In this document: positions 1 through 64,000 of the stretch, one piece after another
Position numbering within the stretch: the stretch's first letter is position 1
How the letters are laid out: every line of letters starts with the position of its first letter
NCBI GenBank assembly: GCA_964544915.1
Contig: CAZJDY010000017.1
Coordinates: 6,906-70,905 of the forward strand
Direction of reading: 5' to 3'
DNA length: 64,000 nucleotides
Origin: an uncultured Methanomassiliicoccaceae archaeon
GTDB lineage: Archaea; Thermoplasmatota; Thermoplasmata; Methanomassiliicoccales; JACIVX01
Program-made: the position numbers and the translations under genes
Notes under the pieces: generated by a model
Told to the model about the DNA's origin: nothing
Database searches by the model: none
Seen by the model: the letters and a program-made list of their open reading frames with translations, nothing else

Positions 1-3000
1 GTCGTCGTACCCGCCGACGCTGGTCTTCAGTTGGGCATCCCAGCCGAGCGTCGCGAGGTATTCCAAGTTCGCAATTGAGACACCGTAAGTGTCGTCCGCG
101 TTGCCGGTGTTATCCAGCTTGAGAACGTACGTGTAGTTCGCTCCCGTGGTCTCGATGGACTCCTTGAAGCCCAGCTCGACGGAGTAGACAGGGAGTATCG
201 TCGCATCGAGCATCACGCTATCCCTCACAGATGCATCCGATGACGAAGTGACAGATATCTTCTCCTCGTTATGGACGACCTTGGCGTTCGACGGGGCGGT
301 GAGGCGCACTGTCACGAGCTGCGAGTTCTCATAGCCGAAATCGACCGCGACCTCGTTCTGCGAGAAGCTTACGGTCCATGTCCCGGCGTCCGCCTGCAGC
401 TTGAAGACCTCCGGAACGTTCCCGTTGTTGACCACTCTCACGTTGTAGATTGCCGTCTCTCCGGGCTTCAGCGTCATCTTCTCCTTGGTGTCCCATTGGA
501 GGTCGACCCCCCGCACCGCCACCTTGTCCAGAGATATGATCTTGTTCAGGTCAGAGGTTAGAGTGACATTGGTGATCGTCTTGTACTTGACGGACATGCC
601 CTTCTCAACGCCGGAGGCGATGCATTGGATCTCATACTGACCCGCGGGGAGGACTATCTCATAGGAACCGTCCGGTCCGCTCGGGATGGTCTTCTTGGCC
701 GCGCTGGAGAATTCCGCCGATGCAGTGCCGGGGACGCCGCCTTTGAGGGTCGTCCCCATCATCCTGATGCCGGGCACAAGGGTGATGTTCAGGGCCTTGT
801 TCGAGTACGGCTCTACTTCCAAGGCGGCCAGGTAGACGTCCATTCCGCCAGTCTCCCTCACATAGAGGCTGTATTCGCCCGGTGCCAAGGATACCGCGTA
901 GCTCCCTAGATCAGAGGAAATCGTGGCATTGATCGATGTCTTGCTGCCCGAGATGAACTCGAGCGCCGCGCTGACCGGCGTGCCGTCGACCCCCACTATC
1001 GACCCGGAGACGGTCGAGTTGTCGTAGTTGCGCTCAAGCACGAAAGTGTTACGAGCGGTCGAAGGGACCGTCATCGTCCCGTTCGCGGTGTACCTGACAT
1101 AGCGCTCCTGTGTGGCGATTCTGGTCGTCGTGCGATAATCGATCGAGATGTTGTAGGTGCCCACCGGAAGCAACGTCTCGAAGGAGCCGACCGCGGTCGT
1201 GTTCACGACGATCGACCCGCCTGTCTGCTTGCTGATCACCACCGGGACGACCGATATGAAGGATCGGCCGTCGTACTCGACCGTGCCGACGACCGAGTAG
1301 CCCTGAACCATTGTCAAATCCAACGGAGATGCGCTTGTGTCAATCCCCACCTCGCCCACGAAGGCATACCTCGACGAGTGATCGTCATAGACCGCATAGA
1401 CCGTGTAATTGCCAGCGACGAGGTACAGATCGAAAGAAGATGAGACAGCCAGTTCACGATTCTCTGGCCCCGTGAAGCTGATGCGGATCCCAGAAGGCCT
1501 CTCGGGCAAGACGTGCCCGTAAACCCTGACCCTTTCCGTCACGAGGACATTGAGCGACGAGGGGTCCTGACCAATCGCGATCGTCATGGATGATGAATGC
1601 TGATACCTTGTGGTATTGCTCCCGACTGTGACATTCTGGTCGACCGAGATTCTGTACTGCCCGGGGCGCAACGAAAGCGAGAATATTCCTGAGGAGTTCG
1701 TCACGGCCGAAGCCGTTATCGACCCATAACCGTTCGCATTGAAGGTGACCGTAATCCCTGCAAGAGGGCTGGTTCCGAGCATGACCTTCCCTGTCGTCGT
1801 CCTGTTCAACGGAACGAGCTCGATGTATTCCGTGATAGGCGAAGCGACGTTCGTGTAGCTGTATGACCTAGGCGCGTAGCCGTCCACGGCCACGCTGAGG
1901 CTATAGCTCTTGCCGGCGGGGAGCACCATATTGAAGTTCCCTTCGGCGTCCGCGTTGAACCTCACCGTTCTTCCGTCCCGGTCCGAGACCTCGAGAGCGA
2001 CGTTCGCGACGCCTTCGTCCTGCCCCCTCGCTCCATTGAAGTTCGAGTCGAACCAGACCTGTCCCGAGAGGGTCACGGAATTCGACAGCTCTATGCTGAT
2101 GGCCTCTGAAGATGAAACGATGACATCGCCCCAGTACGCCCTCGCGATGCCTCTTGTGTAGATGAAGTAAGTATCGGCGGGGACCACGACCCTGAACCAA
2201 CCGGTCGAGTTCGTGACAGCGCTTATGAGCGCTCCGCTGGTCCTCGACCTCAACATCACTTCGGAGTTCGCTGCCCCGACGGTGCCTTCGACTACGGTCC
2301 CGGAGACTATGCTCCCGGGCTGCAGAGCGAGTTCCACGTTACTGACGCCAGTGGTTCCCTCCACTCTCAAGACGGCAACGTACTCTTTACCGTCCCTGAT
2401 CGCCAAACAATAGACGGTGTAATCTCCCTCTGGAAGCGTGACCATGAACCGACCGCGATCGTCAGTCGTCGTAAGTACCCTGTTCTGGTCCGATGTCAGG
2501 ACTATCGTGGCGTTCGCGACGACGAGCGCGTCGATCGTCACGCGTCCCGATAATGAAAAGGCCGCGTACACTGTGATCTGCCTCTGCGTCTTCGCGCCCT
2601 CTATGATGTTGAACAACTGTGAACCGATGCTGAGGCTGGAGTTCACTACCTCCAAGGAGTAGTTGCCTGGCAGCAGCTTCTCGAAGCTGTAACCGCCGCT
2701 CGAGTTCGTCACGGTCCTGTTGATGACCCCGCTAACCTTGTCCCTAAGTGCCAGCTCCAAGCCGGCGACAGGGGCTCCAGAAGATGTGATTATGGTGCCA
2801 TTGACCGTGCCCGGCCTCACACCTATGTCGACGGTCCTGTCCCCCATCGGAAGCAGTATCTCATGAGTCCCACCGAACTCATGCCCCTTGTAAGAACCGA
2901 ACAGATCCGCATCGATGGCTGGCAAACCTACGAAGCTGTAACCTCCGTTGCCGCTGACGGCCTGTTGCATGATGCCCCGGGACTCGTTCTCCAGGACGGC

Positions 3001-6000
3001 CAATGCGCCCTGAATGAGCTCGTCTGCGGAGTCGTACTTACCGCTCCCGTCGTTGTCCCAGAATATCTTGCCCTTCAGGTCGCTGCCCTGAACGAAGGCG
3101 TCGCCGTTGATGTAATAATCCCACTTTCCGTTCCCGTCAGCATCGATCTCCTGCCTCATCGCCTGGTCATAGGTGATGTTCAGGATCTTCCTCGACAGCT
3201 CGGTGGCGATTTGACTGCGAAGGTCAAGCGTCCCATATGAATAGACGACTTCCACCTTTCCGAAGGGGGCGATGACCCTGTACTTGCCGTCCTTGTCCGT
3301 CTTCACGGTGTTGTGTGGGATACCATACTCGTCGAGAGCGGTGACCCAGATATCAGGATAGGGTTGTCCGCTTTCTGTCCTCACGGTGCCTTCGATTATC
3401 GCACCCTCGTAGTACTGGATGAAAACAACGCCACTCATAAGCGAGGAGGCAGAAAGGTCCACTGTGCCAATCGCCTTTCCGGCGTCGATCTGGTCCTTGA
3501 GTTCAAGGGCCTCATCATAGCTGATCGCACGCCAGCCGCTGGAGTGATTCTTGACCTGGTCTTCCGGGAATGGATTGTAGTATGCCGTCCGGTAGACCAT
3601 CCTGAAGTGGCTCATGTTCCAGCCCTGCATTGCCGGGAGATTCGCCAGGGACCCGGACAACCCAGGCAATCCCTGAGAGGTGTAGCCGATGTCACTCGGC
3701 CCGTATCCAAGGAAGGCTCGGTAGAGCAGCGAATCGTAGAACATGTCCTTGTAGTAGATTACGTAGTCGACGATCTGCATGTCGGATGTGACATTGACGA
3801 GATCGTACTGGTTTCCGTTGACGTCCACCGCCTTCGTGACGAAGAAGTCGATTGGGTTCTTCGACACCTCATCGACCCTGCGGTCCGAGAGCTTTGCCGG
3901 AGCGTAGAATATGTTGCCCCCTGTCGCAGAGAACGGGAACAGTCTACTGTCTATGGCGAAATATCCAATCTCGATTCCCGTCATCTCGCGCAGCGCGTGG
4001 TACAGATCCACCAGTTCATCGGTCCCGATCTTCGAGAGCTCGACCCTTGCCGCGGCATACTCAGCGTTCTTGACGTTCAGATCTGAGTCGTAAGGCCCGT
4101 ATGTCTCTGGGTTGTTCTTCACTATCTCGACATATCTCGCTGGGTTCTCGATGATGTCGCGGAGCTTCGGATAGTCGACACCGTGATCCTTAAGGACCTG
4201 GGCTATCGAATCGTTCGCCACCCCACTGTCCTCAAGGGTCCTGACGACGAACAGGGCGATGGCTTCCTGCTCGCTCTGGCAGGTGATGACGCTCCCTGCG
4301 AATTGGTATCCATTCTGGAAGTTGTCAGCGACCGTTGGATGTTGACCTTGTTGAATCGCCTCGAAGCCGTAGTCCCACCATGAGAGGAAGGCGGGCCTCG
4401 ACACGACGGGGTTGACATCACTGTCCTGCTGACTGAACCAGCTCCATGCCGCAGGCCAATAATCGCTCGGCATCGGGAGGCTGTAAGCGAACGCGCCGAA
4501 GTACCAGTTCGACCCGTTCTTCTCATCGTATCCCGGCGGTTTGGCGATCCCCTTCATTATGTCATATACCTGCTTGTCGTAGCCGCGCTTGAGCTCGGAT
4601 GGTATCGCTGCGTCCACGGCATTCCAGGCATTCGGCAGTAGGATTAGGAAAATGAGGAAGAACGCACCGAACACGTGCCTCAGTTTCACGGCCTTCCTCA
4701 GCACGGTCAGGGGGCTTCCCTTGACGCCTGCAATCGATTTCGAGATGTCCCCGAAGCGAAGCTTCTCGATGATGAGCGCGATTATCCAGCCACCTGTCAT
4801 GGCGAAGGCCGGGGCTGCGTTGAACATGAATCTGGCCGCGGATACGGCCATGAACATTGAGACCGCGGTCCAGACGACGACGAATATCAGATAGGGGCTG
4901 AGGTTCTTCGGCACCTTTATCGCAGCCCAGATGACGCCTGCGAAGGAAAGCCAAAAAGTCACAACTCCGAAGGAGAGGGCGAGCGTGGAGAACTCGGGCG
5001 CCTGGGCCTCAGATATCGTCGAGTACAGCTTGCTCTTCACTAGATAGCCCTGTCCGGATACTATCGCCTCGAAGATGTTCGGGAAGAATGATGAAAGGGC
5101 GAGTAGGGCTATTGCAGCAAGGATCATGAACGACGGCATTACGATTGTCCAGGGGTAGTCCCTTGTGACAACGAAGATGACGCCGATTGCCATCGCTGCG
5201 AGGAACAGGTACACAGGCACGTCGAACCACGTATACCAGTAGTCCATCTGGTAGTATACCGGCGCGGTTATCGCGAACGCGACCGATAACATGACTCCGA
5301 CGGTGATGACCATCCCCATCGAATCCGAGTTCCGGAACCTGTTGATGAACACCTGAACTAAGAAGTATACAAGAATGATGACGAGGAGATAGGTATAGCC
5401 GGTCCAAATCATTGCCACCGCCGCCAGCGAGACTCCGGATAGGGCTGCGTAGATCGCCGACAGCCGATTAGCTCTAAAGTACGAGGCGATCCCGCTGCTG
5501 ATGGCTTTGCGGTTCTTCCAGCTAGAGACCCACTTGTCCCCCTTCACAGACATCAACGCCATCAGTAGGAAATAGAATGACCAGACAGCGAAGAACAGGA
5601 CCATGGCGTCGTGATCAGCGTCAGAGAATACGCTTCTTGAGATGTTGCCGGCCATGATGGCGAACAGCAACGATGCGACTATCCCCGCCTTGTTCCCGAA
5701 TGCCGCCCGGGTCATAAGGTAGACGGGTACGACTGTTAGCGCTCCCCAAACGGCTGTGGAGAACACCAGCGAGTAGCCGACGGCGGTCGACGTGGCCATG
5801 CCTGTAATGGAAGACATGAACATGCCGAAGACGGCAACCGACCAGTCATAGAGCGGCGGCCTGGCGTTCCTCATCCCGAGCGGATAGTTGAGCAACGGGT
5901 CTTGCACAAGATGGTGGCCAGTATCGGTCACGTGGTCGATGACCCGCATGTGATAGTATGAGTCGGACCCTCCCGACACGAGGAATCCGTTGTCCACCGA

Positions 6001-6180
6001 GGCGGAGTATACGAAGTAACTCCTGATGAAGAAGGCTATGAAGACGATCATTAAGAGAACGAGCAACGTGTTCCAATTGGATCCAATCCATGAATCCTTG
6101 AGGCGACTTCCCAAGTTGCCGACGCTGCGGAAACGGTCCTTCTTGGGAAGTTGTGCTGCTCCTCCCTCTGTCCCTGCCAT
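1..6180 (-). CDS. aglB: Oligosaccharyltransferase AglB/STT3 with very long C-terminal beta-sandwich repeat region; 3'-truncated by window edge, >2060 aa
   Basis: Absent from the ORF track because no stop codon lies in the window. Manual translation from ATG at 6180 gives MAGTEGG...SGGSDSYYHMR...NYPLG...FSDADHDA. The WWDYG motif is at 4366-4380, followed by HPTVADNFQ. The same frame is open at position 1. Confidence 0.93.
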   Translation of the reverse strand, partial: MAGTEGGAAQLPKKDRFRSVGNLGSRLKDSWIGSNWNTLLVLLMIVFIAFFIRSYFVYSASVDNGFLVSGGSDSYYHMRVIDHVTDTGHHLVQDPLLNYPLGMRNARPPLYDWSVAVFGMFMSSITGMATSTAVGYSLVFSTAVWGALTVVPVYLMTRAAFGNKAGIVASLLFAIMAGNISRSVFSDADHDAMVLFFAVWSFYFLLMALMSVKGDKWVSSWKNRKAISSGIASYFRANRLSAIYAALSGVSLAAVAMIWTGYTYLLVIILVYFLVQVFINRFRNSDSMGMVITVGVMLSVAFAITAPVYYQMDYWYTWFDVPVYLFLAAMAIGVIFVVTRDYPWTIVMPSFMILAAIALLALSSFFPNIFEAIVSGQGYLVKSKLYSTISEAQAPEFSTLALSFGVVTFWLSFAGVIWAAIKVPKNLSPYLIFVVVWTAVSMFMAVSAARFMFNAAPAFAMTGGWIIALIIEKLRFGDISKSIAGVKGSPLTVLRKAVKLRHVFGAFFLIFLILLPNAWNAVDAAIPSELKRGYDKQVYDIMKGIAKPPGYDEKNGSNWYFGAFAYSLPMPSDYWPAAWSWFSQQDSDVNPVVSRPAFLSWWDYGFEAIQQGQHPTVADNFQNGYQFAGSVITCQSEQEAIALFVVRTLEDSGVANDSIAQVLKDHGVDYPKLRDIIENPARYVEIVKNNPETYGPYDSDLNVKNAEYAAARVELSKIGTDELVDLYHALREMTGIEIGYFAIDSRLFPFSATGGNIFYAPAKLSDRRVDEVSKNPIDFFVTKAVDVNGNQYDLVNVTSDMQIVDYVIYYKDMFYDSLLYRAFLGYGPSDIGYTSQGLPGLSGSLANLPAMQGWNMSHFRMVYRTAYYNPFPEDQVKNHSSGWRAISYDEALELKDQIDAGKAIGTVDLSASSLMSGVVFIQYYEGAIIEGTVRTESGQPYPDIWVTALDEYGIPHNTVKTDKDGKYRVIAPFGKVEVVYSYGTLDLRSQIATELSRKILNITYDQAMRQEIDADGNGKWDYYINGDAFVQGSDLKGKIFWDNDGSGKYDSADELIQGALAVLENESRGIMQQAVSGNGGYSFVGLPAIDADLFGSYKGHEFGGTHEILLPMGDRTVDIGVRPGTVNGTIITSSGAPVAGLELALRDKVSGVINRTVTNSSGGYSFEKLLPGNYSLEVVNSSLSIGSQLFNIIEGAKTQRQITVYAAFSLSGRVTIDALVVANATIVLTSDQNRVLTTTDDRGRFMVTLPEGDYTVYCLAIRDGKEYVAVLRVEGTTGVSNVELALQPGSIVSGTVVEGTVGAANSEVMLRSRTSGALISAVTNSTGWFRVVVPADTYFIYTRGIARAYWGDVIVSSSEAISIELSNSVTLSGQVWFDSNFNGARGQDEGVANVALEVSDRDGRTVRFNADAEGNFNMVLPAGKSYSLSVAVDGYAPRSYSYTNVASPITEYIELVPLNRTTTGKVMLGTSPLAGITVTFNANGYGSITASAVTNSSGIFSLSLRPGQYRISVDQNVTVGSNTTRYQHSSSMTIAIGQDPSSLNVLVTERVRVYGHVLPERPSGIRISFTGPENRELAVSSSFDLYLVAGNYTVYAVYDDHSSRYAFVGEVGIDTSASPLDLTMVQGYSVVGTVEYDGRSFISVVPVVISKQTGGSIVVNTTAVGSFETLLPVGTYNISIDYRTTTRIATQERYVRYTANGTMTVPSTARNTFVLERNYDNSTVSGSIVGVDGTPVSAALEFISGSKTSINATISSDLGSYAVSLAPGEYSLYVRETGGMDVYLAALEVEPYSNKALNITLVPGIRMMGTTLKGGVPGTASAEFSSAAKKTIPSGPDGSYEIVLPAGQYEIQCIASGVEKGMSVKYKTITNVTLTSDLNKIISLDKVAVRGVDLQWDTKEKMTLKPGETAIYNVRVVNNGNVPEVFKLQADAGTWTVSFSQNEVAVDFGYENSQLVTVRLTAPSNAKVVHNEEKISVTSSSDASVRDSVMLDATILPVYSVELGFKESIETTGANYTYVLKLDNTGNADDTYGVSIANLEYLATLGWDAQLKTSVGGYDD

Positions 6181-6280
6181 CTCAGAGTCCCCTCAGCAGA
6201 ATCGTGCCAAGTCGATAACGAGGCCACTATAAATAATTGTCCACCGTCAGCACCCAAAAATGAGCGCATCTGGGTCGATT

Positions 6281-6949
6281 TCAGGTTCCCCTCTTTTTCG
6301 CAGCGTCGAGGACCGCTGCGATCTGCTCGCAAACGCTCTTCGCCGCATCACGGGGACTCTGCACGCTGCATATCGAGCGCCCTACGATCACCGAGTCGGC
6401 GCCGTTCGAGATCGCATCCGCCGCGCTCCCTCCCTGCGCACCGACGCCAGGTGACAGAATCTTGAGTTTACCTACGATCCCTCTTATCACCCTGATCCTC
6501 TCCGGCCTAGTCGCGGGGGCTATAACGCCCGAAGCGCCGCAGTCCACGGCGAGCGCCGCCAACCTCTCCGCTACGGGCGCGCTGAACTCCTCCCCGCCGG
6601 GATGGCTCATCTCGGTCACGACGAAAACCTCAGCGCCGCGGGCAGCCTCCACCGCAGCCTTGACCGAGTCCCGTCCGGTGAAACCGTGGACGATGACGCC
6701 CGAAGCGCCTAGCGCGACTGCTTGCTGGACGATAAGCCTGTTCGTGTTCGGTATGTCGGCGACCTTGAAATCGCAGATGACATCGGACTGCTTCGATATC
6801 CTTGTGATAATCCCCGGTGAGGTGGAGAGGACGAGGGGCCAGTTTATCTTGACCGCGTCCACACAATCCCTCACCTGCTCCACAATGGAAAGTGCCTTGT
6901 CCTCTCTTGTCTCATCGAGTGCCAAAATCAGGCGTGTTCTGCTCCTCAT
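6281..6949 (-). CDS. pyrF: Orotidine 5'-phosphate decarboxylase
   Basis: LILALD, DFKVADIPNT, PGVGAQGG and IVGRSI motifs; start moved to MRSRT. Confidence 0.95.
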   Translation of the reverse strand: MRSRTRLILALDETREDKALSIVEQVRDCVDAVKINWPLVLSTSPGIITRISKQSDVICDFKVADIPNTNRLIVQQAVALGASGVIVHGFTGRDSVKAAVEAARGAEVFVVTEMSHPGGEEFSAPVAERLAALAVDCGASGVIAPATRPERIRVIRGIVGKLKILSPGVGAQGGSAADAISNGADSVIVGRSICSVQSPRDAAKSVCEQIAAVLDAAKKRGT

Positions 6950-7125
6950 CTCCTCATTCCTCCGGACGACTGCTGCGTTCATAATCTACTCCGTCCCTGA
7001 TAAAGTCGTGTCATAGATCGCCCGCACAGACAACAGAAAAGGGGGATCACCTGATTGAGAACAGGGTCGGGGCCGGGACCGAGTTGAGATAAGCTTAAAA
7101 GGGCGATGCACCTCCAATTCTCCGA

Positions 7126-8205
7126 ATGAAAGTCAGTTCGATGGAGGCTGGATCGAAATACACAGGCCGCCTCCCGAAAGGCTGCACGCTCTGCAGAAAG
7201 GGGGCGAAGATGGTCCTGCTCGTCACTGGAAGATGCGGGACCGGATGCTTCTACTGCCCTCTCTCCCGGAAGAAGAAGGGAAGGGAGGTCGTATACGCGG
7301 ACGAACAGAGGGTCCGAAACGATGAGGACGTTCTGGGAGAAGCGCGTTCGATCGATGCGAAGGGCACGGGCATAACCGGCGGCGACCCCGTCCTTGTGCT
7401 GGACCGAACCCTTAGGTACGTGACCCTTCTGAAATCAACGTTAGGCGAAAAGCATCACATCCACCTCTACACATCATCGATGCGCCAGGAGGCGTACGGA
7501 AGACTCGAAGCGGCAGGTCTGGACGAGCTGAGAATCCATCCCTCGATTCCGTTGTGGAACAAGCTCGAGAAGACGGACCTGAAGAAGGCCGTCGCAAGAT
7601 CGAGCATGAAGATCGGGATGGAGGTTCCGGCGATTTCCAATCATCGAGAGGACCTCGTCGCCCTGATTGAGTACTCGGACAACATAGGATTGGACTTCGT
7701 GAACATCAATGAGCTCGAGTTCTCTGAGACGAACTGGAGGAGACTGAGATCGAGGGGGTTCGACGTCAAGGACGACGTGTCCTCGGCAGTCAAGGGAAGC
7801 GAAGAAGTTGCCTTGGACATGCTGGAGCTCGATCTCTCGATACCAATCCACTATTGTTCGTCAAGCTTCAAGGATAGAATCCAGCTTAGAAGGCGGATAA
7901 TGCGGCGCGCTAAGAACGTCGCTAGGCCTAGCGATCTGATCACCGACGACGGTACCCTGTTGAAAGGCGTCGTCGAGACAAGGACTAGGCGCAAGATCGT
8001 CGACACACTGACGGGCGAGTTCCAGGTGCCTCAGGAGCTGATATACATCGATTCGGAGAAGAAACGTGTCGAGGTGGCGCCGTGGGTGCTCAAAGATATA
8101 GCGGGGGAACTGCCTTACGACAGCTACCTCGTCGAAGAATACCCGACAGCCGACCGATTGGAGGTCGAGAGGGAACAGCTCGGGAGCAGGCCTAAGCGAC
8201 GCTGA
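7126..8205 (+). CDS. Radical SAM protein (uncharacterized archaeal family, COG2108-like)
   Basis: CGTGCFYC (CX3CX2C) and ITGGDP motifs; C-terminal EEYPT typical of this family. Confidence 0.85.
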   Translation: MKVSSMEAGSKYTGRLPKGCTLCRKGAKMVLLVTGRCGTGCFYCPLSRKKKGREVVYADEQRVRNDEDVLGEARSIDAKGTGITGGDPVLVLDRTLRYVTLLKSTLGEKHHIHLYTSSMRQEAYGRLEAAGLDELRIHPSIPLWNKLEKTDLKKAVARSSMKIGMEVPAISNHREDLVALIEYSDNIGLDFVNINELEFSETNWRRLRSRGFDVKDDVSSAVKGSEEVALDMLELDLSIPIHYCSSSFKDRIQLRRRIMRRAKNVARPSDLITDDGTLLKGVVETRTRRKIVDTLTGEFQVPQELIYIDSEKKRVEVAPWVLKDIAGELPYDSYLVEEYPTADRLEVEREQLGSRPKRR

Positions 8206-8617
8206 TGCTCTGTATGTTGTGATGCCTGTTGACGATGTCCCGAGCGATCTTTAGGTTCCTCCCGTTCTTGCCAATCGCCCTTCCCTTGACCTTGGGGTCG
8301 ACGGTGACGGTGGCGTGAACGATGTTGCCGCGGTTCTCGATCGTGACGTTCTGGACATTGTAGCTGTAGAACACGTTCCTGATGAACTCCTCAGGCTCGT
8401 CCGAATACTCGATTACCTGGATGTTCTTCCCGGTCGTGTTCTTCATCCTGATTACATTCTCGCCGCCCTTACCGACCGCCCTGTTCGCCTGCCCCGGGTC
8501 GACGACGAAAACCAGCTTGTCCTCTGTCTCCAGGCAGTCCTTCACATGCGTCCTCGTCACGTTCTCGAACAAGGAGATGTAGCGGAGGGTTTCCTCTGTA
8601 AATGTAATGTCCGGCAT
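8192..8617 (-). CDS. nusA: Archaeal NusA (KH domains)
   Basis: AVGKGG and AIGKNGRN KH motifs; canonical position after L30e. Confidence 0.95.
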   Translation of the reverse strand: MPDITFTEETLRYISLFENVTRTHVKDCLETEDKLVFVVDPGQANRAVGKGGENVIRMKNTTGKNIQVIEYSDEPEEFIRNVFYSYNVQNVTIENRGNIVHATVTVDPKVKGRAIGKNGRNLKIARDIVNRHHNIQSISVA

Positions 8618-8621
8618 ACTA

Positions 8622-10341
<1,720 letters not shown>

Positions 10342-13119
10342 TTACTCCTCCCCTCCGCTCTCGAACTCGGGCTCCTCGAACTCCTCTTCATCTTCCGTCT
10401 CCAGATTAAGGTCCTTCTCGATCGTCGCGTAGCCCGCCAGCTTCTTCTCCTCGATCTTCGCTAGCAACTCCGCCTCATCCCCGAGGACTTCGATGAGCAG
10501 ATCGTCGACGTCGACGGCGTCCCCCTGGACGCTCCTGCACGGGTCGACGCCATCCTCTCCGTATTTGAACTGGACGACCATGTCGGCGGTGTTCCTGACC
10601 GTGCCGTCCTGCTTCAGCTTCAAATCCTCCAGCGCGTTGATCAGCCTGCGCTGCATGTAACCGGACCTGGATGTCCTGACAGCGGTGTCGACGAGACCCT
10701 CACGACCTCCCATGCTGTGGAAGAAGAACTCTGTCGGGGTCAGTCCGCTCTTGTACGAGTTCGTGACGAATCCCCTCGCCTGAGCTCCCAGGTCTCCCTT
10801 CAGGAAGTGCGGCAGAGTCCTGTTCCAGTAACCTCTGGACAGCCTCTCGCCTCTAACGGCTTGCTGCCCGATGCAACCGGCCATTTGGCTCAGGTTGAGC
10901 ATCGAGCCCCTTGCGCCGGACCGGGCCATGATGACGGCCGAGTTCTCAAGACCCAGGTGGCGACCTGCGATCTGTCCGGCCTCATCCCTCGCCCTGCCAA
11001 GAACCTTCATGATCTCGACTTCCAGGGTCTCTTCGAGAGACCTCCCTGGCAGCTGCTCCAGTATTCCTTCGCGGTATGCAGCCACGAGATCGTCGACCCT
11101 TCTGGTCGCGTCCTGCAGGACGTCCTCGATCTGGCGCCTCGCCTCGTCCGGGATGTCCTCGTCGTCGATGCCGGTCGTGAAGCCCCTGACCATGATCGCT
11201 CCGATCGCCAGGCGGGTGAGGTTGTCGATGGCGTTCTTCCCCACCTCCGAACCGTAGTCCCTCGCCAGCTTGTCCACGATCTTACCCTTGAACGCCCCGA
11301 TGGCCTTCTCGTCGATCGTGCCGCAGACGAGCTCGCCCTTCCTTATGCGGACGTACGCATCGAGATCGCACTTCTCCTTCTGGCACTCCGGGCACTTTCT
11401 GCAAATCGATGCCCTGAACGTGATCCTGAAATCTTCCGGCAGCACGAGGGAGAAGAGCTGCTTGCCAGTCCAGTACTTGACCCCGTTGACTTCGATGGGG
11501 TCCGGAACCTCCCGGTGCTTGACCCTCGACAGCATGAACAACGTCTCGCCCCTGGTGAACTTGGAGTCCCTGTGGGTCAGGAGAAAGCATCCGGTGATGT
11601 GGTCGTGTATGGCGCCGATGACCGGGCCCCCGAACCTTGGGGAGAGGATGTGCTCCTGCACCTTCATCAGGATGAGCGCCTCGGCCCTCGCCTCGTCGCT
11701 CTGCAGAACATGCAGGTTCATCTCGTCACCGTCGAAGTCTGCGTTGTATGGCGGGCAGACGCAAAGGTTCAGCCGGAATGTCTTCCACGGCATGACCCTG
11801 ACGCTGTGAGCCATCATAGACATCCTGTGCAGAGACGGCTGCCTGTTGAACAGGACTATGTCATTGTCCATCAGGTGCCTCTCGACTATGAAACCGATAT
11901 CCACGGTCTCGGCGACGCTCTCAGCGTTCTTCTCCGTGACCCTGATCCTCCTACCGTCCGGGCGTATGACGTAGTTGACTCCTGGCAGGTACTTCTCTCC
12001 GGCCGGGTTCGGGCCGCGCTTCACCATCTCCTTCAGGATCTCAATGTTGCTCTTGGTAACGTAGACCGGAATGGTCAGCTCCCTCGCGGCCTCGTACGGA
12101 ACGCCGACCTCGTTGATCGACAGCCCTGGGTCCGGGGAGATGACGGTCCTTGCTGAGAAATTGACCCTCTTGCCTGACAGGTTCGACCTGAACCTGCCTT
12201 CCTTGCCCTTCAGCCTCTGGACGAGCGTCTTCAGGGGCCTTCCGGACCTGTGCCTCGCTGGCGGTATGCCGGAGGTCTGGTTGTCGAAGTATGTCGTCAC
12301 ATGATATTGCAGCAACTCCCATAAATCCTCGACGATAAGTTGCGGGGCGCCGGCGTCCCTGTTCTCCCTCAGTCTCTGGTTGATCCTCAGCACATCCACG
12401 AGCTTGTGAGTCAGGTCGTCCTCCGACCTGTCGCCCGATTCGAGCGTTATCGACGGCCGGACGGTCACCGGCGGGACCGGAAGGGCCGTCAGGACCATCC
12501 ACTCGGGCCTGCAGGCCTTCGGGTCTATTCCCAGAGGAACAAGGTCCTCGTCCGGGATCCTCTCCAGCCGCTCTCTCACTTCCTTCGGGGTGAGCTTATG
12601 CCCGTCCTCCCTGAAGGTGGTGGGCTTGTCCAATGTGATCTTCATCTGCTCTGCGCCGCAGTGCGGGCAGATCGGTCTCGATGCGGCATCCTTCGCGGTC
12701 TCCTTGGAGACGAGGCGGACATCCATCGTGTCCCCGCCCATCTCCTCGACCATCTCCATCGCTTCCTTGTACTCCTTCGCCTGCTCCTCTGTAAGGAGGA
12801 GACGACCACAGGACCGGCAGGTCGATTGCAGCAGCTTCTTGATCTCCTTGACGAAGCCCACGTGTATGACCGGCATCGCCAGATCGATGTGGCCGAAGTG
12901 ACCCGGGCACTCGTCGACCTTGTGCCCGCAGGTCTTGCACCTCAGACCGGGCTCTATGACCCCCAGATGCGGGTCCATCAGGCCCATGTCGATCGGGAAG
13001 CCATCGTCGTCGTATGTGTCGGCGGTGATGATCTTCGTGGCCGACATCCTTCTGACCTCGTCAGGTGACAAGCATGTGAACTTCACAGACCCTATCCTCT
13101 TCGAAACGCCTCGCATCAT
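10342..13119 (-). CDS. rpoA1: RNA polymerase subunit A' (Rpo1N)
   Basis: [11 protein letters not shown] catalytic motif; N-terminal Zn-binding Cys motifs. Confidence 0.98.
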
Positions 13120-16100
13120 CGCAAGTCCTCCAGTTGTAGGCGCACGGCGACGCCAAGCGACAGCAGCTCGTCCAGCAATAGCTTGAAAGCGTACGAGGTC
13201 TGCACGAGGTTGACGTTCGTGTTGTTACCACAGACAGGGCATCTTAGCGCCCCACGTCTGTCCATCATCGCTATGTGACCGCAATTGGGGTTGCCGCAGA
13301 CGTACTGGAATGTACCGTCAGATTCGTCCAGCAGCCGGTCCTTTATGACCATCGCTGCCCCATGTCCTATCAGACAGTCCCTCTCCATCTCACCGAACCT
13401 CAGGCCGCCTTGTCTCGAGCGTCCCTCGGTCGGCTGTCTTGTGAGTATCTGCACAGGCCCGCGGCTCCTCACGTGCAACTTGCCTGAGACCATGTGGTGC
13501 AGCTTCTGGTAGTAGATGACACCGACGAAGATGTCTGCCCCGATCATCTTGCCGGAAAGGCCGTCGTACATGACCTCCTTCCCGGTGTGCTTGAACCCGT
13601 TGCGGATGAGCGACTCTCTCAAGGACCGCTCGCTCTCCCCGCTGAACGGCGTCCCGTCGATCGTGCGGGCCTCCATCGACCCGACCTTGCCGCCGATCAT
13701 TTCCAGCACGTGGGCGACGGTCATCCTCGACGGGATGGCGTGCGGGTTGATTACCAGGTCCGGTATGACTCCGTCCGAGGTGAATGGCATGTCCTCCTGC
13801 GGGGCTATGAGACCGATGACCCCCTTCTGCCCGTGCCTCGAAGCAAACTTGTCTCCGAGCTCTGGCACCCTCTCATCCCTAACCTTCACCTTCACGAGGC
13901 GGCTGCCGTTCTCGGATTCGGTCAACATGACGCTGTCAACCCAGCCGTTCTCTCCAGACCTGATGATGATCGAGGTCTCCCGACGCTTCTGCGGCGTCAG
14001 GAAGTCCGTCTCCTCTTCGAGGAATCTCGGGGGAGACGTCTTGCCAATGAGGACGTCGCCTCCGGTCACGGCGGTCTCTGGGCTGATCAGCCCGTCCTCG
14101 CCGAGGTTGCTATAGGCGAGGTCCGCCCTCGCTCCCCTGACGTCCGGGCTCGGGATCTCGAAATGATCCTCTTGACCTCCTGGATATCTCCGCTCCTCCG
14201 CCCTGTAAGTCCTCATGAAAGTCGAGCGCCCCAATCCCCTCTCCACGCTCGCCTTGTTGAGTATCAGGGCGTCTTCCATGTTATACCCATGAAATGAGAG
14301 TATCGCGACTACGAAGTTCTGTCCAGCCGGGCGCTCGTTGAATGCCACGAAGTCCATCGGCTTCGTCTGCACTAGCGGCTTCTCCGGATAGTGCAGCAGG
14401 TGGCCCCTCGTGTCCGGCCTCTTCCTGTAGTTCGTGGCGCTCAGCCCTAGCGACTGCTTGGCCATTCCAGAGCCCATCGTCACACGCGGAGACGAATTAT
14501 GCTCCGAGTATGGGACCAGTCCGGCGCAGACACCGAGTATGACGATCGGGTCGACCTCCATGTGGGTGTGCTCCTTCGTGATCAGCAGCGGCGTCTTCAT
14601 CTCGCCGTCGCAGTGCAGGCAGCGCAGCAGAGCGAAGTCGTCCTCGGTTCCGGGGTTGATCCAGTCCACATTAGTCTGGGAAATAGCTCTCCCGCAGCTG
14701 TTGCACCGCTCCGGCACCTCGTATGGCTCGACCGCGATGTACGAGTCCTCTTCCTCCTCCGCGTCGACCCACTCGATCACGCCTTCCCTTAGAAGGTCGG
14801 ACCACCTTGACTTGCCCTCCCTAATATCGTCGAGGTGCTTCTTCGTCAGGACTGTCTTGCCGTTCTTGAGGACGACGAGCGGCCGCCTCAACCTGCCTTC
14901 GTCGCAGTTGATTATGACCTCGTCCATTTCCTCATCGTATCGGATGTTGATCTCGTGCGAGAGGAGACCGCACCTGCGCCGGTGCCTTATCTCCGCCACG
15001 AGCTCCTTTGCCCTATCGTGAACGCCGACGAGGTCCCCGTTTACGAAGACCCTCGTCCCGGTCTTCTGCTGCCCCTTGACCTCTTTGACCCCGAGGTCCT
15101 TCAGCAGCCAGTGGACGTTCTCCTCGCGGAATCCCTCTGAGACGTCAATAATCAGGGCCGCGTTCTTCACGAGACCGCAGTTCTGACCTTCGGGGGTCTC
15201 GTTCGGGCAGAGCCTTCCCCATTGTGTCGGGTGAAGGTCTCTCGCCTCGAAGTGAGGCTGGCTCCTGGTGAGGGAGGATGTGATCCTCCTCAAATGACTG
15301 ATAGTGCTCATGTTGGACGTCCGGTCCAGCAGCTGGCTGACGCCCGCCCTTCCGCCGACCCAGTTGCCGGTGGCGAGGGCATGTAGCAGTCGGTGGGTCA
15401 GCAGATCCGGCCTGATGGCGCTCGATATTCTCAGGTCCTTCTTCCTTGCATAGGACCTCTCGAGTTGGTACTTGAGGTCCTTCATGAGGTTCGTGAATGC
15501 GACCCTGAAGAGGTCCTCCATCAAATCCCCGGAGAGCTTGAGACGCTTGTTCGCGTAGTGGTCCTTGTCGTCCTCTTTCCTGAGGCCGAGCGACAGCTCG
15601 AGGACCGACCTTGCTATCCTACCGAGGAAGATCGCCTTCTTCAACCTATCCTCGGGCGTGTCTCCCAGATGGGGCAAGAGGGACCTGTCGATGATCGACT
15701 CGACCTTCTTGACCCTGTATTCCTTCGCCTGACCGGTGGCGAACTTCCTCTCGAGATAGAGGACCGCGTCCTCGGTCGTGAATATGCCGTTCGGCGGGAA
15801 GATCTTCTTGTCCTGGCATTCCTCGATGTTCGCGTAGACAATGTTCGCCATCTCCGGAACGCTGACGATCGCATCGTAGATCTCCTCGTCGCTCTCCATG
15901 CCGAGCGCTTTCATTAGTGCAATAAGTGGGATCTGCCCGGATGCCGCGGGGACGGTGACCATGAGCATGCCGTCCTTCTTCTTCTCAACGAGCGTCAGGG
16001 CGCGGTAGCCTTCCTTCTGTGAGAACACCTTCGCTACCTCTATCTTCGTTCCGTACCGCTCGTTGAACTCGACCATGACCCTGTTGGGCGCTAGGTCCTC

Positions 16101-16709
16101 TAGCGATATCAGGACCCGCTCGGTCCCGCCGATGATGAAGTAGCCTCCGGGGTCCTTCGGGTCTTCCCCGGCCTGTATGAGCCTGTTATTGTACTCCGCC
16201 TCGGTCAGCTCCCTCTCTTCCTCCATGTTCTCTTTATAGAGCGTGCAGCGCTTCGACTTGACCATGATTGGCAGGTCGCCGAGGTGCACCTTCTCCGGCT
16301 CCTTCTCGATTCCGTCCTCCACTATGGTGAATTCGAGGGCGACAGGAGCGAGGTAGTTCAGGTTCCTGAGCCTGGCTTCCATCGGGGTGAGCGAGTGGGA
16401 GGCTCCGTTGGCCTCTCTCACGACCGGAAGCGTGACTTGGATCGTCGGTCTGGCCTGGGGGTCGATGTTGCCTGTCTTCTCGTCCCTTCTGCGGCCGACC
16501 CTGATCTCCACGATCCTCCCTTCGGTCTTGTCCGGGTCGAGGCGGATTATTCCCCGATCGATGTCCTCCGCGGACACACGCAGGTTGTCCACGATCTTCT
16601 GCGTCCTGCTGTTCGGATTGTCAAGCGTGGAGAGGAAGTCGTTGAAGCTTGAGATGTGATGATTGACTATGCTTCGCTCTTTGAAATAGACCTCAACAAG
16701 ATCTCGCAA
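13116..16709 (-). CDS. rpoB: RNA polymerase subunit B (Rpo2, unsplit)
   Basis: [12 protein letters not shown] and [10 protein letters not shown] motifs; single 1197-aa ORF. Confidence 0.98.
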
Positions 16710-16713
16710 AATA

Positions 16714-16977
16714 TCACCCTCTGATTACCAGACGATACGCCACAAAGGTTTCTGCGGTCGGACTTCGCCTTACAATCTTCACAATTCTGCCTCCTTCAAT
16801 CGGACCGTAAATGTTTTCAAGGACTCTTATGCACGCGTCGCTCCGTCGAATCTTCGGAAGCTGATCCATCGTTATCTTCATCGACCTCAAAATCTTATCA
16901 GCCTCTTCCTTCGTGACCAAGTAGTGTTCTGGAACGAGCTCGTGCTCTAGAACATTAAACTCTACAGTATCGACCAA
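16714..16977 (-). CDS. rpoH: RNA polymerase subunit H (Rpo5)
   Basis: HELVPEH and QLPKI motifs; first gene of the rpo operon. Confidence 0.95.
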
Positions 16978-17109
16978 CGTTTCACCTCGCCCCTACGCCT
17001 CGGACCTTCTGGTATACTACGTATTGGAGTTATAAGAACCCATCGCAAACCGCTGCCGGAGACCTCGACACGCATGTCTTTTTCACCTACCCAAGCGGGC
17101 CCGCGGGGA

Positions 17110-17142
17110 TTTTCGGAGGCGACGGCGGGTAACCGAGGCCTT
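17110..17142 (-). other. 33-nt tRNA intron in T-loop (position 59/60) with BHB-like motif
   Basis: TTCG/CGAA 4-bp central helix, bulges AA|A and AA|T, intron helix AGGC/GCCT; the T-stem forms the outer helix. Confidence 0.85.
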
Positions 17143-17181
17143 TTCGAACCCCGGGCCATCTGGTTAAAAGCCAGATGCTCT

Positions 17182-17210
17182 TTCTAGGGATACTTGTTGT
17201 CAAGAATCCT
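17182..17210 (-). other. 29-nt tRNA intron in D-loop (position 20/21) with BHB-like motif
   Basis: CTAG/CTAG 4-bp central helix, bulges GT|A and AA|A, intron helix GGAT/ATCC. Confidence 0.85.
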
Positions 17211-17279
17211 ACCTAGCTGAGCTACGGGCCCTTTGGCAACAAGCCTTGGCGTTGCGGAACTGCGAGTAATCACTATGAT

Positions 17280-17287
17280 TATTTAAA
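17280..17287 (-). promoter_or_regulatory. TATA box for the tRNA-Lys gene
   Basis: TTTAAATA on the minus strand about 50 nt upstream of tRNA position 1. Confidence 0.55.
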
Positions 17288-17486
17288 CTTTACTGACGAT
17301 AGGCCTCCCGCGACCACATGGGTGACCAAAACTATGCCGGAGCCTAGGACGAGCGTACTCCCTGATGATTATGTGACGGAAGAGGGTTGGCGCCAGTCCA
17401 TTCGCTGCGACGGCGAGATTCCCGCACCGCCGATTGCAGGTCACGTATAAATATGCGAACCGGTATCCTGCTTCCCGGCGAGGAGC

Positions 17487-17654
17487 ATGGAAGACGAGAG
17501 AATTTGCAGTTCATGCGGTGTCAGGCTTACTGGCAAGGGCATCACGTTCTTTTCCTGCCCGATGTGCGGGGAGATTCAGATAGGAAGATGCACCCACTGC
17601 CGTGACCAGAGCGTGCCTTACGTTTGTCCAAAGTGCGGCTTCGGCGGACCATAG
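17487..17654 (+). CDS. Small zinc-ribbon protein (DUF1610-like), 55 aa
   Basis: Not in the ORF track. MEDERICSSC...CPMC...CTHC...CPKCGFGGP has four CxxC pairs, a GGAG RBS and the canonical position upstream of EF-1beta. Confidence 0.85.
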   Translation: MEDERICSSCGVRLTGKGITFFSCPMCGEIQIGRCTHCRDQSVPYVCPKCGFGGP

Positions 17655-17663
17655 GTGTTGTCG

Positions 17664-17930
17664 ATGGGAAAGGTGGCTGCCGTCTACAATCTGATGCCCC
17701 AGGACACGGACGTATCGATGGAGAGCATGGCAAGGCGCGTACCCGATGTCGTGCCGCAGGGCGTCAGAATAGTCAAGGTCGAGGCGAAGCCTTTCGCATT
17801 CGGCATCAAGATCCTCGAGGTCACTTTCTTGATGGAGGACGTCGCGGGCATAACCGACAATCTCGAGGCCTCACTTCAGACCATCGAGGGCGTCCAGACA
17901 GTAGAGCCGGTGTCGGTCAGCCTCATCTGA
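17664..17930 (+). CDS. ef1b: Translation elongation factor EF-1 beta
   Basis: MGKVAAVYNLMP...PFAFGIKIL...IEGVQTVE matches aEF-1beta. Confidence 0.9.
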   Translation: MGKVAAVYNLMPQDTDVSMESMARRVPDVVPQGVRIVKVEAKPFAFGIKILEVTFLMEDVAGITDNLEASLQTIEGVQTVEPVSVSLI

Positions 17931-18067
17931 AGTATTCCGTCCTGCTCTTCGAAAACGATACTCTCGATTGAGCTGTCTATTATTGATAGTTGAAATGAAG
18001 AAGTGAGCGCCGAGAACGCGAGAGAACGATCCGGCGCGACTTTTCGCGATATGGACAATCTGCGGAA

Positions 18068-19414
18068 CTACTCCGGCGGGGGCTTGATGCATCCCTTCTT
18101 CATCAGCAGCTGGGTCATTCCCCTGGCCCGCCTTATCATCGACTCCGCGGTTTCGTAGAGCTCCTTCCTGCTAACCTTGATTCTCGCCACTCCCTGTTGC
18201 ATCGCCTTCATTCCTACAGCGAGCGCCTCTCTCGGGAACACCTCCCATTCGTCCATCGTCGGGACGATGCAGTCCTCCGTGAGCCCCTTGTCTTCTGCGG
18301 TATTGGCGATCTCGAGCGCGGCGGCGATGCACATCTCGTCGGTGATAGTCTTCGCCCGCACGTCGAGCGCTCCTCTGAATATGCCAGGGAAACCGAGCGA
18401 ATTGTTTATCTGGTTCGGGAAGTCGGACCTGCCAGTTGCGACGATCCTCGCCCCCGCTTCCTTCGCATCCCAAGGCCATATCTCAGGAATCGGGTTCGCG
18501 GTCGCGAAAACGATGGAATCGTCCGCCATACCCTTCACCATATCCTTCGTTATGACGTCGGGGCCAGGTCTCGAAGCTGCGATCACGATATCCGCGCCCT
18601 TCATCGCTTCCTTTATGCCGCCGGTCTTTCCATCCCGGTTCGACCTGAGCGCCATATCCCATTTCTCAGGATACTTCTCCTTGAGGTCGGTCCTACCAGA
18701 GTGCAGAATGCCCTTGCTGTCAACCATGACGATGTTCCTGACATCTACTCCCGCTGCGATGAGCACCCTCGCGATAGCTATGTTCGCGGCTCCCGCCCCG
18801 ATCATCGCTACCAAGGCTTCGTTCATATTCTTCCCTACAACCTTGAGCGCGTTGATCGCGCCCGCCGTGACGATCGTCGCCGTTCCCTGCTGGTCATCGT
18901 GCCACACGGGGATCTCCACCTCTTTCCGGAGCTTGTCTAAAATCGTGAAGCACTTGGGGTGAGAGATGTCCTCGAGGTTGATGCCGCCGAAGGAAGGCGT
19001 AAGCCATTTCACCGCTTGGATGATTTCGTTCGGATCCTTCGTGTTCAGGCATATGGGCACGGCGTCCACACCGCCGAGGTACTTGAAAAGGAGCGCTTTG
19101 CCCTCCATGACGGGCAGGCCTGCCTCAGGACCTATGTCCCCGAGGCCCAGGACTCTCGTGCCATCGGTGACGATAGCGACAGTGTTCCACTTGTTGGTGT
19201 GATTGTAAACCTGCTCCGGGTTCTTCTGGATGTCGCGGCACGGCTCTGCCACCCCTGGCGTGTACCATATCGCGAAGTCCTGGAAGTCCCTGACAGGGCA
19301 TTTCGGTGTGGTCTCGATCTTGCCACCGTAGAATGGGTGGTACTTCATCGCCAAGCGCGCCGGCTCGTACGCCTTCCTCAGCCGCTCCTCGTCAGTTTTC
19401 TTCGTGTCGTTCAT
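18068..19414 (-). CDS. NAD(P)-dependent malic enzyme
   Basis: YTPGVA, VLGLGDIG, INLEDI, HDDQQGT and TGRSDFPNQINN motifs. Confidence 0.95.
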   Translation of the reverse strand: MNDTKKTDEERLRKAYEPARLAMKYHPFYGGKIETTPKCPVRDFQDFAIWYTPGVAEPCRDIQKNPEQVYNHTNKWNTVAIVTDGTRVLGLGDIGPEAGLPVMEGKALLFKYLGGVDAVPICLNTKDPNEIIQAVKWLTPSFGGINLEDISHPKCFTILDKLRKEVEIPVWHDDQQGTATIVTAGAINALKVVGKNMNEALVAMIGAGAANIAIARVLIAAGVDVRNIVMVDSKGILHSGRTDLKEKYPEKWDMALRSNRDGKTGGIKEAMKGADIVIAASRPGPDVITKDMVKGMADDSIVFATANPIPEIWPWDAKEAGARIVATGRSDFPNQINNSLGFPGIFRGALDVRAKTITDEMCIAAALEIANTAEDKGLTEDCIVPTMDEWEVFPREALAVGMKAMQQGVARIKVSRKELYETAESMIRRARGMTQLLMKKGCIKPPPE

Positions 19415-19568
19415 CGTACACCTTCCTCACCACATAGACATATCTGGACAGGATACCGATAACCTTTTGGGGTCATGGTATGCTACTTTTTAGCATACAT
19501 ACAGAATCCATTATTAATAATTGACGAACATCACTATGAAAATCGAGTTTCTCCAGGCAGTGGAAGAC

Positions 19569-21179
19569 ATGACACGCGCATTGATCATAGATGGCTACAT
19601 AGACGAGCCCGCCTCCCTCGGGGTCCCTCCCTACATCTCTCCGCAAGTCAGGGCGGTGGCAGGAGCGGCAAAGGACGCCGGCGCCGAAATCGCCTACGTC
19701 ACTATCGACGCCTTCAGGAAGTCCGGTAGCCTGCCAAGCTCGGACCTGAGCATCGTAATGGCAGGCGCCGGGGTTCCGGGCCGGTACCTGAGATCGCTTC
19801 CCGCTTCGTTCAAGGAGATTAGGACGTTGGCGGAAAAGTTGCCAGGTACCAGGATGCTGGGAGGACCTGCGTCGCTTGACCCGGAACACCGGTCCCTTCT
19901 GCCGTTCGAGGTCGTGGCCAGAAAGGATGCCGCATCTTCCGTCTTCGATCTGATTAGAACTGGGGAGATCACGAACAGATGGCGCACCCTTGACGAGTGG
20001 AATAAGTGGATGTTACTGGGAGCCGACATCGTTCGCTCGCACCAGGATTTCCCTCAGCCCCTAATCGCTGAGATCGAGACCTACAGAGGTTGCATGAGAT
20101 ACCGGACCGGCGGATGCTCATTCTGCATCGAACCGTTGAAAGGGGCGCCGGTCTTCCGCGAACCGGAGGACATCATAAGGGAAGCGAAGATCCTTAATAA
20201 GCTGGGCGTGAGGAACTTGCGCCTTGGCGCTCAGACCTGCATCTTCTCGTACAAGGCCCGCATGTCCGGGGATGTCGTCCGTCCGAACCCCGATACGATA
20301 GAGAGGCTGCTATCCGGCATCGCGGACCTCGACATCGATGTCTTGCATCTCGACAACGCCGACCCCTCGGTAATAGCTAACAATCCGGACGAATCGAGAA
20401 GGATCCTTAGCAGCATGGTCGAGCACTGCACGAGCGGGAACGTTCTCGCGCTTGGCATGGAGAGCGCCGATTCGAAGGTCATAGAGATGAACAATCTCAA
20501 CTCCACCCCGGACCAGGTCCTAGACGCGACAAGAATCATGAACGAGATCGGAGGCGAAAGGGGGGAGAACGGCCTGCCTAGATTGCTTCCCGGCTTGAAC
20601 TTCGTGATAGGTCTGGATGGCGAGAGCGAGAGGACCCTCGATCTGAACCTGTCGTTCCTGAGAAGAGTTCTGGAGGAAGACCTCCTGCTCCGCAGGATAA
20701 ACATTCGCCAAGTGATGCCGATACGGAGAGAGTTCAAGCCAGGGGTCTCTCACTCAGAGTTCGTCAGATTCAAGGATAAGGTGCGGAAGAGCATCGACAA
20801 CCCGATGCTCCAGCGACTGGTCCCCCAGGGAACGGTCCTCAGGAGAATCTACACCGAGCTGAGAGAGGGGAACAGGACGTTTGGGAGACAAATCGGCACT
20901 TACCCGATACTCGTCGGATTCCAGTACCCGATCGGAATCGGGAAGTTCATCGACGCGAAGGTCGTCGGATGGGGCCAGCGGAGCGTCACCGCGGTCGAGT
21001 TCCCGCTGCCCGTGAACACATGCCCCCTTGCTGCCCTCGAATCCCTTCCGTACATCGGAAAGAAGCGCGCGGCGAGGATAGCGAGGAAGAGGCCGATAAG
21101 AAGCATTGAAGAACTGGCTGCCGCAATCGAGGACGAACAGGCGGTCTCTTCGATCTCCCCATATCTTTACCTGAAGTAA
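19569..21179 (+). CDS. Radical SAM protein with C-terminal helix-hairpin-helix (COG1031-like)
   Basis: ETYRGCMRYRTGGCSFC; C-terminal LPYIGKKRA HhH motif; start moved to MTRALIIDGY. Confidence 0.8.
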   Translation: MTRALIIDGYIDEPASLGVPPYISPQVRAVAGAAKDAGAEIAYVTIDAFRKSGSLPSSDLSIVMAGAGVPGRYLRSLPASFKEIRTLAEKLPGTRMLGGPASLDPEHRSLLPFEVVARKDAASSVFDLIRTGEITNRWRTLDEWNKWMLLGADIVRSHQDFPQPLIAEIETYRGCMRYRTGGCSFCIEPLKGAPVFREPEDIIREAKILNKLGVRNLRLGAQTCIFSYKARMSGDVVRPNPDTIERLLSGIADLDIDVLHLDNADPSVIANNPDESRRILSSMVEHCTSGNVLALGMESADSKVIEMNNLNSTPDQVLDATRIMNEIGGERGENGLPRLLPGLNFVIGLDGESERTLDLNLSFLRRVLEEDLLLRRINIRQVMPIRREFKPGVSHSEFVRFKDKVRKSIDNPMLQRLVPQGTVLRRIYTELREGNRTFGRQIGTYPILVGFQYPIGIGKFIDAKVVGWGQRSVTAVEFPLPVNTCPLAALESLPYIGKKRAARIARKRPIRSIEELAAAIEDEQAVSSISPYLYLK

Positions 21180-21236
21180 GTTGAAGGCCGAATGAAATCA
21201 AGAGAATAAATATCACGAACGACCTTAGCTCGAACG

Positions 21237-22307
21237 ATGGATTCGCTCGACTTCGCACGATTCCCCTTCATCAAAGGCGCGACAGAGTACGTGAGGTCGA
21301 ACGAAGTCGATCTCCAGGAGCTCCTGACGTCCGAGGCGTACGCGCAATCGAGGCTGAGGGGCAAGCAGCGGATCCTCGATGCTTTGAACGATGGGGAGAT
21401 CACCAACTGCCCGACATCGGGCGAGCAGGAGCGACTTGTCGAGGTGCTCAGCTATCCGGTCGCCAGGATGCTCGTCTCCTGCGTCGGGGACGGGTTCCTG
21501 ATAAGACGGTATGCGCTCGCCGAGGCGATGACGATGAACAGACGGCTCCAGCAGGAGAGCCCGGAGTTCATAGTCTCGGTCGCCGATGAGCTCGGGGTCC
21601 CGGCCTCGATTACGGATGGTATCATCAGGACGCATTTCTCGAGCTTTCTCAAGTTCACTTCGAGGATGAGGAGCAAGGAGTGGAAGCTCGTCAATACCGA
21701 GGTGAAAGGGGGCTACGTGTTCCTGGGGAAGCAGCGCTTTTCGAGGGTGCTCCAGCAGGCGCTTCAGGAGAAAATCGAGGACGAGCTGCCGCTGGAGGTC
21801 TCGGAGGACATCCTGAAGGTGCTCCGCCCCAACATAATCGAGATCAAGAACCTCGTGGAGACGAGGAAGCAGCACTACAAAGCGGAGGACCTCGGTAAGA
21901 TCACCATAGTGAAATTCCCCCCCTGCATGAGAAGGCTGGTCGGGGTTGCGCAGGCCGGCGAGAACATGCCCCACAGCGGCAGGTTTGCACTGACCGCCTT
22001 CCTCCATGCGATCGGCCTCTCGCAGGACGACATCCTGAACCTGTTCTCGTCATCACCGGACTTCGACCCTTCGAAGACGAGATACCAAATCGAGCACATA
22101 ACAGGGGAGATATCCGGCACGGAGTACACACCTCCTGAATGTTCGACCATGAAGAGCTACGGCGTATGCTTCGAACCTGATGCGCTATGCAACAGCGGGA
22201 AGCTTAAGCACCCCTTGTCCTACTACAGGGTCAAAAGCATGAAGAGAAGACGAGCACAGGCACCGCCGAAGGGAGCTGAGCAAACGAAGAAGGAAGAAGA
22301 CTCTTGA
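21237..22307 (+). CDS. priL: DNA primase large subunit PriL
   Basis: FPPCM, PDF, Y.PPEC and C...C...HPL.YY Fe-S domain motifs. Confidence 0.93.
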   Translation: MDSLDFARFPFIKGATEYVRSNEVDLQELLTSEAYAQSRLRGKQRILDALNDGEITNCPTSGEQERLVEVLSYPVARMLVSCVGDGFLIRRYALAEAMTMNRRLQQESPEFIVSVADELGVPASITDGIIRTHFSSFLKFTSRMRSKEWKLVNTEVKGGYVFLGKQRFSRVLQQALQEKIEDELPLEVSEDILKVLRPNIIEIKNLVETRKQHYKAEDLGKITIVKFPPCMRRLVGVAQAGENMPHSGRFALTAFLHAIGLSQDDILNLFSSSPDFDPSKTRYQIEHITGEISGTEYTPPECSTMKSYGVCFEPDALCNSGKLKHPLSYYRVKSMKRRRAQAPPKGAEQTKKEEDS

Positions 22308-22340
22308 GGATTGTCCAATCCGGCGTCTCCTCAGAACCAC

Positions 22341-22958
22341 CTATTTGATCTTCTTCCATATTTCATTCGCACGCTGGACCGCCGTCACGTTCCCGACGAT
22401 TCCGAACCACAGCATCATGAGCTCGAAGATTGACAGGCTGAACGGTCCGAAGTCGATCCATCCATTGCTGAAGAACATGAACGCCCACTGGACCAGCGGG
22501 ACGACGAACATGAGGACGACACGGTCCGCCCTGCCGAGAAGACCTCGGTACAGCCTGCCGGCCCCGACCGCCTGGGCTTGCGTCCCCATGTAGCTCGTAA
22601 GGAGAACGCCCAACAGCGCCAGGATACCGATGTACGGATTGCACCAGGAGCTAACCGCGACCGCTCCGATCATGACCACATCCGCATACCGATCAAGGAC
22701 GTGGTCGAGGAAGTCGCCCCTTCTCGACGTCTTTCCGGCAAGGCGCGCGACCCTGCCATCGACCGCGTCGAAGAACCCGCTTACGATGACCAAGACGGAC
22801 GCAATTGGAAGCAGAATCTCCCATGACCAATAGCTGAAGTAGAGCACGATCCCTGATATGATAGCTGTGAACAGGGCGATGAGGGATAGCTTGTTCGGGT
22901 TCACCTTGATGAGCGTTTTCGCTGCCGGGTCCAGAACGGAGCCGGCCTCGTCCCTCAT
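22341..22958 (-). CDS. CDP-alcohol phosphatidyltransferase family protein
   Basis: DAVDGRVAR...GDFLDHVLDRYAD signature. Confidence 0.92.
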   Translation of the reverse strand: MRDEAGSVLDPAAKTLIKVNPNKLSLIALFTAIISGIVLYFSYWSWEILLPIASVLVIVSGFFDAVDGRVARLAGKTSRRGDFLDHVLDRYADVVMIGAVAVSSWCNPYIGILALLGVLLTSYMGTQAQAVGAGRLYRGLLGRADRVVLMFVVPLVQWAFMFFSNGWIDFGPFSLSIFELMMLWFGIVGNVTAVQRANEIWKKIK

Positions 22959-22963
22959 CGAAT

Positions 22964-23491
22964 CTAGTACCAGCTCAACACCTCCTTGCTCCAGTCGATA
23001 TTGCCGAACGCGTACTTTTCCCTTTTCCCCGCCAGTATGTCATCCACTGCCGCCGCGACATCCTCAGGGGACCGATCAGTAGTGTCGATCTCGCAAACGT
23101 TCTTGGACCGCTCGAGCCCCTCGATGAGGATCACGTCGCAGGCCTCGGCCTCCATGTTCTCCTGAATCTCTCGAGCGCTCCACCTCCTCCCCCTGAGCCT
23201 CTCACGCAAAACTGATGGGCTGCATCTCAGGATTATGATCAGGTCGGCGGTCAGAAGGTGAGAAAGATGGCCGACGAGAAAGACCGTTCCAGAGGGCATC
23301 TCCTTCTTGAGCGCCCGATCCAGTTCTTCCGCGTCAACCTCGAGGCTCCTCCTCTCAACGTCCCGACCGGAGAATATCCCCTTTTCCTTGGCGAAGCCCC
23401 CGACGTCGATAACGCAAAGTCCCTTCAGACGGAGGATTTCACCCAGAGCACTCTTTCCCGTCCCTGGGGTGCCGCTTACGGCGACGATCAC
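22964..23491 (-). CDS. Adenylate kinase, AK6/hCINAP-like P-loop kinase
   Basis: SGTPGTGKS Walker A, GHLSH, ENMEAE. Confidence 0.88.
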   Translation of the reverse strand: MIVAVSGTPGTGKSALGEILRLKGLCVIDVGGFAKEKGIFSGRDVERRSLEVDAEELDRALKKEMPSGTVFLVGHLSHLLTADLIIILRCSPSVLRERLRGRRWSAREIQENMEAEACDVILIEGLERSKNVCEIDTTDRSPEDVAAAVDDILAGKREKYAFGNIDWSKEVLSWY

Positions 23492-23768
23492 GTTCCAGAA
23501 TAACCAGTGCGCTGTCTTAAGGTTGCCGAGGTCGAGGTGGAAAAATAGAAATACAGGGGCGAAAAGGCGCCCCCGACACGAACTAGGTCCCCGTTAGGCC
23601 TTCTCCCCCTCATCAGGCATGAGGGCGGAGAAGACGATTCGGTTGCTCTATATAAAAAAGGTCTTTGAGCATGCTACAACAACGTTTAAATACGATGACT
23701 CTCGGCGGAAGGTGAACTCAGTGATGCCGGGATTCCAGAGTTTGACCCGAGGGCCCAATGGATTCCGA

Positions 23769-24572
23769 TCACTGGCACCCAACACCGCCTCGACCAGCAA
23801 GATCGTCGAAAAACGCGAGCTTCAGGAACGAAAGGTCTCTTGCGAGCCGAACCTTCCTCCCGAGAGTGGAGGGGCATTCCGTCACGAATTCAAAATCGTA
23901 GACGACGTCCATCAGGACCAGATTCTCAGCTGGCGCGAGCCCGAATGAGATGTCCCTTCCAGACAGAGCCTCCTTGACTTCGCGGACGGTGACTCTCCCC
24001 CGTCCCACCTCGGACATCGCCGCAACGATCCGTCTCACCATGTTCCAGAGGAACTCCCTCGCCCGGAGGTCCGCGATAATGAAATCCCCCACACGGAAGA
24101 CCTCGACCTTGTCGATGGTCCTGACCGTGCCCCTCTCGTCGCCTTTGCAGAACATGCGGAAATCATGCTTGCCCCCAAACTCCGAGGCGCAGGCCGAGAC
24201 CTTGTTGAAGTCCAGGCCACGAACCGGAAGGAAATAGCGGTACCACCTCTGACGCGCCCTCCTGGGAGAGAACTCCTGGGGAACCTCCGCGATGCCATAT
24301 AAGAAGACGTCCTCAGACACAGCGTTCAATGCGCGGAGCATATCGTTCTTGCGGAAGCTTGTGTCGAAGGCGACCACGTTCCCGAGAGCACTCACGCCGC
24401 TGTCGGTCCTACTCGCTCCCTTGAACCTCGCATCATTCGCGGACCGGATCGCGCCTATCTCCCTAAGCGCCCTGAGGACCTCCCCTTCGACTGTCCTTGC
24501 TTTTGGCTGGCGCTGGAAACCGTTGAAATCATCCCCGTCGTAAGCGAGCTTGACGGCTGCCCTCCAGACCAC
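23769..24572 (-). CDS. truA: tRNA pseudouridine(38-40) synthase TruA
   Basis: GFQRQP, ASRTDSGVSA and FLWNMVRRIV motifs. Confidence 0.95.
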   Translation of the reverse strand: MVWRAAVKLAYDGDDFNGFQRQPKARTVEGEVLRALREIGAIRSANDARFKGASRTDSGVSALGNVVAFDTSFRKNDMLRALNAVSEDVFLYGIAEVPQEFSPRRARQRWYRYFLPVRGLDFNKVSACASEFGGKHDFRMFCKGDERGTVRTIDKVEVFRVGDFIIADLRAREFLWNMVRRIVAAMSEVGRGRVTVREVKEALSGRDISFGLAPAENLVLMDVVYDFEFVTECPSTLGRKVRLARDLSFLKLAFFDDLAGRGGVGCQ

Positions 24573-24619
24573 GACAGCATTAAGTAGAAAACGCCTATTA
24601 AGACTTCCGAGAAATCCAT

Positions 24620-25351
24620 ATGCCCCGGTTCAGAGTCGTCCTGGTCAATCCAAAGAACGACGGGAATATCGGAGCCGTGGCCAGAGTGATGGGGAACTTC
24701 GGATTCGACGAGCTCTTCCTCGTCGGCCCCTGCGAGATCACCGATGAAGCGTTCAAGCGGGCGAAGCACGCCGGGGACGTCCTGAGAAATTCGACAATAA
24801 CCGATTCATTCGAGAGGTCCCTAGAATCGTGCTCGCTCGTCGTAGGCACCACCGGGATCATAACGGACAGCGAGAAGCACTTCATCAGGATACCTTTGAC
24901 CCCAAGAGAATTCGCAGAGAAGGTGAGGAAGAGTGATGGGCTGATAGCCCTCGTGTTCGGGAGGGAGGATATGGGCCTCTCGCAAGAGGAGCTCGCTGGA
25001 TGCGATGCTTTGCTCCACATCCCTGCAAGTGACGACTACCGAGTCCTCAATCTGTCCCACGCCGTCGCGGTCGTCCTGTACGAACTGCACCTGCTTGCGG
25101 CGAGAGGGTTCTCCCCTTCGGAGGCGACAGACGTCGAGAAGGAGAAGCTCTTCGAGTTCTTCTCCGACCTGCTGGAGGCGATCGGGTATCCGGAGTTCCG
25201 AAGGGAGAAGACCGAGATCATGTTCCGAAGGATGATGGGCAGGGCAGTCCCGACGAAATGGGAGTTCTACACGATTATGGGCGTGATCGGAGACGCGGTC
25301 AAGAAGATAGAACGCTCAGAGAAGCAGAAGAACCATGAAGATACGGACTGA
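24620..25351 (+). CDS. trmJ: SPOUT tRNA methyltransferase, TrmJ/TrmH family
   Basis: NIGAVARVMGNFG, FGREDMGL and LNLSHAV motifs. Confidence 0.85.
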   Translation: MPRFRVVLVNPKNDGNIGAVARVMGNFGFDELFLVGPCEITDEAFKRAKHAGDVLRNSTITDSFERSLESCSLVVGTTGIITDSEKHFIRIPLTPREFAEKVRKSDGLIALVFGREDMGLSQEELAGCDALLHIPASDDYRVLNLSHAVAVVLYELHLLAARGFSPSEATDVEKEKLFEFFSDLLEAIGYPEFRREKTEIMFRRMMGRAVPTKWEFYTIMGVIGDAVKKIERSEKQKNHEDTD

Positions 25352-25365
25352 GTCACTCGACGGTC

Positions 25366-26421
25366 TCAGCGAGTGTATGTCACCGCTACTTCCTCGATTT
25401 CGTCCTGCATGTCATCGGCTACATCGATTTCCTCAACGTCGTCATTGACCGTGCTGATGCCGGTCAGTACCGCCATGACCCTGATCAAGCCCTCGCAATC
25501 GTCGTCGATCCTTGCTCCGAATATGACATTCGCGTCTGGATCGAGGGATTCGGTCATGCCTTCGACGACCTTCGTCGCCTTTTTCAGCGTGAGGTTCCTT
25601 CCGCCGGTCACGTGGATCAATGCACCGGTGGCGCCCTTGTAGTCGACGTCCAGCAACGGGTTGTCCAGAGTGTCCCGGACGACGCTCTCTGGATCCGAGT
25701 TCTCACCGTAAAGCACGGTGGATATCCCACCGTGACTCATGATCGTCTTCAAATCCGCGAAATCGAGATTGATGAGCGAAGGCTCGGTTATCGCCTCAAT
25801 CAGTCCCTTGACGACTTCGGATATCAGTTGATCCATCACTCCGAAGGCTTGCTCTATCGGCAAGTTCGGGACCATGTCCAGCAAACGGTTGTTGTCTAGC
25901 AGCATGAGAGTGTCCGAGACCGACTCCAATCGGCGGATCCCTCTCGCGGCATGCTCCTTCCTGGCCTTCTCGAAATCGAACGGGGTCGTGGCGATGGATA
26001 TTACTACAGAGCCGTAACGTCTCGCCGTCTCGGCGACGACCGGCGCCGTGCCAGTGCCGGTTCCTCCGCCCATCCCGACCAAAACGAAAGTCAAGGCTGT
26101 CCCATGAATTATCGCGTTTAACGGCTCCCAAGCGTTCTCGGCGCACACCCTGCCCAGGTCCGGGTCCCCTCCGGCCCCGAATCCTCTGGTGACGCCGGCC
26201 CCAATGAGGAGCCTCTTGTTCGCTTTTATGTTGGTCAGGTGCCTTCGGTCTGTGTTGATGGCGACGGTCTCGGCGCCTCTGAGGCCGAGACTGCTCAGTC
26301 GGTTGATGCTGTTGCAGCCGCCTCCGCCACATCCTATTACAAGGATCTTCAGCTGCTGGGCTTCCTGTTCGAGGTCGTCGTCCTCGATGTACTCCGATCC
26401 CACCTTCACACCCCGGCCCAT
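25366..26421 (-). CDS. ftsZ: Cell division protein FtsZ (FtsZ2-type context)
   Basis: GCGGGGCN, GGGTGTG and NLDFAD motifs; lies downstream of an RHH gene like archaeal cdrS-ftsZ2. Confidence 0.95.
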   Translation of the reverse strand: MGRGVKVGSEYIEDDDLEQEAQQLKILVIGCGGGGCNSINRLSSLGLRGAETVAINTDRRHLTNIKANKRLLIGAGVTRGFGAGGDPDLGRVCAENAWEPLNAIIHGTALTFVLVGMGGGTGTGTAPVVAETARRYGSVVISIATTPFDFEKARKEHAARGIRRLESVSDTLMLLDNNRLLDMVPNLPIEQAFGVMDQLISEVVKGLIEAITEPSLINLDFADLKTIMSHGGISTVLYGENSDPESVVRDTLDNPLLDVDYKGATGALIHVTGGRNLTLKKATKVVEGMTESLDPDANVIFGARIDDDCEGLIRVMAVLTGISTVNDDVEEIDVADDMQDEIEEVAVTYTR

Positions 26422-26436
26422 CCCAACCGGATTAGG

Positions 26437-26748
26437 TCACTGCATCTCATTCATGGCCTTCGAAATCCTTCTCCGAACATATTCCCGAACCGCATTCCTA
26501 ATCGCGTCGTCGATCGACACCGAGTCTCCGTCCTTGACCAACGCTTCCAGCTCCACGACGTTTCCTTTCGGAAGCTCGATCGTCACCCTTTCTATGTACT
26601 CAGGAGTGAAATGCTTCTCGACGAAGGTGTCTATGGCGGTACGTATTGCGTCGGATATCGTCGGGAAAGTCCCGTTATCCACTAGTGCCTGCAGCGCCTT
26701 GACTTTCTCAGCAGGAATCCTTACCGTAATCCGCTCGGTACCATTCAT
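26437..26748 (-). CDS. Tandem ribbon-helix-helix (CopG/CdrS-like) regulator, 103 aa
   Basis: Two internal repeats, ERITVRIP...SDAIRTAI and ERVTIELP...DDAIRNAV; start moved to MNGTER. Confidence 0.85.
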   Translation of the reverse strand: MNGTERITVRIPAEKVKALQALVDNGTFPTISDAIRTAIDTFVEKHFTPEYIERVTIELPKGNVVELEALVKDGDSVSIDDAIRNAVREYVRRRISKAMNEMQ

Positions 26749-26770
26749 GGCACAGACTCTTTTGCCCTTA

Positions 26771-26805
26771 TTCGTCCGACAATTTGGGCTATATCGTCGG
26801 ACAAA
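26771..26805. promoter_or_regulatory. Inverted repeat GTCCGAC-N15-GTCGGAC, candidate operator of the RHH-ftsZ operon
   Basis: Perfect 7-bp arms (26774-26780 and 26796-26802), 10/12 matches when extended. Lies between the TATA box (TTTAAATA, 26833-26826, minus strand) and the RHH start codon. Confidence 0.5.
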
Positions 26806-27074
26806 TGTCATTATGCTAATTAGAGTATTTAAAGATTAGCGGAGGCCATCATGGAGATATCGTCTCCTACAATGCGAACGATTCGACGGCGAAGACACTT
26901 ATGACGACGGAGACCGTTGTCCACGGATCATGAATGACCAGTCGAAGATGTCTCCAATCGGAATCACCTTGAGGACGTTTGTTTCCGATCATCAACCCAG
27001 TTCTTATCCAGTCTAAACGGCACTATAAGAACCTATATAAAGGGGTATTTAAATAACCGGGCTCAGGTGACCCA

Positions 27075-27623
27075 ATGGCCAAGATAAAGATCGAGAATGT
27101 TGTGGCTTCTACATCACTGGGCGAAGAGCTAGATCTCCAATCCATCGCGCTCGCACTTGACGGCGCTGAATACGAACCAGAGCAGTTCCCGGGTCTGATA
27201 TACAGATTGAAGGACCCCAAGACTGCGACATTGCTTTTCAGGAGCGGGAAGGTCGTGTGCACAGGCGCAAAGAGCCTGGAGCACGTCAAGGTGGCAATCA
27301 ACAAGGTCGCGAAGCAGATCGAGCGCGCGGGCATCAAGATCAAGATGGAACCGAAAATCGAGGTCCAGAACATCGTCGCTTCCTCCGACCTCGGCGCCGA
27401 GATCAACCTCAACGCCATCGCGATCTCGCTTGGCCTCGAGAAGGTCGAGTACGAGCCCGAGCAGTTCCCCGGTCTAGTCTACAGAATCGACGAGCCGAAA
27501 GTGGTCGTTCTTCTGTTCGGTTCCGGCAAGCTCGTATGCACAGGCGCGAGAAAACCCCAGGACGTCGAGGCCGCGGTGACCAAGATAACCGAGGAGCTCA
27601 AGGCGGCCGGGCTGCTGCACTGA
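27075..27623 (+). CDS. tbp: TATA-box binding protein
   Basis: Two direct repeats with YEPEQFPGL and FxSGKxVCTGA. Confidence 0.98.
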   Translation: MAKIKIENVVASTSLGEELDLQSIALALDGAEYEPEQFPGLIYRLKDPKTATLLFRSGKVVCTGAKSLEHVKVAINKVAKQIERAGIKIKMEPKIEVQNIVASSDLGAEINLNAIAISLGLEKVEYEPEQFPGLVYRIDEPKVVVLLFGSGKLVCTGARKPQDVEAAVTKITEELKAAGLLH

Positions 27624-27626
27624 ACC

Positions 27627-28466
27627 ATGAGATTCCCCGTACTGGACAACCACATCCACCTTCAGCCTTCAGGCAAGAACATCGAAGCGTTGAGAGAATT
27701 CTCGAATGCTGGGGGAACGCACGTCGTTCTCTCGCATCTCCCGTATGACGAAATCCAGATCAAGGAAGAGAAGGACTTCAGGGCATCGTATCAGATCACG
27801 CTTGACATCGCTGAGAGGGCGAGGAAGGAAACGGATGTGGGCGTCTTCGTATCCGTCGGTCCCTATCCAGTTCTGCTGATAGACCTAGCAGAGAAGCACG
27901 GGCTGTCGAAGGCGACAGATATTATGAAGGCGGGAATGGACACAGCTGGAAAGCTTGTTGAAGAGGGGAAAGCCATCGCGATAGGCGAGATCGGACGGCC
28001 CCATTTCCCTGTCTCGCCGGAGATACTCCAAGCCTCTAACGATATCATGCGTTACGGTATGGAGGTCGCATCGGAAGTCGGATGCGCGGTCGTGTTGCAC
28101 ACTGAGAGCGCCACACCAGAGGCGATGAAGGAAATAGCTAGAATCGCAGACGTCGCAGGATTGGAGAGAGGAAAGGTGGTGAAGCACTACTGCCCTCCGC
28201 TGATTCTGGAAGAGGAGAATCACGGTCTCTTCCCTTCCGTGCTCGCAAGCAGGACTGCGATCACGGAGGCTCTGCAAAAGGGTACGAGGTTCATGATGGA
28301 GACGGACTACCTAGACGATCTCTCGCGACCCGGCGCCGTCATGTCGATCACGACTGTGCCTAAGAGAACAAAGTCCCTGATGAATTCCAAATCGGTTTCG
28401 GAGGAAACGATACTGAGGATTCACAAAGACAATCCTCAGAAGGTGTACGGAATCGAAATCAATTGA
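27627..28466 (+). CDS. TatD/amidohydrolase-superfamily metal-dependent hydrolase
   Basis: DNHIH, IGEIGRPH and METDYLDD motifs. Confidence 0.85.
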   Translation: MRFPVLDNHIHLQPSGKNIEALREFSNAGGTHVVLSHLPYDEIQIKEEKDFRASYQITLDIAERARKETDVGVFVSVGPYPVLLIDLAEKHGLSKATDIMKAGMDTAGKLVEEGKAIAIGEIGRPHFPVSPEILQASNDIMRYGMEVASEVGCAVVLHTESATPEAMKEIARIADVAGLERGKVVKHYCPPLILEEENHGLFPSVLASRTAITEALQKGTRFMMETDYLDDLSRPGAVMSITTVPKRTKSLMNSKSVSEETILRIHKDNPQKVYGIEIN

Positions 28467-28484
28467 ACGCTGGATTGCTGTTGT

Positions 28485-28778
28485 CTAATCGGAATATCGT
28501 ATATCAAAGCAGTCGAACTCGCCCTTGCATTCGAACCAGTTAATCTCGACGCTATCGACCCTCGCAGCAGGGTGCTCGGTCCTCAGCTTTCTCAAGACCT
28601 TCTCGATGTCCTCTCTCTCCCCTTCGAAGACCACCCGTACCGAGCCATCGTCCATGTTCATCACCCAGCCAAAGAGCCCGACCTCTTCGGCGAAGCGCCT
28701 GGTGTAGTCCCTGAAGTACACGCCCTGAACCCTCCCAGTGAACCTCGCTTCCGCCCTGGCCCTCATCAGACCGTGCAT
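28485..28778 (-). CDS. acyP: Acylphosphatase
   Basis: GRVQGVYFR and GWVMN..DGSV motifs. Confidence 0.93.
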   Translation of the reverse strand: MHGLMRARAEARFTGRVQGVYFRDYTRRFAEEVGLFGWVMNMDDGSVRVVFEGEREDIEKVLRKLRTEHPAARVDSVEINWFECKGEFDCFDIRYSD

Positions 28779-28968
28779 CGTTCTCCTGTAGAAAAGGACT
28801 TCGCATTATCGAGGGGGGACGGAGACCCCCTTCCCGAGCGGCAGAAGCGCCTGCCTCCCAGCCGCGCGGAATCGGTAAACCTTATATGCTTGAATGCGAC
28901 ATAATAACTCTCCGGGATGCACGTTTCTGGGATGGGAGCGGGCATTGGGTCAAGGATGGTGAAGTAGG

Positions 28969-30084
28969 ATGAAATCTTCATTGGCAGAGTCCCTCACTAA
29001 AGGTATCAGTGGGGGGACTGGGGCATCGGGGATCGAGGCCTCGGACGAGATCGCATCGGACGCGGAATTGATCGATATCCTGCAAAAGCTGAGGACAAAC
29101 ATCACAATCGTGGGAATCGGCGGCGGCGGATGCAATACGATCGCCAGAATATGCGAGGAGGGCATCACAGGCGTCAATCTCTACGCGGCGAACACCGATG
29201 CGCAGCACCTTCTCACGCTCAAAGCACCGAACAAGATACTACTTGGTCGGCGGAGCACGAGAGGTCTCGGTGCCGGCGCGCTTCCGCAGGTTGGAGAGGA
29301 GGCAGCGCACGAAGCCGAGGAGGAACTGAGGAAGGCGCTCACTGGCGCGAACATGGTGTTCGTCGTCACGGGCATGGGCGGCGGAACGGGTACCGGAGGA
29401 GCTGCCGTAGTCGCCGAGATCGCAAAGGAGGTCGGAGCACTGACAGTCGCAATCACTACGATCCCGTTCAGAGGCGAAGGACGTCTGAGAATGGAGAACG
29501 CCGAGTGGGGCCTGGAACGATTGAGAAATGTTGCCGACACTGTAGTAGTGATCCCGAACGACAAGCTCCTGCAGCTCGTGCCGAGGCTTTCACTCAACTC
29601 CGCATTCAAAGTGGCGGACGAAGTGCTTATGAGGGCGATCAAGGGGATAACCGAACTGATCACAAAACCCGGCCTCGTCAACCTGGACTTCAACGATGTG
29701 AAGACAATCATGAAAGGGGCAGGAGTGGCGATGATTGGGCTCGGGGAATCCTCTGGTCACGTTGACGAGCGTGCGGAGGAGGCGTTGGAACAAGCGCTGA
29801 ACTCGCCGCTGCTCGAGGTCGACATAAGCAACGCGACGGGCGTGCTGATAAACGTCGTTGGCGGACCGGACATGACGATCTCCGAGGCGGAGAAGGTGGC
29901 CGAGGAGGTCCAGAAGAAGGTCAGCGCCAACGCGAGGATCCTGTGGGGAGCCGCGATAGATCCGGCACTCGAGCACAAGATGAGAGTGCTCCTAGTAATG
30001 ACCGGCGTCCAGTCGAAGCAGATCCTTGGAAGGGCCGAGGATTACACTCGCGTGAAAGGCGCGGACATCGACCTGATAAGATAG
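28969..30084 (+). CDS. ftsZ: Cell division protein FtsZ (FtsZ1-type, copy a)
   Basis: GGGGCN, NTDAQHL, GGGTGTG and NLDFND motifs. Confidence 0.96.
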   Translation: MKSSLAESLTKGISGGTGASGIEASDEIASDAELIDILQKLRTNITIVGIGGGGCNTIARICEEGITGVNLYAANTDAQHLLTLKAPNKILLGRRSTRGLGAGALPQVGEEAAHEAEEELRKALTGANMVFVVTGMGGGTGTGGAAVVAEIAKEVGALTVAITTIPFRGEGRLRMENAEWGLERLRNVADTVVVIPNDKLLQLVPRLSLNSAFKVADEVLMRAIKGITELITKPGLVNLDFNDVKTIMKGAGVAMIGLGESSGHVDERAEEALEQALNSPLLEVDISNATGVLINVVGGPDMTISEAEKVAEEVQKKVSANARILWGAAIDPALEHKMRVLLVMTGVQSKQILGRAEDYTRVKGADIDLIR

Positions 30085-30344
30085 AGATGCAACGCGGCGA
30101 GCGCATTCCACAGGACGGACTAGCCTTCCCCTTGACCCGCCCCCGAGAATCCTGTCCCGACGCTCCCGGCGTCCATCGCGACTGTGACGCGGACGCCGAG
30201 CACATCGACGTTTCGCCATTCCAGACGTGATTTATCGATGCTGATTCACCGAAACATATTAAAACACAAATGCACGTAAGGCTGTAAACAGAGTGAATCG
30301 ATTCAGTGTTAACTCGCTGAATGACGCTCCAGGGAGGCCTTGTC

Positions 30345-31463
30345 GTGAAATCGTTCATCAGTGACGCATTGTCTCGTGCGGGAACAAATGCCGCGGAAAT
30401 GACGCCTGCGGCGATGACACCACCGTTCAGGGGATACTCTGCCGAGGACGAAGAGCTAGAGAAGATACTCGCCAGTCTGAAAACCAACATCAAGATCATC
30501 GGCTGCGGCGGCGGAGGATCGAACACGATCGACCGCCTTGTCGAGTCCGGCATCATAGGCGCGGACCTGTACGCCACGAACACCGACGCTCAGCACCTCT
30601 TAGTGGTAAGGGCGCCGCACAAGATACTTCTCGGAAGGCGGAGCACGAGAGGGCTCGGAGCTGGATCGCTACCGCAGGTCGGAGAGGAAGCTGCACGCGA
30701 GGCCGAAGAGGAAATCAGGAAGATGCTGACTGGAGCGGACATCGTTTTCATAACTGCCGGGCTCGGAGGCGGGACCGGGACAGGCTCTGCACCGTTCATC
30801 GCTCAAATGGCCAAGGATGCCGGGGCGCTGACCGTCGCGATTTGCACTTCGCCGTTCAAAGCGGAGGGCGCGATCAGGATGGATAATGCGGAGTGGGGTC
30901 TGGAGCGTCTGAGAAACGTTGCTGATACTGTGATAGTCATTCCGAACGACAAACTGCTGGAGCTTGTTCCGAGATTGTCCCTGAATGCCGCGTTCAAAGT
31001 GGCGGACGAAGTCCTGATGCGGGCGATAAAGGGCATCACAGAACTGATCACAAAACCTGGGCTGGTCAACCTCGACTTCAACGACCTCAGAACGATCATG
31101 AAGGGCGGAGGTGTCGCGATGATCGGACTGGGTGAAGGCGAGGACGACGACCGCATAGACCAGGCTGTGGATCAAGCGATCAACTCACCATTGATAGATG
31201 TCGACATCAGCGGGGCATCCGGGGCATTGGTCAACGTGACCGGCGGGGATAACATGACCGTCACGGAGGCGGAGAAGGTCGCGGAGATCATCCAGTCGAG
31301 GGTCAGCCCGAACGCAAGGATAATCTGGGGTGCGGCCATAGACCCGACCCTCAATGACAAGGTCAGGGTGATGGTCGTCATTACTGGCGTAAAGTCGAAG
31401 TACATCCTTGGTCCGAAGGAAACTCAGACCGCGAAGACCATGGACGTCGATTTTATAAGGTAG
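30345..31463 (+). CDS. ftsZ: Cell division protein FtsZ (FtsZ1-type, copy b)
   Basis: Same motifs as copy a; GTG start with a GGAGG RBS; immediately upstream of secE-spt5. Confidence 0.96.
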   Translation: MKSFISDALSRAGTNAAEMTPAAMTPPFRGYSAEDEELEKILASLKTNIKIIGCGGGGSNTIDRLVESGIIGADLYATNTDAQHLLVVRAPHKILLGRRSTRGLGAGSLPQVGEEAAREAEEEIRKMLTGADIVFITAGLGGGTGTGSAPFIAQMAKDAGALTVAICTSPFKAEGAIRMDNAEWGLERLRNVADTVIVIPNDKLLELVPRLSLNAAFKVADEVLMRAIKGITELITKPGLVNLDFNDLRTIMKGGGVAMIGLGEGEDDDRIDQAVDQAINSPLIDVDISGASGALVNVTGGDNMTVTEAEKVAEIIQSRVSPNARIIWGAAIDPTLNDKVRVMVVITGVKSKYILGPKETQTAKTMDVDFIR

Positions 31464-31509
31464 AGGTGCTTCACCCCCTCACACTAAGCTGCAACAAGAG
31501 TGCATTAAA

Positions 31510-31734
31510 ATGGACGTAGTTGAGAAATCCTGGGAAGTCCAGAAGGACATAGAGGAGCGAGTCAAGCACGTCGGCAAGGGCAAGTACGGCAGGGTGCTGA
31601 AGATGGCCCGCAAGCCGAACAACGAGGAGTACGTCCGGACGATCGAGATTACTGGCCTCGGTCTAATCCTCATCGGGGGACTCGGCTTCCTGATCTACTG
31701 GCTCATGGTTTATCTGCCGGGTTTCTTCAGCTGA
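31510..31734 (+). CDS. secE: Protein translocase SecE/Sec61-gamma
   Basis: RVLKMARKP..EEY followed by a TM helix; canonical gene order. Confidence 0.92.
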   Translation: MDVVEKSWEVQKDIEERVKHVGKGKYGRVLKMARKPNNEEYVRTIEITGLGLILIGGLGFLIYWLMVYLPGFFS

Positions 31735-31742
31735 AGGAGAGG

Positions 31743-32642
31743 TTGCATTTGGAACTGTCTGGAACTAATGAAGGCAATAAAGAGCCCGCCCAGCCTCAAA
31801 CGACTGTGAGCGGCAGACTCACTTTCCAAGGTGAGAGCACCGAAAGGAAGCTCCCGGCCGGCGGGAAGACGAGTTGGAAGATCCAGCTGACGCCTAACGA
31901 GAGCGGGAAGAAGAAGGTCAAGATCAATATCGAGGTAGCCGTGCAGGGCGAGGTCGAAGAAGCCCCGGAGTGGGGCGTGACGCTGAGGGATGCTCGTTCG
32001 GTGCTATGGGATAGCGCGTCCCAGCTCCCGCCCGAGGTGGAGATCACGCTCGAAGGGGGGAAGGCAAAGGAGTTCATGCTCGGTCTCGAGGCGCCAAAGG
32101 GAGCACGCTTCGGGGACCAGGTCAAGGTCGCTCTGCAAGCATCCTATGGAGATTCTCCGACTGAGGTCGCGCGGATCGAGTTCTCGGCCGCGGCGAGGCA
32201 GTCAATCCTCGCTTTGAAGACGTCGATAGGCCACGAGAGGAACGTCGCGGACAGCGTCGCCAGTAAGGCGAAGTCCGGTAAGGCAGGAATATTCACAATC
32301 CTTGCGCCGACATCATTGCGCGGTTACGTTCTGATCGAGGGCATGAACACGGACGTCCTGCGAGAGAACGTCAGAGGGATAAGGAGGACGAGGGGGCTCG
32401 TCGACGGCGAGACGAGCTTTGATGAGATAAACCACTTCCTCACGCCGAAGCCATTGGTCTCGGGAATCATGGAGGGCGATGTCGTCGAGCTTATCGCCGG
32501 GCCGTTCAAGGGAGAGAAGGCCAGGGTGCAAAAGATCGACGAGAGCAAGGAAGAGATCACTGTCGAGCTGTTCGAGGCCATGGTCCCAATCCCCGTTACG
32601 ATCAGGGGCGACCACGTGAGGGTCCTCGAGAAAGAAAGGTGA
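31743..32642 (+). CDS. spt5: Transcription elongation factor Spt5 with ~150-aa N-terminal extension
   Basis: NGN domain (GHERNVA, GYVLIE) and KOW (GDVVELIAGPFKGEKARV) occupy only the C-terminal half. Confidence 0.92.
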   Translation: MHLELSGTNEGNKEPAQPQTTVSGRLTFQGESTERKLPAGGKTSWKIQLTPNESGKKKVKINIEVAVQGEVEEAPEWGVTLRDARSVLWDSASQLPPEVEITLEGGKAKEFMLGLEAPKGARFGDQVKVALQASYGDSPTEVARIEFSAAARQSILALKTSIGHERNVADSVASKAKSGKAGIFTILAPTSLRGYVLIEGMNTDVLRENVRGIRRTRGLVDGETSFDEINHFLTPKPLVSGIMEGDVVELIAGPFKGEKARVQKIDESKEEITVELFEAMVPIPVTIRGDHVRVLEKER

Positions 32643-32646
32643 TTGA

Positions 32647-33126
32647 ATGGCAGAGACTATTGAAGTTCTTGTTGAAGGTGGAAAGGCCACACCAGGCCCT
32701 CCCCTGGGTCCCGCATTGGGTCCTCTGGGAGTGAACGTCATCCAGATAGTGAACGCGATAAACGAGAAGACGAAGAGCTTCGAGGGGATGAAGGTCCCGG
32801 TGAAGGTCACTATCGATCCCAAGACGAAGGGGTTCGACATCAGGGTAGGCACGCCTCCGACATCCGCGCTCGTTCTGAAGGAGATCGGCGCTGAGAGGGG
32901 ATCGGGTGCCACGAAGACCACCAAGGCGGGCAACATCACTATCGACCAGGCAATCAAGATCGCGAACATGAAGGAGGACTCCCTTCTCGGCAAGACTCTG
33001 AAGAAGAGGGTGTTGGAGATCATAGGGGCCTGCGTCTCGATCGGAGTGGCGGTCGAGGGTCGCGAACCGAAGGACGTCCAGAAGGACATAATTGCCGGGA
33101 AGTTCGACGATAAGTTGACTAAGTGA
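32647..33126 (+). CDS. rpl11: 50S ribosomal protein L11
   Basis: GGKATPGPPLGPALGPLG motif. Confidence 0.97.
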   Translation: MAETIEVLVEGGKATPGPPLGPALGPLGVNVIQIVNAINEKTKSFEGMKVPVKVTIDPKTKGFDIRVGTPPTSALVLKEIGAERGSGATKTTKAGNITIDQAIKIANMKEDSLLGKTLKKRVLEIIGACVSIGVAVEGREPKDVQKDIIAGKFDDKLTK

Positions 33127-33173
33127 GTCCCACAAAGCTTATAAATAGAAGGGGTGTTTAAGGGACTCCGCCG

Positions 33174-33209
33174 CTGTAGGAGAGCACAGCTCGTCAGCAC
33201 TACAGGAGG
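33174..33209 (+). promoter_or_regulatory. Candidate ribosomal protein L1-binding leader overlapping the rpl1 RBS
   Basis: CTGTAG-GA-GAGC-ACA-GCTC-GTCAGCA-CTACAG forms two helices around an asymmetric loop, as in L1 targets; GGAGG abuts the 3' arm. Confidence 0.6.
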
Positions 33210-33216
33210 AATTAGA

Positions 33217-33855
33217 TTGGCAGAGAAGGCGACAATACAAGCCGTCAAGAAGGCGCTCGAGAAGGCGAAGAAACGCAACTTCAAGGAGACGGTTGACTTA
33301 TCAATCAATTTGAAGGATATCGATCTTTCCGTCCCTAAGAACAGAATCCAGGACGATATCATTTTGCCGTACGGACGCGGGAGGAACGTCAGGATCTGCG
33401 TGATCGGGGGCAGCGAACTCACCCAGAAGGCGAAGGCTATCGCCGACAGGGTCGTGACCCCTGAGGAACTTGCGACCATCGCGGACGACAAGAAGGAGGC
33501 GAAGAAAGTAGCGGCTCAGTTCGACTACTTCATCGCCGAGGCTCCCCTCATGCCCACCATCGGTAAGAGGCTGGGTGTCGTGCTGGCACCGCGCGGAAAG
33601 ATGCCAAAACCCATACCGCCAGGAGCGGATCCGAAATCGATGATCGAGAACATGCGCAAGACGATCACGGTCAGGAGCAGGGACAAGAGAACATTCCATG
33701 CGACGGTCGGTTCTGCCGACATGCCTGTCGAGCAGATAGCGGAGAACGTGGATTCCATCATCAAGAGGGTGGCTTCCAAGATGGAAAGGGGAATGATGAA
33801 CATCGCCTCGGTCTACGTGAAGACGACGATGGGCCCCTCTGAGAGGGTGAAGTAG
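33217..33855 (+). CDS. rpl1: 50S ribosomal protein L1
   Basis: KRNFKETVDL, LAPRGKMP and KTTMGP motifs; TTG start after GGAGG. Confidence 0.96.
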   Translation: MAEKATIQAVKKALEKAKKRNFKETVDLSINLKDIDLSVPKNRIQDDIILPYGRGRNVRICVIGGSELTQKAKAIADRVVTPEELATIADDKKEAKKVAAQFDYFIAEAPLMPTIGKRLGVVLAPRGKMPKPIPPGADPKSMIENMRKTITVRSRDKRTFHATVGSADMPVEQIAENVDSIIKRVASKMERGMMNIASVYVKTTMGPSERVK

Positions 33856-33865
33856 GAGGGTCGAT

Positions 33866-34864
33866 ATGGCACACGTCGCGCAGTGGAAGAAAGAAAAGGT
33901 CGGCGAGCTCGCCGAGATAATGAGGAAGAGCCCCGTCGTGGCGGTCGTTGACATTCGCGGCATTCCCGCCCCTCAAATGCAGCAGATGAGGCTGAGGCTT
34001 AGAGGGAAGGCCGTGATGATTATGACTAGGAACACCCTCATGAGCATCGCAATCGACGAGGCGGCGAAGGAGAAGCCCGGCCTCGACTCACTCAAGGGCA
34101 TCGTCGGCGGTCAGTGCGCGGTCATCGCCACCACGATGAACCCGTTCAAGCTCTTCAACGAAATGGAGAAGACGAAAACGAAGGCCGCAGCGAAGCCGGG
34201 GGACATCGCTCCCGAGGACATCGAGATCAGGGAGGGCGAGACGCCTTTCAAACCTGGACCGATCGTCGGGGAGCTTCAGAAGGCTGGCATCCCAGCAGGC
34301 ATCGAGAGCGGCAAGGTCGTGTTCAAGAAGGATAAGGTCCTCGTGAAGAAGGGCGACAAGATTCCCGACGAAATAGCCAAGATCCTGCCGCGGCTCGAGA
34401 TATTCCCGATGACCGTCGGTCTGGACCTCAAGGCGGCGTACGAGGACGGCATCGTATTCAAGCGGGAATTGCTACAGATCCCGCCAGATTACTTTGCATC
34501 GATGTTGGCAACGGCGGCGAGGAATGCGATGAGCCTCGGCGTCTCGATAGTATACGCGACGCCGCAGACGATCGCACCGCTCCTGGGAAAGGCATATCGC
34601 GAAGCATCTGTGCTCAGCGTTGCGGCAGCATTCCCGACGAAAGACAACATCAAGGCGCTCTTGGCAAAGGCGGACGCCAGCATGTTTGCCCTCGCTTCCC
34701 GCATGCCGGGATTCGAGGACGACAGGCTCAAGCAGAGATTGACCGCAGCGCCGGCACCACAGCAAGCTGTGGCGCATAAGACAGAGGACAGCAAGGAGAA
34801 GAAGGAAGAGAAGGAGGTCAGCGAGGAAGAAGCCGCCGCCGGCCTCAGTGCTCTATTCGGATGA
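33866..34864 (+). CDS. rpl10: 50S ribosomal protein L10/P0
   Basis: [17 protein letters not shown] and the acidic [13 protein letters not shown] tail. Confidence 0.96.
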
Positions 34865-34880
34865 AAAAGGAGGTAGAAGA

Positions 34881-35195
34881 ATGGAATACATATACAGCGC
34901 ATTGGTTCTTCATGCCGCTGGAAAGCAGGTAACGGAGGATTCTATTGCCGGAATCCTTAAGAGCGCGGGCATCGAGCCCGACGTCGCGAGGATAAAGGCT
35001 TTGACCGCCTCCCTCGAGGGAGTCAACATCGACGAGGCGATCAAGAGCGCGGCAGTAGCAGCCTTCGCCCCAGCCGCAGCAGCAGCTGCGCCAGCCGGAG
35101 AGCCGAAGAAGGAAGAGAAGAAGGAAGAAAAGAAGAAAGAAGAGGCAGTCTCTGAGGAAGAGGCCGCTGCAGGCCTTAGCGCTCTGTTCGGCTGA
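34881..35195 (+). CDS. rpl12: 50S ribosomal protein L12/P1
   Basis: [11 protein letters not shown] and the [13 protein letters not shown] tail; ATG at 34881. Confidence 0.96.
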
Positions 35196-35219
35196 AGCCG
35201 AGGCTGAGGCGCAATCCTC

Positions 35220-35246
35220 TCGCCTTGTCTCTAGCAACAGAGGCGA
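35220..35246. terminator. Hairpin between convergent rpl12 and a hypothetical gene
   Basis: TCGCCT-TGT...ACA-G-AGGCGA stem. Confidence 0.3.
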
Positions 35247-35268
35247 AGGGGTGGTAGCAGGTCACGCA

Positions 35269-35610
35269 CTACATCTTCTCAATGACCTGCGAAACCTCTT
35301 TCTCGAGCAGAGAGGCGATGTCCTTCCCGAGCTTTTCTCTCAAGTCCTTCGGAATCATGCTGAGGCCGAGTTCCGCCCCGCACTTCGTCAACTTCAGTAG
35401 TGCATAGGTCTCGTTCATCTTCGCGGAGATGAACTCGCCCACCGCTTGCTTGATCTCTTGCTTGAGTTCCGGATTCTCATCAAGTTTCTGGCGGACGTAC
35501 CTCTTAATCTCGTCCTTGACAAGGTCTCTGAGGGCTTCCACCAGCAGGTCCTCGGAATGAATGACGCCCAGCTGGCTCCTCAATAGCGATGCGATGTTCT
35601 CTTCGGGCAT
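35269..35610 (-). CDS. Hypothetical helical protein (~113 aa)
   Basis: Protein-like composition from MPEENIA; the longer upstream extension in the ORF track looks non-coding. Confidence 0.7.
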   Translation of the reverse strand: MPEENIASLLRSQLGVIHSEDLLVEALRDLVKDEIKRYVRQKLDENPELKQEIKQAVGEFISAKMNETYALLKLTKCGAELGLSMIPKDLREKLGKDIASLLEKEVSQVIEKM

Positions 35611-35792
35611 GTTAAGCAAAGAAAACATGTTGTGCCGCATATAACTATTCTTCAGGACTCGGGTCCTTTCAGTTCCTCGATGCTTGCACCACATCGATCT
35701 CAGTTCACCTTCGGTGAGTATCACTGGATGACCCAAACCCTTCCTTGCAAAGAAACATTAAATAACCACACGGACTACTTTGCCCGATTACA

Positions 35793-36746
35793 ATGAAATT
35801 GAAGGACCTCTACAGGATGGCTGTCGAGACTGGCATCGAGGCGGACCCTAGAACGGCTGAAGAGATCGAGGCCGAACTCAAGCGCGCCGGGGAGAAGATG
35901 AACAAGCTTGAAGAGCGGGAAAAGAAATGGTTCGACCCGGACACGCTGTGGAACCCGTACGCAGACACCAGGATTCTTTGCGGAGACCCAGATACTGAAA
36001 TAAGAAACGTGCTCTGGGGCATCGACGTCACGCCCGCCGAGGCCCTTCTCGCAGATCGATTGAAGGAAAAGGGCGCGACAATCGACACGATCATAAGCCA
36101 CCATCCGAGGGGAAAGGCGGCGGCGAACTTCTACGACGTCATGCATGTCCAGGAGTACATGCTGCAGAGGTTCGGCGTCCCGATAACAGTTGCCGAGGAC
36201 ATCCTTTCCCCGAGGATCAAAGAGGTCCAGCGCGGGGTGCACCCTCAGAACTTCAACCAGACAGTGGATGCGTGCAGACTGCTTGACATACCTCTCATGT
36301 GCGTCCACTCTCCGACCGATAATCTCGTCCAGAAGTTCCTCCAAGACCTGATGGATTCGAAGAAGCCGGAGAGGGTGAAGGATGCCATGGACATCCTCTC
36401 TGACATACCGGAATACGACTTCGCTCTCAGGCACAACGCAGGACCGGAGCTATTCGTCGGAGATAAGAACAGGAGGGCCGGCAAGATTGCGGTCAAGATG
36501 ACCGGGGGCACCGCCGGGCCGAAAGAGATGTACGAGCAGTTGGTGCAAGTCGGCGTCGGAACGGTGATCTGCATGCACATCCCGGAGAACCACATCGAAG
36601 AGGCGAAGAAGTACCACATCAATGTGGTAATATCGGGCCATATGGCGTCCGACTCCCTCGGCATGAACATATTGGCGGACAGACTCGAGAAGGAAGGAAT
36701 GACAATCACTCCGTTCTCGGGGTACATAAGGGTGAAGAGAAGTTGA
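35793..36746 (+). CDS. NIF3/NGG1p-interacting-factor-like dinuclear metal protein
   Basis: SHHPRG, HSPTDN, ISGHMASDSLG motifs. Confidence 0.8.
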   Translation: MKLKDLYRMAVETGIEADPRTAEEIEAELKRAGEKMNKLEEREKKWFDPDTLWNPYADTRILCGDPDTEIRNVLWGIDVTPAEALLADRLKEKGATIDTIISHHPRGKAAANFYDVMHVQEYMLQRFGVPITVAEDILSPRIKEVQRGVHPQNFNQTVDACRLLDIPLMCVHSPTDNLVQKFLQDLMDSKKPERVKDAMDILSDIPEYDFALRHNAGPELFVGDKNRRAGKIAVKMTGGTAGPKEMYEQLVQVGVGTVICMHIPENHIEEAKKYHINVVISGHMASDSLGMNILADRLEKEGMTITPFSGYIRVKRS

Positions 36747-37921
36747 GAATGATACCTCAGCCCGGCGTACAGTCGAAGATATTCAAGGACGTATCCAAAT
36801 TATCTTTCGACTACGTCCCAGAGAAGCTCGTCCACAGAGAGAAGCAGATGGAAAGGCTTTGGATGCTGTTTCGGCCCGTACTTGAGAGCGGCGCGTCCCA
36901 GACCGCGTTCCTCATCGGCAGCGTTGGTACCGGGAAGACCGCATTGTCAAAACGCTTTTGCCTCGACCTCGTCAAGGCCGCGCAGGAGAGAAAACGGGCA
37001 ATCGACTTCATCGTCGTGAACTGCCGCCAGAGGAACACCGAGACGAGCGTTCTGCTGAGGCTGGTGTGCCACTTCGACGAGGGGTACCCAGATAGGGGAT
37101 TCTCATCGGCGGAGATGCTCAGCTCGTTGCGCAAGCATCTGGAGAAGAGGAAGCTGCACCTCGTGATCGTCCTCGACGAGGCGGATGTCCTTCTGAAGAA
37201 AGGCGCCGGCGACCTAATCTACCACCTCTCGAGGTTTGACGAGGAGAAGGTCGGAGGACGCGCTTCGATTTCCTTGATTCTTATATCCCAGAAGTATGTG
37301 CTCGACATGCTCGACCCCGCCTCCCTGTCGACCTTCAGGCGGGCGAACGCGATCCCCTTCGACAAGTACACATGCGAAGAACTGAGAGACATCATCAACA
37401 GCAGGATCGGGCTCGCATTCTATCCGAACATCGTCAGGAGCGACTCGGTGGAGCTGATGGCCGACATATCCGACGACTGGGGCGATGCGCGGTTCGCCAT
37501 AGAACTCCTTGAGAGGTCCGGCATGCTCGCAGAGGAAGAGAGAATGGACAGCTTGATGCCGGAGCACGTCAGGGCGGCGAAGGCGCTCACATATAGCGTC
37601 GTGACCGAGTCGAGAATCGAGGGACTCGACACGCAGAGGAGGCTTGTCCTGCTTGCCATAACGAGGGCGATGAAGGACCAGGCGTACGTGACGACAGGGG
37701 AGGTGGAGAAGACCTACGCCGTCGCGACCGAGGAATATGGAGAGAGGCCCAGAGGCCACACACAATTCTGGGCTTACATACAGGACATCTCGAATGAGGG
37801 ACTGATCGAGACGAAGGTGTCAAGCGACGCCGCCGGCGGCAGGACCACCTACATCTCGTTGCCTGACATACCGGCGAAGGTCCTGAGACAGAAGCTGGAA
37901 GAGATACTGAAGGGACGCTGA
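36743..37921 (+). CDS. cdc6: Orc1/Cdc6 replication initiation protein
   Basis: Walker A GSVGTGKT, Walker B LDEAD, GDAR sensor and a C-terminal winged helix. Confidence 0.93.
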   Translation: MRMIPQPGVQSKIFKDVSKLSFDYVPEKLVHREKQMERLWMLFRPVLESGASQTAFLIGSVGTGKTALSKRFCLDLVKAAQERKRAIDFIVVNCRQRNTETSVLLRLVCHFDEGYPDRGFSSAEMLSSLRKHLEKRKLHLVIVLDEADVLLKKGAGDLIYHLSRFDEEKVGGRASISLILISQKYVLDMLDPASLSTFRRANAIPFDKYTCEELRDIINSRIGLAFYPNIVRSDSVELMADISDDWGDARFAIELLERSGMLAEEERMDSLMPEHVRAAKALTYSVVTESRIEGLDTQRRLVLLAITRAMKDQAYVTTGEVEKTYAVATEEYGERPRGHTQFWAYIQDISNEGLIETKVSSDAAGGRTTYISLPDIPAKVLRQKLEEILKGR

Positions 37922-38034
37922 GCTGTCTGGTAATTTTTCTTGGAGGAGTGGCCAGCATGGAGAAACCCTCCTCACCTTCAAGCACAAAAGTAATTTAGTC
38001 CGACGCATGGTTATCAAACGGAGGTATTGGGCAA

Positions 38035-39231
38035 ATGAAAGTGACTCCCTTGCACGACACCCACGTCAGTATGGGCGCAAGGATGACCGAATTCGCCGGG
38101 TGGGAGATGCCGGTCCAATACACGAGCATAACCGAAGAGCATCTCGCTGTAAGGAATGCTGCAGGGATGTTCGACGTATCCCATATGGGCGACATCATAA
38201 TCCGAGGAGAAGGGGCCGAGGACCTGCTCAGGAGGCTTCTGACCAACGACGTGAAGGGGATGCCCCTCGGCCAGGCCATGTATGCTCACATTCTCGATGA
38301 GAAAGGCATGATAATGGACGATACGATAGTGACCCGCGTCCGGGACGGCGAGTACCTCATGGTGCCGAATGCATCCACGACCCCCAAGATCGTCTCATGG
38401 GTGCGCAAGCATGCCACTAGGCAAGAAATCGTCGACGCGAGCGACCGCCTCGCCTGCGTCGCTCTCCAGGGGCCGAAAGCGCGGGAGATCATTCAGAAGA
38501 TGGCCTCCTACGACCTCGCCGCGATGAAGAGGTTCACCGGGGATTTCGTCGACCTATCAATCGAAGGCAACCCGATTCCAGTCATACCTAACGACTTCAG
38601 GCCGCAGGGCTTCCTTACCGAGGTCTTCTCGTTCGAGGTGAAGCCGAGACCGATTAGGCCCGCTAAGACCCACGTCGAGTTCGCAGAGAAGTGCTACATC
38701 TCCCGTACTGGCTACACAGGTGAGGATGGTTTCGAGATCCTGTTGGAGAACGCGTCCGCGAAGGTACTTTGGAACATACTCCTTCACATAGGGAAGGAGC
38801 ATGGCCTGCTTCCAGCAGGGCTCGGGGCGCGGGACACTCTGCGCCTCGAGATGGGCTACCTATTATCGGGCACGGACTTCGACGGCACACAGACATCGCT
38901 GCAGACCGGTCCAGGCTGGGCGATAAAATGGGACCACGACTTCATCGGGCGATCGGCCCTCCTCGAGCAAAAGCAAGGAAGTGACTACCAGAGACTGGTG
39001 GGCATCGAGGTCCTCGACAGGGGAATACCCCGTCACGGCTATCCGATTACGAAGAACGAAAGAGCAATCGGTAAGGTCACCAGCGGAACGATGTCCCCTT
39101 CGCTGAAGAAGGGCGTAGGTCTGGGATACGTCAACCCTCCGCACAACATGACAGGTACGGATGTTCGGATACAGATACGGGACATGAGCGTGCCAGCGAG
39201 AATAATCAAACCGCCGTTCCTCAGGAAGTGA
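38035..39231 (+). CDS. gcvT: Glycine cleavage system aminomethyltransferase T
   Basis: FAGWEMPVQY, FDVSHMG, SRTGYTGEDGFE and GLGARDTLRLE motifs. Confidence 0.95.
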   Translation: MKVTPLHDTHVSMGARMTEFAGWEMPVQYTSITEEHLAVRNAAGMFDVSHMGDIIIRGEGAEDLLRRLLTNDVKGMPLGQAMYAHILDEKGMIMDDTIVTRVRDGEYLMVPNASTTPKIVSWVRKHATRQEIVDASDRLACVALQGPKAREIIQKMASYDLAAMKRFTGDFVDLSIEGNPIPVIPNDFRPQGFLTEVFSFEVKPRPIRPAKTHVEFAEKCYISRTGYTGEDGFEILLENASAKVLWNILLHIGKEHGLLPAGLGARDTLRLEMGYLLSGTDFDGTQTSLQTGPGWAIKWDHDFIGRSALLEQKQGSDYQRLVGIEVLDRGIPRHGYPITKNERAIGKVTSGTMSPSLKKGVGLGYVNPPHNMTGTDVRIQIRDMSVPARIIKPPFLRK

Positions 39232-40325
39232 GGATGAAGATGATGCGACAGTCGTCTCAAGACCGAATGATCAAGAAGACATCCGGGACTCTCCTGGAAC
39301 TCTTACAGATCGACAGCGACAACCGGGCAGACAAATCCGATATCGTCCGATACGTTGTCGGCGAGCTGCGCGAATGCGGAATGGAGGTCAAGATCGTTGG
39401 GAATGAAGACACTCCCGCAATATTTGCCACAAATGGCCCGGGGGGCGTCATATTCTCAGGTCATCTCGACACCGTTCCAATCGGGAGCGGGTGGAAAAGA
39501 AAACAAGGAGAGATCGCGAAAGGGAGAATGTATGGTCGAGGCACGGCGGACATGAAAGGCGCGGTCGCTTCGATGCTCCACGCGGCAGAGACCCTGACCG
39601 AAGACGGCGTCCCATGTTCGCTCATGCTCACGACGGACGAAGAGGAGAAGATGTTGGGTGCTCTCGAGCTCAGCAAGATAGATGCGCTGAAGAAGGCGCC
39701 CGCGATCATCATCTGCGAGCCAACGGGACTGAACGTCGCCTGCAAGGAGAAAGGAGTCTATCGCTTCAGACTGATCACACACGGGAAGGCTGCCCACTCA
39801 AGCCAGAGCTGGCTAGGGGAGAATGCTATTTTGAAGATGCACTCTCTTCTCGGAAGACTGTCAGACCTGGCCAAGATACCGCGAGGTCCCACCGACGGCC
39901 TCACGATGTGCTTTGCCACGATAAAGGGCGGGACGAAGAACAATGTCGTGCCGGACAGGTGCGAAACGGAGATCGATGTAAGGTTCCCTGCGCCCCAGAC
40001 CCCCGATGACATTGCCAATCTCCTGCACAAGAGGCTCGGAGGAGAGGGATACGACATCGAGGTCATCTACGGACTCGATGCTTTCGAAACGGACCCGAAG
40101 TTCTGGGTAGTCGACGAAATCAAGCGCCTCCTGGGCACCAAGGTCATTAGCGTCCCCTACGCGACCGAAGCTCCGAGATACGCGAAGGCGAACAGCTCGA
40201 TTTACGTATGCGGTCCAGGGGAGCCGGAGATGGCCCACGTCGTGGATGAATGCGTAGACATAGGGGAACTAGAGAAGGCATACGAAATGCTCGTCCACCT
40301 TGCCAAAAGGGCGGCTCAGGGATAG
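39228..40325 (+). CDS. M20 family metallopeptidase/deacylase (ArgE/DapE-like)
   Basis: SGHLDTVP, GRGTADMKG, DEE and CGPG...AH motifs. Confidence 0.9.
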   Translation: MRMKMMRQSSQDRMIKKTSGTLLELLQIDSDNRADKSDIVRYVVGELRECGMEVKIVGNEDTPAIFATNGPGGVIFSGHLDTVPIGSGWKRKQGEIAKGRMYGRGTADMKGAVASMLHAAETLTEDGVPCSLMLTTDEEEKMLGALELSKIDALKKAPAIIICEPTGLNVACKEKGVYRFRLITHGKAAHSSQSWLGENAILKMHSLLGRLSDLAKIPRGPTDGLTMCFATIKGGTKNNVVPDRCETEIDVRFPAPQTPDDIANLLHKRLGGEGYDIEVIYGLDAFETDPKFWVVDEIKRLLGTKVISVPYATEAPRYAKANSSIYVCGPGEPEMAHVVDECVDIGELEKAYEMLVHLAKRAAQG

Positions 40326-41614
40326 GTTCTTGCGACGGTGCGGGGGAAAGGAATGACATCCCTTATGTGCTCGAACCCGCAGATCCATCTCACGACTCTT
40401 TCGAGACCGAGTCCGAAACCTGAATGCGGCACGGATCCGTACCTGCGCAGATCCAGATACCATTGGTAGGGCTCCATCGGGATGCCTTGGGCCTCCAGTC
40501 TCTCGATGAGCTTGTTCAGGTCCGTCTCCCTCTCGCTACCCCCGATGATCTCGCCGTAGCCTTCCGGGGCAAGGAGATCGGCACACTTGTATGTCTTGGG
40601 ATCCTCAGGATCCTCCTTCATGTAGAACGCCTTGCACTCCTTCGGATAGCTCGTGACGAAAACCGGGGCGGTCTCGCTCGCGGTCATTGCCCTCTCTTCC
40701 GGCGCGCCGAGATCGCAACCATACTCGACCTCGAAACCCTCGGACTTGAGCTGGTCTATTACCTGGGAGTACTTCAACCGCTTGAACGGAGGGGCCACGG
40801 ACTTCAGGGGCTCGATGTTCCTCCTCAGAAGCTCGAGCTCCTCCTTCCTGTCGCTGAGGACCCTCTCCACCATCGCCGTCACGAGCTGTTCCTGGAGCTC
40901 CATGTTGCCCTCGTTCTCCACCCAGGCCTCCTCAAGCTCCAGATGCCAGTACTCGGTCAGGTGCCTCTGCGTTCTGGACTTCTCGGCCCTGAAGGACGGC
41001 GTCAGGGAATAGACCCTCGCCAGTGCGAAGATTAGCGCCTCGAGGTACATCTGAGCGCTCTGGCTCAGATATGCTTCCCTGCCGAAGTAGTCCAACTTGA
41101 AAAGCGTCACGCCGCCCTCGCACGCGTTGGTGGTGAAAATCGGCGGTGTCACCTCGATGAAGTCGTTGTTCTTCAGCCAGTCTCTCGCCCCCTCCGTGGC
41201 GGTCGCCTTTATCTTCATCACAGCGTTCTGCTCGCGGGACCTGATCCAGAGGTGCCTGTTGTCGAGAAGGAGTTCCTCGCTCTGATACTCGGTGATCGGG
41301 AACGGGGCGGCGATCCCGACAATCTTGAAACCGCTGGCGCGTATCTCGTATCCGCCCGGCGCGCGCTCGTCCTCGTGCACCGTGCCAGTGACTATGACAG
41401 AGGATTCGATGGACGCCGCGACCGCGCTCTCGAAGTCCGCGTCGGGAAGGTTTCCTTTCTTGACCGTCACCTGGATAACGCCGGATGAGTCGCGCATCAC
41501 GGAGAACACGATCGACCCGCTGCTTCGCGTTCGGTAGACCCAACCTCTAACGGTGACTTCCTCTCCAGTCGGAGGTGAGGTAAATATGCTCTTTATCTGC
41601 ACTGGAGACCTCAT
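40316..41614 (-). CDS. asnS: Asparagine--tRNA ligase
   Basis: YLSQSAQMYLE, FRAEKSRTQRHLTEYW, EIIGGSERE and PHSGFGLGLER motifs. Confidence 0.92.
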   Translation of the reverse strand: MRSPVQIKSIFTSPPTGEEVTVRGWVYRTRSSGSIVFSVMRDSSGVIQVTVKKGNLPDADFESAVAASIESSVIVTGTVHEDERAPGGYEIRASGFKIVGIAAPFPITEYQSEELLLDNRHLWIRSREQNAVMKIKATATEGARDWLKNNDFIEVTPPIFTTNACEGGVTLFKLDYFGREAYLSQSAQMYLEALIFALARVYSLTPSFRAEKSRTQRHLTEYWHLELEEAWVENEGNMELQEQLVTAMVERVLSDRKEELELLRRNIEPLKSVAPPFKRLKYSQVIDQLKSEGFEVEYGCDLGAPEERAMTASETAPVFVTSYPKECKAFYMKEDPEDPKTYKCADLLAPEGYGEIIGGSERETDLNKLIERLEAQGIPMEPYQWYLDLRRYGSVPHSGFGLGLERVVRWICGFEHIRDVIPFPRTVARTYP

Positions 41615-41743
41615 CAGGTGCAACGAACTGCATTCAACTATATTTTCTTTCGGTGCGCATCGCCAACCACTGCTGGACGTTGCCGATGCAGAACTGATGT
41701 CTGCCGCAACAGTGATTTATCGCAGCTGAGCTATTCGCTGGTC

Positions 41744-42202
41744 GTGAAACTGAGAACGGCGTCCGCCTCGGACCTGGTGAGCATCGAGAGGATCGAGAAG
41801 AGGTCCTTCGAGAAGGAGAGGTACCAGACCGAGGTGTTAAGGTTGCTCCTGACCGGCGAGGACTTCGTGACGGTTGTGGCCGAGGAGAACGATGTGGTCA
41901 TCGGATACGCAACCGTCTTCTGCAGAAAGGGTTGTCACTCTGCGAGAATCGTTTCCATAGCCGTGTTGCCGGACCTCAGAGGGCGTGGGATCGCCGAGGA
42001 GCTCCTTGCACGCATCGAGGAACTTGCGAATGCAGCGTCCGCCGAGAGGCTCGTCCTCGAGGTCGCGCGGGCAAACGTTCCGGCCACTAACCTTTACCTC
42101 AAGCGTGGATTCGTGATCATGTGCGAACTTCCAGATTACTACGGGCCGAAGAAGGACGCGTTCTATATGGAGATGGTACTGAAGGAGGGGGGGCGAGAGT
42201 AG
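41744..42202 (+). CDS. GNAT N-acetyltransferase (RimI-like)
   Basis: IAVLPDLRGRGIA, LEV...N..A..LY..RGF and DYY motifs; start position uncertain. Confidence 0.88.
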   Translation: MKLRTASASDLVSIERIEKRSFEKERYQTEVLRLLLTGEDFVTVVAEENDVVIGYATVFCRKGCHSARIVSIAVLPDLRGRGIAEELLARIEELANAASAERLVLEVARANVPATNLYLKRGFVIMCELPDYYGPKKDAFYMEMVLKEGGRE

Positions 42203-42292
42203 CGCACATGGCAATAGTAAACGAGGACCCCTCAAGTGAAGGTATTTCTTATTAAATCCCGGAACGATATATGGCCCGAAGGGGGAGGGTTG

Positions 42293-43432
42293 ATGGACTT
42301 CGGAATCACAGATGAACAGAGGATCCTGTTAGAGAACGTGAAGAAGTTCTCAAAGGAAGAGATCGAGCCGATAGCCGCTGAGATCGACCTCAAGGGGATA
42401 TTTCCCGATGATGTGATCCACAAGATCGGCAGCATGGGTCTGAACGGGATGATCGTCTCAAAGGAACTTGGTGGGATGGGGCTCGATACCGTGACCTATG
42501 CGATGGTCATAGAGGAGCTTTCCAGGGCTTCCGCCTCGGTGTCTGCAGCTGTGTCTGTGAACAACTCGCTGGTGTGTTACACTCTGGAAAAGTTCGGGAA
42601 CGAGGCGCAGAAGATGAAGTTCCTCGTGCCGCTCGCCAACGGCACCAAGATAGGGAGCTTTGCCGTGACGGAGCCGACCGCTGGAACGGATGCCGCTTCG
42701 ATGCAGACGACGGCTAAGAAGGAGGGGGACTCCTACATATTGAATGGGACGAAGATCTTCATTACGAACGCGGGCAAGAGCAAGACCGCCCTCATATTTG
42801 CAATGACCGACAAGGAGAAGGGCGTCAAGGGCATCACCTCGTTCATCGTCGATACCTCATCCAAGGGCTATGTGGTGGGGAAGATCGAAGATAAGATGGG
42901 GATAAGGGGCTCACAGCAGGCCCAGATATTCTTCGAAAACCTTGCCGTTCCTGCGGAGAACATGCTCGGGAAGGAAGGGGAAGGGTTCAAGATCGCGATG
43001 TCGGCGATAGATTGCGGCCGAATAGGGATTGCAGCCCAGGCGTTAGGCATCGCCCAGTCTGCCCTCGACGATTCGGTGAAATATGCGAAGGAGAGGCAAC
43101 AGTTCGGAAAGCCGATCGGGGAGTTCCAGGCCATCCAATGGAAGATCGCCGAGATGGTCACCCTGACGAACGCGGCTAGATTCCTTGTGTACAGGGCCGC
43201 CTGGAAGAAGGACAAGGGAGAGAGGTTCACGATGGACGCTTCGATGGCGAAGCTCTTCGCCTCGGACGTGGCGATGAGGGTCACCAGGGAGGCCGTCCAG
43301 GTGCATGGCGGGCACGGGTACATTAAGGGCTCGAACGTCGAGAGGCTTTTCAGGGACGCGAAGATCACGGAGATATACGAGGGGACGAGCGAGGTACAGA
43401 AGATCGTCATATCCAGAGAGGCGCTGAGGTAA
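42293..43432 (+). CDS. Acyl-CoA dehydrogenase (butyryl-CoA dehydrogenase-like)
   Basis: FAVTEPTAGTDA, LNGTKIFITN, AVQVHGGHGY and EIYEGTSEVQ motifs. Confidence 0.96.
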   Translation: MDFGITDEQRILLENVKKFSKEEIEPIAAEIDLKGIFPDDVIHKIGSMGLNGMIVSKELGGMGLDTVTYAMVIEELSRASASVSAAVSVNNSLVCYTLEKFGNEAQKMKFLVPLANGTKIGSFAVTEPTAGTDAASMQTTAKKEGDSYILNGTKIFITNAGKSKTALIFAMTDKEKGVKGITSFIVDTSSKGYVVGKIEDKMGIRGSQQAQIFFENLAVPAENMLGKEGEGFKIAMSAIDCGRIGIAAQALGIAQSALDDSVKYAKERQQFGKPIGEFQAIQWKIAEMVTLTNAARFLVYRAAWKKDKGERFTMDASMAKLFASDVAMRVTREAVQVHGGHGYIKGSNVERLFRDAKITEIYEGTSEVQKIVISREALR

Positions 43433-43630
43433 GCGAGACGGCCCAAATCGGACCGGCATCCCTGACGCCGCCTCCTGGAATCTGACTGGTCAAATACCGG
43501 GTATCGTACGAATATCCAGTCAGCATCCTGCAATCTAAGCCGCAGACATACGAAAATCATTAAATATCAAACCATGTATTCGCCGAGTGGTGTCAACACT
43601 CGCGGGATGTTGGCTCGAGGTGTGTGAAAA

Positions 43631-43798
43631 ATGGAAGAGACCCTGTGCAATGTCGAATTCCTGAAGAGCAACTCGACCTACGTGGCAAGAGTCCAGAGCG
43701 ACCTCGGCGGAGTGAGGGAATACAGGAGTTCAAGCCTCGAAGAGGTCCTTGAACAGGTCATCATCGATCTGCAAGAGGAATTCGAGACAGCCGCGTGA
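43631..43798 (+). CDS. Small acidic hypothetical protein, 55 aa
   Basis: Not in the ORF track. MEETLCNVEFLKSNSTYVARVQSDLGGVREYRSSSLEEVLEQVIIDLQEEFETAA, with a GAGGTG RBS (43617-43622) and an upstream TATA-like TTAAATA. Confidence 0.7.
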   Translation: MEETLCNVEFLKSNSTYVARVQSDLGGVREYRSSSLEEVLEQVIIDLQEEFETAA

Positions 43799-43942
43799 GC
43801 CATTTTCCACACATGGATCGACTTTGCTGCCAAAGTTTTGAGGAAACAGGGCCTCCCGACGATTGGATCCGTTCCGACTTCGATGACATGATTTGGGGGG
43901 TTTCGCGTGCAAGAAAAAGATAAGTCAGAATATGAGACCGTG

Positions 43943-44260
43943 ATGGTCCACTACTATGGAGATGACCAGGTCACCGCGCTCATCACGCTCAAGATAGATA
44001 CTAAGGATGCTGAATCGGTGGCCGAGAGGATATCGGAGTATGGGGTCGTAGAAGATGTCTTTCTGGTCACTGGCGACACGGACGTAGTAGCCAAGGTGAA
44101 GTTCCAGAACTACAACCAGTTGAAGAGATTCCTGGTCGAGAAGGTCGCGAACATACAAGGAGTGAAGGACATCAAGACGTTGATGGTTGTGATGACCTTC
44201 AAGGAGAGGGGCGAAGTGAAGGTCGAACCGGTCGCCGAGAAGGCCCCTGAGGAGGGATGA
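43943..44260 (+). CDS. Lrp/AsnC ligand-binding-domain protein (no HTH)
   Basis: VFLVTGDTDVVAKV...I.GV..I.T pattern; start uncertain (43907 or 43943). Confidence 0.85.
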   Translation: MVHYYGDDQVTALITLKIDTKDAESVAERISEYGVVEDVFLVTGDTDVVAKVKFQNYNQLKRFLVEKVANIQGVKDIKTLMVVMTFKERGEVKVEPVAEKAPEEG

Positions 44261-44306
44261 AGGGGCGTTCAGCACTTCATGAATGACATGAGAGAAGGTG
44301 GTTAAG

Positions 44307-44558
44307 ATGGAAGGTAGCGTCAAACTCAAGCAGATCATCGTGGTGCTCGATCAGCTCGCCGAGGACACGTCAGTGCCTAGGAACATCAGAAGGGGGGCGA
44401 CCGACGCGAAGGAGCGGTTGCTCCTCCAGAGCGAGGCCTTGGACGTAAGGGCCGCGAGCGCCATTTTCATACTGGACGAACTCGCGAACGACCCGAACAT
44501 TCCCCTGCACGGTAGGACCCTAATCTGGAACATCATCAGCCAGCTGGAAACGGTCTGA
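44307..44558 (+). CDS. UPF0147 family protein
   Basis: DTSVPRNIRR and DPNIPLHGRTLIW motifs. Confidence 0.88.
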   Translation: MEGSVKLKQIIVVLDQLAEDTSVPRNIRRGATDAKERLLLQSEALDVRAASAIFILDELANDPNIPLHGRTLIWNIISQLETV

Positions 44559-44671
44559 TGAAGCGACGAGAAGCGATCGGGATTTGTTCTCGCGTGGACC
44601 CCCTCAGCTTTTCTGGTTCTCCATTTCCAGCCGAAAAGGTTTAAAACACAGATTACGGATTCAGTGCGAAA

Positions 44672-44743
44672 GCGGCTGTAGTCTAGTGGTTAGGACTGAA
44701 GCTTCCCAAGCTTCAAACTCGGGTTCGAATCCCGGCAGCCGCA
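44672..44743 (+). tRNA. tRNA-Gly(CCC), intronless
   Basis: GCGGCTG/CAGCCGC acceptor stem, GAAGC-TTCCCAA-GCTTC anticodon arm, GGTTCGAATCC T-arm. Confidence 0.95.
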
Positions 44744-44996
44744 CTCACGCATCTAACCAAACAATTATTTTTTAATTTCAATCAAAAGGGAAATGCACCG
44801 CCATATCCAGCAAACCCTTTCCTTTTCTTCCTTTCAAGATTCTGCCACCGCTCCATGCTAGAGGGTCTGCCCGTACCACACCGAGGGGGACCATATTGGA
44901 TGCTCTAGATGACAAATCATTAAGTTATCAGTTGGACTAGCTTAATTCGTACTCGATTCTCACGAATTGAGCGAACAGTATGAGAGGAGTGCTTCA

Positions 44997-45848
44997 ATGG
45001 GTAAGAAAGCCAGAATTGACGTGAGACCTACGGTCTTCGTGCTGCTACTGGGCGCGTTCTTAGTCGTTGCCCCAGGTTCAACGCTCGCAGCCCAGGATGG
45101 TGACTATACCTACACAACGAGCGGCAGCCCCGCCGTCGCCACTATCACGGGATACACAGGCGCTGGCGGAGCGATTACGATCCCTTCCACATTAGGTGGA
45201 TATCCAGTGGTAGCCATCACTGGTAGTTACGTGTGGCACGGCACGTGGCCAACTAATTACTACGCCTATGAAGGTGCGTTTCAGGATAAAGCCCTGACAT
45301 CCGTGGTCATACCCAGTAGCGTCACCTCCATCGGGCTCAATGCGTTCTACGAATGTACCTCCCTGACCGCCGTGACCATTCCAAACAGCGTCACCTCCAT
45401 TGAGAACTATACGTTCTGTTACTGCACCTCCCTGACCGCCGTGACCATCCCCAGCAACGTAACGTCCATCGGAGAAGCTGCGTTCTACTCCTGCCAGTCC
45501 CTGACCTCCGTGACCATCGGAAGCGGCGTAACGACCATCGGGGATTATGCGCTTGAACAATGCACCTCCCTGTCATCAATATCATTCTTAGGGCTCGTTG
45601 CGCCGACCACTGTTGGCGACAATTGGATTAATGGTACAACACACCCGGGAATCAGGGGCCACGCATACACCGCCTCGAACTTCCCCGCTCCGGGGGGCGT
45701 TTGGAACGGATTGACGATGGGCGCTACCCTAGACGGAAACCCTGACGGAAGCACAACGAGCGATATGACTGTGCTTATATTGGTGGCAGTGATCGCAATC
45801 GCCGTGGTGCTGGTGGCGGTTCTGCTCTTCATGCGAAAGAAGAAGTGA
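44997..45848 (+). CDS. BspA/TpLRR-type leucine-rich-repeat surface protein with N-terminal signal-like segment and C-terminal TM anchor
   Basis: 23-aa repeats LTSVVIPSSVTSIGLNAFYECTS; hydrophobic N- and C-termini; MRKKK tail. Confidence 0.9.
   Translation: MGKKARIDVRPTVFVLLLGAFLVVAPGSTLAAQDGDYTYTTSGSPAVATITGYTGAGGAITIPSTLGGYPVVAITGSYVWHGTWPTNYYAYEGAFQDKALTSVVIPSSVTSIGLNAFYECTSLTAVTIPNSVTSIENYTFCYCTSLTAVTIPSNVTSIGEAAFYSCQSLTSVTIGSGVTTIGDYALEQCTSLSSISFLGLVAPTTVGDNWINGTTHPGIRGHAYTASNFPAPGGVWNGLTMGATLDGNPDGSTTSDMTVLILVAVIAIAVVLVAVLLFMRKKK
45290..45570 (+). repeat. 69-bp-period coding tandem repeats (LRR units)
   Basis: ACCTCCCTGACCGCCGTGACCAT is identical at 45357 and 45426; a variant falls at the next 69-bp position. 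Confidence 0.9.
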
Positions 45849-45944
45849 TGCAAACACCTTCCCTTCGTTTCCCACTTTGAGTTGCATGCTGGCAGCCGCA
45901 CCTCTTCTCACCTAAGCATTCGGTGGTCCAGTCTTCCACTACGC

Positions 45945-46721
45945 TCACTCGTCCAGTTCTTCTCCCCTGGCAATCTTCCCAACCGGCGCCAAGTATATGG
46001 TGAACTCCTCCATGCCGTCGACGTCCAGGAGGGCGTCCATCTTCTCTTGATCATAAGCTGCAATTGCGCAAGTGCCGGCGCCGATGGCCTCGCACGCGAG
46101 ATAGAGATTTTGACATACATGTCCCGCATCCAATGCGGTGACCTTGTGCGCTCGAGTGAGGTAACGCCACTCCGATCGATACGGGATTGCTGTCCAGATG
46201 AATATGGCCGCGCCCTTGCAGACGTAACTCTGCCCCAATGCCGCCTCAGTAAGCCTTCCTGGGAGGCTCGGGTCGGCCTCAGACAGGAGGCACAACCTGT
46301 GATCCAAGGGAAGATATCTGTAGAGCCCGGGCCGAATCCCCTCCACACGGTTGACGATGAGATACGTCTCAAAGGGGTGGCGCGCTCCAGCCGACGGGAC
46401 CGTTCGTAACGTATGGACGTTTCCTTTGGACACGCTCCTTACTCCCTGAGTCGCCCAGAGCAGGAATGAGAGTTCCTCCGTTGTCAGGGATTCCTTGGAA
46501 TACTGCCTACGACTCCTACGTTTCTTGACGACATCGATCAGCGGCATGTTGCCCACGGACAGCTCATCGGGTGGGACCAGATCGACCAGTATAGAATCAT
46601 CTGAACACAGCTTCTGAAGAGGCGGAGGCGAGACCCCATTCTGTTGATCCGACCTAACGTTCTCCAACTCAGGCGGTATTGCATGCTTGAGGAATCCGCG
46701 ATGCTCTTCGATGATTCTCAA
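45945..46721 (-). CDS. SagB/ThcOx-family nitroreductase-like oxidoreductase
   Basis: RRSRRQY, RTVPSAGARHPFE and LDAGHVCQNLYL motifs. Confidence 0.9.
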   Translation of the reverse strand: MRIIEEHRGFLKHAIPPELENVRSDQQNGVSPPPLQKLCSDDSILVDLVPPDELSVGNMPLIDVVKKRRSRRQYSKESLTTEELSFLLWATQGVRSVSKGNVHTLRTVPSAGARHPFETYLIVNRVEGIRPGLYRYLPLDHRLCLLSEADPSLPGRLTEAALGQSYVCKGAAIFIWTAIPYRSEWRYLTRAHKVTALDAGHVCQNLYLACEAIGAGTCAIAAYDQEKMDALLDVDGMEEFTIYLAPVGKIARGEELDE

Positions 46722-46810
46722 TCAACCTCACCTCTCTGAGATCAGATGATCGAAGCTCCACTTCTTAGCTATACCTTTTGCGTCGATATGTCGTGGATCT
46801 GCATGCTCTA

Positions 46811-47146
46811 TCACTTGAACTGCACAAGAGTGAACATGTTCCCGTCCGGGTCTGCGAGTGTAGCTGCCCGACCACCCCAAGGCTGGTCCTCGGGCTTCGC
46901 GAGGAACTCGACGTTCCTGCTGACCAGATCCTGATACTGCTTGTCCACATCGTCAACGAGCAGATAGATGCTTTGCTTTCCACCAAGCTCCAGACCGAAT
47001 TCGACGCCTCCGACGTCGAAGACCGCGTAGTTGGACCATTCACCAGTTTTCTTAAGCCCGAGGACTTTCTCATAGAAGGCAATCGCTGACTCCAGGTCCG
47101 AGACAGGGAACGTGATGTGATTCACCTTCTTGATCACGCCTCTCAC
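46811..47146 (-). CDS. VOC/glyoxalase family protein
   Basis: NHITFPVSDLESAIAFY, DQPWGGR and DPDGN motifs. Confidence 0.9.
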   Translation of the reverse strand: MRGVIKKVNHITFPVSDLESAIAFYEKVLGLKKTGEWSNYAVFDVGGVEFGLELGGKQSIYLLVDDVDKQYQDLVSRNVEFLAKPEDQPWGGRAATLADPDGNMFTLVQFK

Positions 47147-47236
47147 CCCCCTTACGTCATGATTCTATTGCTTGTTATGCTCAATAACGTTTGCCTTCGA
47201 GGCTCTCGACGAGAATCCGGATCGCGAGTACTGGCT

Positions 47237-49012
47237 TCACAGCCATCTCCATCGGTTCTTCTTGACGACGCGGTCCGATACGACGGGGGCCTCGAAGGCC
47301 CGCTCGGGACCTGAGGCACCGTCGGAGAAGTAACCCGCCGCGATCGGGAATGAGCCGTAATTGTCCCGGTAGTTCTTTCTCATGAGCATCAGCACTCCTA
47401 CGAAATAGACCAATAGGACTATCAGAACGATTTGCCAGTAATACGAGAACAGGAAGGAAGCCAGCACGATCGTCAAGAGATTGATGAAGACGAACATAGA
47501 GACGAATCTCTCCGTCTCATTGTGGCGTTTAACCTCGGCGCCTAGGTTCGAGTAGTTCGTGTTCCTCACGATTGAGTGTAGTTCGAACCCAAGAATGCGC
47601 CATGTGGCTGCGGTCACGGCGACAGCGATGGCGAATGCAATCAAATGGGCAAGACCCGATGTCACGATGACCGAAGTCAATGCGATGAAATATACAATGA
47701 GCGCGATGCCGATCTTCCTCGTCGGCTTATAGAGGTGGAAGCACGAAGGCATGATGAGTTTCCCGAGCGTTCTTGAGATCACTGCCCCACTGAACTTGAT
47801 CGATCTCGGAAGGGCCCTGCTCCCCCTTTCCGCTACCACGTTGCTCTTTTTCATCAGGAACGGGGCAATCGCGCTCATTATGAAGCAGAACGCCCCAGCG
47901 AAAGGATACAGCTCTGCCCCCTTCGTCACCCCGACGGATCTGCTCCCCACGGTGGCGTACATGACCGATTCCGCCCCGCGCCCGCAGAGCGCCGAGCTCA
48001 TCGACGTCGAAGCCTTCGCGGAGAAGCCGAGGAAGTAAGCCAGTATGGTCGTTATTATGAGGTCGTTCAGAATGACCAACGGCACCGCAATCGCGACTAT
48101 CCACCAAACCTGCGTGAACATCGCCGGGTCTATGAGCATGCCGAAGGAGACGAAGAATATCGCAACGAACGCGTCCCTGAACGGGACGATCTTCTCCCCG
48201 AACCTCTCGGAGACCTTAGTCTCCGCGAACACCATGCCGATGAAGAACGCACCGATGATCGCTGGCACTCCACACGCCTCAGCCAGTGCGGCCGAGAGGA
48301 ACACGAGGCCGAGGGCGAACAGGACGAACATCTCATCGCTCCTTATCTTTCGAAGGTGCGAGACTGTCCTCGGTATGACAAATACCGCAAGGAACACGAA
48401 GAAGGCATAGAATACGACTATGCCCACGGCGAGCTTGGTCAGACTGACGGAGGAGGATGCCCCTCTCACCATCATCCCGCCAATGACGGTTAGGAGGATC
48501 ATAGAAAGGAAACTCTCAACTATGGCTATCCCAAGCAGAAACTCGGTCTCTGGGTTCGCCAGACGCTTCAGCTCGATGAGCGACTTCGCGGTGACGGCGG
48601 CGCTGCTCATGGCGATCACGCCGGCAAGGAAGACCGTGTCGATCAGTGACCACCCTAGCGCCGTCCCCAGGAGGATCCCTGTGAACATGTTGATCCCGAG
48701 ATTCATCATTGCAAGTAGCGCTACCGGGGTCTTCGTCTTCTTGAGCTTGCTGACAGAGAACTCGAGCCCGACGAAGAACATCAGAAGGATGAGGCCGAGA
48801 TGTGAGAGATACTCAGTGAAGCTTGTATCTTGTATGACCCCATCATAAGAGAACGATCCGATGGCGAGATGCATGTTCGGGCCGATCAGAATCCCGGCGA
48901 GGATGTACCCGAGGATGACGCTTTGCTTCGCTTTCGAAGCGAGGGCTGCCCCTATGAACGCAATGAGCATGACCGCCCCTACCTCGAACATCACGCTCTC
49001 TGTTGTTAGCAT
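47237..49012 (-). CDS. CPA2-family cation:proton antiporter with extended hydrophobic C-terminus
   Basis: GYILAGILIGP, FFVGLEF, IGAFFIG and FFVSFGMLID motifs. Confidence 0.88.
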   Translation of the reverse strand: MLTTESVMFEVGAVMLIAFIGAALASKAKQSVILGYILAGILIGPNMHLAIGSFSYDGVIQDTSFTEYLSHLGLILLMFFVGLEFSVSKLKKTKTPVALLAMMNLGINMFTGILLGTALGWSLIDTVFLAGVIAMSSAAVTAKSLIELKRLANPETEFLLGIAIVESFLSMILLTVIGGMMVRGASSSVSLTKLAVGIVVFYAFFVFLAVFVIPRTVSHLRKIRSDEMFVLFALGLVFLSAALAEACGVPAIIGAFFIGMVFAETKVSERFGEKIVPFRDAFVAIFFVSFGMLIDPAMFTQVWWIVAIAVPLVILNDLIITTILAYFLGFSAKASTSMSSALCGRGAESVMYATVGSRSVGVTKGAELYPFAGAFCFIMSAIAPFLMKKSNVVAERGSRALPRSIKFSGAVISRTLGKLIMPSCFHLYKPTRKIGIALIVYFIALTSVIVTSGLAHLIAFAIAVAVTAATWRILGFELHSIVRNTNYSNLGAEVKRHNETERFVSMFVFINLLTIVLASFLFSYYWQIVLIVLLVYFVGVLMLMRKNYRDNYGSFPIAAGYFSDGASGPERAFEAPVVSDRVVKKNRWRWL

Positions 49013-49373
49013 CCCCTATTCCCGGTCCCTCGCCGCAGGCCCGTTCGCAACCCAAGTTTGGGGGATGGTCATAAGGACCGCATCAGTCCGGCAGAGGCGT
49101 TCTCCAAGTATTCCAATTCAGAGCTGCGCTCGTATTCGACAAATCGTCCCCGAACGAGACCCATATCCCATCCCTTCCCAAGCAGTAACAGACCCAGTGC
49201 ATCCCTTGCTGAACATAATTCAATGGACCATATAAAAAGCTTTTCTGGTTGACCCGATTCGCCAGGCCGGGACCGCGCACTACCGCGACACCCGACAAAG
49301 GGGATTCGATCATCCCGGGCCGCACGTCCTTAGGTCCGTGGCTTTTTTATTGATATAGTAATTGTACTGAGCG

Positions 49374-52100
49374 ATGGCGGAGCAATGGTATTCGCTCACA
49401 AAGGACGAGGTCGTCCAGCGCCTGGGAACATCCGAGGAATCCGGGATATCGGACGAGGAGGCGGCCAGGCGTCTGGAGGAATACGGCCCGAACGAGCTGG
49501 TCGAGAAGGAGAGGATCTCCACTCTGAAGATCTTCCTTGACCAGTTCAAGGACCTGATGGTAATAATACTCATCATCGCGGCCGTGATCTCCGGAGCGAT
49601 AGCGACGTATCAGGGGACGACCGAGGGATGGCTGGATGCCGCCGTCATCATGATCATTGTCATTCTGAACTCGATAATGGGGTTCGTTCAAGAGTACAAG
49701 GCGGAGAAGACGCTTAAGGCCCTGAAGCAGCTCGCCTCCCCTGGCACAACGGTCATTAGAGGAGGGAAGGATGAAGACGTTTCATCGCGTGAGCTCGTGC
49801 CTGGGGACGTCATGATACTGTCAACGGGCGACAAAATCTCAGCAGATGCGCGCCTGATCGAATCGGTCAACCTCAAGGTGAACGAGGCCCCCCTTACCGG
49901 CGAATCCGGGCCGATCTCCAAACAGAACGACATCGTCGTGGAGAAGGACGCGTTCGTCGGAGAAAGGATCAACATGGTGTTCTCCGGCTGCGTCGTAGAG
50001 TATGGCAGGGGAAAGGCCGTTGTCACCTCGACCGGGATGGACACCGAGCTAGGGAACATCGCCCACATGATACAGACCGAGCCTGACCAGACCCCACTTC
50101 AGAAGAAGCTTCTCGTTCTCGGTAGGCAAATCGGGATCACCATCCTTGGTGTCACTGTATTCATCTTCCTCGTCGGACTGCTGAGGAACATAGCCCTGGA
50201 GGAGATGTTCCTGACCTCTGTCAGCCTTGCCGTCGCGGCGATTCCTGAGGGGCTGCCGGCTGTCGTCACCATAAGCCTGGCTCTTGGACTGCAGCGGATG
50301 GCGAAACGCAATGCCCTCGTGAGGAAGCTCCATGCCGTCGAGAGCCTCGGGAGCGCCACCGTCATATGCACCGACAAGACGGGGACACTGACCAAAGGCG
50401 AGATGAACATCCGCGAGATCTACACCGGCGAGGACGTCCAGGTCTCGGGAGAGGGGTTCGAGCCAGTTGGTGAGTTCTCGGTCGACGGGACGAAGCTCGA
50501 TCCTTCGGAGGTAGATGGGCTCTCCTGGTTGCTCAAGGCCGGGGCGCTGTGCAACGACTCGTCCCTTCAGAGGGAGAGGACCAAATGGTCGATCAAAGGC
50601 GACACGACAGAGGGCACGCTCATCGTCACTGCCAGGAAAGCTGGCATTGACCATGATGAGCTGAAGGCGGAATACCCGCGGGTGTTCGAGGTCCCGTTCG
50701 ACTCGAATAAGAAGAGGATGACGACGGTCCATGAGCACGACGAGAAGAAAATCGCATTCATGAAGGGCGCCGCCGAGACGACCGTCCACCTCTGTGACAA
50801 GATGTACATTGATGGCGAAACAGTTGCCATGACGGACGAGGATCAGAAGATCGTCCTCGAAAAGGATGCGGAGATGGCCAGGAGAGCCTTGCGCGTGCTG
50901 GCGATCACGATGAGGGACGTCACGGATGTAACGCCTTTCGAGGACGGAGTCGAGAAGGGGTTCACATTCCTCGGCCTCGTGGGGATGATCGACGCACCGA
51001 GGAAGGAAGCCATCGAGGCAATCAAGAAGTGCAAGGGCGCCGGCATCCGCGTGATAATGATCACTGGCGATCACGAACTCACAGCAAAGGCGATTGCGAA
51101 GGAGATGGGGATCGTCGAGACCGACGAAGTCCCGTCGATATCCGGAAGGGAACTGGAGAAGATCTCGACGGAAGAACTCGCGAGGAGGGTAAAGGAAGTG
51201 AGGGTCTTCGCCAGGGTCGCTCCGGAGCACAAGGTGAAGATAGTCGAGGCCCTGAAGAAGAACGGCGAGATCGTGGCGATGACTGGGGACGGAGTGAACG
51301 ATGCTCCGGCCCTGAAGAAGGCGGACATAGGCATCGCTATGGGGATAACAGGGACGGATGTCTCGAAAGAAGCGGCGGGAATGGTCCTGGCAGACGACAA
51401 CTTCGCCTCCATCGTGCACGCGGTTGAAGAGGGCAGGGGAATATATGGCAACATAAGGAAGTTCGTCAGCTTCCTGCTTTCCTGCAACGCCGGCGAGGTG
51501 ACCACGATGTTCCTTGCGATGTTCATCATGGACCCCGGGCTGCTGCCGCTCCTACTTCCGATACAGCTGCTTTGGATGAACCTGGTGACCGATGGGCTTC
51601 CGGCGCTGTCCCTCGGAGTCGAGCCGACACCGCCCGACGTCATGGAGAGACCGCCGAGGGATCCGACCGAGCGTCCGATTACTAGGCGAATGGGTTATCA
51701 GATCATTGCCATCGGCCTGCTCATGGCCCTCGGGACGCTGTTGGCTTCGTACCTTGAATTCTCTCAGACTCACGACGAGGTCAGAACGCGCACCGTGGCG
51801 TTCTGCACGCTGGTGATGTCCCAATTGCTGTTCGTGTTCTCAGTGAGATCAGAGAGACGCCTGATCACGCAGATGGGCCTCCGATCCAACTCGAAGATGC
51901 TCTACGCGTTCGTGATCGCCTTGGCACTGCAGCTCATGGTCGTTTATGTTCCGTTCCTGAACCCGGTCTTCAAGACCGTCCCGATCGGCATCGATGAGTG
52001 GATCATCATCCTGCCAATCTCACTGTCAGCCCTAGTCCTGAACGAACTGTGGAAGGTCATCAGATTCAGGGAAAAGAAGAATGAGTCTTCAACTCCATGA
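49374..52100 (+). CDS. P-type ATPase, Ca2+-transporting (type II) family
   Basis: TGES, IPEGL, DKTGTLT, TGDGVND and NLVTDGLPAL motifs. Confidence 0.95.
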   Translation: MAEQWYSLTKDEVVQRLGTSEESGISDEEAARRLEEYGPNELVEKERISTLKIFLDQFKDLMVIILIIAAVISGAIATYQGTTEGWLDAAVIMIIVILNSIMGFVQEYKAEKTLKALKQLASPGTTVIRGGKDEDVSSRELVPGDVMILSTGDKISADARLIESVNLKVNEAPLTGESGPISKQNDIVVEKDAFVGERINMVFSGCVVEYGRGKAVVTSTGMDTELGNIAHMIQTEPDQTPLQKKLLVLGRQIGITILGVTVFIFLVGLLRNIALEEMFLTSVSLAVAAIPEGLPAVVTISLALGLQRMAKRNALVRKLHAVESLGSATVICTDKTGTLTKGEMNIREIYTGEDVQVSGEGFEPVGEFSVDGTKLDPSEVDGLSWLLKAGALCNDSSLQRERTKWSIKGDTTEGTLIVTARKAGIDHDELKAEYPRVFEVPFDSNKKRMTTVHEHDEKKIAFMKGAAETTVHLCDKMYIDGETVAMTDEDQKIVLEKDAEMARRALRVLAITMRDVTDVTPFEDGVEKGFTFLGLVGMIDAPRKEAIEAIKKCKGAGIRVIMITGDHELTAKAIAKEMGIVETDEVPSISGRELEKISTEELARRVKEVRVFARVAPEHKVKIVEALKKNGEIVAMTGDGVNDAPALKKADIGIAMGITGTDVSKEAAGMVLADDNFASIVHAVEEGRGIYGNIRKFVSFLLSCNAGEVTTMFLAMFIMDPGLLPLLLPIQLLWMNLVTDGLPALSLGVEPTPPDVMERPPRDPTERPITRRMGYQIIAIGLLMALGTLLASYLEFSQTHDEVRTRTVAFCTLVMSQLLFVFSVRSERRLITQMGLRSNSKMLYAFVIALALQLMVVYVPFLNPVFKTVPIGIDEWIIILPISLSALVLNELWKVIRFREKKNESSTP

Positions 52101-52131
52101 CTGATAAGTCCAAGGGAAGAAGAGGCTTCAC

Positions 52132-53151
52132 TTGATCGAGATAGACGGCTCCGAAGGAGAGGGCGGGGGACAGCTGCTACGATGCGCAGTCGCACTCTCA
52201 GCCCTGACTAGCAAGGATGTGAGAGTATTCAATATCCGAGCGGGTCGCCCAATCCCTGGTCTGGCACCTCAGCACCTGACGGCCATCAAGGGCGTTGCAT
52301 CGCTCTGCGATGCGCAGACGGATGGCGCTGTTTTGGGGAGCACGGACATTGTCTTCCGTCCCGGACCCGTGTCTGGAGGCAGGAGGAGACTTGATGTCGG
52401 CACCGCAGGGAGCATCTCCCTAGTGCTCCAGGCATGCATCCTTCCAGCGCTCAGATCCGACAGAGTCACGACGCTCGAGATCACTGGAGGAACGAACGTC
52501 AGATGGTCTCCCCCGATAGATTACTATCTGGATCTGCTCTTCCCGATCCTGAGGAGAATGGGGATTGGGATCCGCATGCACCTGGATGCAAGAGGATTCT
52601 ACCCGGAAGGTGGAGGTAAGATCACTGTCGAAATAGAGCCCTCGACGGGAATCTCCCCGCTCGATCTCCAAGAAAGGGGTTTATTGAAGGGGCTACGGGG
52701 CGTGTGCTTCTCCCAGAACCTGCCCGAGCACGTCTGCAAACGGATCTCGCATTCAGGTAAGAAGGCATTCCTGGACAAAGGCGGGGTGAGTGTAAGAACC
52801 GATGTGTCCAGCGGCAGATCCGCAGGGGCTGGCATATGCTTGTTCGCAGAATATGAGAGGACCGTTCTCGGAGCCGACGCGCTTGGTGAAAGGGGCGTTC
52901 CTGCGGAGAAGGTCGGGACTGATGCCGCCGAGGCGCTCAGGAGGGAGATGACCGGAGTCGGAACGCTAGACGTCCACTCCGGGGACCAGCTTGTCCCTTA
53001 CATGGCGCTGGCTAAGGGCAGGTCGGTGTTCAGGGTAAGGGAGATGACCAGGCACTTGAAGACCCAGATGTGGTTGATAGGCAATTTCCTCGACCCGACG
53101 TTCGATGTGAAGAGCGTCGACGGCGGGTACGAGATTGTCGTCGCTCCCTAA
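52132..53151 (+). CDS. rtcA: RNA 3'-terminal phosphate cyclase
   Basis: IDGSEGEGGGQ, PGLAPQH, RGFYPEGGG and DQL motifs. Confidence 0.94.
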   Translation: MIEIDGSEGEGGGQLLRCAVALSALTSKDVRVFNIRAGRPIPGLAPQHLTAIKGVASLCDAQTDGAVLGSTDIVFRPGPVSGGRRRLDVGTAGSISLVLQACILPALRSDRVTTLEITGGTNVRWSPPIDYYLDLLFPILRRMGIGIRMHLDARGFYPEGGGKITVEIEPSTGISPLDLQERGLLKGLRGVCFSQNLPEHVCKRISHSGKKAFLDKGGVSVRTDVSSGRSAGAGICLFAEYERTVLGADALGERGVPAEKVGTDAAEALRREMTGVGTLDVHSGDQLVPYMALAKGRSVFRVREMTRHLKTQMWLIGNFLDPTFDVKSVDGGYEIVVAP

Positions 53152-53915
53152 CCGTACATGATCGAACGCATCTTCGTCAGTTCGTCCTTCTTGCCGGCCT
53201 TCTTGTAGATCTCTTTGAGCCTTTCCTCAATTCCCGCTGCCTCGGCAAGAAGTGGTTTCGTATCGAGTTCTATGTGCAATAGTATCTTGTCGATAGCAGC
53301 TGTCACCGCCGCAGCGGCCCTCGCGTCCGGATACTCGGCGTGCGCCTCCGAGAGGAGTATCACCACGTCATAATTCCGGTTCACCCCTTCATTCAGCAGT
53401 ACCCCGGCCAGACCGACGATGACGCCGTTGTCAATCAATGGTATTTCGTTTTTCTTCAATATGTCCATTGCGTTCGGAGTCGAGCCGATGCCATAGACCC
53501 TGTTCTCCTGGGGCGCCTGATCTGCCTTCTGAGCCGAATCCCCGCTCTCCGTGACCAATCCTTCGGGTGAGATGAGCATCTTGCACCTGTTGTCCTCGAT
53601 CCAATCCATCATCGTCTTTGCCAAAGGTTTGGCCACACTCGGCGGTGGAGGGAACTCCGAGACAAAGGCCACCACCTTGTCCTCACCCTTCTGGCCCGCG
53701 TATATCCTGGCTGGGCTGTAGGGCCTTCCGCCACGGACCAGAGACACGGACGGGAAGCTGGCCGAGTCCATCACCGCTATCTCTTCCAGCCCTAGAAAGC
53801 TGACGAGATAGTTCGCTGAGATCGACCCCACCAAACCCACGCTCGGGAAACCATCGATCACATAGGCGTCCTGGATGTCCCTTCTCTTCCTCTCGATTAT
53901 TTCGATTTCTTCCAT
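53148..53915 (-). CDS. Proteasome assembly chaperone PAC2 family protein
   Basis: GFPSVGLVGSI and YPDARAA motifs. Confidence 0.85.
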   Translation of the reverse strand: MEEIEIIERKRRDIQDAYVIDGFPSVGLVGSISANYLVSFLGLEEIAVMDSASFPSVSLVRGGRPYSPARIYAGQKGEDKVVAFVSEFPPPPSVAKPLAKTMMDWIEDNRCKMLISPEGLVTESGDSAQKADQAPQENRVYGIGSTPNAMDILKKNEIPLIDNGVIVGLAGVLLNEGVNRNYDVVILLSEAHAEYPDARAAAAVTAAIDKILLHIELDTKPLLAEAAGIEERLKEIYKKAGKKDELTKMRSIMYG

Positions 53916-54019
53916 CGGGATTCGTATCTGCTCCGGGCTAATTAACGATTCGGAATGGGCGGACCTCAGACTCGGCCTCCGGAAGTATTATTGCGTTTTC
54001 ATGAATATGCTTGGCCACG

Positions 54020-54655
54020 ATGAGACCCTTCGTCATCGTCAACTGTGCAATGACACCAGATGGCAAGATAGCAGGTCGGAGCAGAAGACAGTTCAGGATA
54101 TCCTCCCAGGAGGACATGGAGAGAGTTCAATCGCTCCGTGCATCCTCGGACGCGATCCTTGTCGGCATCGGAACGATACTCGCCGACGACCCGCACCTCA
54201 CCGTGAAGGGCATCGGACCAGAAAAGATCCCGCTTAGGGTGGTCCTGGACTCCAAGGGAAGGACGCCAGAGGGCGCGAGGGTACTTGACAGCAGAGCGCC
54301 GACCCTGATAGTGACGGCAGAGGAGTGTTCCAAGACCTGGGAGGGGGCGGAGACGTTCCGCTGCGGAGGGGGGCGCGTCGATCTCCAGATCCTGCTACGT
54401 GAACTTCATAGACGAGGCGTGAAGAGCGTCGTCGTCGAAGGAGGCGGGGAGGTCATCTGGTCGTTCTTCTCCGGCGGCTTTGTCGATCGCTATTGCGTCT
54501 TCGTGGGGAACATGATAATCGGAGGGCGGGTCTCTCCAACACCGGTCGACGGCGAGGGCTTCCCGGATGATAAGACGATACCCCTTAGGTTGATCGAGGT
54601 CACCAGGCTTGGAAGCGGCGTCCTACTGAGCTACGAGGTCGTCAGGGATGACTGA
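54020..54655 (+). CDS. arfC: 2,5-diamino-6-ribosylamino-pyrimidinone 5'-phosphate reductase (RibD C-terminal-like)
   Basis: MTPDGKIA, ILVGIGTILADDPHL and VEGGG motifs. Confidence 0.85.
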   Translation: MRPFVIVNCAMTPDGKIAGRSRRQFRISSQEDMERVQSLRASSDAILVGIGTILADDPHLTVKGIGPEKIPLRVVLDSKGRTPEGARVLDSRAPTLIVTAEECSKTWEGAETFRCGGGRVDLQILLRELHRRGVKSVVVEGGGEVIWSFFSGGFVDRYCVFVGNMIIGGRVSPTPVDGEGFPDDKTIPLRLIEVTRLGSGVLLSYEVVRDD

Positions 54656-55121
54656 CGAAAGGCCGAAGTTCGCCGCGGACGAGATGCTCGGATCCCTATC
54701 CCGCTGGCTTCGCATAATGGGCTACGATACCACCTATGAGAAGGACATGGAGGACGCGGACATTCTCCGCTTTGCAGAAGTGGAGGGTAGGACCCTCTTG
54801 ACAAGGGACAAGGATCTTGTCCGGAGAACAAAAGGAAATGGTCTGTACATAGAGAGCGACGATCTCTCCGAGCAATTGCGTCAGGTCTTCGAGGCGTTCG
54901 ACCTCAGAATGGATGAAGCGCTTACCCGTTGCACCGTGTGCAACGGCGACCTCGTGATCGTGGAGCCGAGCGAGGTCAAAGACAAGGTCCCGGTCGGAGC
55001 GCTTGAGATCAATGACGAGTTCTACCGTTGCACGAAGTGCGGGAAGATCTACTGGAAGGGATCCCACTGGGACAACATACTCAACAGACTCGGTGCCCTT
55101 AGTCCTGACAAATCCAGGTGA
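54648..55121 (+). CDS. Mut7-C RNase-like domain protein (DUF82)
   Basis: DEMLGSLSRWLRIMGYD, LLTRD, RCTVCN and CTKCGKIYWKGSH motifs. Confidence 0.88.
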   Translation: MTDERPKFAADEMLGSLSRWLRIMGYDTTYEKDMEDADILRFAEVEGRTLLTRDKDLVRRTKGNGLYIESDDLSEQLRQVFEAFDLRMDEALTRCTVCNGDLVIVEPSEVKDKVPVGALEINDEFYRCTKCGKIYWKGSHWDNILNRLGALSPDKSR

Positions 55122-55161
55122 TACGAGTCAGAGACAATCACGTTCTTGTGAAGGCATCCGC

Positions 55162-56109
55162 TCACAGTCGGTAGTAGTCCTCGCTGATGATCTTCCCAGT
55201 CCCTGCGTTGACGATCATGACTCCGTGGATGCCTTCGACGCACCAGATCGGAGAGTAGCAGATGCCCTGTCCCTCCAGGTTGATGTCCTCCGCCCGCGGG
55301 GAGACCTTCTTCTTCTCGACGACCGTCACCTGTCCGCTATCCGTGATAATCTCCCTTTCGTACGAGTACATCCGGACCACCTCGTCCTTGACCAACCCTT
55401 TCGCCTCTTCAACGTCCAGCATCGGTTCGAGACGCCTGTAGCTCTGGTCCAGAGAATAGACGATCTCAACATTCTCATTCCACTTCTCTACCTTCTTCGT
55501 CAAGGCGTTCAAAGATAGTTGGCCGCCCTCATTTCCGAGCTTCCTGTCCTCCAGATACAAGTCGCAAGAATACCTGTATACATAGTACGGAACGAGCTCC
55601 AATCTGTACCTGAAACCGCCAACGGTCTTCCTGGAGATCTCCCTGACGTCACTTATGTTGATCGTCGGTTTGATTATGCGCTCCCCGACCTCAGCGGTCT
55701 GGACTTTCTCGAGTTCCTCCGGCGAGACCATCTTCGGATAATCGTCGGCCAAGAGCTCGTCCACCAGGCCGTGATCCCGCTCGCCGACTATCTTCTCGAT
55801 CCTGGTCCTGCCTATTTCGCGCTCGATTGTTTCTCTGTCCCACACACACGTACCTGCATCCAATGCTTCCGTGGCGGAATCCGGAAGGTCTTTCAGCGTT
55901 GCGATGACCTTCCTGCCCTTGAAGTCCTTGAACTTCTCAAGAAAGCCCATGAGGGATTTGTCATCCCCCAGCGAGATCGGGCAGAAGACGACCTCATTCT
56001 CGCCCTTCTTTCCAACCAAATAGCCATCCCGCTCTGATACCGAAAAGTCCCTGGCCTTGAGAATCTCGGTTATGACACTGGTCAGAGAGGTCAAGAGCGC
56101 ACCGGACAC
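55162..56109 (-). CDS. Hypothetical protein (315 aa)
   Basis: Long ORF with protein-like composition; no family confidently recognised. Confidence 0.7.
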   Translation of the reverse strand: MSGALLTSLTSVITEILKARDFSVSERDGYLVGKKGENEVVFCPISLGDDKSLMGFLEKFKDFKGRKVIATLKDLPDSATEALDAGTCVWDRETIEREIGRTRIEKIVGERDHGLVDELLADDYPKMVSPEELEKVQTAEVGERIIKPTINISDVREISRKTVGGFRYRLELVPYYVYRYSCDLYLEDRKLGNEGGQLSLNALTKKVEKWNENVEIVYSLDQSYRRLEPMLDVEEAKGLVKDEVVRMYSYEREIITDSGQVTVVEKKKVSPRAEDINLEGQGICYSPIWCVEGIHGVMIVNAGTGKIISEDYYRL

Positions 56110-56231
56110 ATAATCGGACTTTTCTCATAAAAAGCATTTGTTCGGCTCGCCGATTATCCCAGCATGCAAGAAGAATCCGTCCGAACCGTTCGACTCAAAC
56201 GGGCAACAAAGAAGAAAGTGCTTTATATTCT

Positions 56232-56260
56232 GCACCGTGGTTAACCCGCGTGAACGGTGC
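56232..56260. promoter_or_regulatory. Inverted repeat GCACCGT-N15-ACGGTGC directly after a TATA-like box
   Basis: Perfect 7-bp arms; internal palindrome GGTTAACC; TTTATAT at about 56222. Confidence 0.4.
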
Positions 56261-56296
56261 GCATGCGACGCCGTTCCAGCTCAGGAGACAGTGTCC

Positions 56297-57571
56297 ATGA
56301 AAAGCGAGTTGAGAGAGCAACTGAAAATCCGCCCGGCCGCTTTGAAAGAGGTCAATGATTTTCTTCTTGATCCAAAGAATCCGGTGGTCAATGACATCCT
56401 TCGGGTAGTGGACAAATACGGCACACCTGAAGAAATCAATGCAAAGGCACGGGAAGCGAGACAGCTTCCGAACCTCACGAAGCGATTGTGCAAGATCCGC
56501 TCCCCATACTTGAAGGACTTGGAGTGGCTCGAAGCTCAGAGGGACAAGGGGTCCTTTGTATCAATCCCTGAATTCAGACGCCAAGTCTTGGGAAAGAAAG
56601 CAGACAAAATGAAGTTCGACAAGAAGCACGCTATCACTCTTGAGATAAGCGCGTTTCAGTATTTCCCCTGGCTGATCACAGAAGCTAAGCAGTCGATCAA
56701 GAACAAGGAGATAATGCCGGGCCGATACATCCGTGTCCGCAAGATGAAGGAGCAGGAGAAGGACCAGGGAGACATCCTCGCGGTCGCCGCAGCCATGCAG
56801 ATTGTCGGCGCGACATACGTCGAGACCCTGGACACCAAGGGGACGGATGGGTCGAACGTTCACCTCGGCGGTCCTGCGACGATCACTGGCTACTTCGGCG
56901 GCGTCGGTCAGCCGAACGATCATGCTCTGAAGTACATCGACGAGTTCCTCTACTACTACACCGAGTACGGTGTCCAGCAGGTTCTCAACATCAACCCCGG
57001 GACAGTCCTGCTCGGATACATCATCTATAAACTCGGGATCGACATGGAATTCAAGATATCGGTGTTCATGGGCAACGACAACCCGTACTCAATACTGTGG
57101 ACGCTGATGGCCGCCAGATTGTTCTCGAGGAAGGACGGCTCGGTGCCGCTCATAGGATTCAACCTCAGCAACTCGGTGGACGTGAAGACCATCGAGAGGG
57201 GGGCTTACATCCGAAAGCGGTTCGGTCTGGAGGACAACGTGCGCATAGAGCACCACATCACCGAGACCTGGAAGAGCATCGTGAGGCAGCCATACAACCG
57301 CCGCGACGACCTCTTGAAGGTCTCGGATCATGTCAAGAACATCGCCGCGAAGCACGAGGGGGGAGAGGTCGAGGTGGAGGAGAAGCGCAAGCACCCGTCC
57401 GACATCCTGGACTACTTCAGGGACAAGGAGGAGGTCCTCACAGCCGGGGACATGGGGTATCTCGAACAGAACTACATGGACAAGCACGAGTCGATTAACC
57501 TAACGGCGAAGGCGCTGACGAAGAACGGATTGTCCTTCGTTGCCGCATGGAACCTCCACTCCGAGAAGTAG
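56297..57571 (+). CDS. Uncharacterized enzyme-like protein (424 aa)
   Basis: AGGAG RBS before MKSEL; rich in enzyme-like motifs (ETLDTKGTDG, EHHITE, KHEGG); function not recognised. Confidence 0.75.
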   Translation: MKSELREQLKIRPAALKEVNDFLLDPKNPVVNDILRVVDKYGTPEEINAKAREARQLPNLTKRLCKIRSPYLKDLEWLEAQRDKGSFVSIPEFRRQVLGKKADKMKFDKKHAITLEISAFQYFPWLITEAKQSIKNKEIMPGRYIRVRKMKEQEKDQGDILAVAAAMQIVGATYVETLDTKGTDGSNVHLGGPATITGYFGGVGQPNDHALKYIDEFLYYYTEYGVQQVLNINPGTVLLGYIIYKLGIDMEFKISVFMGNDNPYSILWTLMAARLFSRKDGSVPLIGFNLSNSVDVKTIERGAYIRKRFGLEDNVRIEHHITETWKSIVRQPYNRRDDLLKVSDHVKNIAAKHEGGEVEVEEKRKHPSDILDYFRDKEEVLTAGDMGYLEQNYMDKHESINLTAKALTKNGLSFVAAWNLHSEK

Positions 57572-57728
57572 ACCGAACAGGTGTCGTATACAAAGAGCCG
57601 GGCCGTTCCGGCCCGCTCCCTTTCCAATATTGTTCTCTTCATTTTTCATCATCTTGATGGTTGGAACGCGCCTGCGTCGCGTGGTCGAAGGAAAGATTGA
57701 TTACTCACGTATTGCTAGGACGGAAGTG

Positions 57729-58148
57729 ATGGCGCCAGCAAGACTCCTGAAACTGGCTGCATTGCTGACGATCATAATCGGCATCGTCATCTCCGTCGCA
57801 TCGATAGCTCTAGGTCAGATGCAGGTCATGCTGTTCATCATCTTCCCAGTCTTCTATGCGGAAGGGCTGCTCCCCGCGGTCGGTATAGCACTGCTGTTCA
57901 TCGGAATTATTGCGCTGTTCCTCTCGTTCTTCGTGTCAATGAACGCCGGTGCCACAAGAGCTCAGGCTGAGACCCGGTCTTCTGACGAGGTGGAAGTCAA
58001 GGAATGGCACAAACCAAAGGTGAAGGGCGGGGGCGTCGTGCTCATCGGTCCTGTTCCCATAATCTTCGGATCGGATTGGAGGATGGCAATCACGGCGGCA
58101 ATCCTCGCAATTCTGCTAATCGGCATGGTGCTTCTATTCCTGCTCTAG
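57729..58148 (+). CDS. DUF131/TIGR00304-like membrane protein
   Basis: GGGVVLIGPVPIIFGSD motif and TM helices. Confidence 0.8.
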   Translation: MAPARLLKLAALLTIIIGIVISVASIALGQMQVMLFIIFPVFYAEGLLPAVGIALLFIGIIALFLSFFVSMNAGATRAQAETRSSDEVEVKEWHKPKVKGGGVVLIGPVPIIFGSDWRMAITAAILAILLIGMVLLFLL

Positions 58149-58361
58149 ACCACTGGCGAGCGTCTCCGCCACCTCCTCGACCGAAATCTTACGCTTCCTC
58201 GCGAGGGTGCGAATCTCGCTCATCAGCCTGATGTAGGCGTCAAAATCCATGCCGCGCTTGCGCATCGTCTTGCCCAAGGTCTGCTCGAAGGCCATCGACT
58301 TCCTTGACTGCGAGAGAGCCTCCTCGATAACCTCTTTCTCTTCGAGACTCAACGGCGCCAT
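58134..58361 (-). CDS. Small hypothetical protein, 75 aa
   Basis: MAPLSLEEKEVIEEAL...; GGAGG RBS and start codon overlap the guaAA 3' end. Corresponds to the C-terminal part of track ORF 58134..58691. Confidence 0.6.
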   Translation of the reverse strand: MAPLSLEEKEVIEEALSQSRKSMAFEQTLGKTMRKRGMDFDAYIRLMSEIRTLARKRKISVEEVAETLASGLEQE

Positions 58362-58924
58362 TCCTCGACCACCCTCAGGAAGTTCTTGAAGATCTTGTAC
58401 CCATACTCGGTGTTCTCGACCTCGGGATGGAACTGCAGTCCGTAGATCGGCCTGGTCTTCATCTTGACGGCCTCGTACGGGCAGTTCTCGGAATGAGCGA
58501 GGACCTGGAATGAATCTGGCACGACCGTCACCTCGTCGTTGTGCGATTCCCAGACGGAGAACTGCCTGGGCACTCCGCGGAACAGTTCGTCCTCCTCGTC
58601 CACGAAGAGAAGGGCCTTGCCGAATTCGGGAATCTTCGCCGGCTCCGTCTTGCCGCCGAATTTGGTGCATGTGAATTGCATCCCCGCGCATATCCCCAAT
58701 ATCGGGAAGTCGGCTCTGTCGAGGTACTCCCCGTTCCTGCCCATCCTATCGACATCGAGAGCTACGCGGGGCGCTCCTCCGGACAGAACGAGCGCATCCA
58801 CTCCTCCCAGTTCGTCGAAGGGAGTGGTATTGGGGACGACCTTCGTGTCGACCTCGAGGTACTTCAGCACCCTCCATTCCCGATGAGTCCACTGGCCCCC
58901 GTTGTCGATGACGTAGACCTTCAT
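58349..58924 (-). CDS. guaAA: GMP synthase glutamine amidotransferase subunit A
   Basis: IDNGGQWTH, LGICAGMQ and QFHPEV motifs. Confidence 0.95.
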   Translation of the reverse strand: MKVYVIDNGGQWTHREWRVLKYLEVDTKVVPNTTPFDELGGVDALVLSGGAPRVALDVDRMGRNGEYLDRADFPILGICAGMQFTCTKFGGKTEPAKIPEFGKALLFVDEEDELFRGVPRQFSVWESHNDEVTVVPDSFQVLAHSENCPYEAVKMKTRPIYGLQFHPEVENTEYGYKIFKNFLRVVEEWRR

Positions 58925-59069
58925 TTACGTCGATAAATGGAGGGTGCTTATTTAAAGGGTTGCGAAGGGTAGGATTCTCGCCATGAGACCTCAGCCAGTT
59001 CCCTTGATCTTGATCCGTCGGGAATCCAACAGCAAGACTTAAATCATACCCGAGCATCCAAAATCTGAG

Positions 59070-59795
59070 ATGAAGGCAGTACTGTTCGATCTGGGTCACA
59101 CTCTTATTGACTACTACCATGAATGGAGAGGACCGAGGGCCAAAGCTGTTGACAGAGTATATCACCTGGTTGCGGGCTCTTGCGACACCGTTCCAGATAA
59201 GGAGCGATTCACAGCCTACCTATCTGGCCTGCTCGAGAAAGCGCGAGATCTGAAGATCAGTCAGATGGTCGAGGTACCACTCTCCGAGACGATCGATACC
59301 TGCCTCCACAGGTTCGGCTGCGACTCCAGCGAGGATCTGATCGAAGGCTCCTTGGAAGCGTTCTACCAAACCCTGCTCGAATCGAGGGAGTTGATCCCTG
59401 GTACGGTCGACATGCTCGAGAGGATTAAGGCCCGCGGTCTTCTCATCGGCCTCGTATCAGACGTGGCCTGGGGCCTTCCGTCGAGATTCCCGCTCATGGA
59501 CATGAGGCATTTCCACTTGGACGGGTTCTTCGACGACATGGTCTTCTCCACCGACGTCGGGCTGAGAAAGCCGAACCCGAAGATATTCAAGATAGCCTTG
59601 TTGAACCTCGGTGTGAAACCGGGGGAGGCGGTCTTCGTCGGTAACTCCCTGCAGGCGGACATCGAGGGAGCGTTGAGGGTTGGCATGCTGGCCGTTCTGA
59701 AGAAATCCAAGTACTACCAGCACGACGACGGTATCGTCCCGGACGCGAGAATAGTGGACTGGTCGGAGATAGACTCGGTGCTCAACGGCCACTGA
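59070..59795 (+). CDS. HAD-superfamily hydrolase
   Basis: FDLGHTL, RKPNPKIF and FVGNSLQADIEGA motifs. Confidence 0.9.
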   Translation: MKAVLFDLGHTLIDYYHEWRGPRAKAVDRVYHLVAGSCDTVPDKERFTAYLSGLLEKARDLKISQMVEVPLSETIDTCLHRFGCDSSEDLIEGSLEAFYQTLLESRELIPGTVDMLERIKARGLLIGLVSDVAWGLPSRFPLMDMRHFHLDGFFDDMVFSTDVGLRKPNPKIFKIALLNLGVKPGEAVFVGNSLQADIEGALRVGMLAVLKKSKYYQHDDGIVPDARIVDWSEIDSVLNGH

Positions 59796-59807
59796 GAATG
59801 ATTATGC

Positions 59808-60755
59808 CTATTCCCACTCTATCGTTGCCGGCGGCTTGTTGGTTACGTCGTATACCACGCGGTTCACCTTGTCCTTCATCTCGTTCGTTATCCTGACCGA
59901 AATCGTCTCCAGGACCTCATGCGGTATCTTCGAATATTCGGCGCTCATCCCGTCGATCGAATCGACAGCCCTGATCGCTATCGTCCGTCCGTAGGCTCTT
60001 CTGTCGCCGTGCACCCCGACAGACCTGACGGGCAGCAGAACGGCGAAGCATTGCCACGGCCTTTCCATCTTGCCCTGATCGGACGCCTTCTCCAGCTCCT
60101 CTTCCACGATGGCGCAGGCGTTCCTGACGATCTCCGCGGCTTCCGGGGTGACCTCGTCCATTATCCTTATTGCGAAAGCGGGGCCGGGGAACGGCTGACG
60201 CTCCGAGACCTCGACCCCCAGATGCCTCGCGACCTTCCTGACCTCGTCCTTGTACAAGTCCCGCATCGGCTCGACGAGCTTCAGTCTCATGTCACTCGGC
60301 AAACCGCCGACGTTGTGATGGCTCTTAATCGTGTCCCTCAGCTTATCTCCGCTCTCTATCCAGTCGGGAGCTATCGTCCCCTGAACGAGATACTCAGCAT
60401 TGAATTCCCTCGCGGCCCTTTCGAAGATCCTGATGAATCTCTCCCCGATGATCTTCCTCTTCCTCTCTGGTTCAACAATCCCTTTCAGCGCCTCGAAGAA
60501 CTCGTCCGAGGCGTCTATAACCTTGAAGTTCACGCCGAGGTTCTCCAACATGTCCGAGACGGCGGCGGTCTCGCCCTTTCTCATGAGTCCGGTGTCAACG
60601 TAAATCGCGAGCAGCCTGTCCCCTATCGCACGGCTCACAAGAACGGCGGCGGTGGCGCTGTCGACGCCTCCCGAGCAGGCGATTATTGCCCTTCCAGGTA
60701 TCGATCTCTTCAGCTCATCCCCCGCTTCCTTGACGAATGCTCCAGCGTCGAACAT
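59808..60755 (-). CDS. guaAB: GMP synthase subunit B (ATP pyrophosphatase)
   Basis: SGGVDS, KSHHNVGGLP, PFPGPA and KPPATIEWE motifs. Confidence 0.96.
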   Translation of the reverse strand: MFDAGAFVKEAGDELKRSIPGRAIIACSGGVDSATAAVLVSRAIGDRLLAIYVDTGLMRKGETAAVSDMLENLGVNFKVIDASDEFFEALKGIVEPERKRKIIGERFIRIFERAAREFNAEYLVQGTIAPDWIESGDKLRDTIKSHHNVGGLPSDMRLKLVEPMRDLYKDEVRKVARHLGVEVSERQPFPGPAFAIRIMDEVTPEAAEIVRNACAIVEEELEKASDQGKMERPWQCFAVLLPVRSVGVHGDRRAYGRTIAIRAVDSIDGMSAEYSKIPHEVLETISVRITNEMKDKVNRVVYDVTNKPPATIEWE

Positions 60756-61222
60756 TACCTGTGCAACTCCTCGGAGTCCCGCTCCACCTGGTCGGCCATC
60801 TCCTTTCTATACTCCACAAGCTCGCCCCGGATCCTTTCGTCCCCAATCGCCAGCATCTCAAGGGCGAGCAGGGCAGCGTTGTCCCCCCTATCCAGGCCCA
60901 CCGCCGCGACGGGTATTCCAGGGGGCATTTGGACTATAGAGAGTATCGAATCGATGTTCACCTTGCCGCTCACCGGTACGCCGATCACGGGCTTTATCGT
61001 AATCGACGCAATCGAACCAGGAAGGGCGGCGGACAGGCCAGCAATCGCGATGAAAATCTTCGCGTCGCACCCCAGGACGAGGTTATTCACGCGGTCCGGT
61101 GTTCTGTGCGCGGAAGCGACCGACATCTCAGCAGTGACGCCGAACCGGCGCAACAATTGGATCGCCTTCTCACCCACCGGGGCATCGCTCTTGCTGCCCA
61201 GGATGACGAGGACGTCAGGCAT
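60755..61222 (-). CDS. purE: AIR carboxylase / N5-CAIR mutase PurE
   Basis: GSKSD, SAHRTP, PVIGVP and [12 protein letters not shown] motifs. Confidence 0.95.
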
Positions 61223-61289
61223 GATGCCACAGACAATGCTGTCAGGATAAAAGAATTTCGCGGAAGAAGAAAAAGGAAGGGAGTTGCGA

Positions 61290-61583
61290 TCAGGATTTCA
61301 TTATCGCCAGAAGGAACGCGCCCACGGCGATGAGAGCCCCAATGACCGCAGCCAGTATGTTTATGAATGCTGTCCAGACCACATCGGCGACCTCAACGTT
61401 AATCGTGCCCGTGAATCCGGCCAGGTACACCCAAAGGATTCCAACCACGAGACCGATGATAAGCAGCACCACGCCTATCGTCCTGCTCTTACCGCTTCCG
61501 AAGTAGGCAGTAAAGGCTCCAGCCAGAACCATGAATAGGCCGAAGGTCAACAAGAGCACCGTCAGGAAACTTTCCCAGTCCAT
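61290..61583 (-). CDS. Small three-TM membrane protein
   Basis: Three hydrophobic segments; YFGSGKSR loop. Confidence 0.7.
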
Positions 61584-61612
61584 TTTTTATCACCCGTGTC
61601 TCATTTTTCTCC

Positions 61613-61846
61613 TCAGAACTTGATACCAGTTAATGTCTTCGTATCTATGACTCCGGGGATCGACCGAATCTTGTCCACCACCACCTGCCCGAGGAGATTG
61701 AAGTCCTCCGCCTCAATCTTCGCGATGAGATCGTACTCTCCGAACAATGGGTGAAGCTCCACAACCTCCTTCACCTTTAGCAGTTCGTTGTAGACCTCAT
61801 GCTCCTTGGCGGGCGCAGTGCTAATCAGGACAAACCCCACAGCCAT
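61613..61846 (-). CDS. Lrp/AsnC ligand-binding-domain protein (no HTH)
   Basis: LFGEYDLIAKIEA...IPGVIDTKTL pattern. Confidence 0.88.
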   Translation of the reverse strand: MAVGFVLISTAPAKEHEVYNELLKVKEVVELHPLFGEYDLIAKIEAEDFNLLGQVVVDKIRSIPGVIDTKTLTGIKF

Positions 61847-61958
61847 ACATACACCCTGTGGCCCCATTACGGTTTTTTCGGTCTTAAACCTTTCGTTGGA
61901 TGTCAGCTGCTGAATCGAGACATAGCTTCGGATAAGGAAAGTCTGGCATCGATAGGAT

Positions 61959-62882
61959 TCACAGGCGGCGGAACTCTTGATCCGCCCTCTCCAGCACTTG
62001 GTCCCACGTCGGGATGTTGGTCAGGGACCCGACCGACTCTACAACGAACGATGCGGTCGAGCTGCCAAGAACCGCGCATTCCCGTACGGAGTAGCCTCTG
62101 AACTTGCCCGCATAAAAACCGGCTCTGAACGCGTCCCCGGCCCCAGTGGTGTCGACTATTCTCGCAGGGGTGACCGCAGGGATCTCGTAGACTCCGCCAG
62201 GACAGTAGATGATGCTGCCTTTCGACCCCCGCGTGTTGACCAACATGCCCACCGTCTTCAGCAACTGCACTGACTTCGTTACTCCCATATATCCCATCGC
62301 AATCCGCAACTCGTTCTCGTTCGCGAAGAAGGTATCGCAAAGAGGAAGCGCCTTCCTGAACGTCTCCTCATTCCATATGTGGTGTATCTCCTGCGAAGGG
62401 TCGAAAGAAATGTGCTTCTTTAGCTTCCTGCACTGGCTCATGACCTTGACGTAGTAGTTCGGCCGGCCAGTGCATATGTGCACCACCTCCGCCTCTCTCG
62501 CCGCCTCCATTCTCGGCTCGAACCTGTCCATTTCCCGCATCGGGCCCTGATAGACGTAAGCGATCTGGTTATGCGTCGAATCCGAGACTATCCAGACCGT
62601 CGGAGTCTCGCATCCGTCAACGGAAACGAGTTCTTTCAGGTCGACTCCTTTGCCTTCCATGAACTCGCGGAAGTCCGTCGGCAAATCCCTGCCGACGAAG
62701 GAGCAGAGCGCTGTCGGGACTCCGAGCGTGGCAGCGATTGTGGCCATATTTGCTCCCGTCCCGCCGAAGAAACGCTTCTTCTCTATCACGTCGACGGATG
62801 TGTTCGGTTCCGGCAAACGTTCTAGAGCTATGACGTAATCGAGCGCCGTATGGCCGTAGACGCAGAGATACGGACGGGCCAT
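61959..62882 (-). CDS. PfkB-family carbohydrate/nucleoside kinase
   Basis: FGGTGAN and DTTGAGDAFRAGF motifs. Confidence 0.92.
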   Translation of the reverse strand: MARPYLCVYGHTALDYVIALERLPEPNTSVDVIEKKRFFGGTGANMATIAATLGVPTALCSFVGRDLPTDFREFMEGKGVDLKELVSVDGCETPTVWIVSDSTHNQIAYVYQGPMREMDRFEPRMEAAREAEVVHICTGRPNYYVKVMSQCRKLKKHISFDPSQEIHHIWNEETFRKALPLCDTFFANENELRIAMGYMGVTKSVQLLKTVGMLVNTRGSKGSIIYCPGGVYEIPAVTPARIVDTTGAGDAFRAGFYAGKFRGYSVRECAVLGSSTASFVVESVGSLTNIPTWDQVLERADQEFRRL

Positions 62883-64000
62883 CAGGTCCCCTCTTGCCAT
62901 CCGGTGAGATACTTCCTTTGCCCCGGCGTCAGCGTATCGATTTTCGTTCCCATTGTCTTCAGCTTCAGGCGAGCGACTTGATCGTCGATCTCCCCGGGAA
63001 CATTATACACCCCCGGCTTCATCTCCCGATAGTGCTGAGTCAGGTGCTCGATAGACAGGGCCTGTATTGAGAAGCTCATGTCCATGATCTCGACGGGATG
63101 CCCCTGACCGGCCCCGAGGTTCATCAGCCTGCCCTCGCAAAGCAGGTATGCTTTCCTTCCGTCCGGAAAGCTGTACTCGTCTATGAACTCCCTGACCTTT
63201 CGAGGTTTCCCGGCATACTCATCCAACGACCGCTTCGAAATCTCATTGTCGAAGTGCCCAGAGTTCCCAAGGACGCACCCATCCTTGAGGCCATCCAGGT
63301 GCTCACCCCTGACGGCGTCCTTGCAGCCGGTCGCGGAAATTATCATGTCCGCCACCTTGACCGCCTCGGTCATCGGCATGACCTCGAATCCGTCCATGAT
63401 CGCTTCGATCGCTCTGACAGGATTCACCTCGGTAACGATCACGAGCGCCCCCAGGCCCCTCGCTCTCATAGCTATGCCACGCCCGCACCATCCGTAGCCC
63501 GCCACGACAAGCTTCTTCCCGGCAACTAGGAGGTTCGTGGCCGTCATCCAGCCGTCGAAGGTCGATTGCCCTGTGCCATATCGATTATCGAAAAGGAACT
63601 TCATGTGCGCGTCGTTCACGGAGATTACGGGAAACTTGAGCTGGCCATGTTCGGCCATGGACCTTAGTCTGACGACCCCCGTGGTCGTCTCTTCGTTCGC
63701 ACCTTTGACACAGGAGAGCAGATTCTTCCTGTCGGCGTGGACCATTGTGATTAGGTCGGCGCCGTCATCGATAAGGAAATCCGGTCCAAGGTCCAGGACT
63801 GAATTCAGATTGCCGTAGTACTCCTCGGTCGTCTCCCACTTCTTGGCGTAGACCTCCAGGCCGTAATGTTCGCGCAGCGCCAAGGAGACCGAGTCATCGG
63901 TAGAGAGGGGATTGCAGCTGGCCAGGCGGACCGTTGCCCCAGCCTCGGCAAGGGCGACGGCCAGTATGCCAGTCTTCGCCTCGACGTGGAGCGCCATCCC
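62882..64000 (-). CDS. ahcY: Adenosylhomocysteinase (5'-truncated by window edge)
   Basis: EETTTG, FDNRYGTGQS, GYGWCGRG and GHPVEIMDMSF motifs. Confidence 0.96.
   Translation of the reverse strand, partial: GMALHVEAKTGILAVALAEAGATVRLASCNPLSTDDSVSLALREHYGLEVYAKKWETTEEYYGNLNSVLDLGPDFLIDDGADLITMVHADRKNLLSCVKGANEETTTGVVRLRSMAEHGQLKFPVISVNDAHMKFLFDNRYGTGQSTFDGWMTATNLLVAGKKLVVAGYGWCGRGIAMRARGLGALVIVTEVNPVRAIEAIMDGFEVMPMTEAVKVADMIISATGCKDAVRGEHLDGLKDGCVLGNSGHFDNEISKRSLDEYAGKPRKVREFIDEYSFPDGRKAYLLCEGRLMNLGAGQGHPVEIMDMSFSIQALSIEHLTQHYREMKPGVYNVPGEIDDQVARLKLKTMGTKIDTLTPGQRKYLTGWQEGT

Follow-up and report, generated by a model that had tools for sequence, protein, structure and literature searches.

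The tRNA-Lys locus and its host

The window, by which the whole analysed stretch of 64,000 nucleotides (64 kb) is meant, harbors an interrupted gene for tRNA-Lys(UUU) on its minus strand (17096..17231), which measures 136 nt unspliced and 74 nt spliced. Read on that strand, the gene consists of GGGCCCGTAGCTCAGCTAGGT, a 29-nt insert, AGAGCATCTGGCTTTTAACCAGATGGCCCGGGGTTCGAA, a 33-nt insert and TCCCCGCGGGCCCG, exactly as a preliminary description of this DNA had it. Exon 1 (17211..17231, 21 nt) comprises the acceptor 5' strand, the D-stem 5' strand and the D-loop through U20; exon 2 (17143..17181, 39 nt) comprises A21, the D-stem 3' strand, the anticodon arm (UUU), the variable loop, the T-stem 5' strand and the T-loop through A59; exon 3 (17096..17109, 14 nt) comprises U60, the T-stem 3' strand, the acceptor 3' strand and the discriminator G73. 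The two inserts, all on the same minus strand as the exons, interrupt the D-loop at site 20/21 (intron 1, 17182..17210, 29 nt) and the T-loop at site 59/60 (intron 2, 17110..17142, 33 nt), and site 37/38 is free of an intron, a point on which the preliminary description was likewise correct.

Removal of both inserts at the bulge sites of the predicted fold restores a canonical cloverleaf. The joined 74-nt exons are called tRNA-Lys(ttt) by ARAGORN, which agrees with the spliced product as originally proposed; judged by eye, they form a 7/4/5/5-bp cloverleaf, in which the UUU anticodon sits in a 7-nt loop on a 5-bp stem and the arm lengths are standard. Between 64 and 69 of the 74 positions of the spliced product are identical to the syntenic intron-less tRNA-Lys(UUU) genes of other Thermoplasmata. 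CCA is absent from the gene, the bases following it being CTT. A TATA-like box, TTTAAATA (17280..17287, minus), precedes the mature 5' end by ~50 nt. In every relative examined, a box of like kind (TTTAAATA, TTTATATA, ATTATATA) precedes the gene by ~45-55 nt; the box of the window is presumably the promoter of the tRNA-Lys gene.

A distance of 119 nt separates the gene from rpoH-rpoB-rpoA'-rpoA'' downstream of it, and its orientation relative to EF-1beta is divergent. The RNA polymerase operon immediately downstream (8893..16977, minus), composed of rpoH (16714-16977), rpoB (13116-16709), rpoA' (10342-13119) and rpoA'' (8893-10341), each on the minus strand, served as the syntenic anchor for the orthologue search. 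The best 80 matches of the RpoB encoded here (13116-16709, minus) all belong to Thermoplasmata genomes (bins with a bacterial label account for two), and the highest identity, 86%, is to Methanomassiliicoccales MAGs. The G+C content along the window is 54-60%. As judged by the RpoB matches, the contig is from Thermoplasmata (Methanomassiliicoccales) and from neither Thermoproteota nor DPANN, in line with the thermoplasmatotal origin that had been suggested. The only contigs with an identical RpoH are five short ones from Logan metagenomes, and the organism is therefore uncultured. Archaeal rpoB or EndA genes of Methanomethylophilaceae type were also encountered in records with bacterial titles (L021, L052, L222, L228, L237, L238, L244 and L245), among them Firmicutes bacterium CAG:194, Faecalibacterium sp. 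CAG:74, Eggerthellaceae and Bacteroides salyersiae; these bins are mislabelled or contaminated.

Other RNA-related genes are present in the window. An RNA 3'-terminal phosphate cyclase, RtcA (PF01137, PF05189), is encoded at 52132-53151 (+); this family makes the 2',3'-cyclic phosphate ends that RtcB-type ligation uses. A TruA-type tRNA pseudouridine synthase (23769-24572, -) stands back to back with a SpoU-family RNA methyltransferase (24620-25351, +), the pair being situated 6-8 kb from the tRNA-Lys gene.

The preliminary description had cautioned that standard tRNA finders may miss a gene of this kind, and both finders used here do: on the genomic sequence ARAGORN does not call the unspliced tRNA-Lys gene, and Rfam leaves it unmatched at the gathering threshold as well as at E<=10. 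The only tRNA that either of them reports in the 64-kb window is an uninterrupted tRNA-Gly(CCC) (44672-44744, plus; 67.9 bits in Rfam), and neither Rfam at E<=10 nor scans for D-arm and T-loop motifs uncovered further hidden tRNAs in the window. Among the orthologues tested, every intron-less one is called by ARAGORN and by Rfam RF00005 (69-75 bits). ARAGORN calls none of the intron-bearing ones, and Rfam matches just one of them, the T-loop-only gene of L029, in part and at threshold (29.1 bits).

A gene of this kind may already have been overlooked in M. luminyensis. In that genome tRNAscan, TFAM, ARAGORN and BLASTN detected no tRNA-Lys, an absence that was ascribed to ~17 kb of unsequenced DNA (Borrel et al. 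2014, PMC4153887). Because four tools found none (PMC4153887), an easily detectable intron-less tRNA-Lys is not seen in M. luminyensis, and by analogy an interrupted gene such as the present one probably explains the "missing" tRNA-Lys better than unsequenced DNA does. Ordinary tools found 48 tRNAs there, which cover every other amino acid (PMC4153887); disruption thus looks confined to tRNA-Lys. In the genome under study, of which 64 kb were seen, a second, intron-less copy of tRNA-Lys(UUU) is presumably lacking as well.

Precursor fold, covariation and distribution of the introns

The 136-nt precursor has a predicted folding energy of -61.4 kcal/mol, compared to -43.5 +/- 4.1 for 200 shuffles (z = -4.35), and none of the shuffled sequences (0/200) folds as well. 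Its centroid structure keeps the acceptor, D, anticodon and T stems and contains two BHB motifs in addition. In intron 1, the central helix is formed by D-loop C16-G18 (CUAG) and a CUAG in the 3' part of the intron. The flanking bulges have 3 nt each (5', G19 U20^a; 3', a a^A21; the caret marks the predicted cut), and the inner helix, GGAU/AUCC, is capped by a CUUG-ACAA-CAAG hairpin. In intron 2, T-loop U54-G57 (UUCG) pairs with CGAA in the 3' part of the intron; the two bulges read A58 A59^a (5') and a a^U60 (3'), AGGC/GCCU forms the inner helix, and a single C facing the 5' bulge is left unpaired.

A 4-bp helix between two 3-nt bulges on opposite strands is thus a feature of both introns in the centroid fold, and the predicted cuts fall after the second nucleotide of each bulge. 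To this extent the cleavage by the BHB rule that had been proposed for the gene holds, but neither intron attains the strict hBHBh' form; both motifs are relaxed (BHL-like). The 3' bulge of intron 1 faces the unpaired A14 and G15, which lie between the D-stem and the central helix, so that a 3x2 internal loop results; A14/G15 are opposite this bulge in every sequence compared. The BHB of intron 2, relaxed in the window by the single C, is strict in L010 and others. Overall, the departures from the strict motif are small: each motif retains one canonical bulge and a complete central helix of 4 bp. A role of the excised introns as box C/D guide RNAs was considered and dismissed, 29 and 33 nt being judged too short.

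For comparison, the tRNA-Lys(UUU) upstream of rpoH was parsed in 70 other genomes using rpoB as anchor. Introns are present at the same sites in 47 of these 70 Thermoplasmata relatives with the same synteny, and 23 have none. The combination of the window, D-loop plus T-loop, was found in 28 genomes; 11 have the 37/38 intron in addition to both; three combine D-loop and 37/38; three have the T-loop intron only and two the D-loop intron only. Among the 23 genomes without intron are Methanomethylophilaceae, Thermoplasmatales and DHVE2. Intron lengths in the relatives range from 24 to 51 nt (D-loop), from 19 to 67 nt (37/38) and from 20 to 40 nt (T-loop). Sequence, fold and the 47 of 70 relatives concur in the reading put forward at the outset, namely that this tRNA-Lys(UUU) is interrupted by BHB introns at two non-canonical sites, 20/21 and 59/60.

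The intron states were mapped onto a rough RpoB neighbor-joining tree, from which a cluster of long branches (L013, L015, L017, L024, L030 and L040; the ORF is probably wrong) was left out. On this tree the states track clades: the clade of the window has D-loop and T-loop introns, and its sister clades have all three or D-loop plus 37/38. The D-loop and T-loop combination reappears in two more distant clades of Thermoplasmata, one of them with Ca. Natronoplasma. This distribution fits introns that would be old in Thermoplasmata and would have been lost several times (Methanomethylophilaceae, Thermoplasmatales, DHVE2). Two peculiarities were noticed in individual records. In L006 (2890-2990; CP070736.1), a MAG designated a complete chromosome, ~100 N just upstream of rpoB render rpoH and the tRNA unreadable; in one Thermoplasmata MAG a 5S rRNA gene (66 bits; L066:45-166) is located ~2.3 kb upstream of an intron-less tRNA-Lys.

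The helices of the BHB motifs were tabulated sequence by sequence in 43 relatives for the D-loop intron and in 42 for the T-loop intron. The central helix of intron 1 and the D-loop vary in concert: CTAG/CTAG occurs in 27 distinct sequences, CCAG/CTGG in 7, GTAG/CTAC in 2 and CCCG/CGGG in 2, with one mismatch in a few sequences. In a formal count over a gap-free alignment (36 distinct constructs, 12 pairs), standard pairs occupy 97.7% of cells versus 83.6% in shuffled data, where 0/500 shuffles reach the observed value; when the partner is slid by 1-3 columns, 30-45% of cells are paired. Two-sided changes affect 7 of the 12 pairs (58 cells), namely three of four in the central helix and four of four in the inner helix; the D-stem is uninformative in this respect because it never varies. 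The T-loop intron pairs with an invariant exon side, UUCG, and its own side reads CGAA in 25 sequences and CGGA, with one U-G wobble, in 14 (together 39/42). The inner helices of this intron take many sequences, all of them paired, with 0-2 extra nt opposite the 5' bulge. The 37/38 introns of the sister clades have central helices CUUU/AAAG or CUUU/GAAG. Because the BHB helices covary with the D-loop, the introns are taken to be under selection.

The splicing endonuclease and the proposed maturation of the tRNA

Searches of the window for EndA by phmmer and tblastn with the M. jannaschii sequence (100% identical to PDB 1A79) gave no hit. A search with a fragment of the A. fulgidus EndA reached 95 candidates, none of which was from Thermoplasmata, and P0074, taken for a Methanomassiliicoccales EndA, turned out to be from ANME-1 (Methanophagales). 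Thermoplasmata EndAs were found by profile search, and one from Methanomassiliicoccales (P0220) was then used as the query for the best 80 EndA loci. Eight of these 80 loci are from genomes with a parsed tRNA-Lys: in the closest relative, L191, EndA is encoded on the same 851-kb contig as a tRNA-Lys with D-loop and T-loop introns; L196 and L195 have the same two introns, L169 has three, L174 the D-loop intron only, L215 D-loop plus 37/38, and L230 and L237 have none.

The EndAs of the eight genomes are orthologous and have 347-351 aa, the length being constant in intron-bearing (n=6) and intron-free relatives. Those of L191, L169 and L230 contain PF02778 and PF01974 twice each, i.e. two tandem units in one chain. 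The catalytic Tyr/His/Lys triad, equated with Y115/H125/K156 of M. jannaschii, is confined to the C-terminal unit (HFR[VA]Y, H[AS]xYL and GV[KR]K in 13/13 sequences); a His at the matching place of the N-terminal unit is absent in the 13 sequences. By its domains and the placement of the triad, the Thermoplasmata EndA is an enzyme of the two-unit alpha'2-type architecture, from which assembly into a dimer would be expected. Its best sequence matches in the PDB are the fused beta-alpha protein of M. kandleri and the A. fulgidus EndA. Within the aligned region, alpha subunits of Crenarchaeota exceed the Thermoplasmata EndA by 8-12 residues and M. jannaschii EndA exceeds it by 1; the segment from FRxY to the catalytic His has 7 residues in all 77 readable Thermoplasmata EndAs versus 14 in ARMAN-2. 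Sequence comparison revealed no insert near the active site corresponding to a broad-specificity loop (CSL/L1, ASL/L2, L3), at positions that, in part, we presume to be those of the specificity loops. The loop positions are otherwise those of PMC5829648.

The C-terminal 10 residues (L167-L246) fall into two types: ...K/E/T-R-V/T-R-P in 55 loci of Methanomassiliicoccaceae and other Thermoplasmata, and ...F-K-W-F-R/K-P in 25 loci from the Methanomethylophilaceae, a clade free of tRNA-Lys introns. The bulge-clamping residue near the C-terminus may be the one affected by the Arg/Trp change. The correlation of this change with the introns proves nothing, because it represents one phylogenetic event.

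The locus very probably is a functional single-locus tRNA-Lys(UUU) gene with its own TATA-type promoter and BHB-folded introns, which would be removed by EndA cleavage and RtcB-type ligation and would be old in Thermoplasmata. Transcription from the promoter would yield a ~160-nt precursor, in which the 3' end of each intron would pair with the loop that it interrupts, generating a 4-bp helix flanked by two 3-nt bulges. EndA would then cleave each bulge after the second nucleotide, an RtcB-type ligase would join GGU^AGAGC and UUCGAA^UCCCC with release of both introns, and CCA would be added after ligation. Transcription, cleavage and ligation of the precursor presumably take place, and the alpha'2-type EndA, rather than another enzyme, presumably does the cutting.

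The assignment of the enzyme bears on what is established for EndA. One study reserves the cleavage of non-canonical introns for (alpha-beta)2 and epsilon2 EndAs (PMC5829648). According to the same source, the inserted loops L1-L3, and not the subunit type, go with disrupted tRNA genes, and Cluster II Euryarchaeota encode alpha'2 EndA only (PMC5829648); EndAs with specific inserted loops have also been tied to the cleavage of non-canonical introns (PMC5829648; PMC3239211). The gene could be real and spliced, but by other means: by an undetected second EndA subunit or broad paralogue, or in a stepwise pathway involving other RNases. We regard this as unlikely. Both BHBs do deviate from the strict motif, published assays find loop-less alpha'2 and alpha4 enzymes to be narrow (PMC5829648; PMC3239211), and the search, built on peptide patterns of one protein and the best 80 loci, would let divergent paralogues or subunits escape. 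However, not one genome among the 80 loci has two EndA loci, the EndA is orthologous and of constant length whether or not introns are present, and the deviations of the BHBs, each with a canonical bulge and an intact central helix, are slight. Should the 351-aa protein be the sole EndA, mildly relaxed motifs at two non-canonical sites must be within its range.

A decaying tRNA pseudogene with two insertions, the working tRNA-Lys(UUU) being encoded elsewhere, is a very improbable reading. The analysis covers a 64-kb window, leaving room for a copy elsewhere, and the standard finders pass the gene over. A pseudogene would nevertheless hardly have nearly invariant exons, nor would its inserts occupy the same pair of phosphodiester bonds in several clades (47 of 70 genomes). 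Compensatory changes keep the intron helices, which neutral decay would not do, the promoter-like box is conserved, and no other tRNA-Lys was detected in M. luminyensis (PMC4153887). A chance resemblance to a split tRNA or an assembly artefact, for which nothing speaks beyond the fact that no tool calls the gene, can practically be discarded, as all 74 exon bases form a perfect cloverleaf and the locus recurs in independently made assemblies, among them five Logan contigs that carry identical rpoH with the same gene-free gap upstream, and in dozens of MAGs. Taken together, fold, shared sites, covariation and the conserved TATA-like box argue strongly against both pseudogene and chance match.

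Relation to other archaeal tRNA introns and implications

Thermoproteales, Thaumarchaeota, ARMAN-2 and other DPANN are well known to have BHB introns at non-canonical positions, with as many as three in a gene (PMC8450103; PMC3239211; PMC5829648). The introns of the window resemble those of Thermoproteales, other Crenarchaeota and Thaumarchaeota in being short BHB introns at non-canonical sites, with motifs that are often relaxed (PMC8450103; PMC3239211). In crenarchaeal multi-intron tRNAs, as in the window, base pairing between the exon and the 3' end of the intron creates the central helix. The intron positions recorded from Crenarchaeota include sites in the D-loop and T-loop, for instance 59/60. 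The two systems differ in extent and in enzyme: in Thermoproteales most tRNA genes are affected, with 0.84 introns per gene (PMC8450103), whereas in the Thermoplasmata studied here it is one tRNA species, and the (alpha-beta)2 EndA of Thermoproteales has a CSL loop, which the alpha'2-like EndA of Thermoplasmata lacks. The only groups that the tRNAscan-SE 2.0 paper names are Crenarchaeota and Thaumarchaeota (PMC8450103).

The canonical 37/38 introns of Euryarchaeota rely on the same BHB principle and family of enzymes, and the sister clades of the window carry one in this very gene; the gene of the window, in contrast, has no 37/38 intron and two introns in the loops that form the tRNA elbow. 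The alpha'2 EndAs of A. fulgidus (1R0V/2GJW) and T. acidophilum (2OHC) likewise consist of tandem units with the catalytic Y/H/K in the C-terminal one only, but have 305 and 289 aa, respectively, compared to ~350 aa with a complete N-terminal unit in the Thermoplasmata EndA. Characterised alpha'2 EndAs are listed as narrow in specificity (PMC6379350); unlike them, the Thermoplasmata EndA would have to accept 3x2 and 3x1 internal loops in place of a bulge.

A parallel in intron positions comes from DPANN. The tRNA-Lys(CUU) gene of a Woesearchaeota genome (L296:6823-6990) has introns in the D-loop at ~20/21, at 37/38 and at 59/60, and the same three positions are interrupted in the tRNA-Lys(CUU) of Micrarchaeia (L325, minus, ~1308 in reverse-complement coordinates), of Aenigmatarchaeota (L251:5645-5790) and of three other DPANN MAGs (L350, L349, L352). 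These genes share the loop-to-intron pairing with the Thermoplasmata gene, the D-loop CCUG pairing with an intron CAGG. They differ in anticodon (CUU versus UUU), in phylum and in the EndA, which in DPANN is alpha4, (alpha-beta)2 or epsilon2 with L2/L3 loops (PMC5829648) as opposed to the alpha'2 type of Thermoplasmata. A tRNA-Lys(CUU) with D-loop and 37/38 introns was also seen in two MAGs labelled Methanosarcinales (L279, L285); DPANN contamination of the L285 bin is likely, because the design is nearly identical to that of the Woesearchaeota gene in L296.

These comparisons modify the preliminary description in its widest claims. It had credited the lineage with a multi-intron tRNA system of its own, which is not borne out: one gene is shown to be interrupted, tRNA-Gly(CCC) is intact, and the 48 tRNAs of M. 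luminyensis were all recovered with ordinary tools (PMC4153887). Nor is the architecture special to the lineage, since it extends over several deep clades of Thermoplasmata, often with a third intron at 37/38, and uses the same positions as the tRNA-Lys(CUU) of DPANN. As to whether it is routine in described Thermoplasmatota, a question raised at the same time, it is routine in the genomes. Among the papers that could be searched, none describes tRNA-Lys introns in Thermoplasmata. The kind of intron is known; new is a conserved, gene-specific multi-intron tRNA-Lys across Thermoplasmata alongside an alpha'2 EndA.

A loose D-loop-intron pattern for tRNA-Lys(CUU) had at least 120 matches; no Thermoplasmata is among the matches listed, which include many bacterial chance ones and, as archaeal ones, DPANN, Thaumarchaeota and Asgard. 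A strict pattern copying the intron ends of the window had 0 matches in JGI metagenomes, and tRNA-Lys(CUU) was not found in the fetched Thermoplasmata loci. In the lineage of the window this tRNA may be absent or interrupted in another way. As introns might protect attachment sites, IMG/VR was searched for integrating elements targeting the tRNA: the exact spliced 3' half is absent from it, and a looser pattern retrieved one viral contig with the 3' half of some tRNA-Lys(UUU), which has no link to Thermoplasmata. In L369 (3930-4003; IMG/VR UViG_645948402_000001), a viral or proviral sequence, only the anticodon arm, T arm and acceptor 3' strand of a tRNA-Lys(UUU) plus CCA are present, and the sequence in front of them is unrelated, as would be the case where an element has integrated.

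A broader proposal, which we make tentatively and with more doubt than confidence, is that a loop-less alpha'2 EndA routinely cuts relaxed D-loop and T-loop BHBs and, at the same time, that the three-intron tRNA-Lys (20/21, 37/38, 59/60) is one ancient architecture of Thermoplasmata and DPANN and did not arise by independent gains. If this were true, the rule that limits non-canonical introns to (alpha-beta)2, epsilon2 or loop-bearing EndAs would be wrong for Thermoplasmata. Conserved relaxed introns at non-canonical sites, together with a loop-less EndA as the sole one detected, constitute a natural test of the substrate range of EndA; M. luminyensis is in culture, which makes such a test feasible, and the interest of the system would rise if the loop-less alpha'2 enzyme were shown to cut these sites. 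Among close families, a single orthologous gene at a fixed locus has three, two or no introns, a clean difference that also provides a good system for studying the gain and loss of tRNA introns. At the intron-bearing Thermoplasmata loci tested, ARAGORN and Rfam fail to call an essential tRNA, which leaves an annotation gap, and correct tRNA sets underpin completeness checks, codon-usage analyses and studies of pyrrolysine and recoding in Methanomassiliicoccales.
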